Counted from the stretch's first letter, positions 1 through 64,000 are shown. The stretch: DNA of 64,000 nt from Stylophora pistillata (GCF_002571385.2 NW_019217946.1:74515-138514); one strand, 5' to 3'. Made by a program: numbers and translations. Notes: a model not told the origin generated them from the letters alone.

Positions 1-609
1 GGGTACCTCAGTATGCGTGAAGAGTTGGTATTAGAAGACTATGGGGAGGACCCGTTGAGAGAGATTTGACTAGGTTCCAGGTTGACCGCGCATTAACAGT
101 CTCTCAGCTGCACAAGAAGTTCCTTCCACGCATTAGAAGAATTCCGAACGGCCGTTAATTTGAAATTCTCGCTGGATTGGTTGCTCGACAAACCGAGTTT
201 TGTGGGATTTTTTTCGGTGAACTTAAAAGGAAACTATTTAGCTTTCGTGCTGCCGAATTTTGATTCGAGGGAAAGTATTTAAGTGTTGTTTTCGAGCGAT
301 TTTGGCGAGCATGTGTCAACAGAAGTTTCCGACCTTCCCGTATTTTATGCACAGTAATTTAGGGCGTCAAGCTGAAACACATCAAAACGGCCTCAAATCG
401 CAAGGAGAAAAACACAGACTACTCACTACGAAGGTAAGACTTTATTTCTTTGATTATTTCACACAAATTTACATTTACGGAGCTCAAAAGTAAGTCCAAC
501 TAAACCACTATACAAACTCTTTAATTTTTCATTGTGAAAGAGCCTGTGACAGAGCTTGGGCGACCTGTGCACAGAGGTGATGTCGTCATGAGAAATAAGA
601 TGCCAGTAA

Positions 610-837
610 GGGACCGACTATTTAACTTTTGACGGGGGGTGGTGGGTGATTTCTGGTCATCAAGAAATTTTTTTTGTAGCAATCTGCTGGGCAAGATATT
701 TTTCCGTCCTAAATGCTCTTTTTTTTTTGTTACATTTGGGCTGCATGCAATTTTTTTCTTCCAACATGCGCTTGCAGGAAATTTTAGTCAAAATAACCCA
801 TCCCCCCCCCCACCCCAAAAGTTAAATGGTCGGCCCC
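610..837. mobile_element. PIF/Harbinger-type MITE
   Basis: 22-bp terminal inverted repeats (GGGACCGACTATTTAACTTTTG and the reverse complement of CAAAAGTTAAATGGTCGGCCCC, 2 mismatches), TAA on both flanks, no coding capacity. Confidence 0.75.
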
Positions 838-1494
838 TAAATCGTAAGAGTCAAAGTGTTAGATTGGCTATTGGCCAAATTAGACAAACCAGTCGGGCAA
901 AGTATGTTCTCGCGCGCGGAAAGAGCATACGACCTCAGATATCAGATTAACAAAACAAAAACTAAAATAACATACCATGAAGACAATGTCCATCAGTATA
1001 TAAAAAGCTTATCTTTAATTTCTCTGTAATTCATATAAACAACTGTCGTTCAAATTCTATTACATTCAGTCACATCTTTGCATGAATTTCTGGTAATAGA
1101 AACTTCTGGGAAATTAATGATTCAATATTGTTAATTGATTAACGCACTAAGAGAATACTTAGCTTGTTATTTGAAATATGCTTCTGAAAACTGCCTTGAT
1201 TAGGATTATGACATTCTAGAGGAGAGCGAGTAGATTTTCAAACGAAACAGGATCGTTTGAAACTATAAACTGTGGACAATGGGATGTCTTGAAAGCATTT
1301 GGATAAACAACAAATAGCTTAAAAATTCTTTTCGTCTACAAATGCAGTAAAGCGTGAAGCTAAAAACACTAATATCATGCAACATCACCGACGCTTGACG
1401 CAAGGAAAACAGACATTTTAGCGACTTAAATTCATTTCGGGCAGTCGTTGAAAGCCTACTGGTAGGAACTAAGTGAGGTAGTCATGTAAATTTT

Positions 1495-2720
1495 TTACTT
1501 AGATTTCCTACGCAAACTGTTAAGTATAGGACTTCTTCTAAGCCATGAGCTACCCTTAGTTGGCAATGTTTGCACTCTTCGGGCGTAGAATGCATCAATA
1601 AGTCCATGCACCATGTCCTCGATACCCCACGCCATTTTGGCTGAAGTTATCGTCCACAATACGTTCCATTCCTTCTCAGCGACGCATTTAGTGTTCACTA
1701 AAGATCCATCATTCATTTTCATATCTAAAGCATGTCCATCTATGACGACGTCTGATTTGTTAGCTACAACCATAACTGGCAAAGTATTGCCTCGTTCTTG
1801 AAACACTTCCTCTCTTAGCTCGCGAAGCCGCTCAAAAGAGCGCGGATTGTCCAGAGAGTACACAAGCAAAATGGCGTCTGCCTTGTTAATGTCCACTTTC
1901 CGCATGGCTGGGAAATTCTCCGAGCCACAAGTGTCTATGATATCCACTTGGTAATTTTTGTCGTTGTAGACAATCTGCTTGGAGTAAAAGTCTTCTATGG
2001 TCGGTTCATAGTCGTTTTGAAATGTCTCCCCAAGGAAGGTCCGAATCAAGGATGATTTTCCTGTCCTGGCTTCCCCGAAAACTGCAACGGTGAATTTTTT
2101 CAAGTACGTCGAACTACGTTTCTTGACTGCAGCTATTCTCTCTTCTTTCACTTGTTTCTTCATTCTCAGAGACTTTCGTGGAGCGTTATTCCTTTCCTCC
2201 GAATAGGCTTGAACTCGCCTTGAGTAAGCAAATAGGCGAAGCAAGAGTTAGGAATATTGTGATTTCGATTACACAACTATTTTCCTTTTCAACCGCGTGA
2301 TAAATCCTCTTAAAACAGCTGCCAACAGTTTCGTCACGCGCAATACAACACAACTCAACGGGAGTAATTTTAACTTGCTAAATCCTAATTAACCTGCACT
2401 GCTGTATCAACAGAGCATCCACCTTTATGTAAGAAATACGGCGGTGACTGCTCCAGATATTCAGGACGTGAAGATAATGACGACAATAGGGTTAGAATTT
2501 CATCGCATTCTAGAATATCACGAAAGGAGATTATTTTTCATTTCTGCGCCCACTTTGCAGACCTCATGCATTGCAGGAAGTAGGAGCGGTTTTGTAACTG
2601 ACAAGACTGTTTGTGCAACGGCTTGTCTATCTAAACAACCTAGCCTGACATATTGGTTGAATGTATACTTCCTAACGAGGAGAAAAAAAATATAACAAAC
2701 TGATAACAAACTCACCTCAT
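1495..2720 (-). CDS. Ras-family small GTPase, RASD(Dexras/Rhes)/Di-Ras-like, ~242 aa; exons 2720-2716 and 2218-1495
   Basis: G1 GEARTGKSS, effector loop YEPTIEDFY, G3 DTCG followed by FPAMR (typical of RASD/Di-Ras), G4 NKSD, G5 SAK. The ORF track starts at TTG just after an in-frame TAA. A better start is ATGAG|gtgagt at 2720-2716, spliced in phase 2 to a CTAAC/polypyrimidine/AAG acceptor at 2218, giving MRRVQAYSEERNN... Confidence 0.9.
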
Positions 2721-3776
2721 ACTGCCGCTTTCCTCCACGTAGGGTGTCACACACCCGCGCGACCTTTTCTTAACCACGTACCAGAAAAAGTCTATTCCCG
2801 AGTGAAGCTAATCCGCAAGTGAGGCAGATTGGAGCTGTTATAACTTTCTGACCGCATTGAATTCGATGAGTCATGATCGAGTTGGTAACATTTGAAATTT
2901 CCATATTTCTAGGCTGATCTGATGGCATATCTCTATAGTTACGTCTGTCTGTGTTTTTGAACACTACTTTCTCAAGCGTGACGTTTTACCGTAGTCGATA
3001 TATGGAAAACAAGGTGCAACGTTATTTCAACAATTTTGCCCTTGTGAAATTTCCGTAAGCGGTAAATGCGGTTAAGACTCGGTGCAGCCCAAGTCAATTA
3101 CAGTTAATTGACGCTAATTTCGAAATATCCTTGTAAAAATTGCTGAAGAGTAACGAGTTACAACCTCTCGGAATCTGTCAGCTATTCGGAGCATTTAAAG
3201 GATCTTATCAGATGGCCATCACTTGAGAGGCAAAGAGTGCTTTTTGGGTGACTATAAAGTCGGGGGTAGTGTGTTTATTTGTTGACATATTTAGTCATGT
3301 ACAGTTCATTTGAGAAAGCAGATTACATTCGCAACTTTCCTCTTTGATTGGAACTCGTGGTCGGAAAACGGAAAAAATAGAGAAGTCTGATCGTAATTTC
3401 CATGAAAACGTTTCTAAAATATCACACTAAAGCTGATTTCGGAAATTCTTGGGTTTCAGTCTTCCTATACCCACGGGTTCAGCGATATGTTTGAGACTTA
3501 AACCAAGAATTCTGTGAATTCTTCGGTCGTAGTGTCCGGTGTTTGATAAATTACAACGATTTCCGATCCTAAACGTGCAAAAGCTGATGAACCTTCTTTA
3601 TACAAATTGGAAAAATTTCCGAAACCACACCAATGACTGGAAATAGTATGTCTAAGGCTTCATCAGGAAATCTTTTGCAATTTTAGACCGATCGATTCCG
3701 AATACATCCTTGGGCGATAAACTTTCAAAAAATGAATGTAGTACGCAAAATCTTGGGTAACTGCGTTACTAAATAT

Positions 3777-4377
3777 CTGTAAATATCTCTCTTAAATTTG
3801 CTGACAGGCTTTCGAATTAAAAGACCTCAAGTACGAAAAAAGGGAAATTGTGTTGCCACCGATCGTAAATAAATCCGATTATCTTTAATTTGCGAGCGAC
3901 TATCGTGGGACATGATCTGGTCCAAAAATTTTACATGAATACGAGATTGACTCTATTGGGTTAGTGTGGATTTACTCAGTCCGTTGGTAAATTTACTCAG
4001 TCTTTGGTAGTATCATGTAGACAAACGAGATTTTGTTACATTGAGTGTTTTTTGCTACAACAAGGATCGGACCGAGGATCGAAAAAAACATGGAATCACA
4101 CCCCCTTCCCTGTGCAATAGTTTTAGCGTGATCAACAGTAATTTGAACCTGGGTCGCCTCTTTTCGGAAAACGAGTTTGAAATCTGAAACGAGCAACAAA
4201 CAACCACATCCCGGCCAGGTTCCTGTAAATATCTCTCTTAAATTTGCTGACAGGCTTTCGAATTAAAAGACCTCAAATACGAAAAAAGGGAAATTGTGTT
4301 GCCACGATCGTAAATAAATCCGATTATCTTTAATTTGCGAGCGACTATCGTGGCACATGATCTGGTCCAAAAATTTT
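3777..4377 (+). repeat. ~155-bp direct duplication (3777-3932 and 4223-4377)
   Basis: CTGTAAATATCTCTCTTAAATTTGCTGACAGG...GGTCCAAAAATTTT occurs twice with only a few differences. Confidence 0.9.
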
Positions 4378-7051
4378 GAGATGTTTGTTGAAGACCTATA
4401 TCAAATTTGACATTTGCTGTTATCAAAAAACATAACAGTCGACTCCGGACTCTAAATATGTTCTACAGACCCCCAAGACACAATAACAATTATGTGTGCG
4501 GTCGAAGAACGTGTCATAATAAAAAATAGACCTCCGAAAGGATTTGCATTTACGTATTTTAGATCAATATCTAAATGACTGCTACAAAAATAGATCAAAG
4601 TTCCAGTGACATGCATAGCCGATTTAAAGGTCTTTTTTAAGCCAAGTATGTAAACCTGACTTCCATGTCACGTTATATTACTTATTGATAACTACCGTTC
4701 TTGTCCAAGGGAGAGAAGAAAACCTTAAGCAGATGTAAAGAATTATTGAAAACGATTCCTGCGTGAGATATATGGTTTTCAGAGCTCGCCGATTGACTAT
4801 GATAACGAATTATCTTGTTGACAAAACACCTTTAATAGGTACGTGTCCCGAATTTGTATAATTATCGATAGATAATCGCATGATAATCCTGTCAGGCGAG
4901 AATGAAAGTCACGTTATGTATCCCTTTAACAAAATGGTTTGGTGGAGCTCCCAGGCTTCGTATTTTCAAAGTTTATTTTCCATATTTCTGAGTGAGTTAC
5001 CTTTGTATTTTGATACTAAGATACTGATGCTTGTTGTTTTTATTGTTTTGGATTCACTGCTAAACAACGTAGGAAATGCAGTTGAAAATCAAACCAATCA
5101 GATTTAGACGATTTACTTATTAATCCACATTAAAGCATGAACTTTGTCTGAATGGTCGTCAGTAATCCACCCGCTTATCCCCAAATTCAATCATTTCAGT
5201 CGGTTGCTTTCTTTTCTTTCTTTTCTTTCTTTAAGTTTTGTCATTCAGTCACTAGTAAATAGATACATTCTTCTTCTGTCCAAAACCTGACAGAAATCTC
5301 TGTCTGAAAATTGTTCGGTGATAATCTTTTTATTTTATTTCTTTCCTGATAGGAAGTGGAATAAGATATTAAATGAAGTTCTAGTACAACATTAATTATA
5401 AGGATTTACATCTCGGAGAAATTGGTGTAATGTAGATGGTATCACTAGGCTTACCGTGGGGATTTAAATCTGAGGATACGCAGTGCAAAAAGACGAGCCT
5501 TAAAAATGGCCCAAAACGAAAATCTCCCATCACCACTACATACACCATGTGCAAGCGTAGCCATTTAGCGGTTTGTATTTTTGATATTTGAACAGAGAAA
5601 CAAACTGATATACAGTCATGATTAGTCTATATTTACAATAACCGGTTGACTTACCTTTTTGACTTGCTTTTTGGTCGGTTTTGAGTTTTTTACTTTCTAC
5701 TGCTAAATATTCCTTAACACTTCATCTTATAAAACTTCTTAGAGTGAAGAAATAAATATATCAAAAACAGATGCTCAAAAAACTGAAGCGTTTAATGGTT
5801 GTGCGGATACTCCAAACCATACTCTCGCCGCTTATCACGCATGCGTACGCTTGGCTGTCAACCAAAGAACAAGCGTGATTACAGCTCGCCCTACATCACT
5901 GTTATCCGGAAATCATTTACGAAACAGAATGTCGAATGAAGAGAGAGATGAATCATTCAACGAATAATTGTGTGATCATCGTTCTGGCATGAGTAATAAA
6001 AGCTTAATTACGTGAGTAACAAAAAAAAAGGAGAAAAAAAATTAAAATCTATGGAGGAAGATGATTTATTCACAGGTGGCACAGAGACCTTTCTTTTTCT
6101 TTCTTGTTCAGACCATTCTGGCTTTGATCTCTGATATCTTTTTTAGTGAAAAGATCTAATGATCATTCACTTTTTTTGTGCTCCATTTCATTTTGGTTCG
6201 ATCTGTTTGCCGCAGCGTTTTATTGGAAAAAACGATATGCTGAAGCGTTTTTGCTGACTAATCCAATCCGGCACAAAATTGTATTGATCACATTACATGT
6301 ACATGTATGAATATGATGTAACAATTCGTTCGCTTCGCAGCACAAATCTTCACCCCATAAAAAATCCAAAAGTCTACACCTCCAGTTAAGATCGCCACTC
6401 ATGAACATATACGGTGATTGACAGAGAATTCCAGCTTTCAGTTTACGAATTAATGATATTTTAAACATTTCCTGATGCCTGCCTTCAAGATGGCGTGAAT
6501 AAAATTTTTTTACGCATTCGGATTAGCCGTTCTTTAAATAGAACCACCCACGGATTCACGAAGATAAATTCCGATGATGGGCGAGTTCAGCCGACAGAGT
6601 ATCGACGACTCCGACACGTGCCTTTCCAAAATGGTTTCCGACTCCCTGATCGGAAACGATAACTTGAGTCGTGGTCACGGGGGAAGTATTTGCCCCTATG
6701 CTGAAATCGTGAAATGTTAGAATTTGAGCGGAAATCAATGGGGAAAAGAGCGAATACAAAATTTGTTTTCCTTTGACTTTGATCTGTTCATTTTAGTTAC
6801 GTCTGGTATTTTTGGACGGGAAAAGTGAAAACTTGCCTGACAAAGCAATTTGAACAATTTCCAGATTCTCAAGCCAAATATCACTGAGTAGTTTGTGCAC
6901 GCTACTGCCCCATTCCACTGAAATAATACAAGGATCCCATTCGCGGTGTGGTTATCCCAAACTATTACCTGACCTTTTGGCACTAGGAACAACTCCCTAG
7001 TTAATTTTAATAACAAACGTGCTTGGTTTTTAATAACAAACGTGCTTGGCT

Positions 7052-7207
7052 TCGCTCCGACGAAGGGTTAACGCTCGAAACGTCAGCTTTTATAATCGTA
7101 ACGGTGGCCAATTTACCATTTCAACTTTGTTGATATATTCAAATTATTTCGTTACCCCCACTGACGCAGCCCCAAACAGTTTCTTAAGAAACTATCAGCC
7201 TTTATTG
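7052..7207 (+). mobile_element. Penelope-like retroelement terminal-repeat fragment with decayed minimal hammerhead motif
   Basis: CTCCGACGAAGGGTTAACGCTCGAAACGTCAGC resembles the CTGAnGA...GAAA core of Penelope-associated hammerheads. The sequence is homologous to 9700-9844. Confidence 0.6.
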
Positions 7208-8376
7208 TTTAGACATCTGTTTTCAGTTGAACTAATCCACGTACAAGTTTTGTCTTAGATAAAGCCGTAGGTTGTTTTGGGCGTCGATCCCAAATCTAGT
7301 GTCAGCGGTCACGTTTCGGGGAGATTTAATTTTTTTGCATTTATGTCAAATAAAGCATTTGAATATTGCGTTCACCGGCCTCTGAAAACGAATGCAGTCA
7401 GTATTTACAGTCGCCAAGATATAAAATTTTCCCTTTATTGGTAGAGAAGATCTTACATGAAACAGCTTGCATATCGCTCAGCATGAACTGTAATCAAGAA
7501 GATTGAAAGGTTGATTCGCTGAAAAAATGAAGCGAGATACAGTAACTGCGTCGCAACTGCATGAATCAAATCAAATTGTCTTGAAAAGGCGCCAAGAGGG
7601 CGTTTCGGGAGGTCAACATTCAGTTTGTTCCCTGAGCTCGATACGTCTGAAAGGAACTGAACACAGGTTCACAGAGTTGTTCATATAGCAGTACATAAAG
7701 ATATTACCTTATGAAGGTGTTTTCTCTCTCTCTCTTTTTTTTTTTTAAAAAAAAAACTCCTATAAATCAAGATTTGAGTTTGCAGAATTCTAAAACAGTC
7801 TTACTGCTACATCAAAGTCAACGTGCTCGAAGCTATACACTTCCCTCATCTGTTAAAAATCTGCTTAAGTTGGACTGTAGTAAAGGAATCTACGGAGATG
7901 ATGATGGTCTGGATGCTCAACTTTGATCATGCGATTTGAATATGTGATTTATTGCTTGGTAAAGGAAAAAGGGCAGAAAGAAGGCGTCATTACTAGTTAT
8001 ACGGAGCCCCTCGGCCCTCTTCCACAAAGATTCTCTTGTCTGGCGTATGCTAAAGTGTACCGCTAAATATCGGTCTTCACAGCCATTACAGGCATTAGCA
8101 CGAGAAAAGATCTCCCCCTTTGATGCTTAGATCCGTGGAATTCGGGAAAGAACAACCTTGCCCTCCTCGTTCACTCAGGAAAGGGACGCTAGGGTGAAAG
8201 AAGGTTGAATTTATCGCGCGAGTAGACGCGCGAGGCAACTAGAAGAATCTTAAGCTCCCGGTATACCTTTCGGCATGCAAAAGTTATGATGGCGGAAAAC
8301 ATCATCGGTATTTAGATTCATCGGTATTTATAATGACATTCGCGAAATAATCTTTTCTGCCCCAAGCAATTTAACC

Positions 8377-11300
8377 ATGTCCACTAACGAAGGAATAACT
8401 CTCGCTTCGGTGCGGGAGTTTTTAGTCAAAAACAATGGAAAAGTGAAAAACATAGATTTAGTGCATCATTTTCGACAACAGCTGAACGATCCAGCAAACA
8501 AAAGTGAGTCGACAACTTTGTTGTTTTCCGTTTCGATTTGACGGAATATTTTGCTTGTGTTACGTCTGTCTCATTAAAACTAAATTTTTTACCTTCTTTC
8601 AGGTAAGGTACGAGGTGAATTTAAGGAAATTGTGCACACTATTGCCACGGTACAAACTATCGATGTAAGTACGAAATCAAAGTTGTTGGCTATGTACAGC
8701 TGAGTACGTGCTTGAGCAAGAGCTACTTGTAAATGGATAAACTCGATCGATCTGTTTATTCCTCGAAACGGTTTGAGCTTAACTTCAAATTTTCTTCTTA
8801 AATATGCATTGCCAGTTAAGCAATTAGAAAGTGCCTTTCATTTAAATTATTCCCGCATATAAACAATTTGTTAACAATGGTCCGGAGCTAATTTATAGCT
8901 ATAATTTGCTTTCTATACTATTTCATTCGTGATAAATGCTAAGTATTATTTTCTGGCCTCATGTAAAGGCCAATATTGGCATAGATGATAATCACATACT
9001 CGCTGAAACCACTTTTGTTAAATTATGCAAAATAGATTTTAAGACTACACTGTACATCAATTTTAGAGGCATTTTAAGAACTGGCAATGGTTATTAAATA
9101 GAGATACAATGTAATTTAAATGTGAAAGCTTTCAGTCCTTGTTTCATAAATCCAGTGCTTACGTGTAGTTTGTTTTGCTATTAGGTTTTCAAAATTATTA
9201 TCCCCACCAGTCTTCTGTTTCATGTGTATGTTGCTATTTATTATGATTTTTTTGTAAAAACGAGTTCAAATCAGTGTAATTTGTGTTTTATTTCAATATT
9301 ATGTGTAATCTAAAGCAGTAAAAAGAACAAACTACTTTTATTTACATGCAGTCCATTTGGTCAAACTACAACATATGTATTAAGGTGATAGTGAACAAAT
9401 AAAGGGTTGAATAATGGATATATCTAAAGGATAAATTTTGGGTGGTCTGTAAGTGAACATGTGAATACCACTGGCATTTGGAAGGTAAAACTTGACCCTG
9501 TAGAGAGGGTGTTCATGTCTGGAATGATATTTGTTATTTGATAACCTGCTACATGCCTTCCTTTATGTCCTAGCTTCATTAGCTTACCAGGCCTAAAGTA
9601 AAATGGTAATTTGGTTCTATCAACTAAGATGAAATTGTAAATTAGCCACTGTAATGAATAATAAAGCAGACATTTCGAGCATTAGCCCTTTGTCAGAGCA
9701 AAGGGCTAACGCTTGAAACGTCAGCTTTTTTATTTGTTACAGTAGCTAATTTACAATTTCTACTTAGTTGATATAACCAATGAAATTATCTTGTTGCCCT
9801 CACAAACACAGCACCACAGTTTCTTTAGAAACTTTCAGCCTTTAAAGTAAAATGGCACTGGGCTGTTGTGAGTGTCAATAGTCACAACTCCACAAAGGAG
9901 ATCTGGTGTTTGATTTTTGAAGTAAAGTAATGTGGCCATTGAGTGTTGATTAATTCTCCGGCCCTAGTGGTTTGATGAAGTGGATAATGCTTTACATTAA
10001 ATTACAGTAAAATAATTCATTAAATTTTGTTTTCTCTGCAATACAACAGGGAGAGAAGTACTTTGTACTTAAGAAGCCTAAAGAAGCTCCTGCAGTGCTT
10101 CGTAAACCACCCAGGCCATCTAATAAGGCACGGCCTGTATCTCTTCCACCTGTTTTCCGAGGAGTAAAGCTGGAAGAAATGCCGGTAGGCTCAGGGCAAC
10201 AATCACATGCCAGAACCCCGTCAATAACAGGAGATGAATCTCCAGTCCTCAGTCATCCAAATAAGGAAAACAGACCTTTGGAGAAAAGAGAGGGAACAGA
10301 TAGCATGAGTCACTTGGCTAGTTCAGGATCTGTAGACAGTGGTCTAGAGTCCAATGTGAGTTCATTCACATTTTTATAACTGGTTCTCTATAATGTTTAT
10401 TTGAGTTTGAAATGTATGATTGATAAAGTTTTGTACATTTAATTGTATCCTAAAATGCTCTAATGGCTTTTGTGGTTCTAAAAGGTAACAGAGGCTTTGG
10501 AAGTTACAGTACATTCAATCTTAAAGTGATGAGTTCAGAGTTTGAAAAATTAATTGTTAGAGTGGCATCTGTCCTGTCCATTAAAATGTGACTTTTTCTT
10601 CAGTGTTTTCATTTCAAAGACTGGGACAGTTGTAAATTATGAATTAAATGTGTTAATACTTGTTTATAGGGTGGCTCAGTGGGAAGTATGTCTGCTTCAA
10701 CTTTCAAAATGCTGCAAAGTCAGTTTCTAACTGGTGGCAGCGGATCCACTTCTAATATTCAGCCAGAAAGATTGTCACGAAGCAATGATGACCTAGTGAG
10801 TACTAATTTCTATCAGACCACTATATACCTGTACATCAGGTTGTTGATCTGGACTTTAGTGGTCACAAAGTGCTTGTATATATACAGTGTAGGAGTTATT
10901 TAGTATTCTTACATAAATGTATAATTTTACTTGTGGTCAATAAAAGGAGGCTTGAATAGTAAGTGATTGACAGATGTTTGGTTGGGCAGCCAAACTGTGG
11001 AGGTGGAGTAACTTGTAAAGGATTTCCAAGAATTTTGCTAAACAATTTATTTATGGTCACAATATAATAATAATTATAATTATTATAACTCAATGCCATT
11101 TGTTGATGAAAAATCATCAGTTAAAAAATAATCTCCAACATAATTTCCTCAACAGTAAATGGTAACAATAGTAATTCAGCGCAATAATGTTTTTTAATGA
11201 CAAATTGTACCACTAATGTAAAGAAATAAATGAAAAAACGCAATGAAAAGGGTTTTTCTTTTAATTAATTATTAACCTTTCCATCTTACTCCACATGTTT

Positions 11301-14300
11301 CCACCCTTGACATCAACATGCATATTCTCCATACTGTCCTCTATACATTTCCTAACTACTGACTAAGAGAATTTGTATAACAATCTAGAGCTTTTAAGTT
11401 TGTGAACATTTGTCTTATTCTCATGATGTGAATGTGTGATTTAGGGGTGATGGTATAAGGAGATATAGAATGATAGTTACTAGCTAGAGCTGTTCACAGC
11501 TTGCCAAAATTGTTGCGAGAGGTCATGCTTTAACAGGGCTGTGGTCTGGCTGTGCCCAGTGGTCCCTGGTGCCTTACTTTTGCTCTTGGGTGACTCAGGA
11601 ATCTTACTTTTTTCATAAAAAAGCATATGCTGGGCACCCTGGATTTCACAGTTTCAGAGCACTGGGCACCCTGGATTTCACAGTTTCAGAGCACTAGGCT
11701 TCCTTTAATTTTTCTTAGAGCACAGCCTTGTTTAAGAATGCTGCTTATATGGATCAAGCTGAGGGTGTTTCAGACTTATTTTCTCTACTTCCAATTATAT
11801 CTTGAAAGCCATCTTGATTTAAAATAAGGTCTTAAATTTGTTCATGTCTGACTCAATACTGTTCTTGTACATGTATGATTATGTACGTTGACTGTGTTGT
11901 GGTTCAAATATTTCTTTTAAGAGGTTTAATTTTTTGAAAAGCAATTTTCTATTTTTGTTGTTGTTGTTTCTGGTCACAATTATCACAGTGAGCACTTCAT
12001 AAAATTAATACATGTAAGAAAGAAGATTGGCTTGTACATGGTTTAGAATGATTTGAACCAAGGATTAGAATTAAGTGTGAACCACACCAACTAAAATGTA
12101 GTACATCAAAATAAACAATTTTGTGAAGAATTTGATACAGGAAATCATTTTTTTTTTCATAGGATCGAATGGAGGATGACATAGAAGGTTAGTACTATTT
12201 TACACTACATGTATAAAAAAGATTGTTGATCCTAGTTAATCTGTCAAGCACTTCCTGAGGTGTACAGTACATGACTGTACTTGTCTAGTCTTCGTGTTTC
12301 CTGTAGCTGTTTTTGAATGTTAAGTTGTAACATAGTAATTATGGTAATTGACTCTAATGAAGACTTCCACCCAAGTTGTCAAAGTGTCAGTCTCTGCTAC
12401 TGATGATATTCCTTTCTGAACTCCTTCCACCCAGACAATCAGTCTACATGTTCAATTTAAGCTGCACTCTTGACCAAAATTATGAAAACAAGCAAGCAAA
12501 CAGACATGCATATAAACTAACCAACCAACAGACAAAGAAAAGAACATGAACAAAAAAATAATAAGGAACCTGAGTTGAGTTCAACTCGATAGATATTGAT
12601 TGAAGTACTCTGGCTAGAATCCATTTCCAGTGGTGACCTGTTGAGATTCCATTTCCAGTGGTGACCTGTTGAGATCAACAAATTTGAGAAATTTAATGAG
12701 AAATATCACTAGCTCTGTTACATTAGATTATTTGTGACATTTAAACTTTATTTTTAACATTTTTAATCAAAGAAATGGTAAATTCATGATTAGCACCATA
12801 ACACTACATGCAAATTTCAAATACATAAAAGAGTCATCCGTGTTTTTATGTTAGGCTATTACCTTCTCTAAACAAATGTTAAATTTTTTTATTTTCTGCG
12901 AGTGAATATTTATTTTGAGTTGTTTTTTAAATATCAGAAAATTCCTTCGTTAAGATGTTGTGTATATTGTTTCCACTTAAGTTCAAGCAGTTTTTCACGG
13001 CAGTTATGTACGTGTATATGTTTTATTTGTCTTGTTAAGAGTCTTTTCTGTCCCTTGATAATGAAGTTTAGATCTACAAACGTGGAGGTTTTTTCTGTTA
13101 ATTTTTCATTTTGAAATGAATTTCATGGCATGTTTGATCCTGTTTTTTGATTACTGCAATTTTACATTATTTTAAGGATCTTGATTTGTATTCTTCATTT
13201 CTAAGTTTAATGATCCAGTCATATGTACTTTCTTTTGATGTGGCAAATTTCATAAATGAGTGAATTGCAAAATTTTCAATTTCTAATTATGCTAATGGAA
13301 GAGTTTCATAAACTGGGTATATTGATTTCTTTCCTGTGTCAATAATTTATCATGTATCCTTGGCACCTGCTATGACTGCTGCTTCAAATGGACTGAGGTT
13401 TACAACAAGCAGGGTTTTGTGGTTTTGTTAAACGATTTAAACACTTCTTCTCCTGCAATAAATCACAGTGGGACCCCTAGGCACGTGCGCTGTTTTGAGA
13501 TCAATTTAAGGGATTGTTGAATTTAAAGGTTTCAAATCTGTTAGTTATGGTGGTTCCTTTACATGGCTAGAGGTTTGAGAAGCAAAACTAGTGAGTGGGT
13601 ATTTTAAAATATTTTTTAAATAAGTCAGACATCTTCCTTTGAAAAGTGTTTGTAAATGTCGATTTAACCTCAGATTTCCCGTTTCTTGGGTATTTGCCCA
13701 AATAAATTTATTTCTTGCTGCTAATCCCAACAGAAACTTCAATTTAGATATTAAATGTACTTGTAAATATTGATTTTTGGGTTTTTATTTTTAATGCCTT
13801 TCAAAGGCTCTCTCTTCAGTTGATTATTTGTTTGGTGTGGCCAAGCACAACTTTTTTGGACTGTTTACTACTTGTGAATTTTAAAGATTACTATCAATAC
13901 TGACATTAGGGTCAGCGATAACTTAAAAAAACACAAAATTTGTTGGTGGCCCTGTGAGTTATAACGACCCAGTTTCCCTGCATTAAAGCAAATTTCTTAT
14001 CTGTGACAATCAACAGCACTTGTTAGAATGGCCATTTATTTAAATTATAATTTATGGTTTCAGAGCTACTCAGTGAGCACTCTTTTCATGCTCTGCAGCG
14101 TTGTAGTCTAGATAAAGTAGAAGGAATTATTTGAAGTATACAGCAAATTTAAATTTTTTTCGAATTTCATGTGCATGTATTAATTTTACTGGTGGCTACC
14201 ACATATAATGGAGATTGAGTATGAGTGTCAGGACTCAAAATTCTGGCACTGAATGCCATTATGGAATAATGAAACTCACCTCCTTACACTTACAGTATGG

Positions 14301-17300
14301 CACTGTTCTCCAGTGACATGCAGAAAAGGTTCAAGCCTGCTGATATGTTTAAATTTTATCACTCCCTTACCTTCTCAGACAAAAGAAAAAAAGAAAATTT
14401 TCTTCTTTTTGTAACATTTGTAAAAAAATTCTTGTGCAATCATTTTGTTGGTTATTTTTCAAATTGCCTTTTCTCTCCCCAGAGTCAAGTTATAAGGTTT
14501 TTTTAATTCTCCACACTAAGAAACACTGACAATCTGGTTTCAAATTTAATGTTCCCTAAGAATTTATTGTTTGCATCACATTTACTTGATACAGGAAATG
14601 ACATTGATATTGGAAATATATAGTCTGTTTTAGTCACTCCTGTTATCTCAAAGGGTACGCTGTTTGTGCATATTGAAAGATTTTTGTTTTGAGGTACATG
14701 TATTTCCATATAGCAGGATGTTGTTAAGGTGGCACTCCTAAGTCTTTTTGCATAATTATGTTTTTTTTGTCTCTAATAGGAGATGACTTTTTAATGGGAG
14801 GACCAACAGCACATGTAAGGTTATCTACTATCTATTATGTAACAAGTTGTGTTCTGATGATCTCTCCTCACTTCTGTTGTCTAGCCTGTTTCAGGCTCTC
14901 CGTTGGTGGATTTGAGCAATGAGAGGGATCAAGAAATACATATTTGTTGTCAGAGAAATGATTGGGGAACCTGAAAAAACTGTTTTATTAAAAATAAATG
15001 CTTAATTTCTCCTCTGATCCACCCACCTCTGCATAAAAAGTGATACATTAATTTTATCATTGTGTGCTGTTGGGTTTTGGTTGAGTATTGTTGCAATTTC
15101 TGTCTTTCATAACTGAACAGGTACAGTTCCTCCGCTATACCTTGTTTATTTTTTATATGTAAAATTTAGTTGACAGTGATTGTTTGGATGTAATATTTTG
15201 TAGCTGGAGCCACTAGAGAAAGAATGGCTTGTATCAGCAGCTAAAGGAAACAGAGCACAGATCATGTGTCTCTTGGAACAGGATCCCAACTTAGCAGCTA
15301 AAAGGGTGAGTCTTTTAATATGGTTATGTATATGTGTAAAGGTTTTATGGTTGCAAAAAGACTGATACAACAATACAACAATGCTATACAATAATATCTC
15401 TTTCATCTGCAATTTTCATACTTTTCTCTGGTTTTTGGCGTAAAATTTTCTGGTCCATAAAAAATTGAAATATAATTAATTTTTAAAATTACAACAGATA
15501 AGTTCCAGGAAGTAGTTCTTAATGAGTATTTCAATGACAAACTCTGAAAATATGTTATCTTCTTTTCCATTTTAGGACTTTATGCAGGTATGTAAATTAT
15601 CTATTAGTTTAAGTATGATTTGCGAATTATTAATTAGAATTATCTCGAAAGATTACTCAAAATGTATTGTACAATAATTTTTTTTTATTGATTTAAGATG
15701 TTTGTCCACTTTCTGTACCTTTGCTATAAATGTACAATGTAAAGCTGAATGATATTTATCCCAACCCTTCAACCACCAAGAGTGACCAAGACAGAATTTC
15801 TCCTTACTGTACGTAACAAAACAACATCATGCAGAGAGGTGGCGAGAATAAAAACAATATCGATAAAGGGATTGCTAATTGATTCAATTATACTAAATTC
15901 TCATTCACTAGCATCATAAGAATTGTATGGTGGAAAGTAAAAAGAATTAATCGTGGGATCGAGTCAGTTGCTAACTCTACTTTGTTTTCTCTCTTCATTG
16001 CATGTTGAAAGGGGGTAAGTACATTGCTTCTGTATTTTGGCAATTTTATGTATGAAATACAATGCTGTTTATCTACAGTTTTTGATCAAAGTGCTCAGTT
16101 TTTAAGGATCTGTAGGGGACTCTGTTATGGATATTTAAAGTGTAATGGAGCTCATTTTGAAGAAGAGTTTATTGCACATGCTTGGAAAACAAGTGATAGA
16201 AATATCCTTGATTCAAGTAAATGTCAATCAATTAAAATGTGCAAATTACTGAATATTTACCGAAAGGTGTTTTTTGTCTTAATCATCAAAATTGACAAAA
16301 ATTTTCTTGTTGTCAAGTGATGAAGCAAGCAATGAATTAAAACAGTTGTGTTGTTTATATTAACATTAATTTTGTCCTTTTTTTTTCTCTTTCATATAAA
16401 TGCATCTGTCAAAAATTATTTTCATTGTTCCTATGTTGGTTCATGAAAACTGTAGTATGTAAGTACTGATTTAATTAATATGAATTTTGCACATTAAACG
16501 AGAGTGAAAAGTGATTGCACTTGTAGGGTAGGGGAGACTATGAAAACGAAGGGAGGGGTGTCTCAGGCTAGTCTTGGCAAATGCACATCAGTTCTTTTAT
16601 GCTATCATTAATATTAGGAACTTGGGAGCTCCGCGTTTAGGCTTGGCTACATCTATACATTATGAATTATACACATTAAATGAGAGTGAAAAGTGATTCT
16701 GTCTCTCAAATTCTTCCTACACTAAATGTAACAAAAGTACGTGTCTAGCAAAAAAAAGGTAAAATCAGGCAACTTTTTTTTGGTATTTGGAATATTTTTA
16801 TTATTTTGTGGACCATTCGTTTCCCTATGTGATCTTAAACAACAGGACTCCCCAAAAACCAATCAAGCAAATAATTATACTCATGCTTATTAGAGTCAAG
16901 CATGAGACTTATTAGAGTCAAGCATGAGACTTATTAGAGTCAAGCATGTTTGCTTGTTTCGTTTTTTGGGAGTCCTTCTGTTTGCCATCTCCTTTTGGAG
17001 GAAGTCGCATACGTAGGGGCAGCAGGACTGAGTAAAATATAACTTTTACATTAAAACGTAGTCTAGTACTGCCTACAAATTTACGTACAGTGTGGAGCAT
17101 TAAAAGTGGAGCCTTACACGTGAACCCACAAAAAATTACTAATTTCATCATCATAGCAATTTAGTGATTAACAAAGATTAGTATATACTAAAACAGTGGA
17201 TAGCGTTGAAGGCGCGCTCTGATTGGTTAGTCAAACTCCGAATATCCTTTGCTATTTACCTCCGAACAACTCGGGAAAAAATGGCGTCCTGGTTTGCATT

Positions 17301-20300
17301 TGTGACAAGCGAAGAAATCACTCAAATTAACGACGAAGCAGTCCCTTAAAACACAAATAAAGCGACTAAATTTGGTTTGGCCGTGTTTAAAGGTAATGGT
17401 GTAAGGTTCTAACCCGGAGTTTATCGATAAAAACCAATGAGAAAGGTTTTGTTTACAAATGCAAATTAATCTTGCGTGACCTCACTTGTTCACTTCCTCG
17501 CGTGAAAATGTTGGAATCGTTGCTGGAATGTATGAATTAAAATCAATTTTTGTTGGTGTATATTATCTCACTGTTTGAGTATATACTAAAACAACTATTC
17601 ACCTCAGTGTCGGTGGTTAGCGGTGGATATTTACCTCTCCGCTTCACGGCTCGGTTAATATCCATCACTAAACACCTCCACTTCGGTGAATAGTTGTTAA
17701 TTAATTTCAAATTTTGCTTTGGGTTAATAAAGCTTTTCAGGAGTAAGTTCTCATAGCAAGGTTTTGGCAACTTTAAAAGTGTGGAATAATCAATTGGACA
17801 AGAGTAAGGGGTAACACTGATGGAAATGACTTGAATCTCCACAGAGTGCAATCCACTGGGCAGCCAAGCATGGAAGAGCCGACATAGTAAAGCTTCTAGC
17901 TAGTACTGGAATTGATGTGAATGTTAGAACGGTATGGAAATTTTTTTTTTAATCCTTCGGTCTTTTACATCAAAATGATATCAAATTTAAAATTATGACG
18001 CGATCCTCAAGCAAACAAGATGAAGCAACCCTTTTTTCTGATTGACTACCCAACCAGGCAAGATGAAACAATTGTAGTGTTCTGATTGTTTACTCAGCCG
18101 GGCAAGGATTGTCCGCATTTTGTCAGAAAAAAAGTTTAGTTTGCAACTTCTTGACAGGGAAAAAGCTTTGAACCGTATCTTTTTTTACTTTTTTTTTTTT
18201 ATTATTTGGAAGAGTAGTCAAACTAAAACACTCTGGAAAAAACGACTTTTAGTAATCCTGTTTATTGTCTCGGAATGGTTACATAGATAATTGTGATCTC
18301 ATTTTCTTTTGATCTTTTCTTTCATAATCCTGATTATTATCTTGGTTTTTTAAACAGAATGTAAGTATCAGTCGAATTATTCTTAACCATAGATTGTTTA
18401 TTTACTGTTTATCTTGTGCCTTTTTATAGTGGAGAAGTTTATTTACTGTTTATCTTGTGCCTTTTTATAGTGGAGAAGTTTATTTACTGTTTATCTTGTG
18501 CCTTTTTATAGTGGAGAAGTTTGAATTAGTAGACATTGTAGAGATATTCCACGAGTACTGATGAGTTGTTGTTTCTCTCTCTTTGTCCATTTACTCCATG
18601 GATTACTTCAACATATCTCCTAGGGGGTAAGTCATTCCTTTCTAACTGTTTATGTATCGTGATTATTAAAAAACGGCTTTAGTGTATGCCAGTTTTTAGA
18701 ACCTGGAATCAAAATTTTTCATTTTGTGACTTTCAGGTCTTTTCTTGATCTTCTTCATTCTTTAGCATTATTGTCCATCTAAGTGTTTTCTATCTACCAA
18801 ACAAAACAAACAAAGCCTTGCATAGCTTCTTTTACTTTTAGGTGATTTCGCCCATTACATATACTTATTAACCAAGCGCGAGGGCCGTACTGGGAGAATA
18901 TCGGCCCGAGGTCTTGACAGTACGGACCGAGCGCAGCGAGGTCCGTACAAAAAAGACCGAGGGCCGATATTTTTCCAGTACGGTTCCGAGCAAGCTTGGT
19001 TAATAAGAGATTTATTACACGACTGAAGTTCAAAGGGACACAAGTGCGGTTTCATTCGGGACCATTCGGAACAGTGCCCGGTCCAATACTGAGAGAATAT
19101 TGACCGGCAATAGAGCATTTTGATTGGTTGATTTTAGTTATTGGCCCTCTGACTTCCCGAGTCGTGTAATAAAATGCGTTACGCCACGAGAAATTGAGAA
19201 ATTCAAATCTTGCAGCGAGTTTCTAGTAAAGCAGCAGCCAATTTGTGGTAATTGTTCTTCCTTCCTCAGGGGTACACTCCACTTCATCTCGCTGCCATGC
19301 ACGGACGCGATGAAGTCATAAAAATTCTTGTCTCTGAATATGGTGGGTTGACACACTTTTGATATTTTATTCTACTACAGTAATAGTATACGCATTGAAA
19401 CATTCATTGAAATTAACCTAAAGGTGTAGATATTTAACTGACGGTTATTTTGACTGCGTTATTTTACAGATGCGGATATAAACTGTCGTGACTTCAGTGG
19501 CAAGAAACCGAAACAAATGGCCAGAGTCGAAAACCTGACGATTGAAGCACAAGGTACATGAACCGGAAACAGAAGATTATCTTTTGAAAATAAATAATTT
19601 CTATAGCTATTTATTACACAAAAAATTAACTTGCAATCAACTTGAAGAGATAGTTGCAATAAATTCAAATCAGAAGCAAGTAAGGGTGATTATATGCACT
19701 GATGTGTAGGATAAGGGTATCAAAGAGCGTCAACTTTTAGCTCGGTCTTCGTGTAACGAAAGTTGCAATTCCTGTTTTCATGAGCGTGGGAGACAGTGGA
19801 AATCTGAATCCCCGCGTGAAAAGAGTCAGACTTCTTCGTAGATTGAGAAAAGGCCACCGTTGGCAATTCGTTGTAATGGGTGGCATTAAGTTGCTCTGTA
19901 ATAATCATTGGTTGTAGTGACTTATGCAGGCTAATTTGCTTTCTTCTCAGGGCTTCTGGAGTATCAATTCCGAAATTATTCAGGTACTGAAAAAGATAAC
20001 CTTTTTTATGTTTGCTTTGACAATTTTAAGAGTGATGTTTGATTGAGTGTAGCAAAATCGAACTGGCCAAAATGCCAGGTGATTAAAACGCCCTTGGAAG
20101 ATTTCTAGACGCCAATGAGATCTCAAAGGAAATGACTTCAAAAACACGGGCAACCAAGCCGCACTGAGCATCTGATTGGCTTAGTTGAAGGTGTGAATTT
20201 ATCTAAACCAATCATATATAACAGAAGTGTGAAACCAAAGATATCGCGTCAACTCCCAACACTCGATTGGAAATATCTCTTATTTAAGTTACTGAATATC

Positions 20301-23300
20301 AAGATAGTCTGGAAGCCTCTAAGTCACTCAAGCGGCTTCCAATCCTAACTTGTCTCGAAGTGTGCCTTTTCATTTTTTAAGAGACTGTACAGGCAACAAT
20401 AGTGCTCCTTTTAAAAATTAAGTTTCACCTAGTCATGTGACAACATAATTGGTAATTCGTGTTTATGGCGTGTCCTTTTTGTGAGGGGCAGGCGAAAAAA
20501 AATGTTTTTAAAAGGGTTTATACAGTGTATCAGCTATAGGTGATGCGAAAGCAACAACGGTCCTCTGCCCTCTAAAGGTTCGAAGTTATATTTCACTTTC
20601 TTTAGGGGTCTTAATAGGAATTTTGTTTGGACAAGGTACTTGATGATGGGTGTGAAAGGGGGAAGGGAGGTAGGGGGATCTAGGAGGGAGGGGGGTGTGG
20701 ATGGAGACAAAGATGGGGGAGTGGATGGAGATAAAGGTGGGTTGCCCAAGTTGGTTTTCTTACTTGGTTTGAGTTAGGTAGTTTATTATGGAATTTGTCA
20801 GGTAATTATGAAATAACGAGAGAACATGCACATTTGGTATTGTGTTTGTTGAGAGTCTTTTATCCGATGCTACTACTGAACTCAGATGAGGTTTCAAGTC
20901 CAAGTATAACCAGAAGGTATAGCGAGATCTTCCTGGCGGGAATACTTCGATTGAGTCGACGGGGCAAGAAAGACAGGAACGATGACTCGGATAAAGCTAC
21001 CAAATAGCTTGAATGAATATCTTCATGCTGATGGCTAACTCAAGGTTCTGGAAAACGATGTTAACGCATTTGAATTTATAGAGTTACAGTAGGCTTTATG
21101 CGAGCTATCTTTGCGACAGCATGCTGTATATTAAAAGTAGGGATACTAGATTTTTTTCAACATTCAACTTCAAAGTGTAAATTATTAATGGTGTTAAAAT
21201 AAGCTGAGCAAAGGCAACATGCTATGGTTAAGGAGATGCCACCGAGGTGGAAAATTTATGACAATGTAGCGGTTTTTTTTTTTTTAATGACGTACCTTCT
21301 TTCTTCGAGGTGAAGATACTCTGCGTAAGCAAGAACCTATTTTAGATCTTTGCGCAAATATCAACAATTTTATTAAAAAGTCTTGTCAGTTTTTTACTTA
21401 TATCCGACAGATATCGCTTGCTATTTTGAATAGTTCCGGTGCAGCGACGATGAGTTTCTTTTGTACTGAACTTGACGTCCTCCTGTTTCCCATTGATAAG
21501 AAGGGCGAAGAAGAGTCTCGTTTGCAAAGTTCGATACTTTCTCCATCTTTTACAAAAGCAAAGAAAACTATTCATTCATTCATTCATTCATTTTATTTGC
21601 CATTACCAGAAAAAAATTAACCGAATACAAAATTTATGATACATCAAAGATAAAAAGAACTATTCTAACTAAATTAACTTCAAAATCAAAGGAACTGAAG
21701 AGGTAACAGCAAGGAAGCCTATTAGAAGCCGGGGGCTTATAAAGTATAGGCTTCCTTAAACTATAGGATAAACCATACAAATTAAAGGTGCTGAATGAAA
21801 ATTGAGATCAAGTTAAAAAAAAAAAAGAAAAAAGAAAAGGGAAAGGTGTGTAGCTTAACAAAGAATATATTTAACTAAGAAAGAAGAACGTTTTTTTAAG
21901 CCTTTTTCTAAACAAGCTGATGCTTTCAGAGTATTGAATTTCCCTACTTAGCGTGTTGAAAAACTTTGGACCTTGAAACCGAATTGAAAATTTTCGAAAA
22001 TTAGTTCGACAATGAGGTATGTGGAAAAAGTTGGAATTTCTTGTATTATAAGAATCTATCTGGCTAGCAAGAGTAAACATACCATGGAAATAATTAGGAA
22101 GTGAGCCTCTTTTAAACAGATACATCAATTTACCTCTTTGGTAGAATTAGATGTCCGAGAATTTTAAGATCCCATGTTCTTTAGAAATAACATCGGTATG
22201 AAACATTTAAAAGCCTAGATTGTTGAAAGTTGGCTTTTCCCCCTACAACGTCAAACAGAACATAGTTTCTCTTGCAACCTTGCGGTCATATGCAAAGCCT
22301 CGCAATCGATTTATTCGTGTCACAGTTTCGTGGTTACGTTTGTTTGATCCTAGTTCAATTTGCATTTTTGCTAGTTCCTTGGTGATAAGGCTTTTTTTTT
22401 TTATTTAATACCTGTGCTTGTACGTTCGTATCATAGAAGTTCGTTTCTATCTCAGAAAGCATCTCAAGTTGTAAAACACTGCTTGAAGTAGACGTACATG
22501 AAATGCGAAATTATAGTGATAAGAAAGGTACTCTCCTCTCTGCAGCTGCTCAAAATGTCCATGGAAATTCCAAGTCTATCAACTTCTGTGTTTAACAACA
22601 TCTTAAACAGCTTCTTCGATGGTCCCTAATCTTTTGGGAAGTCTCGTGGTTTTTTTCATTTTTCTTTAGTTCAGTTTTGGCAACAGTGATGGCGGAGTGG
22701 ACAGAAGATTGTTGATGTTTTATCTCTTGTAATATTCTAGTATTCTCAGTAATGACTTTCTAGCCTTGTGCGTAAATCTCACTGATCGCTTTGCTGTTAG
22801 AGCTAGAACTGTGTACAGTGTCCGTAAACGAACTAAAACTACATTTTCCCAGGTTTCTAAGTGACGGAACACAGTCACGTGACAACATCTCGCACTTCCA
22901 GTTTTTCTCTAGATAATGCAGAATAGGTCAATGTTGCACCACTGGTGACGGCTACTTAGGCGTCCTTCTCATTGAAGTTAGCGAGGTCACGTAACTGGTT
23001 GTCAACAGTTAGCGTTTCACGTTGTATGTACTTTTTTTTAGTTTACATTGCCGAACTTTTAAAAAGCTATTTCACGTGTTAGGGAACCTTTCAGTGATTA
23101 TTGTAGCATTCTGATCATATTTAAGACTTGCGTACTTATGTAATCAACAGAGATCTTTACTTACCTTGAGCATGCTGTGACAGAAGGGGCGTAATGGTGT
23201 AGCTTAGATATTTCAACAAAGCGGAATGTAACTGCTGTTTCAGCGGGGAAAAATTTGCTATATCCGGCCTGTCTAGTAGCAATTCGTCTGATTTTACTTG

Positions 23301-25506
23301 AATGCTATTATCATTTTTCTGTAGTTTTTGGGGTTACTTTAATTTTTTTATTGTGATTTTTGTCGGAAAAGGGAGGGTGAAGGGGGATTTTATATGTTGT
23401 CGACCAAGGAAAATCCTGACCAGTTAGTCTGTTTTGGGAAAGAGTTTATGTACGCTTATTAAAAACTTCCATAGAAAAATGCACATCATAATTTATTGCC
23501 CGTTGAGTCACCGGCAATGTGTAATTTTCTCTGGACTTGGCTTTGTTTGGTTGATGGATGGGGTAGAAGGGATAAGAAAACTTAGATCTTTGTTTTTTTC
23601 TTGGATTGTTACATTTGTGCGTTGGTATTTTTCTTCCATCCGATATAGACAGCTCAGCACTTTTGTTTTCTTGCTTTTGTACTCCTTAATGTCTGCATCA
23701 TCATTGTCAATACTAGTTTGTTCTTGCGCTGTTAGTTAGAGCCGGCGTGTGTGATGAACGACTTGATTTTATGCGGAGATTGGGTGCTGTTTACAACGTT
23801 TACCTTGCCCAGCGGTCATGCTAACGGTGATGTTTTCGCAAGTAATATGGCTCAAAATATTTCCAACAGATTTTATAGGAATGCATGAAGAGTAGTTTGC
23901 AGTTCTTTACAAGCTTTTACTAGACAAGGACCGTAGTTCACAAAACTGATATGCCACTAGTCAATGTTGAATTAGCTCATATAGATGTTTTGGTCAGGAC
24001 AAATGTTGGGGAAATTTTTAAGGGGTGTTAGGGGAATTTCTAATTCAGCAGGACCTCGGTGAAAAGTGTATCTGTCAGGGAAAAAAACTTGCTTGTTGAA
24101 AGCGAATAGGAGGGAAAGCAGTGGTGTATAATGAAACTTTTTGTGCTTGTTTTGCAGATACATCATCGGAGTCGTCAGGCTACGGCTCGATCAGTAAATA
24201 CGGCTCCCTTAGCTCCAATCCAGGTGTGGCGATGTCCAGTCACTACAACAACAGCGAAAAGGGCGGTGGTAAAAACGAAGCGCCCGATGATAAATCCAGG
24301 TCAAGATCGGTGAGTTGTGTTCTTTTCCTTTCTCAGTTGTAAACCCCCCCCCCACCCCCCACTGTGACCCGTCCCCCGGCTTCCCCCGTCTGTAAGAATG
24401 GAAAACAGTGTAGAAAGATGTTTGGGCCTTTGTGCAGTTAAAAGAGGAGAAATATATGATGTACAGATGTGTGGATGGAAGAGCAGAAAGACTGGACGTT
24501 GTGCAATCGATGTCATGCTTTTAGGATCTAGCGATAACCAAATGCCTTGAAAGCGTGATATTAGTTGCATTCTAAAAGCCCGTCTGTTCTCGCTTTTACA
24601 TCTTCTACATCAACACGTATAGCCCACAATCAGACATATCTAATCCTACATGGCTGCTGTTTCTCACTTATTTCTGTGTAAGATCCCTGATGTGACAACA
24701 GATCACCATTCGCGCGCCAAAGCGACTCGCGCGTCAAAACGACTCGCGTCTTACGAGCTGGTTCGGTAACTCGTGACTCGCTCGATTTTGGGAGGTTTGC
24801 GTGCATGTAAACGATCTGAAGGTGGCTAGTACTAGTTTCCTCGCGCGGGGAACAGGTCACTCTTGCGTCACGCGGGAGAGAAACGTGCGAAAGAAGCGCG
24901 AGATTAAAAGACGAAAATTCAAAACAAAGATGGCGGCGCGAGGCTTTTTTCTACTTTTGTAAGAAGTTTACCTAACAGCGTGTATTTGATGTGTTGAACG
25001 GCCACTGCGTATGCAGGAGACAGAAACGAAGATAAAGAAGATGATTCTCGGAGACATAAAGGTTGCTTCACTTCTAAACGAAATATCCAACCGATATGAA
25101 ATCTTGCGACGGCGAAAAAAGGAGAACTCAAGTGAAGGATAATCTGCCTGAGGTGGAAGAAGAATGTGAAACTTCAAAGAAAATGATATAATATAGCCAG
25201 AAGTTGGGAGTAGGTCCTTTAAGATGGGCCCGGGAGGCTGTCTTTGACGGCTATTGAATGATATTTTCTAAGCAGTAAACGTCTGTAAACATCAAATCGT
25301 AGGTGCTCGCGCGAACACACGCGATAGTCAGCGGTAGCTATAACAGATTATGAGCAAACGCCAATGTTATAGAATCCAGATTTTTAAATGCGCGAGAACG
25401 CGCGTGGGAATTGCTAAACTCACGAAAGCTATTGCATGAAAACAAGTCCGGTGACCCCTTCTTTTTACTGTTCCAGTATGATAATAACGTTGAAAGGAAT
25501 CGTCAG

Positions 25507-25539
<33 letters not shown>

Positions 25540-26228
25540 ATTTGCGATGCGTGAAAATTACCTTTTTCTGGATGTTCTGATATTCCGCCCCGTAGAATTT
25601 TTTTAAAATCTTTGTGCATTTTCCTTTTCAAGTGCCGAAGCAGTCACTAAGAAAAATCACGGGGTCACCGAGTTGGTTTTCAAATTATTTGAGCCATAAG
25701 CTAAAAAAACGCGTCTGAATAATCCTTTGAAAGCGTTGCAATGGAAACTGCTGGTGACGAAATGACACCTATTTTTGGATAGCCAATGATTATATAATTC
25801 AACCCTGTAAAAGTGTTCAACTGGCCTTGGTCAGTCTTTTTGTTGTATTCTTTTTAAAGTTACAAAGCATCAAAAGATGAAAACTGGTACCAGGCACCTT
25901 AATAGAATCGCGTGGATGCGTACAAGCCTAAGTCTAGACTGTTTTCAGTTTTTTTCTTTTTTCATTTGGGTTCTACTCGCACGTATGCACGGACGGAAAA
26001 ATNNNNNNNNNNNNNNNNNNNNNNNNNNNNNNNNNNNNNNNNNNNNNNNNNNNNNNNNNNNNNNNNNNNNNNNNNNNNNNNNNNNNNNNNNNNNNNNNNN
26101 NNNNNNNNNNNNNNNNNNNNNNNNNNNNNNNNNNNNNNNNNNNNNNNNNNNNNNNNNNNNNNNNNNNNNNNNNNNNNNNNNNNNNNNNNNNNNNNNNNNN
26201 NNNNNNNNNNNNNNNNNNNNNNNNNNNN

Positions 26229-26264
<36 letters not shown>

Positions 26265-29200
26265 AGAAAATTCTACGGAAGGACATTTGCGATGCGTGAA
26301 AATTACCTTTTTCTGGATGTTCTGATATTCCGCCCCGTAGAATTTTTTTAAAATCTTTGTGCATTTTCCTTTTCAAGTGCCGAAGCAGTCACTAAGAAAA
26401 ATCACGGGGTCACCGAGTTGGTTTTCAAATTATTTGAGCCATAAGCTAAAAAAACGCGTCTGAATAATCCTTTGAAAGCGTTGCAATGGAAACTGCTGGT
26501 GACGAAATGACACCTATTTTTGGATAGCCAATGATTATATAATTCAACCCCGTAAAAGTGTTCAACTGGCCTTGGTCAGTCTTTTTGTTGTATTCTTTTT
26601 AAAGTTACAAAGCATCAAAAGATGAAAACTGGTACCAGGCACCTTAATAGAATCGCGTGGATGCGTACAAGCCTAAGTCTAGACTGTTTTCAGTTTTTTT
26701 CTTTTTTCATTTGGGTTCTACTCGCACGTATGCACGGACGGAAAAATATAGGAAATTAATTGGGCTGGGGTTCCTCAAACCAATCTCTTCGCTCCTAAAA
26801 CACTTGCCCCATGTAAAAAAAAAAAAAGAGACAAAAGAAAAGCATTCTACCGTACGGTAGATTACAATGTTCCGGAACAACCGAGTATACACATTCCCGA
26901 GGAAGCAAAAAGCTAGTTGAGATTGGCCAAAATTTATAAGGCTTAGGGAAGATGAAGCTGAATAATTGAACATTTACGTTCAAAGATCTGTCCTGGTAAA
27001 CTTTGATGTAAACTTTCAATCTTCCTGCTGCGAATGCCTCCATCCGTTGTAGTTTAGGTTAAAATGGTAGCTTTTAACTTATTTTTGTCCCTATCTGATG
27101 ACAATCACAGGACAAATTAGACACCACTGATAGTAAGCTATATTTGAGCTGATGTGTTATTTATACCCGTGAGTTTAGATGGCTATGCCAAGAAAGCTAG
27201 CCTTAGAAAGTCTAAATGCAGTCAGAAATGTTATTAAGTTATGTTAGCAATACGTGTTTTTACGGTTGGATGCTCGAAGTTTAAATGTCTCGTCTTGAAA
27301 AAGAATATATAAATACTCATACGTGCTCTTTCTATCTACGTGTATCGCGTTTACGTAACGAAAACCTATGAGCAGTGCCGTTATTTTTAGGAGAACTTTT
27401 CTTCAGACGTCTCTGTGGATTATGCCATCACGTGCAGGTGATATTTTCAGGCACCTGTTGTGTGCAATATTGCCAAAGAACGTTGGAGATATCTTTTTTT
27501 CTGTATTGCATACACTTTTGGAAATATTTTAAAACTGTTCGTAGACATGAATTTAAAAACATGCTTCTCTGAGGTTAGGGTACAAAGAACAGAAGCGGTC
27601 TTCGCGTTTTCTTCGTTAAAATGAATTCCCCTTTCTACATTTTGCTCTAAGTTTTTTGTTTTGGCCCTTAAAACCTTATACTCCTGTAGTTTTGAAAGCT
27701 TTTAAAAGTGAAAACAATTGTTGTTTTCATATGTTATTGCGCGGATGTTTTGAATTTTTGTAAACACCAAATTCATAGCTCTACTATTTTAATGTGCTGG
27801 AGTTCATTGTTTTTAGAATCAAGTATTTAATTCTTGTCATTTTTTTTAAACCTCCTTTAAAAATAAGGAAAGGCCTCGTTTTTTGGTGATTTGGAGGTCT
27901 TTGATGCATCAGACGTCGTTCATTTAACCAGAACAGATAAGCGTATTTGATAATATTCGAAAAACGATTATCGACACAAAATGTGTGTTTGTTATTATGA
28001 TCAAAGAATGACAACCCACTTTCCCTACTTCTCATTTGAACTCACTGCTTTTCCAAACCATACTTACCTGTATCCCAGTGACACATGTTCAGTGTAGCAG
28101 CAAAAAGACTTGTCCTTTTACAGCATGGCGCAATTATGCATGGATTCAGTATCGGTAATCTTGATACTTCTCCGAAAAATTACTTTTGTTTTCCACCGGA
28201 AACCTTCCCTATTTCCTGCGGCAGTTTTCCCACGAAGGCATGATCGTGCGCTTAGCCGTATAGTGTCGACCGTACGATGATGCTTGCGAAAATCTTGATG
28301 TTACCAGCCCAACATGGTCGTTATTTCTAGATTTCACACAACTCTAGACCAATATACTTAATGTGGGAACGGTTGTGGAAGAAAGCGGGGCACCATTTAA
28401 CGTGTTTTTATTCTTTTAAGGGTAATTTGTTCGAAGGTCAAATTGTGATAGACATGTCAAAGTCCATTGGCAATTAAGATGATGCTATTGATTGGATAAG
28501 ATTTTCGTGAGGAAACGTCTCTAATTCAGAAACCGTGTGTGTACTTTCGCAGCAATATCACAAGATACTACTGATATTAGAATTTATTAAATTTTGCTAA
28601 CAGTGTTTTTACATTGATTTCCGAGATTGTTTCGAAAAACACGCTGAATTATGTGGATGCGATTTAGCGAATGTGATACCACTTGATATCCAATTCATCT
28701 TGGGAAAACGAGAAATTGATGTTTCTTGAGGAAATTTACCATGCTTTGATGTAATATTGATGCTAAATGCCACGAAACTCAGACTGATTTGATGTCTGTG
28801 GTCAAGATAAATGAAGTCGGCTGAAAAAAATTATACTCTCAAACGCAAACCACTCAGTTGGGATAAATATAGTGTACTTTGGATGAATAATTTTCTCATG
28901 ATAAATATGTAGTTAGTTCTGTCTAATGTTGTTTCGATTTTGACGTTGTCTTTGTCTGGTCGCTTTCCTAAATCACTTAGAGATTAATGCACGATTCATT
29001 TATTAAGTGAAATATTTTAGAGCTTTTGCGGCTCAAAGCGTTTAGTTTACGAAAACAAGGGAAAAAAATCTGGACTTGTATTCTTATATCAAATTTCTTT
29101 ACTAACTGATATTCTTTTTGGCTTAAAATATGTCGTGAGCATTGATTTCACGGATTGATTTCACTACGTCACTGAATAATATTAAAAGTAAAAAAAATGA

Positions 29201-31716
29201 AAAAATTCTTGGACAAGCGGATTCAGTTTACGTTACTATTGAAATAAATCTCAATAGAAATAAAGTTCGAATGGAGTGCAAAGATTTCTGTCTCTTTCGG
29301 CCGGCGTCCTATCATGTAGTTGATATTAACCAATTTTTGCCCTCAAGGTATTGGTCTTTCGCATCTTTGTCGTTGCAAGGATCGTGAAGGTTCTATCGCG
29401 ATCTTGTCTTAAATTTGATTCTCGCGCGGTTAACACGCGTGTTAGGCACGCTCCCTGATTCTCTATTATATCCTAGATCCATACTGGATTATCTTTGGGT
29501 TTTTTTCCGGCTGCGCTATTCATCCACATCTCAAGGCTTTCGCCTACCCCTCCCTCCCTCCTCACCACTTCGTTTTTCAGACTCAAAACTTGAGCGTTGA
29601 CTGTTGTCTTCAGAAATGACTCAGTCCCATTTTTCTTGGTCCAGGAGTGTTCATTATCTAAGCAACTTTTCCATTTTTTGTTTCTATGTAGTCTTCCATA
29701 GGTAAATTTTTAATGAAAAAGAAGCAGAAGCAGAAAGAACGCGCACCGGTGCCACACTTTCCTTCAAGTAGCACGAGTGCCGGGTAAGTGTTATTTAATT
29801 CAAATTTGACTTTTGTACCAGGTTCTCTGTCCGTAGAGACAAGCGGAGAGCGAGCGAAAAACGCGATAGGACTGGAGAGGAGTCTTACGCCCGCCTTCTT
29901 TTCTCGTCTTCAATTTCTGAGAGCCCTAAAAGGAACGTTGGTGTAGCCAAAAACCTGCCTCGTCGATAGAAATTGAAAGAAAAACAAACAGATAAATGAA
30001 TGGATGAATGGATGAATAAATGAATAAAGGAAAAAGCAAAGAAGTAAAAATATAGGTGAATGAATGAACAATAAAAAGATAAAAAATGAATAAATAAATG
30101 GTGTGATGAATGAAAAACAGACAAATACATGAACAAATAAACTCATAAATGAATAAATACTGAACGAATAAGTAAATATGACGGCGAAGAGGCGATTAAA
30201 ATAAATTAATTACTAACAAGCTGGAAAATAAAACTCAAGAAACTGTTGTTGTAATTCTCAGCTCTCAAAGTTTGATAAAGTACCGTCGAACATCTGATAC
30301 GGCTCAGCCTTTTCAAACCACAGTTCTTCAGAGCAGTTTCCGCAGAATCTTAGCCTCAAGTTTAGAGACCAAACACGGAAGACGACTGTATAATTACACT
30401 ATATAGCCAATAAACTGAAAGAGAACGAGGAATAAAATATCAACCTAAAATAGTAATTGTAACAAATTCAACTTAAGAATTAAGCATTTCATAAGCTGTT
30501 TTTATATACGTAATTTTTAAAAAGTCTCATTTTTTTGTAATAAGCTGACGAAAACGTGCAATTGTAAATAACACTGAAATGATATTCCTTATTCCTTAAA
30601 AATACAAAAAACAACACAATACCAATTTATAGGTTTTTTGTAGATATACTTTGGAAAAGTCATCTTTATAGATAAGAAATTCGAAGGTTATTATATAACG
30701 TGATTTTTTATTTAAAAATAGTTTTATACCTTTTTAACGAATGTGACATAAACAGTTTTCTATAACCGTGACATTTGATATTTATCTCCCAGACCAGCAT
30801 TTTGTTGTTATTTATTTGTTGTTGTTTAAATTGTGGGCTCCTGGTAAATTGTAATACTATTTCGCCTAGTGACCGTGTAGTGATTTGCCTCAAGAGATGT
30901 ATTTATAAGCATATTTTTTAAGCGTTATATTTGAAGTCATGTTTAGTTTGGTCATATAAGTTATGTTGACCTCGACGGTCAAGCTTAAGTTTGGTACTCG
31001 CCGCTGACATGAAACGAAAGTTTGGCTGAGATGCCTGGCAGTTCGAGCCGGGCAGTTCGAGCCTGGCAGCTGAGACGGAATATTGTATTTGCGTCACGGG
31101 AATAAATGCGGGTTAGCGAGATGTTGAAGGTAACTTAGTTCGAATGGGGGAACCCCAACGCTTTTAATAAACGTGGTTGGTAATGAAGGTCATAAAGAGT
31201 CATCATTGTTTTCACATGTTCAATGGTAGGAACTTTCTAAAACGTCAGAAAATTGAACGCACGCTTAAACTTTTCAGTGCTTAGAGTCCTTGGACTTGAG
31301 AACGTAATATGTCATTAATTTATATTCGTAAAATTGTGGAGTTTTCATGAATTTTTTCTAATCAAAAACCCCTCTGAAACTATTTCATAGTTTCACTCAT
31401 CACCATTCGATATCACATACATACAGTACCTCATGCTCCTTGTAGCCACTTATCTGACAAAACCTAGAAAAAATTGGACGAGTTTTTGAGCAAAATAAGG
31501 AGCATAGTTTAGCAAAACCAGTGCAATCCTTGATTGCCCTTGACATTCAAATTGAAAATTCCTCTCAGTATGACGAAAATTTCCGGTACTTTTGTTGACA
31601 GATTTGTGATAAGCACCCCATTATCGGTTGAATCTGGGTCGTTTGAAGGTAGCCCTGGACTCCTGTCACAGCGAACCTACTCCGAGTCTAATATCCTCAA
31701 GTCGACTGGCGTTTAA
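8377..31716 (+). CDS. SOWAH: Ankyrin repeat domain-containing protein SOWAH (sosondowah) homolog, predicted 480 aa, 19 coding exons: 8377-8503, 8603-8664, 10050-10355, 10670-10795, 12163-12187, 14780-14814, 15204-15305, 15576-15587, 16012-16014, 16456-16458, 17845-17931, 18358-18360, 18624-18626, 19270-19342, 19470-19553, 19951-19983, 24158-24309, 29692-29783, 31602-31716
   Basis: The N-terminus MSTNEGITLASVREFLVKNNGKVKNIDLVHHF...FKEIVHTIATVQTIDGEKYFVLKK matches the SOWAH N-terminal domain. The ankyrin region reads LEPLEKEWLVSAAKG...[24 protein letters not shown]...DVNVRTNGGYTPLHLAAMHG...ADINCRDFSGKKPKQ. All introns are GT-AG and phases are consistent (1443 nt in total). AATAAA lies near 32489. 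The last three or four exons are less certain because they are poorly conserved. Confidence 0.9.
9594..9855. mobile_element. Penelope-like fragment with inverted (fold-back) 5' part and 13-bp target-site duplication
   Basis: Imperfect palindrome 9611-9780 centred near 9695. TAAAGTAAAATGG is directly repeated at 9594-9606 and 9843-9855. The right arm is homologous to 7052-7207. Confidence 0.7.
11272..11480. mobile_element. Decayed short non-autonomous DNA element (TTAACC.. terminus, possibly piggyBac-type); related decayed copies near 15764-15960 and 61487-61631
   Basis: Shared motifs (ATTCTCC.TACTGT, GAGAAT(T/A), TTATTCTCAT) and TTAACC/GGGTTAA ends. The superfamily assignment is tentative. 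Confidence 0.4.
11630..11696 (+). repeat. 32-bp tandem duplication
   Basis: CTGGGCACCCTGGATTTCACAGTTTCAGAGCA x2. Confidence 0.9.
15576..15587 (+). CDS. SOWAH: 12-nt microexon of SOWAH (DFMQ)
   Basis: ttttccattttag|GACTTTATGCAG|gtatgt continues LAAKR into the family-typical KRDF(M/I) motif. Confidence 0.88.
16012..16014 (+). CDS. SOWAH: 3-nt microexon of SOWAH (Gly)
   Basis: CTAAC branch point, pyrimidine tract, then aag|GGG|gtaagt. Confidence 0.8.
16456..16458 (+). CDS. SOWAH: 3-nt microexon of SOWAH (Tyr)
   Basis: More than 100 nt of AG-free sequence with a pyrimidine tract, then tag|TAT|gtaagt. Confidence 0.8.
16887..16948 (+). repeat. 22-bp tandem repeat, ~3 copies
   Basis: CTTATTAGAGTCAAGCATGAGA repeated. 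Confidence 0.9.
17177..17700 (+). mobile_element. Non-autonomous Crypton-like (tyrosine recombinase transposon) remnant; second decayed copy at ~60589-60864
   Basis: Disrupted ORF at 17281, MASWFAFVTSEEITQINDEAVP*NTNKATKFGLAVFK, resembles the N-terminus of Crypton/DUF3504-type proteins. It has a terminal palindrome ACAACTATTCACC...GGTGAATAGTTGT and a repeated AGTATATACTAAAACA. Confidence 0.6.
18358..18360 (+). CDS. SOWAH: 3-nt microexon of SOWAH (Asn)
   Basis: Long pyrimidine tract and ~70-nt AG-free zone, then cag|AAT|gtaagt. Confidence 0.8.
18396..18522 (+). repeat. 41-bp tandem repeat, 3 perfect copies
   Basis: GTTTATTTACTGTTTATCTTGTGCCTTTTTATAGTGGAGAA at 18396, 18437 and 18478. Confidence 0.95.
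18624..18626 (+). CDS. SOWAH: 3-nt microexon of SOWAH (Gly)
   Basis: Pyrimidine tract and ~55-nt AG-free zone, then tag|GGG|gtaagt. Confidence 0.8.
18860..19171. mobile_element. Palindromic non-autonomous interspersed element
   Basis: ~145-bp fold-back CTTATTAACCAAGC...GCTTGGTTAATAAG, followed by a segment bounded by TTTATTACACGACT / AGTCGTGTAATAAA. GC-rich relative to the intron. Confidence 0.65.
21570..22200 (-). mobile_element. 5'-truncated CR1/L2-group LINE (ORF2 C-terminus, 3'UTR, (AATG)n tail)
   Basis: ORF 22128-21871 (...DSYNTRNSNFFHIPHCRTNFRKFSIRFQGPKFFNTL...) is typical of the post-RT C-terminus of CR1/L2-group ORF2. (TTCA)n at 21571-21591 is the tail. Confidence 0.8.
25539..26747. 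other. Assembly gap (N 26003-26228) with ~460-bp near-identical duplicated flanks
   Basis: 25539-26002 is almost identical to 26283-26747, and each copy is preceded by a long poly-A. This is typical of an unmerged contig overlap. Confidence 0.85.
29975..30180 (+). repeat. Degenerate (AATG/AATA)n microsatellite
   Basis: Runs of AATGAATAAA and GATGAATG; explains the Phe/Ile/His-rich spurious minus-strand ORFs. Confidence 0.8.
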
Positions 31717-34700
31717 CATCCACATAAACGATCGCAGGAAAGAACAGTTGCTTCCGCGAACAGTATTTCCCACAAGAAGCCATTCCCTATTGGCGTCACA
31801 CTTGTTGCCCTAGCCCTTTTACTCCCAGAGGTTCATATGAAGCCTTTCCCTGGAGAAAGGTAATGAGATTGGACAAAACTAGTAGAGACAAGATGTTATT
31901 TTGATAGAAATCCAAACTCCCTACTCAACGCAGAAGGAAGCGTATAGCAGCCAGAATAGAGAAGTTCTAGTAAGTAGGGGTACTTTAAGGGTTAATGCTC
32001 GACTAAAGAAAAGCCATCTCATCGTTATTTTCTGTGTGGGACTGGAAAGGTATGAGAATACAATTCTAAGAACTGAATTTCACGTTTGTCTTTTATGGCG
32101 TCATTGTAAAAAGAGAAAAAGAGATGACCTTTTCATTATTTTATAATGTTTAGTATTTATGCTGGCCCAGGTTTTCAAAGTACAGCCGTCTCGGTACAGC
32201 GTGTTTTATATGAAGAACCTTTCCACAGCCGGAAAAACTTAATATTCATTTACTTAACATTTTTAAGAAAGTGTTTTAACTTGGCTACATAACTCTCAGT
32301 GTGCTAAATTGACTCGGTGTGGAGACTTTGGGCAGATAGAGATACGTTATTCACATTTTTTTCTTTACCGATCTCTCACCTCCCTTTAATTTCTGTTATA
32401 AATTTCCTTGTTGTACTTAATTTAACCGAACGCTTTTGTAATTTTTTTTTTTTTGGATACAATTTGTAGATAGGATCCTGCTACATGCAATAAAGAGTTT
32501 TTTAGTCAAACTCGTTTCTTCCTTGTCAAATCTTGTTTATAATCCGTCAAATATCTATGCACACGTGCGATTGGTCTAAGTGACATTCTCCAGTTTTCAA
32601 ATCTTACGTCCATCACGATAAGCCTTCTTTTTTTAAAAATTAATTGAAGACGGATGAGACATTGCTTTGAGGTTGATGCAGAAAAGGGAAATGTTTGCCG
32701 ATTAATTTACAAAGTCGTACTGAAAAGTGAATAACGGTATGCTGTTTGTTAACTTTTGTTTCCCACGCGTTGCAAAAATATTTAAAGGATGTTTACCACG
32801 ATAGCCTCGCATTTGGCGCAAAAAATATGTTCGTATATTTATCCTTGCACATAAATTGGTACCATATAGAGACGTGGGTATGGTTTGCCTGTCAACGTGC
32901 TGCACTGGACGATACGATCTACGGGAAGTCAAACTGGCAAAATCGAAAGCGGAATGTCGGCGATACCGCTTACGACTCCGTCGCCTATGATATATTGATA
33001 AAATAAAATGTACCTAAGGCCTAAGAATTCTTGTGCACTAGAGGGCCTTAGAACTGGCGCTGTGAAAACATGATGGCGGATGACGTTGACTTATTTTTTA
33101 CCTGATCTCCAAGGCATGAGCTCAAACCATCCGCCCCTTTTTTTGTCATTCGCTGGGTCGCTTAACATCTGAGAAGCCTGAAATATTTTCAGAAGGAGGT
33201 TTAACGTATTGTGTGAGTTAAGGGAGTCTCCGTCACTATTCGCTGCAGGTGTTGCTTTGCTGAGAGGTAAGAATTATGTTTAACACAGATAAGAATTTAA
33301 CCCGGTTACCTGAGCTGTAAAGTGTAGCCTCGTTAGACTCTTTAAACGTGAGTATTAAAGATAATTCAGCGAAAACTTCAATTCTCCGCTCGATCAAAGT
33401 GAAGTCATTTACACTGAAGTGAGTGTTTTTTGCTGTCATTTTCTTTCAGGTCACTCAAACTCTCTGGTATCTACAACAGTCTTTCGTTTCCCTTCGTAAT
33501 TTAAGTTTGCGGGGTTCTGATCCACAGTTCATACTTCAACTATGCCCATCTTAATGCAGAGCATACAGGACATACGATCTTTTCGAAGTGAAACAAATTG
33601 AAGGCGCAATCAGTCGGTCTTCTGTAACAGACCCTCTGAAGTAAGAAAACACTACGCAATAGAAAAATTAAAGGAAAACAATGGTTTTAAGGTAAGATAA
33701 TCTAGATATTTTTCACAGGAAATTTTGAAATAAGAATCCCGTAGGAATGGAAAGTAAGGAACCGTGATACTGTTCCTGATCGTTGATGACGTTGATCAGC
33801 TCTGATCGTTAATTATTCTGTGTGATATTTGTTGAAGGTCGATTGATTCAGTTGTACATAAAAAGGAATGGAGGCTTCAGAATTTATGACAATATACACG
33901 CCTAATTCCATGGATTGTATTTTGTCTTATCCGACAGAAGTTAGAAATTTATTCGAACCTCCGAAGTCCGCAAAGTAACCAAATAAACTCGATGATCAAT
34001 TTGATCTACATGCATGTATGTCAGGTGTTTGATAAAAGGAAAAAAAAATTAAAATTGCTCGCTGTCTGCTTCCCTGATTGACAAGTGGAAAGTTACTATT
34101 CAAATTCTAAGAAATTTTCAACTCAGCTAGTTGTGATTCATTAACATTTTTCGTAGTAAGATGCAGTAACCACACCACACTTTTAATATGCATTTCAAGC
34201 CAAGAATTGGAATTGCATGCAGTATATGGCCTGTCATCTCTTGTTTGTGAATGCAACAAATACTTCCCTTTCCCTTTGACATATTTCACAGCGAGTACAT
34301 TTGTCTGAACCCTTTCGCTCAAAGGCTTGATGGAAGAGATTTCAAGTCCTCGCGCTTCAGTGAAGAACGAGGTATAATTCAAGTCTTTGGCGCTTGAAAT
34401 GATGTTTCACTCAGGCAAGGCTTTAAGAACGAGGCTTTTTTCGCGTATACTGCATTTGTCTTTGTAAATTGGCGTTCCGTTTAAAGGCTCGAAGAATGAG
34501 GTATAATTCAAGGATTCCGCGCTTGAAACGAGCAGTTTCGCTTCAGGGCTTTAAGAACAAGGCTGCATATTTCACTTGTACTACACTTGTCTGAATTGAG
34601 GGCTCATGTCCTTTTTACCACCAGACGTCTAGTTATTCCGATGGATTCTGATGAACTCCATCGAATTTCGATGGACTCTATCGGATTCCATCTGTCATAT

Positions 34701-35680
34701 GTATTTCGATGCAGTCCATTTGATAACATTTGTCCCCTCCCTAATGTTCATCGGACTTCCAGTATTCTTTCGCGTGATCGTGCCTCCCTTGGAAGGTACT
34801 GCGAATAGAAATTTGCCTATTCTATCGGAAAACCCCGTTTTCCATCGAAATCTATTTGTGTGTATTGGACATGTATGGGATGTATCGCAAGTGATATTTT
34901 CCAATTTTCAAACCTCACATCCACTACGATAGGTCTTCCGTTACAATCTAATCCAGAATGATAGAGCGTTTTGTGGTTGTTACGTACAGAAAAAGGGACA
35001 TGTGCTCCTCCCCTAGATCCACCACTGGGTATGGTTTGACCGACAACGTGTCGCGCTTAGCGATACCATCTATGAGAAATCAAACCGACAAATTGAAAGG
35101 AGAATGTCGATATCGCTTAGTACCCCGTTTACTATCCTTAAAGGGAATAAAAAAACTACATTGTTGAATTTTTGTGCACTCGAAGAGCCTGAGAACTGGT
35201 ACTGTAATTGGATGGTTCTCTTACAATCATTATCTTCCCGCTACACTCCAACAGAACTTTCTTTAGATTATAAGCGTCGCTGAGTCGGATTCATAGGCGA
35301 AATCGGAAGAAAACGGAAACATTCTGATATGGGGCTCAATATGACTCCGCTTAAAACTACAATTTTCGATATTCATGAGGTTTTAATCCATGGCTCTTAT
35401 GGCTTCCGCTGAACTAGGACCATCTCCGTTGGTGGAAATCAGCCAATCGAATCGAAAAGGAGAGTAGGGTTATAGAGGGGTTCACATGCAATGAAAAGCA
35501 AAACGAAAAAAACAACCAACAACAAGAGAAACACAAAACGAACAGTTGGCAAATAAGGAAATAAAAAGAAAACCAAACAAAAAACGGAAAGACACAGATT
35601 GAATCCAAGACCACGGGAGCCGCCATTGCGGAAGACAATTTTTTTTTTAGTCCCGACCATGGCCTGGAAGTACATAAGGC

Positions 35681-36010
35681 CAGAGCCCGCGGAGCGGATT
35701 TTCAAGTGGGGGGGGCTAATGCGAACGCGTTAGCGTGAGCCAACTAGGGGGGTCCAAGGGCATGTTCCCCCGGTAAAATTTGAAATTAAATTAAAGTCTT
35801 CTAAAATGGCTAGAAATGGATCTAAAACTGCCAAAAGTGAAGTTAATTTTTAATTCTTTTAAAACAACGAGTAACAAACTGGCCTTCACGTTTGACCAAA
35901 TTGAAATGAATAGACTAACTTCTAAGTAAAAAAAATAGTGATTTAATCAGCCAAAAAAGTGAAGGGGGTGGGGGCTAAAGCCCCCCAGCCCCACCCCCTG
36001 AGCGGTCCCT
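35681..36010. mobile_element. Short MITE-like element with G-runs
   Basis: Imperfect inverted ends CAGAGCCCGCGGAG / CTGAGCGGTCCCT and internal GGGGGCTAA repeats. Confidence 0.45.
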
Positions 36011-36942
36011 TAAGGCGGTAGTCCCTGAGACGTAAGCATCGAGGATACAATGAAGAGGCAGAAGTAGATGGCACTCTTCTCCTTTCAAGATGGTCGACAA
36101 CCCTCTACTGACTCAATACAACAATCAGAAATCCTGTTTTTTACCTCTAATAAGCAACATGCAAGTCCCCACTTTCCCCCAAACAATGATGCCTGGAATT
36201 TGTGACCATTTTGAAACACCAGGCAACATTAAAATGGGGGAGAGGGGGAAATACATAAAAGTAACAGAAAAAATTCAAAAAGGAGCAAAGCGTGCCAAGA
36301 CTTTTGCGGAAGAACAAAGCGCGATAAACGACGATACTCGTTTGCATTATTTTTGCGCAGTACTGTAACATATTGTCGAGATGACGGGCGGCGTTGGGTT
36401 ACTTAACCTGCTCTATAAGGTGTGAGTTCAAACCAGCCGAATTTCAAATGAACCTAGTTTTGGAGGCAAATTTGTACTCTGCGACAGAACTGTGTTAGAA
36501 GTATAGTGCTCAAGGTCACGCTGACGAGTGTAAGACAAGATAATCTGTCACGTGCATGGCAACCTTTGGACCGGGGAGGAAATTGGAAGATTGCCTGCTA
36601 AATACCTCTTGGACAAATAACAAAACTTTCTAAATATAAATGTTTGTGCTATTAAAAACTTTTGCTATCGAAATCACGCTTATCAGCTGTGCTCTACGCT
36701 AAAAATTTTTATATCAATTAATTGGCAATCTTGACGTTACACTTTAGTTTGTACCATCCAATCGGATGCTATATGCTTTCCCTAGGAAATAATTCATTCT
36801 AAAGATCAGCAGTTCAAATACGCCACACGCAACACCAAAATTAAGTAATTATTCTGGATTTCTGCTCTGACGTAATTTGGCACAATAATCTGGTGTGTGT
36901 TTTCTTCCCCTAGCAACAGGATTAAAGTATCAATTTATTTGT

Positions 36943-37009
36943 ACCGCCTCCCGGTTAGCTCAATGAATAGAGCGCTGGACTGTTGTGCGGTAGGTCGAGG
37001 GTTCGAGCC

Positions 37010-37042
<33 letters not shown>

Positions 37043-37299
37043 TTGAGAAGAATTTGCTGCCTTTCTATAACATCAAGAAATAGTTAGATATTCTAGTCTT
37101 CTCGGATAGGGACGAATAAATGGAGGTCCCCGTCTTTTGCAGGGTTAGGGGCAGGAGACGTTAATTTCCCACACACGAGATTACTGCGTGATGGATGTTC
37201 TCCCCTGGGATGTCCTCCCCTGGGCGCACTTAATTTGGAACCTCGCTCTGTTGTGCGACCCTCACCATACTCTGGTGAAAGTGATTAAATAAATAAATA
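36943..37299 (+). mobile_element. tRNA-derived SINE, near full length
   Basis: tRNA-like head with A box (TAGCTCAATG) and B box (GGTTCGAGCC), a body shared with 61330-61467 (-), and an (AAAT)n tail. Confidence 0.85.
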
Positions 37300-40200
37300 T
37301 TCTCCAATCATATTTTATTTCCTGTATGAAAGTACAAACAATCTTGAGTTCCTAGTTTTGCGCCCTTGTTTGTGTTGCCACTTGATATTTCCACTTTCGA
37401 AAGTTCCTTTAAGTCATCACGTGAACCTCTTTACGAGAACAATTTTGTTTTAAACCAAACTTGATTCTATTTTACTTGAAAACTGATAACCAAATTAATT
37501 CGATGCGCAATTCGCCCAGTATTGTTAGAGCTTCGAAGGTAGACTTTCCTAAAATCGAGTCCTTTTTTCAATTTATCATCAAATGAGCTGTATGTCTAGG
37601 TTTCTGGATGTTTTAAAGAAATATGGCCGGACATTTTTTAAATAATAGCGTCTAAAATCCTCGTCAATCTTGTCCATACTTAAATAACTTCCTGTCTTCT
37701 TTGTTTACTTTTGGCTCTTTAGCACCACTTGTAATATCTTCCCAAGCATAAATTATGTAGTTTTCTCTGGCAATTAGACAACAGTGTTGCACAGCAACAA
37801 AACATGAAGCGATGCTCGCACTCTTGATGAACTGACGTCAGTAAATTCATGTAAAGTTCTATTCCCGACTCACTGCGTTCCCCGCAAAAAACTGCCATTA
37901 CTCAATTGACGCGGGTTCACTGTCAGAAACAGCTCTGTAGCTAAGGAGAAGTATTGAGTTATCTCTTCGTTTGATCAAACACATCAGAAGTCATTAGTCC
38001 AGTTTTAAGAAATCCTCGAGTACCCAATGCAACCTCTGTTATCATGTTTGTAGTTTTCTTTGAAAATAACATGCAAGTGGATTGGCATGACTGCAAACAA
38101 TTAAAAATACACAGTCACTGTGTTGCGAAACAACAGCGCGCGTGTAGACTCGGACGAAGTTAGGCAACATTTTTCAGGTTATAAATTCACTGTCAGGGAT
38201 TTTCTTGCTGATGTAAATATGGTGGAATTGGCTCAAATATTCTAATGTATAATAATGACGTATTGCTAATCGTTATTAGGGTAAGGACTCAGTTCTATAC
38301 TTTCTCCAAGGTGGCTTTGCTTTTGTTCGCGTTAAATTGTATTTTTATAGTTACTTTTGTTATTTTTTGGCTGTGATATATTGAAACATTCATTGAGCTA
38401 ATCACGAGCGGTAACATCACAAATCTTTTTGTGTGTTTTTTTCCACCGGTCTTAACTTTTAGACTTGTCAAAACACTTTGTGTTTCAATTTGTTTTGGCT
38501 GAGTATTGTTATAAAAGTTGCCCGGTGTTTCACTTTTGATCTTGTGGTGTGATCATCTCAGTTCGATTTAATTTAATTACAGTAGGATATAATATTGCTA
38601 TTGAAGAAAAGATAATAATGGCAAACCTCAAGCTGCTGGGTGCTTTCGTCCTTACTAACCAGCAATAGGCCTAGGAAACCATATGGACTCACAGCAAGCG
38701 GGCGTGTTTTGCATGGCTTACTCGGAATAATCCGTTACGTTAGCTTCAGTGAAAGGAAAGAGACAAGAGAAATAACGCAAAGACCTACAGCCAACTAAGT
38801 CCGTGGTACTTGCTGCCACTGCATATTAACTCCTGTTTAACTTATCTATTTCCGGTGGTCACCCGCAGTTACTGAAACGGTACCTTCTCTAACAAACTTT
38901 GCTATTTTTCATAAAGATTCATTCAAACAGTTAGCCATGTATCAAGTAAATGGAATGGATTTCCATGCTTCTATTTTTGCCCTTAAATTAATTTTAATTA
39001 TTATAAGAAGCAGTGATTTTTTGGTTGTTTATCGTGGTGTAAAAATTGCGACAAGAACAAAACTGATCACCGCTTGTCTCTCGATGCCGTCAATTACGAT
39101 GTGGATCGCAGCGATTCGACTGCGCGCTGCTAATCTTCTGCAGACGATGAATTTGCGTAATTGTCACTCAGACAAATACAAGTAAATTGTCCTGAGATGG
39201 AGTCAGATCTTTTAAGCCATCTCACAATCATAACTTCACAGCTCTTTTCGAAAACTGTGGGGGACTATCTTAAATTTTAGCATGGTATTGATCGCGTGAT
39301 GGAAACCGAAATACCCATTGAATACAGATAATATCATATGTTTTCTTTTATTTGCATTCGCGATCTTAGATGAATGAATATATTTTTCGTGACTAGAATT
39401 ATTTAAACTTCGGCCCACGCAGGCGTTTATCAGTGGAAAACAGCTTTGAAGAGCTTCAATAAATACTTTCGTTTGATGAGGAAGTTGAAAGCAGATCTTG
39501 GTTTGTATAGGGAGGGGTGGGAGTATTACCCGGGAGTATTAACATCTTTTCTCCACCCCACCCCTCCCTTTAGATAGTAAGCTTTCAAATGTTACTTCCG
39601 TATCCAAACATTACCATAAACCGTCCTAAAGTGCTTAGAATTTAGAGTAATTTTCGCCCGACAATCTGTCAACTTAGATTAATGAAACACCATCAGGTAA
39701 AGTACCGTGTTATTCAGCTCGCAGGTCGGGAGATATAAGGATTTAAACTGTCTATTGCCGATGAGGGTGAAAGATTAACAAATCCCTTAAATATTTCCTC
39801 CCCTAATACCCAATTAACCCTAACTGTCAAGTGCAACTTTCCGACCAACATACCTGTACGTGTTATTCAACTCGGAGAATCGTTGCCCTACACAGAGCTG
39901 ACGTATCCTCCAAAGATGAAAGTGTTTCTTTCTATTTCGTTTCTTTCTTTATCTCGTAATTGACTGTTGTATACTTAGGACAAATATGCTAATAGAAAAA
40001 ACGTAGGTCATGTAAGGGAAGTTGTTTTTTTCAATACCTCGTGCAAGTTGGGAGGTTCAACAATCTATTTTACAGGTGGAATGTTTTTATCCCTCTATTT
40101 GCGCTTGCGATACGAGATAAGCATTAGTCTGTTATCATAATCCGAGCGATGTGGCACTGCACAATGAAAAGCGGTCTGCGTTATTTCAACACAGACCAGC

Positions 40201-41057
40201 TGGGAAAGAAATTGACTAGATCCCTGCAACAGTTGTGTATGTGAAAAAAGAAAAAAAAAATCAGTGAAGATTAAAACAGATGTCGACAATTTGTTCGGGT
40301 GAGTGATATGTGAGGCATTATCAATGATGACCGTGATGTTGGTGGGTAATTTTAGCTCGCTGCTTCTTAAAATTGAAGTTTAGATCCAATAATTAACGAA
40401 AGCGGATATCATTATCTTAAATAGAATGACCTAAGTCCTTTTAAAACTGGCTTCTATGGTTCAACTTCGTTCCTAGTTTTGCTTGATGCCGCGGGTATAC
40501 GTTACGAGAAAATAAAAATAATCAAACAAAACAAAAACGCGTGCGTAACCGTGTAAAAAAACGAAGATAAAGTGTAATCGCTAATAATTCCGACAGAGGC
40601 CACTTCTACGTGAACGTGGGTTTAAAATGTTAATTGATAGAATTATACAGGCTAGAAGAGTCAGCTTCTGCCGCTGCTGTCTATAACAGGTGGCGGGTAG
40701 CTCTCCCTTACGACATCGCGATGCAATGCGTGATAAAAATTTTAAGCAGTACTAAGTTTTGTAAAGAATACTTCACGAAACTAGATTTATCTAGCGCGGA
40801 AGTTTATTTTGTTATTCTTGAGGCTGGATTTAATCAGAGAGCAGGTTTTATTGATTACGTCGATGCTTGGCAACCAATCAGCGCACGGAGTCTGATAAGG
40901 CCTGGGTTTTCGAAGACAGGGGCGTTAACACTTTAAAGGGCGACTCAGCAAAAAAAACCTTTGCTCGTCTCAGGCATCAGATCTTGCAGTTCACTTCTTG
41001 TGGTAGAGATAGCTTTCGACGCTAATCGGCCGAATACGCATTAAAATTTCCAAGCAG

Positions 41058-41069
41058 GAAAGTGAAAGC
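41058..41069 (+). promoter_or_regulatory. IRF-E/ISRE consensus site upstream of the IRF start codon; CCAAT box at ~40874
   Basis: GAAAGTGAAAGC matches the consensus G(A)AAASYGAAASY and ends 72 nt before the ATG. Confidence 0.5.
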
Positions 41070-41141
41070 CGTTTAGAAAAGTCAAAGACTGAGTTGTTAT
41101 TCGGAAATAACCCGTCTCACGAAACTGCAAGAAACTAAAAA

Positions 41142-44100
41142 ATGTTATCTAAGAAGATGCGACTTTCGTCAGTCGGTGTAGATCGATCCTTAGTACGTGG
41201 GGCTTCATCTAGGGTACCGAAGGAACGCAAGCGGTTTACACCATGGCTAGAAGAACAGATCGAAGAGGGAGACATTGACGGCTTGGAATGGATCGAGAAA
41301 GACAAAGGTATTTTCAAAGTCCCTTGGGTTCGCGTCGATAAACCAGAGTTCGTCCTTGAAACTCATGCAGAGCTTTTCAAACGCTGGGCTGAGCACACTG
41401 GGAAATATCGTAAAGGGGACCAGCCTGATCCGTCCACATGGAAGACCAGATTTCGCTGCGCGCTGCGAAAAATGAACGAAATCGTCGAGATCAGAGAACT
41501 GGGGAGTCTAGAGGGAAGCAAGCCGTACAGAGCCTTCAAGTTTGAGCCGAAACTGAAAGGTGAAGTACGACACAATTGTCATATTTTTTCGATCCACCTC
41601 GCACGCTTCCAATAGTTTTGTTTTCAACATCAGGTCATTTTATTTTTACTTCATGTTTTTTGCATACAATATGTGCCTGTTGTCTCCACAGTTACCATGT
41701 GTTCATACAAAGGCGTTTAGCTTTAAATCACTAGATGTCACTGCTTTGTTCAAGGAACTGCAGGAACGTTTCAAAACAAACTTGTACAGATTAATTTGCG
41801 TATTCAGTTCTTACAGTCGTGAAATCAAACAACCGTTTGCCCTTTATCAGTCAACCTTATGGGGCTTAGCGTTTGAAACCTAGCTTTTATTCTTTTGAGG
41901 GCCCACAAGAAATTTGTCAAGGAGTCTATCTAACGCGCAAGCATTCCCAGACAAAAAAATAATACTTCTGAGGAAACTGTTCTTGAGTGATAAAAGTTTG
42001 CCTTGCGATAAGTTGGGGTCTTTGACCAGAAAAGGATAAGCAAAATAGCTTTTGATAAACTAGAAAGTTCAATGGAACAAACAGCTTGGAAACAGTTTAA
42101 CTATACAATCTCGCTGTAGCCATTTTCTTTTTCCTTGACACTTTTTAAGTCGGGAGCCCTCTAAATAAAGTCTACTTGAGACATCTTGCTCTATACAATG
42201 GAATTTTGTAGCTTCTCTTTACCTTGCTTTACAATGAAAACAAAACATTACCAAAGGAAAAAAAGCTCTCGATAAAATGGCAGATAACAATAGCTTTGAA
42301 GGACTCCTTATATTAGTCTCCCCGTCATTTCTAATTTTCTCTCTGAATTCCGTTCGATTTGCGAATTCTGAGGTCAGTCTTAAACACACTCACCTAGAGT
42401 CTATAACAAAACGCGAAATTGCTCTCCTGTTTGTCGGCGTATGGGTCTTGCAGTTTTAAGTGAAAAATGCGTGTGAGATATCATGATAAGTGCTTTCTAA
42501 CAAAGCCTAACGAGTAGCAAAAGAGACCGAAATTATTCTTTTTAATTACAGACTCGCTTTTTGATGAAAGTTAGACGAGAAAAGAAACGCCCAGCCACGG
42601 GTTTGCGAATTTACACCGGAAACTATAAACACTGAGTGCGGAAATTTACTTTTCATCTGTCTCTTCCGAATCGAGCGAAATTTTCGAGTAGCTGTTTAAA
42701 ACCCAGCGTTAGCCGTCTAGGTTGGGTAATGTAATGAGCAGATCACGTTTTGAATTTAAAAGTGAAAGAGTTTCAAGTTTACGAGTTGAATTTGTTTCGC
42801 TTTGGACGCGTGCTCTAATGACTTACAAATACTGTACGTAACGTTAGACACAGAGGAGCTATTCCCTTACCATCAATTATAAAGTTTTCAAAGTGTTTAT
42901 GATTAAAACATTACACTCGTAATCCAATTTGCACCTTTTGCTACACGTATCAATATTTCAACGCTTTCATCCATTTAGCGATTAATGGCCCCGATATCGC
43001 TTATCATAGGGCGCTGGACCCAACTAAAAGACGCTTTATTCGCAGCTAAATACTTTTGGAAGATATGTCTAGTTATTTTTTGTTAGTTACGAACACTTTT
43101 TTCTTTCCACAAGGATGATTTGATAAACTTCCAGCTCACTGAAATATTCTGTAATTTGCACAGGAAGTCGAACTTAAGAAAATTCAGTGGCAATAAAACT
43201 CTATGTGGATCGTTACTCGTTGCCATGGGTTTGAAATATTTATTCTTTTATTGATAAAATAACACGTGTTAAAAGCGCACGCCAGACGCCGTTGTTTAAA
43301 GGGGAGTTTATCAACACGACAAGCATTCCTCTTTTGTTTCACATAATTAAAATCTGCTCACTCGCCTAGCAGTAATAAAACTGCATCAAAGTTTTTCTGC
43401 CATGGTATAACATCTCTGGGAAAAGACAATCACATTTTTTTCGTAACTCGTTCGCTCGGTATTATTGAAGTAACTCGTTAAGTTTTTCTCGAACATAGCA
43501 TGATTCAATCTGATTAAAGCAACCTTGCTTACTTGAAAACAACAAAGACAATTTCGCGTTTCGACTTAATCTTGAAATCGGAATACTTTGCGGATTTTTT
43601 GCATTCCTCGAAATCATCCTGAGACAAAGCCTCGAGCGGGTACCCTACAGAAAGCGGAGAATCAAAAGGAGTTTTGTCTTGGCCTAGTTTATTTTTGGAC
43701 TTGATTTCCAGTTCCTTCGAGTTGGCGATGCGCCAGAGCAAACAGGAAGACAAATCTACTAAGGCACTGGCCGAATAACTTTCTCGTTTGCTTTACAAAT
43801 CTCTTTGTACTGATGACAATACTGTTTAAGTGTTAGTATCACGCTCCGTTTCATTTACTCTGCAACCTGTAGATTTTCAAAAACACTTGAATGGCAACGT
43901 GTCCATCTGTACTCTTGTTTGCTTTAAAAGGAAAAAGAAAAAGAAAGAAAACAGAACCAAAAAGTAAAAAAACAAGATTATTTTTAAATAATAATCGTGA
44001 TCACCGCATGTGCGCGTTTTACGGATCCCGGCAAAACTCCAAGCTCAATATAAGGCTAAAATTTTGGAAGCTTTATCGTATAGATTAACTGATTAGCAAG

Positions 44101-47100
44101 GAAATGTCTTCAAATCATAATTCATGTAGCGTTTCTCTTCTTCATTAGTGATAAAAATATTTCAATGCCGAAACTGAGAAAATCGTTTATTGTCTTAAGT
44201 TTTTCAAGGACGTTCCTACGCGGAAAATGAATAGTTACGAAATAAATCCGCGGCAATCGTGCTATCTGACTAACAATAGTAAAGGATGAATCCATGCTGA
44301 GCTAACTGCATGGCCGTCTTTTATCTGTGCCTTACCGGTGGCGCACTTGTTACAGATAATTTTGGGACAGTAAGTCTGATTGCCAAGTGAGGGTGACCGC
44401 ATTTTGCACGAATCTGACAAACGCATCTTAGACGTGTTCTGACCCAATATCATACACGTGGAATCAAGAGAGACATTGCATAAATTAAAAGATAATTTTA
44501 ATGGAAATGGGCTAGATTTGTCAGTGTGACTCTGTGGCACTTGTAGCTATCTTGAAGTTTAGGTTCGAAATCTTTCACAAGGACTGAAAAAACTTTGTTT
44601 TCCCTACTCACGACAATTGACTTTTTTAAAAATATTTTATTACTAATTAAAATGAACGCAGTTTATTTTTTTCTTTCCTTTTTAATAGATATTCGCAAAC
44701 GGATAAGGAGCGAGATCTTTTCTGAGTGCGATGCAGAGCTAAAATTTTACTTCTGTTGCCGGCTGTGAAAACAATTATTAATTGAGGGATTTATTCACAA
44801 GAATGCAATGATGTATGTTGGATTCAATAGCTCTGACACAGCCAATGCGACTGAAATTTATATCCTTCAGTTTGCGTAAAAAACTCTAGAAGGGGCTATA
44901 CCTCTCTGTTAGGTTACTTGGTAGAATCCGGCTAGTTCAGCTCTGACTCAAACTTTTTTATCGTGATATCTCCGACGTTTACAGTTCTCGAGGTAAAAGA
45001 AACATGCACTGTAAAACTCCGTTCAATCTTTTCTCTTTTTATTTCGGTAGAGACTGTTGTATTTTTTGAAAGTTCTGTACTTCTGCGAGAGGTTACGAAT
45101 AAAGCAGGATATCTGTCTGGCCCCAAGAACAGATATTTAACATAAATTTTGATTTCTGCCCATGAAATATAAGTCATGTAAGAGATCGTGGTCAAAGGGA
45201 CCATAAGCAGGGTAATAAACTTTGAATATAAATCAAAGGTTTTCGTTACAACCGAATTTGATAGCAACTATCGACGGGTACCGTGCTTTTCAGAATTTTC
45301 TCCTTCACTTAGATGCAACTGTCTCTTTTGTTAGTATTGAAATTAAAATTTTCATGGTTAACTTTTTCAATTCTTAATTGAAGTGGCAAAACAGACGAAA
45401 TAATTCCTTATCTTTTCAGCGATAACTTTCGAACCTTTTTAAATTCGTGGATTCTCGGATCACATCTCTCTGATATAAAAAAAAAAAAGACTAATTGCTA
45501 CAAGTCTTAGATGCAGACGAGTTTTTCATTTAAGTTTGAAAATGTTAGCCAAATTAGGTTTTTTGTTTCGAATATTCTGTCAAAAGTACACGCAACATGA
45601 AAGGATGCGTGTTGTGTCTAAGTATCACATGAGCTTTCTTGTATTCATAAATTTTGTTTAAAAAAACTATGCATGTCATTCAAGGGCGGAGCTTGGAATA
45701 TATTCGAAAGATCGTGAATGAGGTGTAGAGTTGCCCTATAGCATCTTCCGCAACGCTCGTTAGCCCTGTGAAGAATGATAAAACTCACGCACAAGAAAAA
45801 GTTGCATTTCATCACTAACAAATCATCAATGATCTCAATACCTTTGATCTCTTTGTAATATACGGTGCCATTCGTGACAACATTTTATAAGTAACTTTTT
45901 ACGAGTGGTAGCCAATGGAAAAAGGGTCAGTGAAAAAACAATTTTTTGAAAATTGATATTTTACAGACGGCGGTATGAAGTAGGGCCAAATTTCTTTGAA
46001 AAGTTTGCCAATGATTCAAGAACTTATCTCGAACAATCTTGAAAAAGGTTTCGCCTCATCTTCCAGAATATAATGATGTAGATCACGACTGTATCTACGA
46101 AAACATTAAACTCGCATGAAAAAAAGACACATATTTGTATTAAAACCGAAGCAACAGTTTTCGTTGCTTTAAGAACTGCACAAAACTAAATTTTAATCGA
46201 GTATTTAATTCATTTCACATTTCAGACCGCAGCAGTGCTTTCAAGCGTTCGCCTGGGAAAAGGAGCAGCAGACCTCCCTCTCTAGAGTCACTGGAGTCTA
46301 ATATTCCCTCTCCGATGGAACCGGTAAAGGGAACTCGAGATCACTTGCCATTAGGAAGAATGCTGAATCATCTACAGGTATAGAACACAGAAATGTCAGT
46401 AGTGATTACATAGGCACGCTGCAACCACGCTCTGTTTGCTTAGGTAGAACGTATTTGTGGCGCGTTGAGTAAATGTCTCTGTATTCTGCAGTGTTATAGT
46501 TTCAAGAGCTGGTTGATCTAAATTTCGGTGTGTTTTTGTGCCGGGCGAGACACTTTAGAGCGCGATGTTAAGGCCCGTTTATCTTGAATCTTGAAAAATA
46601 ACTAAGTATGAATATTTTTTCCTTTTAACTTCTTATTTTTTTAAATCTACAAAACTAACTTTGTGGTTTCCTTTCGTGTACTATAATGCTCCGTAAGCTT
46701 CTTCGGCAATCTCTATATAGCAAATTCGAAGATTCTAATTTTTCCACGTCATTATCAAATGAATGTAGATCAATGGTAGTCGTTCATTCTTTAATATATG
46801 TTTCCGTTCTGTTGAATTCTCTCGCAGACAATATGTGGGCTACATTCTTTTCTTTGTAGATTTGTGAGGAGTACCCTCAGAGACGAAGCTTCGATTATAG
46901 GAATCCAGATGGAAGCATTATTGGTGGTAAGTACGGTCTGATCAAGAAGAGGCAGACACTCACAAGAGCTAAATCTCCCTCAGGCTTGAAAACTATGTTT
47001 TTCATTTTGCTTGCTAGAGTTGAGATTCAGGTGCATCATCATGATGTCTCTTCTTCAATGTCGTTCTAAAGTCCTTTTCTTGTCTTCTTCAAGTGTATTT

Positions 47101-49347
47101 AAAAAATTATGAAAGGGATTTTTTTTAGCCAATCGTTCAATTACCAGGGCTGAAACAATTAACGCGTGGTACACTCAGAGAGTACCACCTTCTTTGTTTA
47201 CGAAAACTAAACTTGAGGGGCAACCCATCACGATACAGGAAATTAATTCAAATAATTTTTTGGAAAAAAAATCTACATAAATAGAGAGAACCTATTTCCG
47301 CAATGCATTTTCTTTTTTTATTTTCTCCTGTTATTTTTTTACCATAAGATGCTGTAAGTTTGCTATAAGAAAAACGACTGATGAGGAGGTGGAACGAAAA
47401 TTTAATACGAAATAAGAGATGAAGAAATTTGACGAACAGCAATGGTCACTTTGTTTTGTAACCTTCAGTTAATCCGATTTTAGTCTACTCGTGCTCCAGG
47501 CATTCATATAAACAAGATCTGTTGTTCCAAAACTAGATTTTATCTCCAAAAGAAAGTGAAATACTTGAAGCCACATTGCATTGGTTTTGTTTTCTATGAA
47601 GCTCATTAAATAGCTAAAATTACACTCATTATTCTGAATTTACATTGCTGAGTAACATGTAACATTTCGATTTCTTTGTTTGAGACTGCACCATAATAAA
47701 TTCTACAGTTACTGTCAAAGGACTCAGTTCTGAGGAATTTGAAAGCAAGTTTCGATTGATGTGCCGTATTGCTGTGTTTTCATCACAGTTTGGTCTCGTC
47801 GTTTTTGTCAACTGTGTGGTGAAAAATATCCCTCGTTAGATTGCTTACCTTTCTTTTGAAGGACAGAGTTGTTTTAAAATTTATTTCTAGACTTCGTCGC
47901 ACCCGTTGTTATGCCCGAGGAATTCAGTGGACCAGCGTATGGCGGGGTAAGGTTTTACACGTTAAACTCGCTCATTAACAACCACATTCTTTGCACCCCG
48001 CAAATGGCTAAGGTTCACAGCCTGTTAAAAGTTTACTGCAAACAAAACCTTCGCACTCAGTCTACCCGATACCTGAATAGAACTTTTCATAACTTTGGCC
48101 GCCTTTTTTTTTTTCTCACCCCGCTGTTTACGATCGCGCTTTACTAACTATACGTCTGAAACAGACTGTAGGAACAAAGGTGCTTAAAGAAGGGGATGGA
48201 GAAGGGGTGGGGAACTATCATAAGGTTATCGTACACCTTCAGGGGTGTCTCACGTGCAAGCGATGTAGCGCGTTCGGTTTAAACTGCAGATATCTAAACC
48301 TCCTATCAAATTAAAGCTTATAGGACTGGCTATCAGACTATACCAAAAATTTTGAAAAAAAATGAATTGTCGAATTTTTAACGACTTCTAAATGCGAGCG
48401 CCCGAATCACCTTTTGACCGTCATATGTTAAAGCGAATTTTGTTTTTCGCTTATTAATGTGTTCCTCCGTTTCCGGAACGAAAGCGCTAAAAAAATGTGT
48501 CTGCGATTTGTCATATTCAATTTCAGTGAAAAGTTACAGAACAATTTTGAAATAGGATTAAAAAAATGTGGAGTGATCGTACAAAAATCGCTCTTGAAAA
48601 AGAAGTATTTCGAAATAAAAAATTTGGAAACATATTTTTGTTGTTTATATGTAAAACTAGCTACTGTCAAAATTTGAAAGCAATCGAACAAATTCCCTTC
48701 GACTTGTAGCTCTTAAAAGGTGATTCGGGCGCTCGCATTTAGAAGTCGAGAAAAATTCGACAATTTTTTTTCAAAATTTTTGGTATAGCCTGATAGCCAG
48801 TCCTATAAACTTTAATTTGATATGGGGTTTAGATATCTACAGTTTAAACCGGACGCGCTACATCGCTTGCACGCGAGACACCCCTGAATGTGCACGGTAA
48901 CCTTAATCTCCTTTTTTGGGAGATCTGTAAGCTTGGTTTTATGTTGTTACTAAGTCAGTCTTAGAGGTCTTACCGGGATTCGACCACAGGCTTATCTTGA
49001 CAAAAGTGGCCGAGATTTCATATCGATAAAAAGTAATTGATTTGCACTCGTACATTTTGGTCGAGAGGAAATGAAAGGCAAAGAAAGAACCGGATATATT
49101 AATACAAACATTTTAGAAATACTCGTTTTGGTATGTATGGCTGTTCATGATTTATCGATCACATTTCTAGGTCTACCCGTGATCAATCAGAAGCCAAAGC
49201 CATCAGAGAAATCAAGTTTAATCTCCATTTATCTGTTTTGTCACTTTCTGGTCAAACAGCTTAACGTTTCATTTTAAATAAGTTAGGAGAATCATATGTC
49301 ATATCAAGTTAACACACCCTTCAACTGCTCTTCGCCGACAGGTTTGA
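41142..49347 (+). CDS. IRF: Interferon regulatory factor (IRF family), predicted ~232 aa; exons 41142-41559, 46226-46377, 46860-46926, 47891-47946, 49342-49347
   Basis: Complete tryptophan-pentad DBD in exon 1 (PWLEEQI, GLEWIEKDKGIFKVPW, LFKRWAEHTGKY, PSTWKTRFRCAL, PYRAF). The downstream exons are joined by phase-consistent GT-AG sites. The terminal exon (V-stop) is the least certain. AATAAA at ~49406 and ~49816. Confidence 0.88.
48224..48902. mobile_element. MITE with ~190-bp terminal inverted repeats (Kolobok- or Harbinger-type)
   Basis: 48224-48414 is the reverse complement of 48716-48902 at roughly 90% identity. Ends are GG...CC with flanks ATAA / TTAA. Confidence 0.85.
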
Positions 49348-50366
49348 CTTGATAACTTTTATCAGTTGTGAGAGAAAGGATGAATGAACCATTAAATATG
49401 TAGCCAATAAAAGATAAGTCATAGCAACACGAGAGATTCAACTCTATCGGGTGAAGATCTTACTGAGGGAACAGACAATTTGGCCTGAGGTTACTGTACA
49501 GAGGGATCAAAGCTGAACGAGAAAAAGGGGATAGACTGAACCCCGCTCGCAAATTATCAGTTATTTACCTCCTGTTGGGCTGAAACACCCTGAGCCAGTT
49601 TGAATTGAAAAATGAATTGAGGTCCTTTCAAACTGACATGAAGATATAAAATATAACTACAGTTTATTGGATTATTCTTTCTTAATTTCTCTTCATGATA
49701 GCTAAATATGACTTGGCCCTCGTCAGGAGCTGATAATCTAATTTTTTTTAACAGCTAATTTTTTTTTTAAAGAAAAAAATGGTTATTGTAAGAAAAAAGT
49801 TAAATTTACTGGGCCAATAAAGTTGTCCTCTTTTACATAATCACTATGTGCGTTACCATCTGTTGTTACCATTCGTTACCTTGATAGTTCGAAAGTTTGC
49901 TTGCCGGCAGTCGAAGTTACTGCAAACAGAATTCTAAAGTGTAATATGTCTATCCTATCATTTTGAAATTATCCTTTCCCGTTTCTTCTTCCTACCCATC
50001 GTTTCATTTAGTCCCCAATTTTAATTTTAATTTTAAAAAACTTAGCACACCATCTTTATTGCATATACTTCTTTCCGCTTCCTGTGCTATGTAACCAGGT
50101 CGTCGTCTTGTCTGTTGTTGTCACGCGAACCACTTAAAGTCAGAGGGCTGTTAGGCTATTTATAACGAAGTAAACACCTAGATACTACTTTTTCCGATTT
50201 CCTCATTGGATTTTTTATTCATCGTATGCTTTGTGGCTCAGCAAATGCAGTTATTAAAATATAAATCCCGTAAATACTGTTTGCCCCCACAGTCATTCGA
50301 TATTGTTGACAACCACTCGGTTGGCACGTGATTGACAGTTCAGTGCTTTCCATTCAATGGACTACC

Positions 50367-53300
50367 ATGTGCAGATTGTTTCGAACACGTAAATGCACTG
50401 TTCTTCTTATTTTTGTTTTACTTCTCACCTTAACTGGACTTGCCCCACAACTATTTGAGAGGAGAGTGTTTAATGTGATATCACCGTCTCAAGAAACAGC
50501 GAAAAGGTAACTTCTTGTTAGTCGATAGCACCATTTTAGTTTGCGAATTTTAACACATTCGGTTGTCGATGACCGTTGGTCTGGTCTGGGCTTTGAAGAA
50601 TGAGGCATAACACAATACACGCTATTCTTATTCAATGACATGGAAATGATGTGGCCGGGTATTCTGAAGTTTAGCCCTGGTCTGTAAAGGCCTTGAGGAC
50701 TTAACTGAGTAGGTTAGAGAGTTCAAAGTAGCGAATAAATCTCGTCAGTCCAGTTCGCACCTAAATTTCAATTGCTATCCAAATTTTGAAAAAAACCACA
50801 GTGAAAGTGAAATGTCACTGATGAGCACTGCTAATTGTCTGGGAACACATTTGCATTTGTGTTCTCTCTGCCACATACATGCAGGCTAATTATTTCGGTA
50901 TGAAGTATTTTCTATCGCGAAAAAACCTCACAGATTCGTTATAGCAAGTGCTTAGTTATTACCAACACAAATAACCTGGCCGGAAATCTGTGAGTGTCTC
51001 AATCTGAATGCTTCATTGAACGAAGTTCTGATATATTTTAATTTTTGACGGTGTCAGGCCTTACAAACATAATTTCGATGGTGTTAATTTGGTAAGACTA
51101 TATACGATGAAATCTAACAAAGAGAGCTGTCAGAAATACTGTCTATACTGGACAAGGAACTGATTGTTCGCACTCAACAAAGCTGTTTTGTCCCATGGAT
51201 TACTTTACGTAAGAGTTTAAATAATTTTCAATAGTGTTTGTTTTCTTTTAACTTGACGTTTCTCTGTGAGGGGCCCGTACTTTCTAATTCATTTACAACC
51301 GACGTAATTACATCAACCGATCATACCGCAAAATAAGTACATTTAGTATGGATATTCCACGGATTTCTTCGTACTAACTTTCAATGTTACGTTCGTCCAT
51401 GTGCGATATTTTGTTTATATTTTTGGTCACAAACCAGTGTATATGAACATTTTCATTCAGACAAAATTAGGACAAAGTGCCCAATATTTGGTAGAGCAGC
51501 TGTCTGTCACGTGAGTCACGCGATATTTTGTGACTAATCTACCGTGACACGCAAAATTTCTCTCCGCTTGTTAAATGGGTGAAAGTTAACTAACGAATTG
51601 AGAGATGGTTGTGTCATTGGAACTAGATATCTGTTACGTTTTCCTTGTCCCATTACGAAAGTGCATCGTTGATGAAAGAAAAAAACTGTCCTTCACCAGC
51701 ACCATGTCTATTATTTCAAGTTGTGGGATGTGGACCTAAGCGCTTTTCAATTTTTTTTGGGATAAGGCAAAATCAGCGACTGTGACTTTTAACGCATTAA
51801 CCAAGCTTTAAAATTAACACCTTTTACACATTTTCCTCTGTGATCGCATGAACTATATACCTTGAAACACCTCCACATTTAATGAAAAAACACTTGCATT
51901 CCTTTCGAAAGACTAGACACTTTCGGTTCAAATTCCCCATCCCAGTAAGGCAAGGTTCAAAGTCCTTACCCCTGGGCACAGACGATGATCAAATACCCGT
52001 GGGTTGCCCGGGGGGGGGGATGAAAAAGCTTGAATTGATCGGCACATCAGAGCAAAGTAGCTTCAAGCTTAGAGATTAACTCCACCATAAACACGAGGTT
52101 TTTAACGAAGAGGAGGCTTAATTCTAGGTCATTTTTAGACTCAACAGATATGGTTTCTCGGAAGTAGTGACAAAAATCCCTCCTGTATTGCTTGGATGTC
52201 TGTGGAGAATAAACAGAAGCCACCTGAGCTAATTTCTCTGCAAAAAAAAATTGGCTATTTTCTGATCCTCCAGGCTGTGGCAGAAATAAATCTAAAACAG
52301 AAGCAAATAATTACTAGAAGGCCTGCAGAAAGGATTCAGGCGTTTAAACCAGCAGTTAGAAGAGGTTACCATAAAAATGTTGTCAAGATATGTACTCACG
52401 GGTCGATTTATTACAAGCTTCAACATCCCAACTCCCGGGCATTTAAACTTTTGAAGGTCGGTTCGTTCAAATTCTCGCTCACTCGGGCAAAAATGGCGTC
52501 GAGATGCCCCCCCCCCCCAAAGCACGATTCTTTAATATACGATTGGTCAACGAATGTTGCCCCGATTGGTCAACGAATGTTGCTCCGCCCAAGCACGATT
52601 CTTTAATATACGAGTGGTCAACGAATGTTGTTGAATTCAGCAAAGTCACGTATTAGGTTTTGGTGCCGCTGTTTAGTTTTTCGATTATAAGCATCATTCT
52701 ACTATGTGAAAATTTTCTCCTGAGCCAATTGCTCACAGAAGCTACCTTTAAAGTCCTTCGTATTTAGAATTAAAACACGTGTCTCCCGCTGGTTCAAATT
52801 CCCTACCCCACCGAGGCAAGTTTCAAATTTCCTGCCTCGGGGCACCGACGACCGTGTTCCCATTGGATTGTCGCGGGGATGTTGAAGCTTCCAATTGTTC
52901 GGCGCATTACCTAAGGGATTAAAAAGCCTTCGTGTCCACGGAAAGAAAGTCTCGTGACTGGATTTTTTTTCTGTATCATTATTTGCAAGGACTGGGCTAT
53001 GGCAACGAATAGGGATTGTTGGGTGGAAAAAATAGCAATCAGTGTGTGGTCTAAGAAAAAGAAATCAGTGAAGTTTGAAATAGTCTGTATCGCAAACATT
53101 AAATGACAGTTCTGGGAACCAATACGAGTAGACCACCTGAAATCTCTCAGGGAGATTTTTCGAAATGACAAGCATTATTCATTGGTCATATTGATGTGTT
53201 TATATTTTATGGTTCTGCCCGTCGATAAGAAGTGTTTTTTCCTCTCAATTTTGTCTTCATCATCTTTGGAATCCAGATTGATATTGCGCAAATGATTTGT

Positions 53301-56300
53301 CGGACCAAAGCAAAAAAGACTAAGACACTCTTTAGAACTGGTGATATTGAATTAAAACACTTGGCAACACTTTGTCAAATATAATAAAAGCGTCGTCATA
53401 TTGAAATAAAAAAGTTGCCATTAAAAAGCACAGAACGTCATTTTCACGGCAGATTTTCTCTGATAACAGACAAGATAATATGCTAATTTCTTTTTCCTCT
53501 ACTCTCCCCAGTGTGCAATGGCGTCTAGAGTTTTAGTTCCGATTCGTCGGAGACCATTTGCGTGCATCCTTTGTATATCCTTGGTTCTTGGATGGGCTTT
53601 GTATTTTAAAAGATGTGAGAGGGTTTTTTCTTACGGATTTGAGTAAGTGAATGTTACGCTTTATATTTTGAGAGTAGCTTAAGTGCGGAAATTAGCGACA
53701 CCACTGGTTGTTGTGCTCGGGTTCTCGGATTTCTGAACACAGATGTTGTGTGGGAAATTAGGCCCGCTAGTTTTGATTGAGACTGCAAAACTTTAAGATT
53801 GAAGTCTTGAAAATGACGCAGGAAGTCTCTGATCTACTCGTCATAAAAATTCATTTTTTTCCGACTTGCATCTTTTAATTCGTTTATTAGCTGACTTTAT
53901 GTATTCACAAGGTGAGCGGAAACCAGTACATATGGCTTAAAGAAACATAGCTTGGGAATGTGTGATATTTGCCTTCTTGCTTTTGTTTGAGCAACAGTTA
54001 TTTGATATATAGCCGGCCGACTTGCTGAGTTCTCCGCATATTCAATTCAAAATTAGATACTATAGCTCTTCTTACTGATTATATTTTGAACACTATATTT
54101 GGAGTTTTGAGTAAGGATTGATAAATCGCGTCAAATGTGTGGTTAAACTTAAGAGACTTCAAGATGCAAGTTTAACACAACAATGATAGCAATTATAGTT
54201 GCAGAAATTATGTTGACTGTCTTACCTAGCCCAAGTTTAGTTTAGAATTTTTCTTTGGTTAGGTATTTGAAAATGTTAAGCCAAAAATAGATAAGGAAGC
54301 CGCTCAAATCTCTGAAAATGCAATGTGCTACAAAATTATTTTAATTTCCACACTGGTCTACTTCAATACAATTGCTTATTCACGCCATATCAACCAGTGC
54401 ACCTGGTCCTCAACGCATAATAATTGTGGTATTGGAGTTGAAATATCAAATAAATCTATTTCCTCTTTCAATGCTGGCAACTATTATCGTTTAAACGAAG
54501 ATTATACTTAAGAAATATACTTGAGAAGTGAAATAATATAGTATTCGGTTGAAAACACAAAGAATCACCTTCATTTGAATTACCTGCTGTTTACGTACTA
54601 TAATGTCTGCGGTAGGTCAATATTATGTTTAAAAGTCGCAACAAGAAGATCTGAATAAGTGACAATTTTCTTTCTAAGACATGCTCGACTCTTTTTATAA
54701 AAATGTGTCAAAGCCCTGCAGGGCAGACATTGGTATCACTATCGTCTTTGTTCACTATGAATTTCAATTCACGATTTTATGTTCTTCTTTCTCAACGATA
54801 ATTATCTTATCGCGAGAGCCTTCGTCACTATTTTCCAGCAAAGCGGGCATCGACACCATGAAATCTAAATCGGGAACTAGTCTTTTAAGGGGTCCAGATT
54901 GACATTGCGTTAGTAAATGTCACATGAGCATGCGCACAGGAGGGCCACAGAGGCTATTCCTCTAAGATCGCAAACCTTTTGGTGAAAGTGTGATTCCATC
55001 ATAAACAGGAAAAGCGCGGGAAAAGTTTGGTAAGGATAAGGGAAGCAAGGGTAATCTTTGCATTGCTGCTGTCGTTTTCGGTTACTGATAACTTAGCTTT
55101 CTGAAAACTAGGTGCTGTAGAAAATTGGAAACGGCGATCGTGTATTGTGCGCTTGCGCTAGTGCCGAAAGAAATAAGAATTAATTTCGATAAGCGTGCAA
55201 GAGGTCTTAAGAGTAAAAAGACATTGATATATGAACCATAAGTGTGACGTGTACTTGTAGCTGTTGTTGTCGGAATTTGCGGAATTTCGTTAACAATATG
55301 TTCAGGAGCGCGAACACCCTGAAATACCCGACGGCCGATGAGAGCCTGGGTTGTAAACGCGATGTTTAAGGCACAAAGCTCGTTATAGTAGACTCCGTCT
55401 ACGTCGGAGACACGTTGACCAACACGTAGTACAGTGGGCTCGGTGGGGAGTGATTTGGGGTCAGGATCAGGCCAGGTTATTGTGTTTTGTGTCGTATCGC
55501 CTCCCTCCACCCATGGGTTCGAAGCGGTACCGGCGAACCGTCATTTTCCCCTTGCGAAATACTGGGGATCGGCCTGCTGATGAACCAGTCTACCATTCAA
55601 GGAAAGGAGCACTACTCTTATCTGTAGGGGCGTAGCCAGGATTTTTCTAAGGGGGGGGGGTCGTACAATGGCAAACAGAGGGAACTCACCAGATTGTCAT
55701 GTCGACCTCCACGTCTTGATGTACTAAATGTGACAAAAAAAAAAAAAAAAGGCTTACAAAGGAGGGAGAGGTCACGGGCACCCATTGATGCCTGTGACCT
55801 GGCTACACCTTTGATCTTTATTATGCAAAAAATATTGTAATGATAGTAGAAATCTTGAATGTTGCATTTGAACGCTAACTGTGTGATTTTCTGACTTTAA
55901 TAGGAAAACAAGAACTGGAAGCTTAAAGCCAGTGAGCATTTGTGACTGTGAGAATGACTGCAAAGCTGACGATTTTTTAAAAGATTTACTACCTAATAAC
56001 ACGCCGCCTCCACCGTGCAAGCCTGTGAATAATGTTTTATTCCTGAAGACGCACAAAACTGGGTCCAGTACAGTGACTAACATTTTAAATCGCTACGGCG
56101 ACACAAGAGACTTAATGTTTGCTTTGCCAATCTCAAGGTCACTGTATAGTTTTTACTGGCCTCGACCATTCCAACTTAGGTTCACACAAGCATTTGGTAG
56201 AGCACCAAATATCCTCTGCAACCATGCGAGATATAACAAAGTACCCATGAACTGGCTCTTCCCAAAGACGACAACTCGCTACATTACGCTTTTTAGGGAA

Positions 56301-57047
56301 CCAACAGACCATTTTGAGTCTGTATTTAACTTTTTTCATCTTGATAAACGTCTCTCTAGATCGAGAAACAAGGTTCTCCCATTGCACATGTTTCTTGAAA
56401 ATCCCTCTTTTTATCTTAAACAAGTGCAAAACATCACAGGATTGCTAACGTTGGCGAAGAATCCGACTTTATTTGAGTTGGGCCTCGATACAAAATATCA
56501 CGAAAATTTGGTCACAGTGCGGAACTACATTCGCTTTCTACAACACGAGTTCGACATAGTGATGCTAATGGAACACTTTGACGAATCGCTTGTACTCCTT
56601 AAACGACGTTTTTGTTGGAAAATTGAGGACATTCTATATTTTAAACTCAACGAAAGATTACAAAAACACAAACAGAAAGTACCAAGTACAGTGAGGGACC
56701 AAATTAAACATTGGAATTCAGGCGATGTGCTCTTGTACGATGCTTTCAATCGAACACTCTGGGAGATGATCAAGGAAGAAGGCCCAGCTTTCTTTGAAGA
56801 TCTTTCACTATTTCGAAGGGAGTTGGAAAATATTAAAACAAAATGCCTTCGGGAGGGAAATTTTCTAACCAAGCCGTATTCTGGAAGATTGGTACAGGGT
56901 TATGCAGTACGATCAGATGTCTCTAAAGAACTAAATGATACATGCCACAAAATGATTAAGAATGAAATTCCATACCTTGATTATCATCGTGAAAAACTTG
57001 TAAAATTGTATCAAACCATTGATAGATCAGTAAACAGACCATTTTAA
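50367..57047 (+). CDS. GAL3ST: Galactose-3-O-sulfotransferase family (GAL3ST/CST-like), isoform A: 50367-50506 + 55904-57047
   Basis: 5'-PSB FLKTHKTGSSTV, 3'-PB LFREPTDHFESVFNFF, and VMLMEHFDESLVLLKRRFCW. The first exon encodes a basic tail and a TM segment (CTVLLIFVLLLTLTGLA) and ends in phase 2, matching the phase-2 acceptor at 55904. Confidence 0.9.
52398..52909. mobile_element. Decayed MITE with internal tandem duplications; partial related copy ~51925-52047
   Basis: Inverted AAGCTTCAACATCCC / GGGATGTTGAAGCTT near the ends, with duplicated GATTGGTCAACGAATGTTG units inside. Confidence 0.55.
53518..53642 (+). CDS. GAL3ST: Alternative first coding exon of the sulfotransferase (isoform B signal anchor)
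   Basis: MASRVLVPIRRRPFACILCISLVLGWALYFKRCERVFSYGF, GA|gtaagt phase-2 donor, and a strong acceptor 6 nt upstream of the ATG. Confidence 0.8.
55624..55812. mobile_element. Short MITE
   Basis: Inverted ends AGGGGCGTAGCCAGG / CCTGGCTACACCTT. Confidence 0.6.
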
Positions 57048-58201
57048 TCATGAAGATTAGTATGTCATCAACATCTTACTCCGGCTATTCCTGTTTTAAG
57101 AGAGTTATGCTCCCAAAACCATACAATCTATCTCTCCCATTAAAAAGTATATTTGACATTAGTATTATTTGTCCGCGTTTTGAAATTCCAAAAGTTAACC
57201 TTACCTTACGACTTCGTCTTCAAGTGTGACAAAAAGTCGACAAAAGCCGCCATTTTGAATCTCGCTTAGCAACCTCGCCGCTTACCTGTGACTTGGAAAG
57301 TCTTACACCTCTTGCCCCATCCCTTCAGTCGTATTAAAACAAAAAGGAGCTACACAAATAGTATTTTTAACTGAAGTACATATCTGTTGCGTCAAGTAGA
57401 GCAGCAACTGTTTATGAACTGCGTTGTAGTTTAGCGTGTACGGCCAGGTTACTGATCGATCTTACAAATGGCAGCTTCCATGCTCGAATCCTTTGCACTT
57501 TTATAGACAACTTTCGAATAGTAAGGTCACTTTTTGGAGTCTCAAACGGCGGTAAGTAGTTAATTCTTTTGTATTCTCTCTGATGGCGAGGATGAAATTT
57601 GCATAATTTTCGGAGTTTACTTCTTCTTCGTGGATAAACTGGTAATTGTAAATGTTTCTTGCAGAACAGCTTGGCTACAGTTCAGGACATATTTATTCGC
57701 CGCGGTAAAGAAGAGGCAGTCGTTGTGTTCTATCGTAATGTGGCGTTTCTTAGTTTCTTTCTCGCTGAGTTAGCAAGCACTAAAGAATATACGTAATAAA
57801 TTTCTAAGAACCAATGTTCTTACAGAATTAAAGTTGGTTTTCACAGTAAATTTTAACTATCTCTTCGAGCTGTATTTAAATCATGTGTAGAGCAATATTA
57901 GGAGAGACTCGTGGAGCTGGAAAAAAGGACGTTTTCGTTTGGTTCACGAAAAAATGTATTCGCAATTACAGGCTTAGGAAATTTGAGTACTGATCAGACG
58001 TCCTTACTTGAATAAAATTGTAAAGAAACACAAAAATTGTGAGTGACCTGGAAGGCCAAAACTGGGGCAGATTACATCAACTGATTAGGACCACTCAGTC
58101 AGCAGCCCTTAATTTTCAGATTTATCTCTTCCTGTCGGATGAAAGTGAAGTTTCAAAATGAACAGATTTTCTGGTATTGTACATTTAAAGTCTGTTTAAT
58201 A

Positions 58202-61200
58202 TCAGCGGTCAATAAATCTTAATTTGACTTCCCTGTCGGGGACAAGAAGCGAAATGCTCGTTGGTTTCACTTCATTAAGCGACTCAAGCCAGACGTTCTG
58301 CGACACCTGATAGAGGAATATAATTAATGCACATTACAATCAGAAAAGGATAAAACGAAAAAACTGTAATTTAATAACATGTTGCTATATGTCACAGAGC
58401 ACTGCTTTGTCTCATATTGACAAACAAGTAGAAAATCACTTCAAGCGTTATGAAAACAAATTTTACAACCGATTTTGGTCAAACAACAACATTTTTTGAA
58501 AATCTGCAGTAAACAGTTGTTTTCTCTTGTTGGATTTTTTAAGATACGCGCAAGGGGGTTTTTAATACAGATGCAAGTCTGCAAAAAAATTCCTTTACTC
58601 GTGTTAATAAAGACGCTCGCAAAAAGATCACGTGATAAGAAAACAAAAAAAACAAAACAAAACAAAACAAAGCAAAACAGCAACAACAACAACAACAACA
58701 ACAAATCTAAAAAAAAAAAAACAGGCTTGTTGATATACTCTAGTTCAAAATCAATTGTCGGGTTTAAAAATCTTACCCGAGATAAAAGAAGATGCATTTC
58801 CAGTTCTGCTACACGGCGACCTAATCGACGCAACAATAAGACAGAAAAAAAGCTCAGGGAAAAATATAGATGCATTACAAATGAAATTCTAAAGATCAGG
58901 CTCAGCAAATTTCATCGGTATCACCTCAGAGTATGGCAAATACACTTATTTAGTTAAGGATGTTGACTTCCCTTAAAGCGCACCTAAACCCAAAATTTTT
59001 TTTTCACTTAACGAAATAAGCATATTTTTTGGAGTATTTCTGTTCAAAAATTTTTTTATTTGCTCAAATCTTCAATTGTCTGTGCCCAGTCAAAATACGG
59101 AAAATCGGCCGCCATCTTGCCCCACGACCGAGTCACACATTTTCACTTGTTTGAGGAGGTTATAGTCGCTATTGTCCGAAAATATGCCGACTAAGTGTGT
59201 TGTTGGAGGATGTAGCAACGTGCGAAATTTGCAAGAGGGTATAGCGCTTCATACATTCCTCATACAACACACCTAGTCGGCATATTTCGGACAATATCGA
59301 CGACAGCCTTCCCAAACAAGTGAAAATGTGTGAAATGCAGACTTTCGTGTTCTCGATTTGACGTCTCATTACCCGCTAGAACCATTCCTCTTTAAGGCGG
59401 GGTAAACCTGAAAAAATGCCCATTTTTTGACCATTTTTCATGGCTAGGATTTAACTGAAAACTTAGGCAAACTATATATCACTGGAAAGCTTAGGACTTG
59501 AAGATCATGAAAAAAATATTTCACACTCCACATGCATGNNNNNNNNNNNAGGCGCAATGAATTAAATACAAATCCTGTCATCCTCCTAATTTCCGAAAAA
59601 GACTCTGAATTAATAGCCCCAAGTTCAAAACTCCTCTGCTTACCAAGGCACATCCTGGTGCCAAATCCAAAAGGTTGCGAGGCGAATGCATGGTAATGGG
59701 ACTTGTTTGTGTCATCCCTCAGCCACCGGTCAGGTTTGTACTCTAAAGGATCATCAAACAGTGCTGGATCACGACCCATCACATACAGTGGAACACGTAT
59801 CATCGTCTGTGTTTTTTTTCGAAAACAAAATAGGAGATTCAGCAGATCAAAGATTGTAAGGGAGTAGCAAATAAGACAAGTGGCAGCCACCACGGCTTTG
59901 TAGTGACCCAAAATATAAACTTAAATGAAACTAATCGAAGTTCCTGTTTATGTTTAACTCGCTGGATGCTTCATAAAAAGAAGTCGCCAAGAAGTAGGTA
60001 AAAACAAACTAAAGAAAAAATTTATGAAAACGCGATGACTTTATTTTCTCATATTATATCCATATTTCAATCTTACATGATTCCTTACATTTGTTGATGT
60101 TGTAAAAGGATCACACGATTCTGGTGTATTTTGAACACTACATTACCCCTTCCCCCCCTCCCCTCCTAGCTATATGATATTCCTAGTCCATATTCTACTG
60201 CGGTACAGTAGTATTGACTCACGTTTGGTGGTATGCGGTAACCCTGAATGACGATGTCTTCCTGAAGAATGCGAGCGTTTTCCGTTGCCACTGGAAAGAG
60301 CCTGGATAAATTTTCAGCGAAGCAGTAGTCATTTTATAGAAACTGGAAGGTACCAGATGCTTACACAAACAACGGATACAAAAACAAAACACATCAACAA
60401 AAACTGCTCACAGCAACAATAATAACTACAGCAAAAATTACAGCTATACGATTATTGGGCCAAAAAGAGAAAGAACACAATGAAAAAAACAACGAAACAT
60501 CAGTTCAATCAAGCAGACAACAGAAAATGATGACAGAGTTAACTACAGGTGTACAAGATCTTTCTCTCGCGTTGTGATGACTTCTTGTGATTAGTTTTAA
60601 CTAAAACAGTGGATAGTGTTGAAGGCGCACTCTGATTGGCTACTAAATTCGAACATCCTTTGCTATTCTCCTCAGTGTAACTCGTGCGGGACTGGCGCCC
60701 GCGGGTTAGGTTGTATCGTCTCACTGTTTTAGTAACTATAGATTTTTTACGGAAAAAACTATTCCCTCGAGTGTCGATGGCTCGGTGTGGATATTAATCT
60801 AGCCGCTTCCCAGCTCGGTAAAAATCCACCACAAGGCACATCCACTTCGGTGAATGAGTGGTAACAGAAGCTCAAAACAGAAGGTTCTAGGTCATAAGCT
60901 TCTGGTGGTAAATATTATGCATGAAGTGAGAACACAACAGCAACACGAAATAAACATCAAGAAATTTGTATCATAGCGTTGACTAGTTAAGAGTCATCTT
61001 CAATACGGCGACCGTAATTTAACATTCATCGTTGTAAATAACAATGCTCTTATCGGGAAAAAGCATGGGTCAGCTGGAAAGTATGAAAAATTTTCGTGTC
61101 ATTACATCTCAACTATTGTAAAAACGACAGTTTAAAATTGCCATAAGAAGGTTTGAAATTCCCACTTCCAGTTCGATCTTTTAAATCAAATTTTCTCCAT

Positions 61201-63796
61201 TGATTCAAATTCTGTTAATCCGCAGTTTTAGTAAACCCAATTACATACATACATAACTTAATTTAAACTCTGATTTTAGAGTAGCTCGAAAGAGCTAGTA
61301 TCTCCGAGTATAACACCCACCCATCCCACCCCAGAGGAGGACATCCACCGCACAGTAATCTCGTGCGTGAGAAATTAACGTCTCCTACCCCTAACCCTGC
61401 AGGAGACGGGGTCTATGGTTTATTCGTCCTTATCCAAGAAGACTAGAATATCTATCCATTTCTTGATATTCTCCTCAGTTATGTCACACCCAAGATCTCA
61501 TTCATAATTCTCCTTACTGTTCGGAGAATTTGGTATTGGATCAACCAATAATCACCTCGTTGATTTTTTTTCTCTTTATTCTCATCATTTGTCTGCTTGA
61601 TATTGAACACTCATGGGAGTTACAGGGTTAATCTACCAGGAAGCAAAATACACTGCAACAAATAATTTGTCAGCCTACCTCAAAGTTTCCTTGACACATC
61701 CTCTAAGAAATGGCATCTTCTGCAAAGTAGCAGGAGTTGCTAGTTCACCTGGTTGAAGAACTGCGCTAACTTCTTCATGAAGCTGTTTTTGTACAGAAGG
61801 ATTTCGTGCAAGCAGATACAACGTCCACAGGCTTGTGTTTGACGTCTGCAAATCGAAATAAATAAATTCAATTATTTAGTCAACGTCCGTATTATGGACT
61901 TTTCCATTTCGAGCGCTCCTTTTTGAATTTATCTGACCGATAATTCGACCAATTTATGTCAAAATAATTTTTGTAGATCCGTCAAGATAATTTGATGTTA
62001 CATCTCAATAATGTCTCCATAGGACTCAGGTTTTCCATACAAAGAAATGCTTACAGTGCTATACACAGTGTTTATTAAATCTGGGTGACCAATGGTGACG
62101 GTCCGGAGAAAAGTGCTGACTCACAGTTGCACTCCCATCCTAACTTTTATCGTCATAGCATTCCCCTTCCCTCCTCTTCCGTCAAAATCCTCGCCCTCTG
62201 GAAGCAATGAAAAGTTACCCGTTCCCCTAAGAGGGAGGCGACTTCAGATTTTGTTCTACGGTCAGGCATGAATGCTCATGCAAGTGAAATCCCATCCATT
62301 CAGGATTTTCGTACCTAATCTACTTTTTGTTTAAAACATGGTGATTATCGCTCATACTTACCGTTTCCACGGCAGCCATCAATATCTCCACCAAGTTTGC
62401 CGTGATTTCTGTGGAACTGATGTCATCTCTGCCGATTAGAAAAGTCAAAAACTCCGCTGCATCTTCGTCCTGTGCTTCTCCATTTTCCAGTCTTTTACGA
62501 ATTTCGCTCAACCTGTTTTCGATACAACTGTTGCCAAAGTCGTACATCACATCCATGCAGTCGTAAAATTCTCGAAAGCTCTTCGGTCTGTAGAATTTGT
62601 CAATCCAAAGAGGTATAACATATGCCTTCAGAAACAGATTGAACAGTTTCTCAACAGCTTCAATAAACTTGGCAGCCTCAGGTGACGGTGATTCACCAAA
62701 GGTGCCAAATCTTGTTTCAAAAAGTACCGTGCCAACCGCTGCAGTTTGAAAGAACACGACATCTCGTTAACATCATTTTCAGGTAAGACCATATTAAAGG
62801 AAGTAACCATCCATGTTTCAATCTATTGGCAAGCATCTTGGTTTTATAAGTTTTTAGTTTAAGCTTTGGGAGAAAGGCATTATAAATATCGTACAAGACT
62901 ACGGATGTCCCCGTTTGAGCCCTGTGCAGGTCGAGTTGAGGTCTCGTGTAAAACTGAATATTTGCTCCCATAATGTCTCTCTTCGCTGAGGGAGGTGAAT
63001 GAATGAGTACCACCAAAATGTAGGAAAGCAATCTTCCCAGTAATGAACGAACACTACTTATGCAGCAGTGAAAATCGCTTTCATACATTTCTTACAACTG
63101 CTGTCTACATGTATGATTTTTCATATATTCAAATTCATCGTCTCTTCGCAAATGCGAATAAATGGGGATAAGCCCCCTGCATTTTTGGCCATTAATGCCG
63201 CAATACTTCACACGAATCACTCAGAGCTTTTACCTAAACTGCCTCATGTTATATAGTTTTAAAAAAATTGAATTAGATACGCGTTAGCTGTGACTTCATC
63301 GAAATATGAAACAATTGGAAAGTCTGGAAAGCGCAAGAAAAGCTAAGAGTGCTCACAGCTACGTCTCGAGGAACTGTCACGCATCCGTCATGTTTTTAAT
63401 GCCTCCCGCGTGCTTTATATCTCGATAAACGCCTACCAACGCTTGAAACAGTTGTTCATTTTATAAACTAATGGAAACTGCAAACTAGCCGCACTTTCTT
63501 TGGGTGTTCTTTTGTTTTTCTTTAATCTGACCGCCACCTTCGAGAATCTAATTCTTTGTCATTACTGATGATAACTTTTGCAAATATTTTATTATCAAAA
63601 CTCACATTCTAAAGACCACTTGAAGAGTTCCTGTTGAATGTCGGGAATGACACCGTCACTATCACGTGTCTGTTTCGTCCGATTTAGTAGGTCAGATATG
63701 ACATCATTCAGTGGTTTTGAGTATTCACCAACAACTTTAGGTTTTAGCATTTTCATGTTCAACACTCGACGAACTTTAAACCACTCCTCTCCTTGT
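58202..63796 (-). CDS. Cytochrome P450, mitochondrial clan (CYP10/27/44/49-like), 5'-partial; exons 63796-63606, 62738-62362, 61845-61679, 60301-60223, 59806-59644, 58820-58777, 58306-58202
   Basis: C-helix GEEWFKVR, WSLESVGTVLFETRFG, I-helix MAAVETTS, K-helix KETLR, PDRW, heme motif PFGFGTRMCLGRRVAE, C-terminus KLRFIDR*. All phases are consistent, and the gene continues beyond the window end. Confidence 0.93.
58973..59538. mobile_element. DNA-transposon remnants carrying a truncated THAP-domain ORF
   Basis: Segments start after TTAA. ORF 59184-59276, MPTKCVVGGCSNVRNLQEGIALHTF, matches the N-terminus of THAP zinc fingers. Confidence 0.6.
59539..59549. other. Small assembly gap
   Basis: 11 N bases in a CYP intron. 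Confidence 1.
61241..61467 (-). mobile_element. 5'-truncated SINE of the same family as 36943-37299, with a different 3' tail
   Basis: 61330-61467 is the reverse complement of ~37073-37220. The tail ends in (TATG)n. Confidence 0.8.
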
Positions 63797-64000
63797 CTGC
63801 CTCACCAAAAAAAAAAAAAAAAAAAAAAAAAAAACATATTATCAGTGTTTTAATAATGACTGAAATTTACTATTCATGCATTAATGAGAAGATAAATAAA
63901 TACAGTTCCATCAGTAATTTAAAACAGGTATTTAGTGGTAAATATGGTGCCATATGCCAACCATAACTCTAAAATGCTTCCATAACTCAGCTACTTAAAG

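What the first reader, a model, noticed from the sequence alone, without database searches (positions are those of the whole stretch)
15576..18626. Ankyrin loops of SOWAH spelled one codon per exon: four 3-nt microexons in two tandem pairs
Seen in sequence: joining the obvious exons leaves two residues missing in each of two ankyrin linkers (KRDFMQ--SAIHWAAKHG and DVNVRT--GYTPLHLAAMHG). Each of the two intervals contains two AG|NNN|GTAAGT sites, in order GGG (16012), TAT (16456), then AAT (18358), GGG (18624). Including them gives DFMQ-G-Y-SAIHW and VNVRT-N-G-GYTPLH. Established knowledge: SOWAH proteins read DF(M/I)xGFTALHWAAK and DVNxRSxGGYTPLHLA at these positions, and vertebrate SOWAH genes are essentially intronless. 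Eight fixed bases occur about once per 65 kb at uniform composition, so four hits in under 3 kb with the right codons in the right order are unlikely to be chance. Inference: these are real single-codon exons that automated annotation would likely miss. All are phase 0, so any combination with the 12-nt exon keeps the frame (up to 32 variants). This could tune the ankyrin beta-hairpin binding surface one residue at a time. If the organism is a cnidarian, this lies outside the bilaterian Srrm3/4 eMIC microexon programme. I cannot verify whether it has been described before.
Basis: partly seen in the sequence, partly recalled or inferred. Interest (0 to 1): 0.95.

Follow-up and report, generated by a model that had tools for sequence, protein, structure and literature searches.

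The report
Four conserved single-codon exons in SOWAH
A coral ankyrin-repeat gene (SOWAH) really does contain four exons of only three bases each. RNA reads show all four in the mature message, the same four sit in sea anemones and a sea snail, and almost all public gene models miss them.

Summary

- **Sites.** The four AG|NNN|GTAAGT sites (16012 GGG, 16456 TAT, 18358 AAT, 18624 GGG) are the only such sites on either strand of the 64-kb window.
- **RNA.** Reads and contigs from independent studies carry exactly the predicted letters: the 12-nt exon + GGG + TAT in 44 of 44 junction reads, and AAT + GGG in 28 of 28. No other canonical two-piece origin exists in the introns.
- **Copy number.** The gene is single copy, with no retrocopy.
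- **Conservation.** The same layout (12-nt exon, G, Y, 87/90-nt exon, N/H, G) is present in Orbicella, Porites, Actinia, Nematostella and the gastropod Babylonia. It therefore predates the cnidarian-bilaterian split. A tunicate orthologue is intronless and encodes the same residues contiguously.
- **Inclusion.** It looks constitutive: all 40 transcript-derived coral proteins covering the region carry all four residues. The idea of 32 isoforms tuning the surface is not supported.
- **Annotation.** RefSeq or GenBank models for this gene lack the residues, end at this point or split the gene in about 13 cnidarians, 10 molluscs and one spider.
- **Shared signals.** All 24 donors are GTRAGT, the AG-free zones upstream are long, and the pyrimidine tracts are displaced upstream.

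No paper was found that describes these exons.

The parts
8377..8503 (+). Coding exon 1 of the SOWAH orthologue (start codon at 8377; N-terminal winged-helix part)
   Evidence: tblastn of the transcript-derived protein P0025; sequence read
8603..8664 (+). Coding exon 2
10050..10355 (+). Coding exon 3 (102 aa; used as the search query)
10670..10795 (+). Coding exon 4
12163..12187 (+). Coding exon 5, 25 nt (DRMEDDIE + 1 base)
   Evidence: inferred from a 100% peptide match and the splice signals
14780..14814 (+). Coding exon 6, 35 nt
15204..15305 (+). Coding exon 7 (LEPLEKEW...AAKR); donor GTGAGT
   Evidence: covered by RNA reads
15576..15587 (+). 12-nt exon GACTTTATGCAG (DFMQ)
   Evidence: Its letters lie between the two sides of joint 15306>17845 in the X2 contig and in 44 X24 reads
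16012..16014 (+). 3-nt microexon 1, GGG (Gly266; Ank profile position 2 of repeat 1)
   Evidence: Gly is invariant in 21 SOWAH proteins
16456..16458 (+). 3-nt microexon 2, TAT (Tyr267; Ank position 3)
   Evidence: TAT in all six species
17845..17931 (+). 87-nt exon (SAIHWAAKHG...DVNVRT); Ank profile positions 4-32
   Evidence: single copy in the genome
18358..18360 (+). 3-nt microexon 3, AAT (Asn297; Ank position 33, hairpin tip)
18624..18626 (+). 3-nt microexon 4, GGG (Gly298; Ank position 1 of repeat 2)
   Evidence: GGG in all six species; Gly in at least 90% of 21 SOWAH proteins
19270..19342 (+). 73-nt exon (GYTPLHLAAMHG...)
19470..19553 (+). 84-nt exon (DADINCRD...)
   Evidence: joint 19341>19469 (cut +1)
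19951..19983 (+). 33-nt exon (LLEYQFRNYS)
24158..24312 (+). Serine-rich exon (3' end approximate)
29692..29784 (+). Exon (SSIGKFLMKKK...; 3' end approximate)
31603..31716 (+). Last coding exon with stop codon (5' end approximate)

Best explanation
The window holds the single-copy SOWAH (sosondowah) orthologue of a stony coral. The species is Stylophora pistillata, judged from the named members of the protein's cluster.

**What is there.** In its ankyrin domain, five consecutive tiny exons (12, 3 and 3 nt, then 3 and 3 nt after an 87-nt exon) are spliced constitutively into the mRNA. Each 3-nt exon encodes one loop residue of an ankyrin repeat. Gly and Tyr are profile positions 2 and 3 of repeat 1. 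Asn and Gly are position 33 of repeat 1 and position 1 of repeat 2.

**Age.** The arrangement was already present in the common ancestor of cnidarians and bilaterians. It is kept in stony corals, sea anemones and at least gastropod molluscs. It is absent from the intronless tunicate gene.

**How it most likely works (inferred, about 50%).** A 3-nt exon leaves no room for exon definition, nor for U2AF35 and U1 to bind side by side. Recognition therefore seems to rest on two things.

- The donor pairs with U1 almost perfectly on its intron side. All 24 donors are GTRAGT, and position +7 is always A when the exon ends in T.
- The branch point and pyrimidine tract lie far upstream, behind a long AG-free zone. 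The AG is then needed only at the second catalytic step.

The flanking introns are probably removed one after the other. After the first removal, each microexon, joined to its neighbour, is used again as a splice site. This resembles a recursive splice site that leaves three bases behind.
For: **Shown**

- Sites and their uniqueness.
- RNA: joint 15306>17845 carries the 17 letters that equal the 12-nt exon (minus its shared G) + GGG + TAT. This is seen in a polyA RNA contig (X2, depth 272) and in 44 of 44 X24 reads. Joint 17931>19269 carries AATGG (+G), in the same contig and in 28 of 28 X24 reads. X21 shows the same two joints with 4 and 12 reads.
- The only canonical decomposition into two or fewer pieces uses the proposed sites.
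- The 87-nt exon and the whole protein map to one locus only.
- Transcript-derived 480-aa proteins that match the window's larger exons at 100% in the ankyrin region contain DFMQ-G-Y-SAIHW and VRT-N-G-GYTPLH.
- All 40 transcript-derived proteins from five coral clusters that cover the region carry all four residues.
- Orthologous loci of Orbicella, Porites, Actinia, Nematostella and Babylonia have the same sites in the same order. The chance expectation is 0.001-0.03 per site.
- The intronless Styela gene encodes the same residues.
- Pfam places the residues at Ank positions 2, 3, 33 and 1. An AlphaFold model puts them in loops of a confident domain, pLDDT 86-96.

**Cis features**

- GTRAGT donors: 24/24 microexons against 8/18 neighbouring exons, p = 3e-5.
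- +7 A: 14/14 when the exon ends in T against 3/10 when it ends in G, p = 3e-4.
- AG-free zone: median 70.5 nt against 38.5 nt, p = 7e-5.
Against: - Only about 2% and 6% of the two raw-read runs were read, and their tissues and stages are unknown. Rare or conditional skipping cannot be excluded.
- Contigs drop rare variants.
- For X21 the letters between the joints were not printed.
- The bilaterian case rests on one genome locus without RNA reads, plus transcript-derived proteins of unnamed organisms.
- The cis-feature statistics pool related species and are not phylogenetically independent.
- The order of intron removal and the late use of the AG were not observed. They are inference.
Confidence: 0.9

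Rival explanations
1. The microexons are regulated cassettes. Different combinations are included in different tissues or stages, changing the ankyrin hairpin loops one residue at a time.
For: All the exons are phase 0, so any combination keeps the frame. Other 3-nt microexons are alternative, for example in cytohesin-1 (PMC6314551), RPS24 (PMC12207440) and MAP4K5 (PMC8632122).
Against: - All 44 and all 28 junction reads in X24 include both exons of each pair, and the X2 contig agrees.
- 40 of 40 assembled transcript proteins from five coral clusters contain all four residues.
- Gly266 is invariant and Gly298 nearly so across 21 SOWAH proteins, including those from intronless genes. These are structural positions of the repeat.
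- A UGC motif lies close upstream of only one of the four acceptors.
Confidence: 0.07
2. The extra six letters do not come from the proposed intronic sites. They could come from another allele or an assembly error in which the exons are longer, from a paralogue or retrocopy, or from other tiny exons.
For: A 3-nt match can occur anywhere, and short-read aligners cannot place it. That is why the tool lists the letters as lying 'between' the two sides of a joint.
Against: - There is no second copy of the exon or the gene in the 398-Mb assembly.
- No 6-nt exon exists, and no other decomposition into one or two pieces. Every alternative needs three or more pieces, including 1-nt exons with weak donors.
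- The same codons sit at the same kind of site, in the same order, in five other genomes.
Confidence: 0.01
3. The four sites are chance matches or decoy splice sites without function.
For: None beyond the prior that AG...GT pairs are common.
Against: - The expected number is 0.06 in 3 kb and four were observed.
- RNA carries the letters.
- The sites are conserved across more than 20 independent positions in other species.
Confidence: 0.005

Closest known systems
Single 3-nt microexons of animals: mouse Ncam and Drosophila TnT (cited in PMC8042270), cytohesin-1 (PMC6314551), MAP4K5 (PMC8632122)
   Same: An internal exon of three bases flanked by canonical AG and GT. It adds one residue and is often missed by aligners and annotation.
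   Different: Those are single, mostly alternative exons. Here there are four in one gene, as two back-to-back pairs next to a 12-nt exon. They are apparently constitutive and are shared by cnidarians and a mollusc.
Human RPS24, three consecutive microexons of 3, 18 and 22 bp (PMC12207440, PMC11162997)
   Same: Consecutive microexons that include a 3-bp one.
   Different: The RPS24 exons are alternative, lie at the C-terminal end of the reading frame, and only one of them is 3 bp. Here both members of each pair are 3 nt, so one intron is bounded by 3-nt exons on both sides, and the exons lie inside a folded domain.
Conserved plant microexon clusters of 1-15 nt, with adjacent 5-nt and 12-nt exons in Peptidase M1 (PMC8831610, PMC11096116)
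   Same: Constitutive, ancient microexons inside conserved domains. They are pervasively misannotated, have strong GTRAGT donors, and are lost by wholesale intron loss in some lineages.
   Different: Different kingdom, different genes and different exon sizes. No tandem 3-nt pairs are reported there.
SRRM3/4 (eMIC)-dependent neuronal microexons of bilaterians (PMC8797185; bioRxiv 10.64898/2026.01.16.699960)
   Same: Very short in-frame exons in surface loops. The preprint reports an extended distance from the branch point to the 3' splice site, similar to the long AG-free zones found here.
   Different: Those exons are switch-like and tissue-regulated, and depend on UGC motifs and the eMIC domain. 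These are included in every read seen, lack a consistent UGC motif, and occur in a cnidarian.
Recursive splice sites, also called ratchet points (AG|GTAAGT, a zero-length exon); from my own knowledge of the Drosophila and vertebrate literature, not checked here
   Same: A 3' splice site lies directly next to a consensus GTAAGT donor, which implies stepwise use of the same spot.
   Different: Recursive sites leave nothing in the mRNA. Here three coding bases remain. Stepwise removal was not shown.

Membership tests
Microexon (internal exon, 3-nt class) | Canonical AG acceptor and GT donor directly flanking the exon | tested here: met
   AG|NNN|GTAAGT at all four sites, each behind a pyrimidine-rich tract
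Microexon (internal exon, 3-nt class) | The exon's letters are present in mature RNA between the neighbouring exons | tested here: met
   the between-joint letters equal the 12-nt exon + GGG + TAT, and AAT + GGG. Seen in one polyA contig and in 44/44 and 28/28 raw reads
Microexon (internal exon, 3-nt class) | Unambiguous genomic origin within the intron | tested here: met
   the only canonical decomposition into two or fewer pieces; the same sites in five other genomes
SOWAH / sosondowah ankyrin-repeat proteins | N-terminal SOWAH winged-helix domain (PF25877) | tested here: inconclusive
   Precomputed Pfam hits list PF25877 for the transcript proteins P0025 and P0004. The N-terminus aligns with named SOWAH proteins, with invariant columns. 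My own hmmscan of P0025 did not list PF25877; the local library may lack that model
SOWAH / sosondowah ankyrin-repeat proteins | Two ankyrin repeats after a disordered linker | tested here: met
   Ank and Ank_2 hits on the exons and on P0025 (E 6e-18); helices at 269-275, 279-287, 302-308 and 312-321 with pLDDT 86-96
SOWAH / sosondowah ankyrin-repeat proteins | Full-length similarity to named family members | tested here: met
   named SOWAHA/B/C proteins of vertebrates and invertebrates at E 1e-40 to 1e-114; the same 90% cluster as the Stylophora 'SOWAHC-like' protein
eMIC (SRRM3/4)-regulated neuronal microexons | Tissue-regulated, switch-like alternative inclusion | tested here: not met
   no skipped form in the reads or in 40 assembled transcript proteins. 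The tissues of the runs are unknown
eMIC (SRRM3/4)-regulated neuronal microexons | UGC-containing enhancer close upstream of the acceptor | tested here: not met
   TGC within 40 nt upstream of only one of the four acceptors (16012)
eMIC (SRRM3/4)-regulated neuronal microexons | Dependence on an eMIC-domain protein | not tested
   I did not search for Srrm genes in this genome
Recursive splice site (ratchet point) | Zero-length exon: the acceptor AG abuts the donor GT and nothing is retained | tested here: not met
   Three bases lie between AG and GT, and they are retained in the mRNA
Recursive splice site (ratchet point) | Stepwise removal of the flanking intron segments | not testable with these tools
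   No intermediates were listed

The most novel reading that the evidence does not exclude
The two tandem pairs of single-codon exons are not a neutral relic. They would be kept because they are spliced by an obligatory ordered, recursive-like pathway, in which each 3-nt exon is a ratchet point that leaves a codon behind. On this reading the fragmented structure has itself been under selection for over half a billion years, for example as a kinetic checkpoint or a regulated step in making the SOWAH ankyrin domain. That would make this locus a natural model for how the spliceosome handles exons too short for exon definition.
Probability: 0.25. Interest if true: 0.85.

Novelty: new variant of a known kind. 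Interest (0 to 1): 0.72.

Why it matters
**For splicing research.** Three-base exons are known as isolated, mostly alternative curiosities. Here four of them form two back-to-back pairs beside a 12-nt exon inside one folded domain. They are spliced constitutively and are shared by corals, sea anemones and a snail. This may be among the most fragmented conserved coding stretches described. It gives a compact natural test case for three questions:

- how splice sites only three bases apart are recognised;
- whether flanking introns must be removed in a fixed order;
- why such structures persist.

**For genome annotation.** The practical consequence is immediate. The SOWAH gene model is truncated, split in two, or short by 2 to 8 residues in nearly every cnidarian and mollusc annotation examined, including both public models of this coral. 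A simple rule would repair these models: look for AG|NNN|GTRAGT islands wherever two residues are missing from a conserved motif. The same rule probably applies to other genes.

Tried and rejected
- **Retrocopy or paralogue as the source of the reads.** Rejected: the 87-nt exon and the non-ankyrin parts of the protein match one locus only.
- **A single 6-nt exon, or other splits of GGGTAT and AATGGG.** None exists with two or fewer pieces.
- **RBFOX (GCATG) or UGC motifs as a shared enhancer.** GCATG occurs upstream of only one acceptor, and UGC close to only one. I did not pursue this as a code.
- **A shared sequence motif upstream of the acceptors across species.** Inspection showed only loose TGG and TTCAAC recurrences. 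These are not convincing.
- **Known RNA families in the introns.** None found.
- **Arthropod locus.** The Penaeus locus (L009) ended before the ankyrin exons, so arthropod gene structure could not be read.
- **Look-ups that found no record.** Pocillopora, Acropora and Exaiptasia proteins.
- **Joined model.** I did not build or search a joined spliced model of the window's gene. Exons were searched one by one by reference, and the public transcript-derived proteins P0025 and P0142 served in place of the joined product.
Full report
**1. The observation**

Reading 15000-19800 and a pattern count confirm four sites of the form AG|NNN|GTAAGT on the + strand: 16012-16014 (GGG), 16456-16458 (TAT), 18358-18360 (AAT) and 18624-18626 (GGG).
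- They are the only matches to AGNNNGTAAGT on either strand of the 64-kb window.
- Base composition predicts 1.3 per strand per 64 kb, and 0.06 in the 3-kb interval.
- Each site follows a pyrimidine-rich tract.
- The neighbouring exons are 15204-15305, 15576-15587 (12 nt, DFMQ), 17845-17931 and 19270-19342.
- All seven introns among these eight exons (15204-15305 to 19270-19342) are phase 0.

**2. RNA evidence**

One search for sequencing runs showed that the organism is a coral, and offered RNA runs from several studies. I laid four of them on 15100-19700.
- **First joint.** The aligner cannot place 3-nt exons, so it reports a joint 15306>17845 with 17 letters 'between'. Those letters are the 12-nt exon (its first G is absorbed by the left side), followed by GGG and TAT. 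They occur in a polyA-RNA contig (X2, depth 272) and in 44 X24 reads, which is the whole count for that joint.
- **Second joint.** Joint 17931>19269 carries AATGG, and the G at 19269 completes AAT GGG. This is in the same contig and in 28 X24 reads, again the whole count.
- **Third run.** X21, from another study, shows the same two joints with 4 and 12 reads. Its between-letters were not printed.
- **Strand.** Exon coverage lies on the 'first mate on minus' side, as expected for a + strand transcript in a stranded library.
- **The RefSeq join.** No direct join of 15305 to 17845, as drawn in the RefSeq model, was listed.

**3. Could the letters come from elsewhere?**

- An exhaustive search for ways to build GGGTAT or AATGGG from ordered pieces flanked by AG and GT/GC finds only the proposed sites at two or fewer pieces. 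Every alternative needs three or more pieces, including 1-nt exons with poor donors.
- The 87-nt exon is single copy in the 398-Mb assembly.
- The non-ankyrin parts of the protein match this locus only. A retrocopy or paralogue is therefore excluded.

**4. What the gene is**

- Exon 10050-10355 retrieved orthologues. One is a full-length transcript-derived coral protein whose precomputed Pfam record lists WHD_SOWAH plus Ank.
- A 480-aa transcript-derived protein (P0025/P0142) matches the window's exons essentially perfectly. It reads DFMQ-G-Y-SAIHW and VRT-N-G-GYTPLH.
- Its 90% cluster contains named Stylophora pistillata proteins, so the window is most likely from that species.
- The full model has 19 coding exons from 8377 to 31716. 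Eight of them are 35 nt or shorter.
All searches used single exons by reference or public proteins.

**5. Where the residues sit**

- Pfam aligns the 87-nt exon to Ank profile positions 4-32, and the next large exon to positions 2-22.
- Gly and Tyr are therefore positions 2 and 3 of repeat 1. Asn is position 33 of repeat 1 and Gly is position 1 of repeat 2.
- In an AlphaFold model built on 21 family members, the ankyrin region is confident (pLDDT 86-96). Residues 260-268 and 288-301 are the loops before the repeat helices.
- Gly266 is invariant and Gly298 is at least 90% conserved across the 21 SOWAH proteins. These include vertebrate and tunicate proteins; the tunicate gene was seen here to be intronless.

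**6. Conservation of the gene structure**

I obtained genomic loci for four other anthozoans and scanned the two homologous intervals. I then did the same for a gastropod.
- **Anthozoans.** Orbicella, Porites, Actinia and Nematostella each contain a 12-nt exon (DFML or DFTS). It is followed by AG|GGN|GTRAGT, then AG|TAT|GTAAGT, the 87/90-nt exon, AG|AAT or CAT|GTRAGT, and AG|GGG|GTRAGT, in that order. Across all the intervals there is only one other AGNNNGTRAG site.
- **Gastropod.** Babylonia areolata shows the same: a 12-nt exon (DIAN), then GGG, TAT, the 90-nt exon, CAT and GGG. No other such site lies in 3.5 and 3.3 kb of intron.
- **Chance.** The expectation is 0.001-0.03 per site.
- **Tunicate.** The Styela orthologue is a single exon encoding DFVFGYTALHW and SISNGGYTAMH.

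The structure therefore predates the cnidarian-bilaterian split. By general knowledge that split is more than 600 million years old.

**7. Further support from bilaterians**

- Annotated proteins of nine molluscs (Babylonia, Nucella, Solemya, Physella, Lymnaea, Mytilus, Potamilus, Sinanodonta and Bulinus) and of the spider Argiope lack six and/or two residues at exactly these places. Mactra lacks the second pair only.
- Transcript-derived relatives carry the residues. One example is P0147, 79% identical to Babylonia in this region. Another is P0037, nearly identical to the Mytilus model apart from these residues.
- The organisms behind those transcript proteins are not named, so this support is indirect.

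**8. Constitutive or alternative?**

- Beyond the read counts, I examined every member of five coral protein clusters. All 40 transcript-derived sequences that cover the region have all four residues.
- The only product lacking them is a genome annotation (Pocillopora meandrina).
- The residues are conserved structural positions.
- I therefore rate combinatorial tuning as unlikely (about 7%). Unsampled tissues leave some room for it.

**9. Annotation**

- **This coral.** Both public models are wrong. The RefSeq protein (472 aa) lacks DFMQ, G, Y, N and G. The original GenBank protein has DFMQ but none of the four microexon residues.
- **Models that run into the intron.** They do so right after the preceding exon, the 12-nt exon or the first microexon, and stop there. 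This affects Orbicella, Oculina, Porites, Acropora, Pocillopora damicornis, Montipora (two species) and Nematostella.
- **Split genes.** In Nematostella, Montipora and Pocillopora verrucosa the ankyrin half is a separate gene model.
- **Partial skips.** The Actinia model omits the first group, and the Desmophyllum model omits everything up to GYTPLH.
- **Correct models.** The Exaiptasia models are complete. Annotation pipelines can therefore place 3-nt exons when transcripts guide them.

**10. How they are recognised**

These points are observed.
- All 24 microexon donors in six species are GTRAGT (19 are GTAAGT), against 8 of 18 donors of the neighbouring ordinary exons (p = 3e-5).
- When the exon ends in T, position +7 is A in 14 of 14 cases. 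When it ends in G, it is A in 3 of 10 (p = 3e-4). This is the pattern expected if pairing with U1 must be made up on the intron side.
- The nearest upstream AG is a median of 70.5 nt away, against 38.5 nt for the neighbours (p = 7e-5).
- The most pyrimidine-rich stretch lies at about -23 to -43 rather than next to the AG. Branch-point-like CTAAC motifs often lie 40-80 nt upstream.
- These tests pool related species, although the introns are otherwise unalignable.
- A 2026 preprint reports a similarly extended distance from branch point to 3' splice site for vertebrate neural microexons.

The rest is inferred. The first catalytic step probably relies on the distal branch point and tract, and the AG is probably read late. 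Because U1 and the 3' splice-site factors cannot sit three bases apart, the flanking introns are probably removed one after another, in a manner akin to recursive splicing. None of this was observed.

There is a shared cis-architecture, but I found no evidence for a dedicated factor or motif.

**11. Novelty**

- Full-text searches found papers on single 3-nt microexons, on RPS24's 3/18/22-bp series and on plant microexon clusters.
- No paper combines SOWAH with microexons.
- No description of tandem 3-nt exons turned up.
- The library does not cover most subscription journals, so prior description cannot be excluded.
- I class the finding as a new variant of a known kind. The exons are tandem, constitutive, single-codon, and very old.

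Noticed in passing
window 18864-19173, 17177-17700 and 15781-15807: Introns of the gene hold high-copy elements with terminal or internal inverted repeats (arms 18885-18928/18940-18983, and 17178-17198/17569-17589). In the RNA runs they reach contig depths up to about 190,000, with many loose ends at their borders. That fits abundant MITE-like repeats transcribed from many loci.
   Followed up: partly
window 18396-18522 and 16886-16951: Perfect tandem repeats sit inside the introns next to the microexons: 41-nt spacing x3 between microexons 3 and 4, and 22 nt x3 after microexon 2. They show no conservation in other species.
   Followed up: no
window 12163-12187, 14780-14814 and 19951-19983: The same gene has three more small exons (25, 35 and 33 nt). 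In all, 8 of its 19 coding exons are 35 nt or shorter.
   Followed up: partly
the four microexons in window, L003, L004, L005, L006 and L007: The third codon position of the 24 microexons is only ever G or T: TAT 6/6, AAT or CAT 6/6, GGG 10 and GGT 2. Synonymous C or A never occurs. This hints that the exon's last base is constrained by splicing as well as by coding.
   Followed up: partly
L003 10001-29684 (Nematostella); also Montipora and Pocillopora verrucosa proteins P0261, P0263 and P0284: Public annotation splits the SOWAH gene into two gene models at the microexon region. The second model starts at an internal Met of the GYTPLHLAAMHG exon. The Montipora capricornis model XP_068725760.1 includes the first microexon Gly and then runs on into the intron.
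   Followed up: yes
window 19478: A>G in 21 of 35 X21 reads and in none of 39 X24 reads. This is most simply a polymorphism between colonies. RNA editing was not tested.
   Followed up: no
window 15782-16212: One low-depth RNA-run contig (X2, depth 8.9) runs unspliced across microexon 1, with 7 differences and an 8-nt insertion. It may be another allele, pre-mRNA or DNA carry-over. It says nothing about splicing order.
   Followed up: no
same genome, another piece (note s1-776336): The scan's notes list a 6-nt microexon next to a U12 intron in a FAM92/CIBAR gene of this genome. Very small exons may be more common in this genome than its annotation shows.
   Followed up: no
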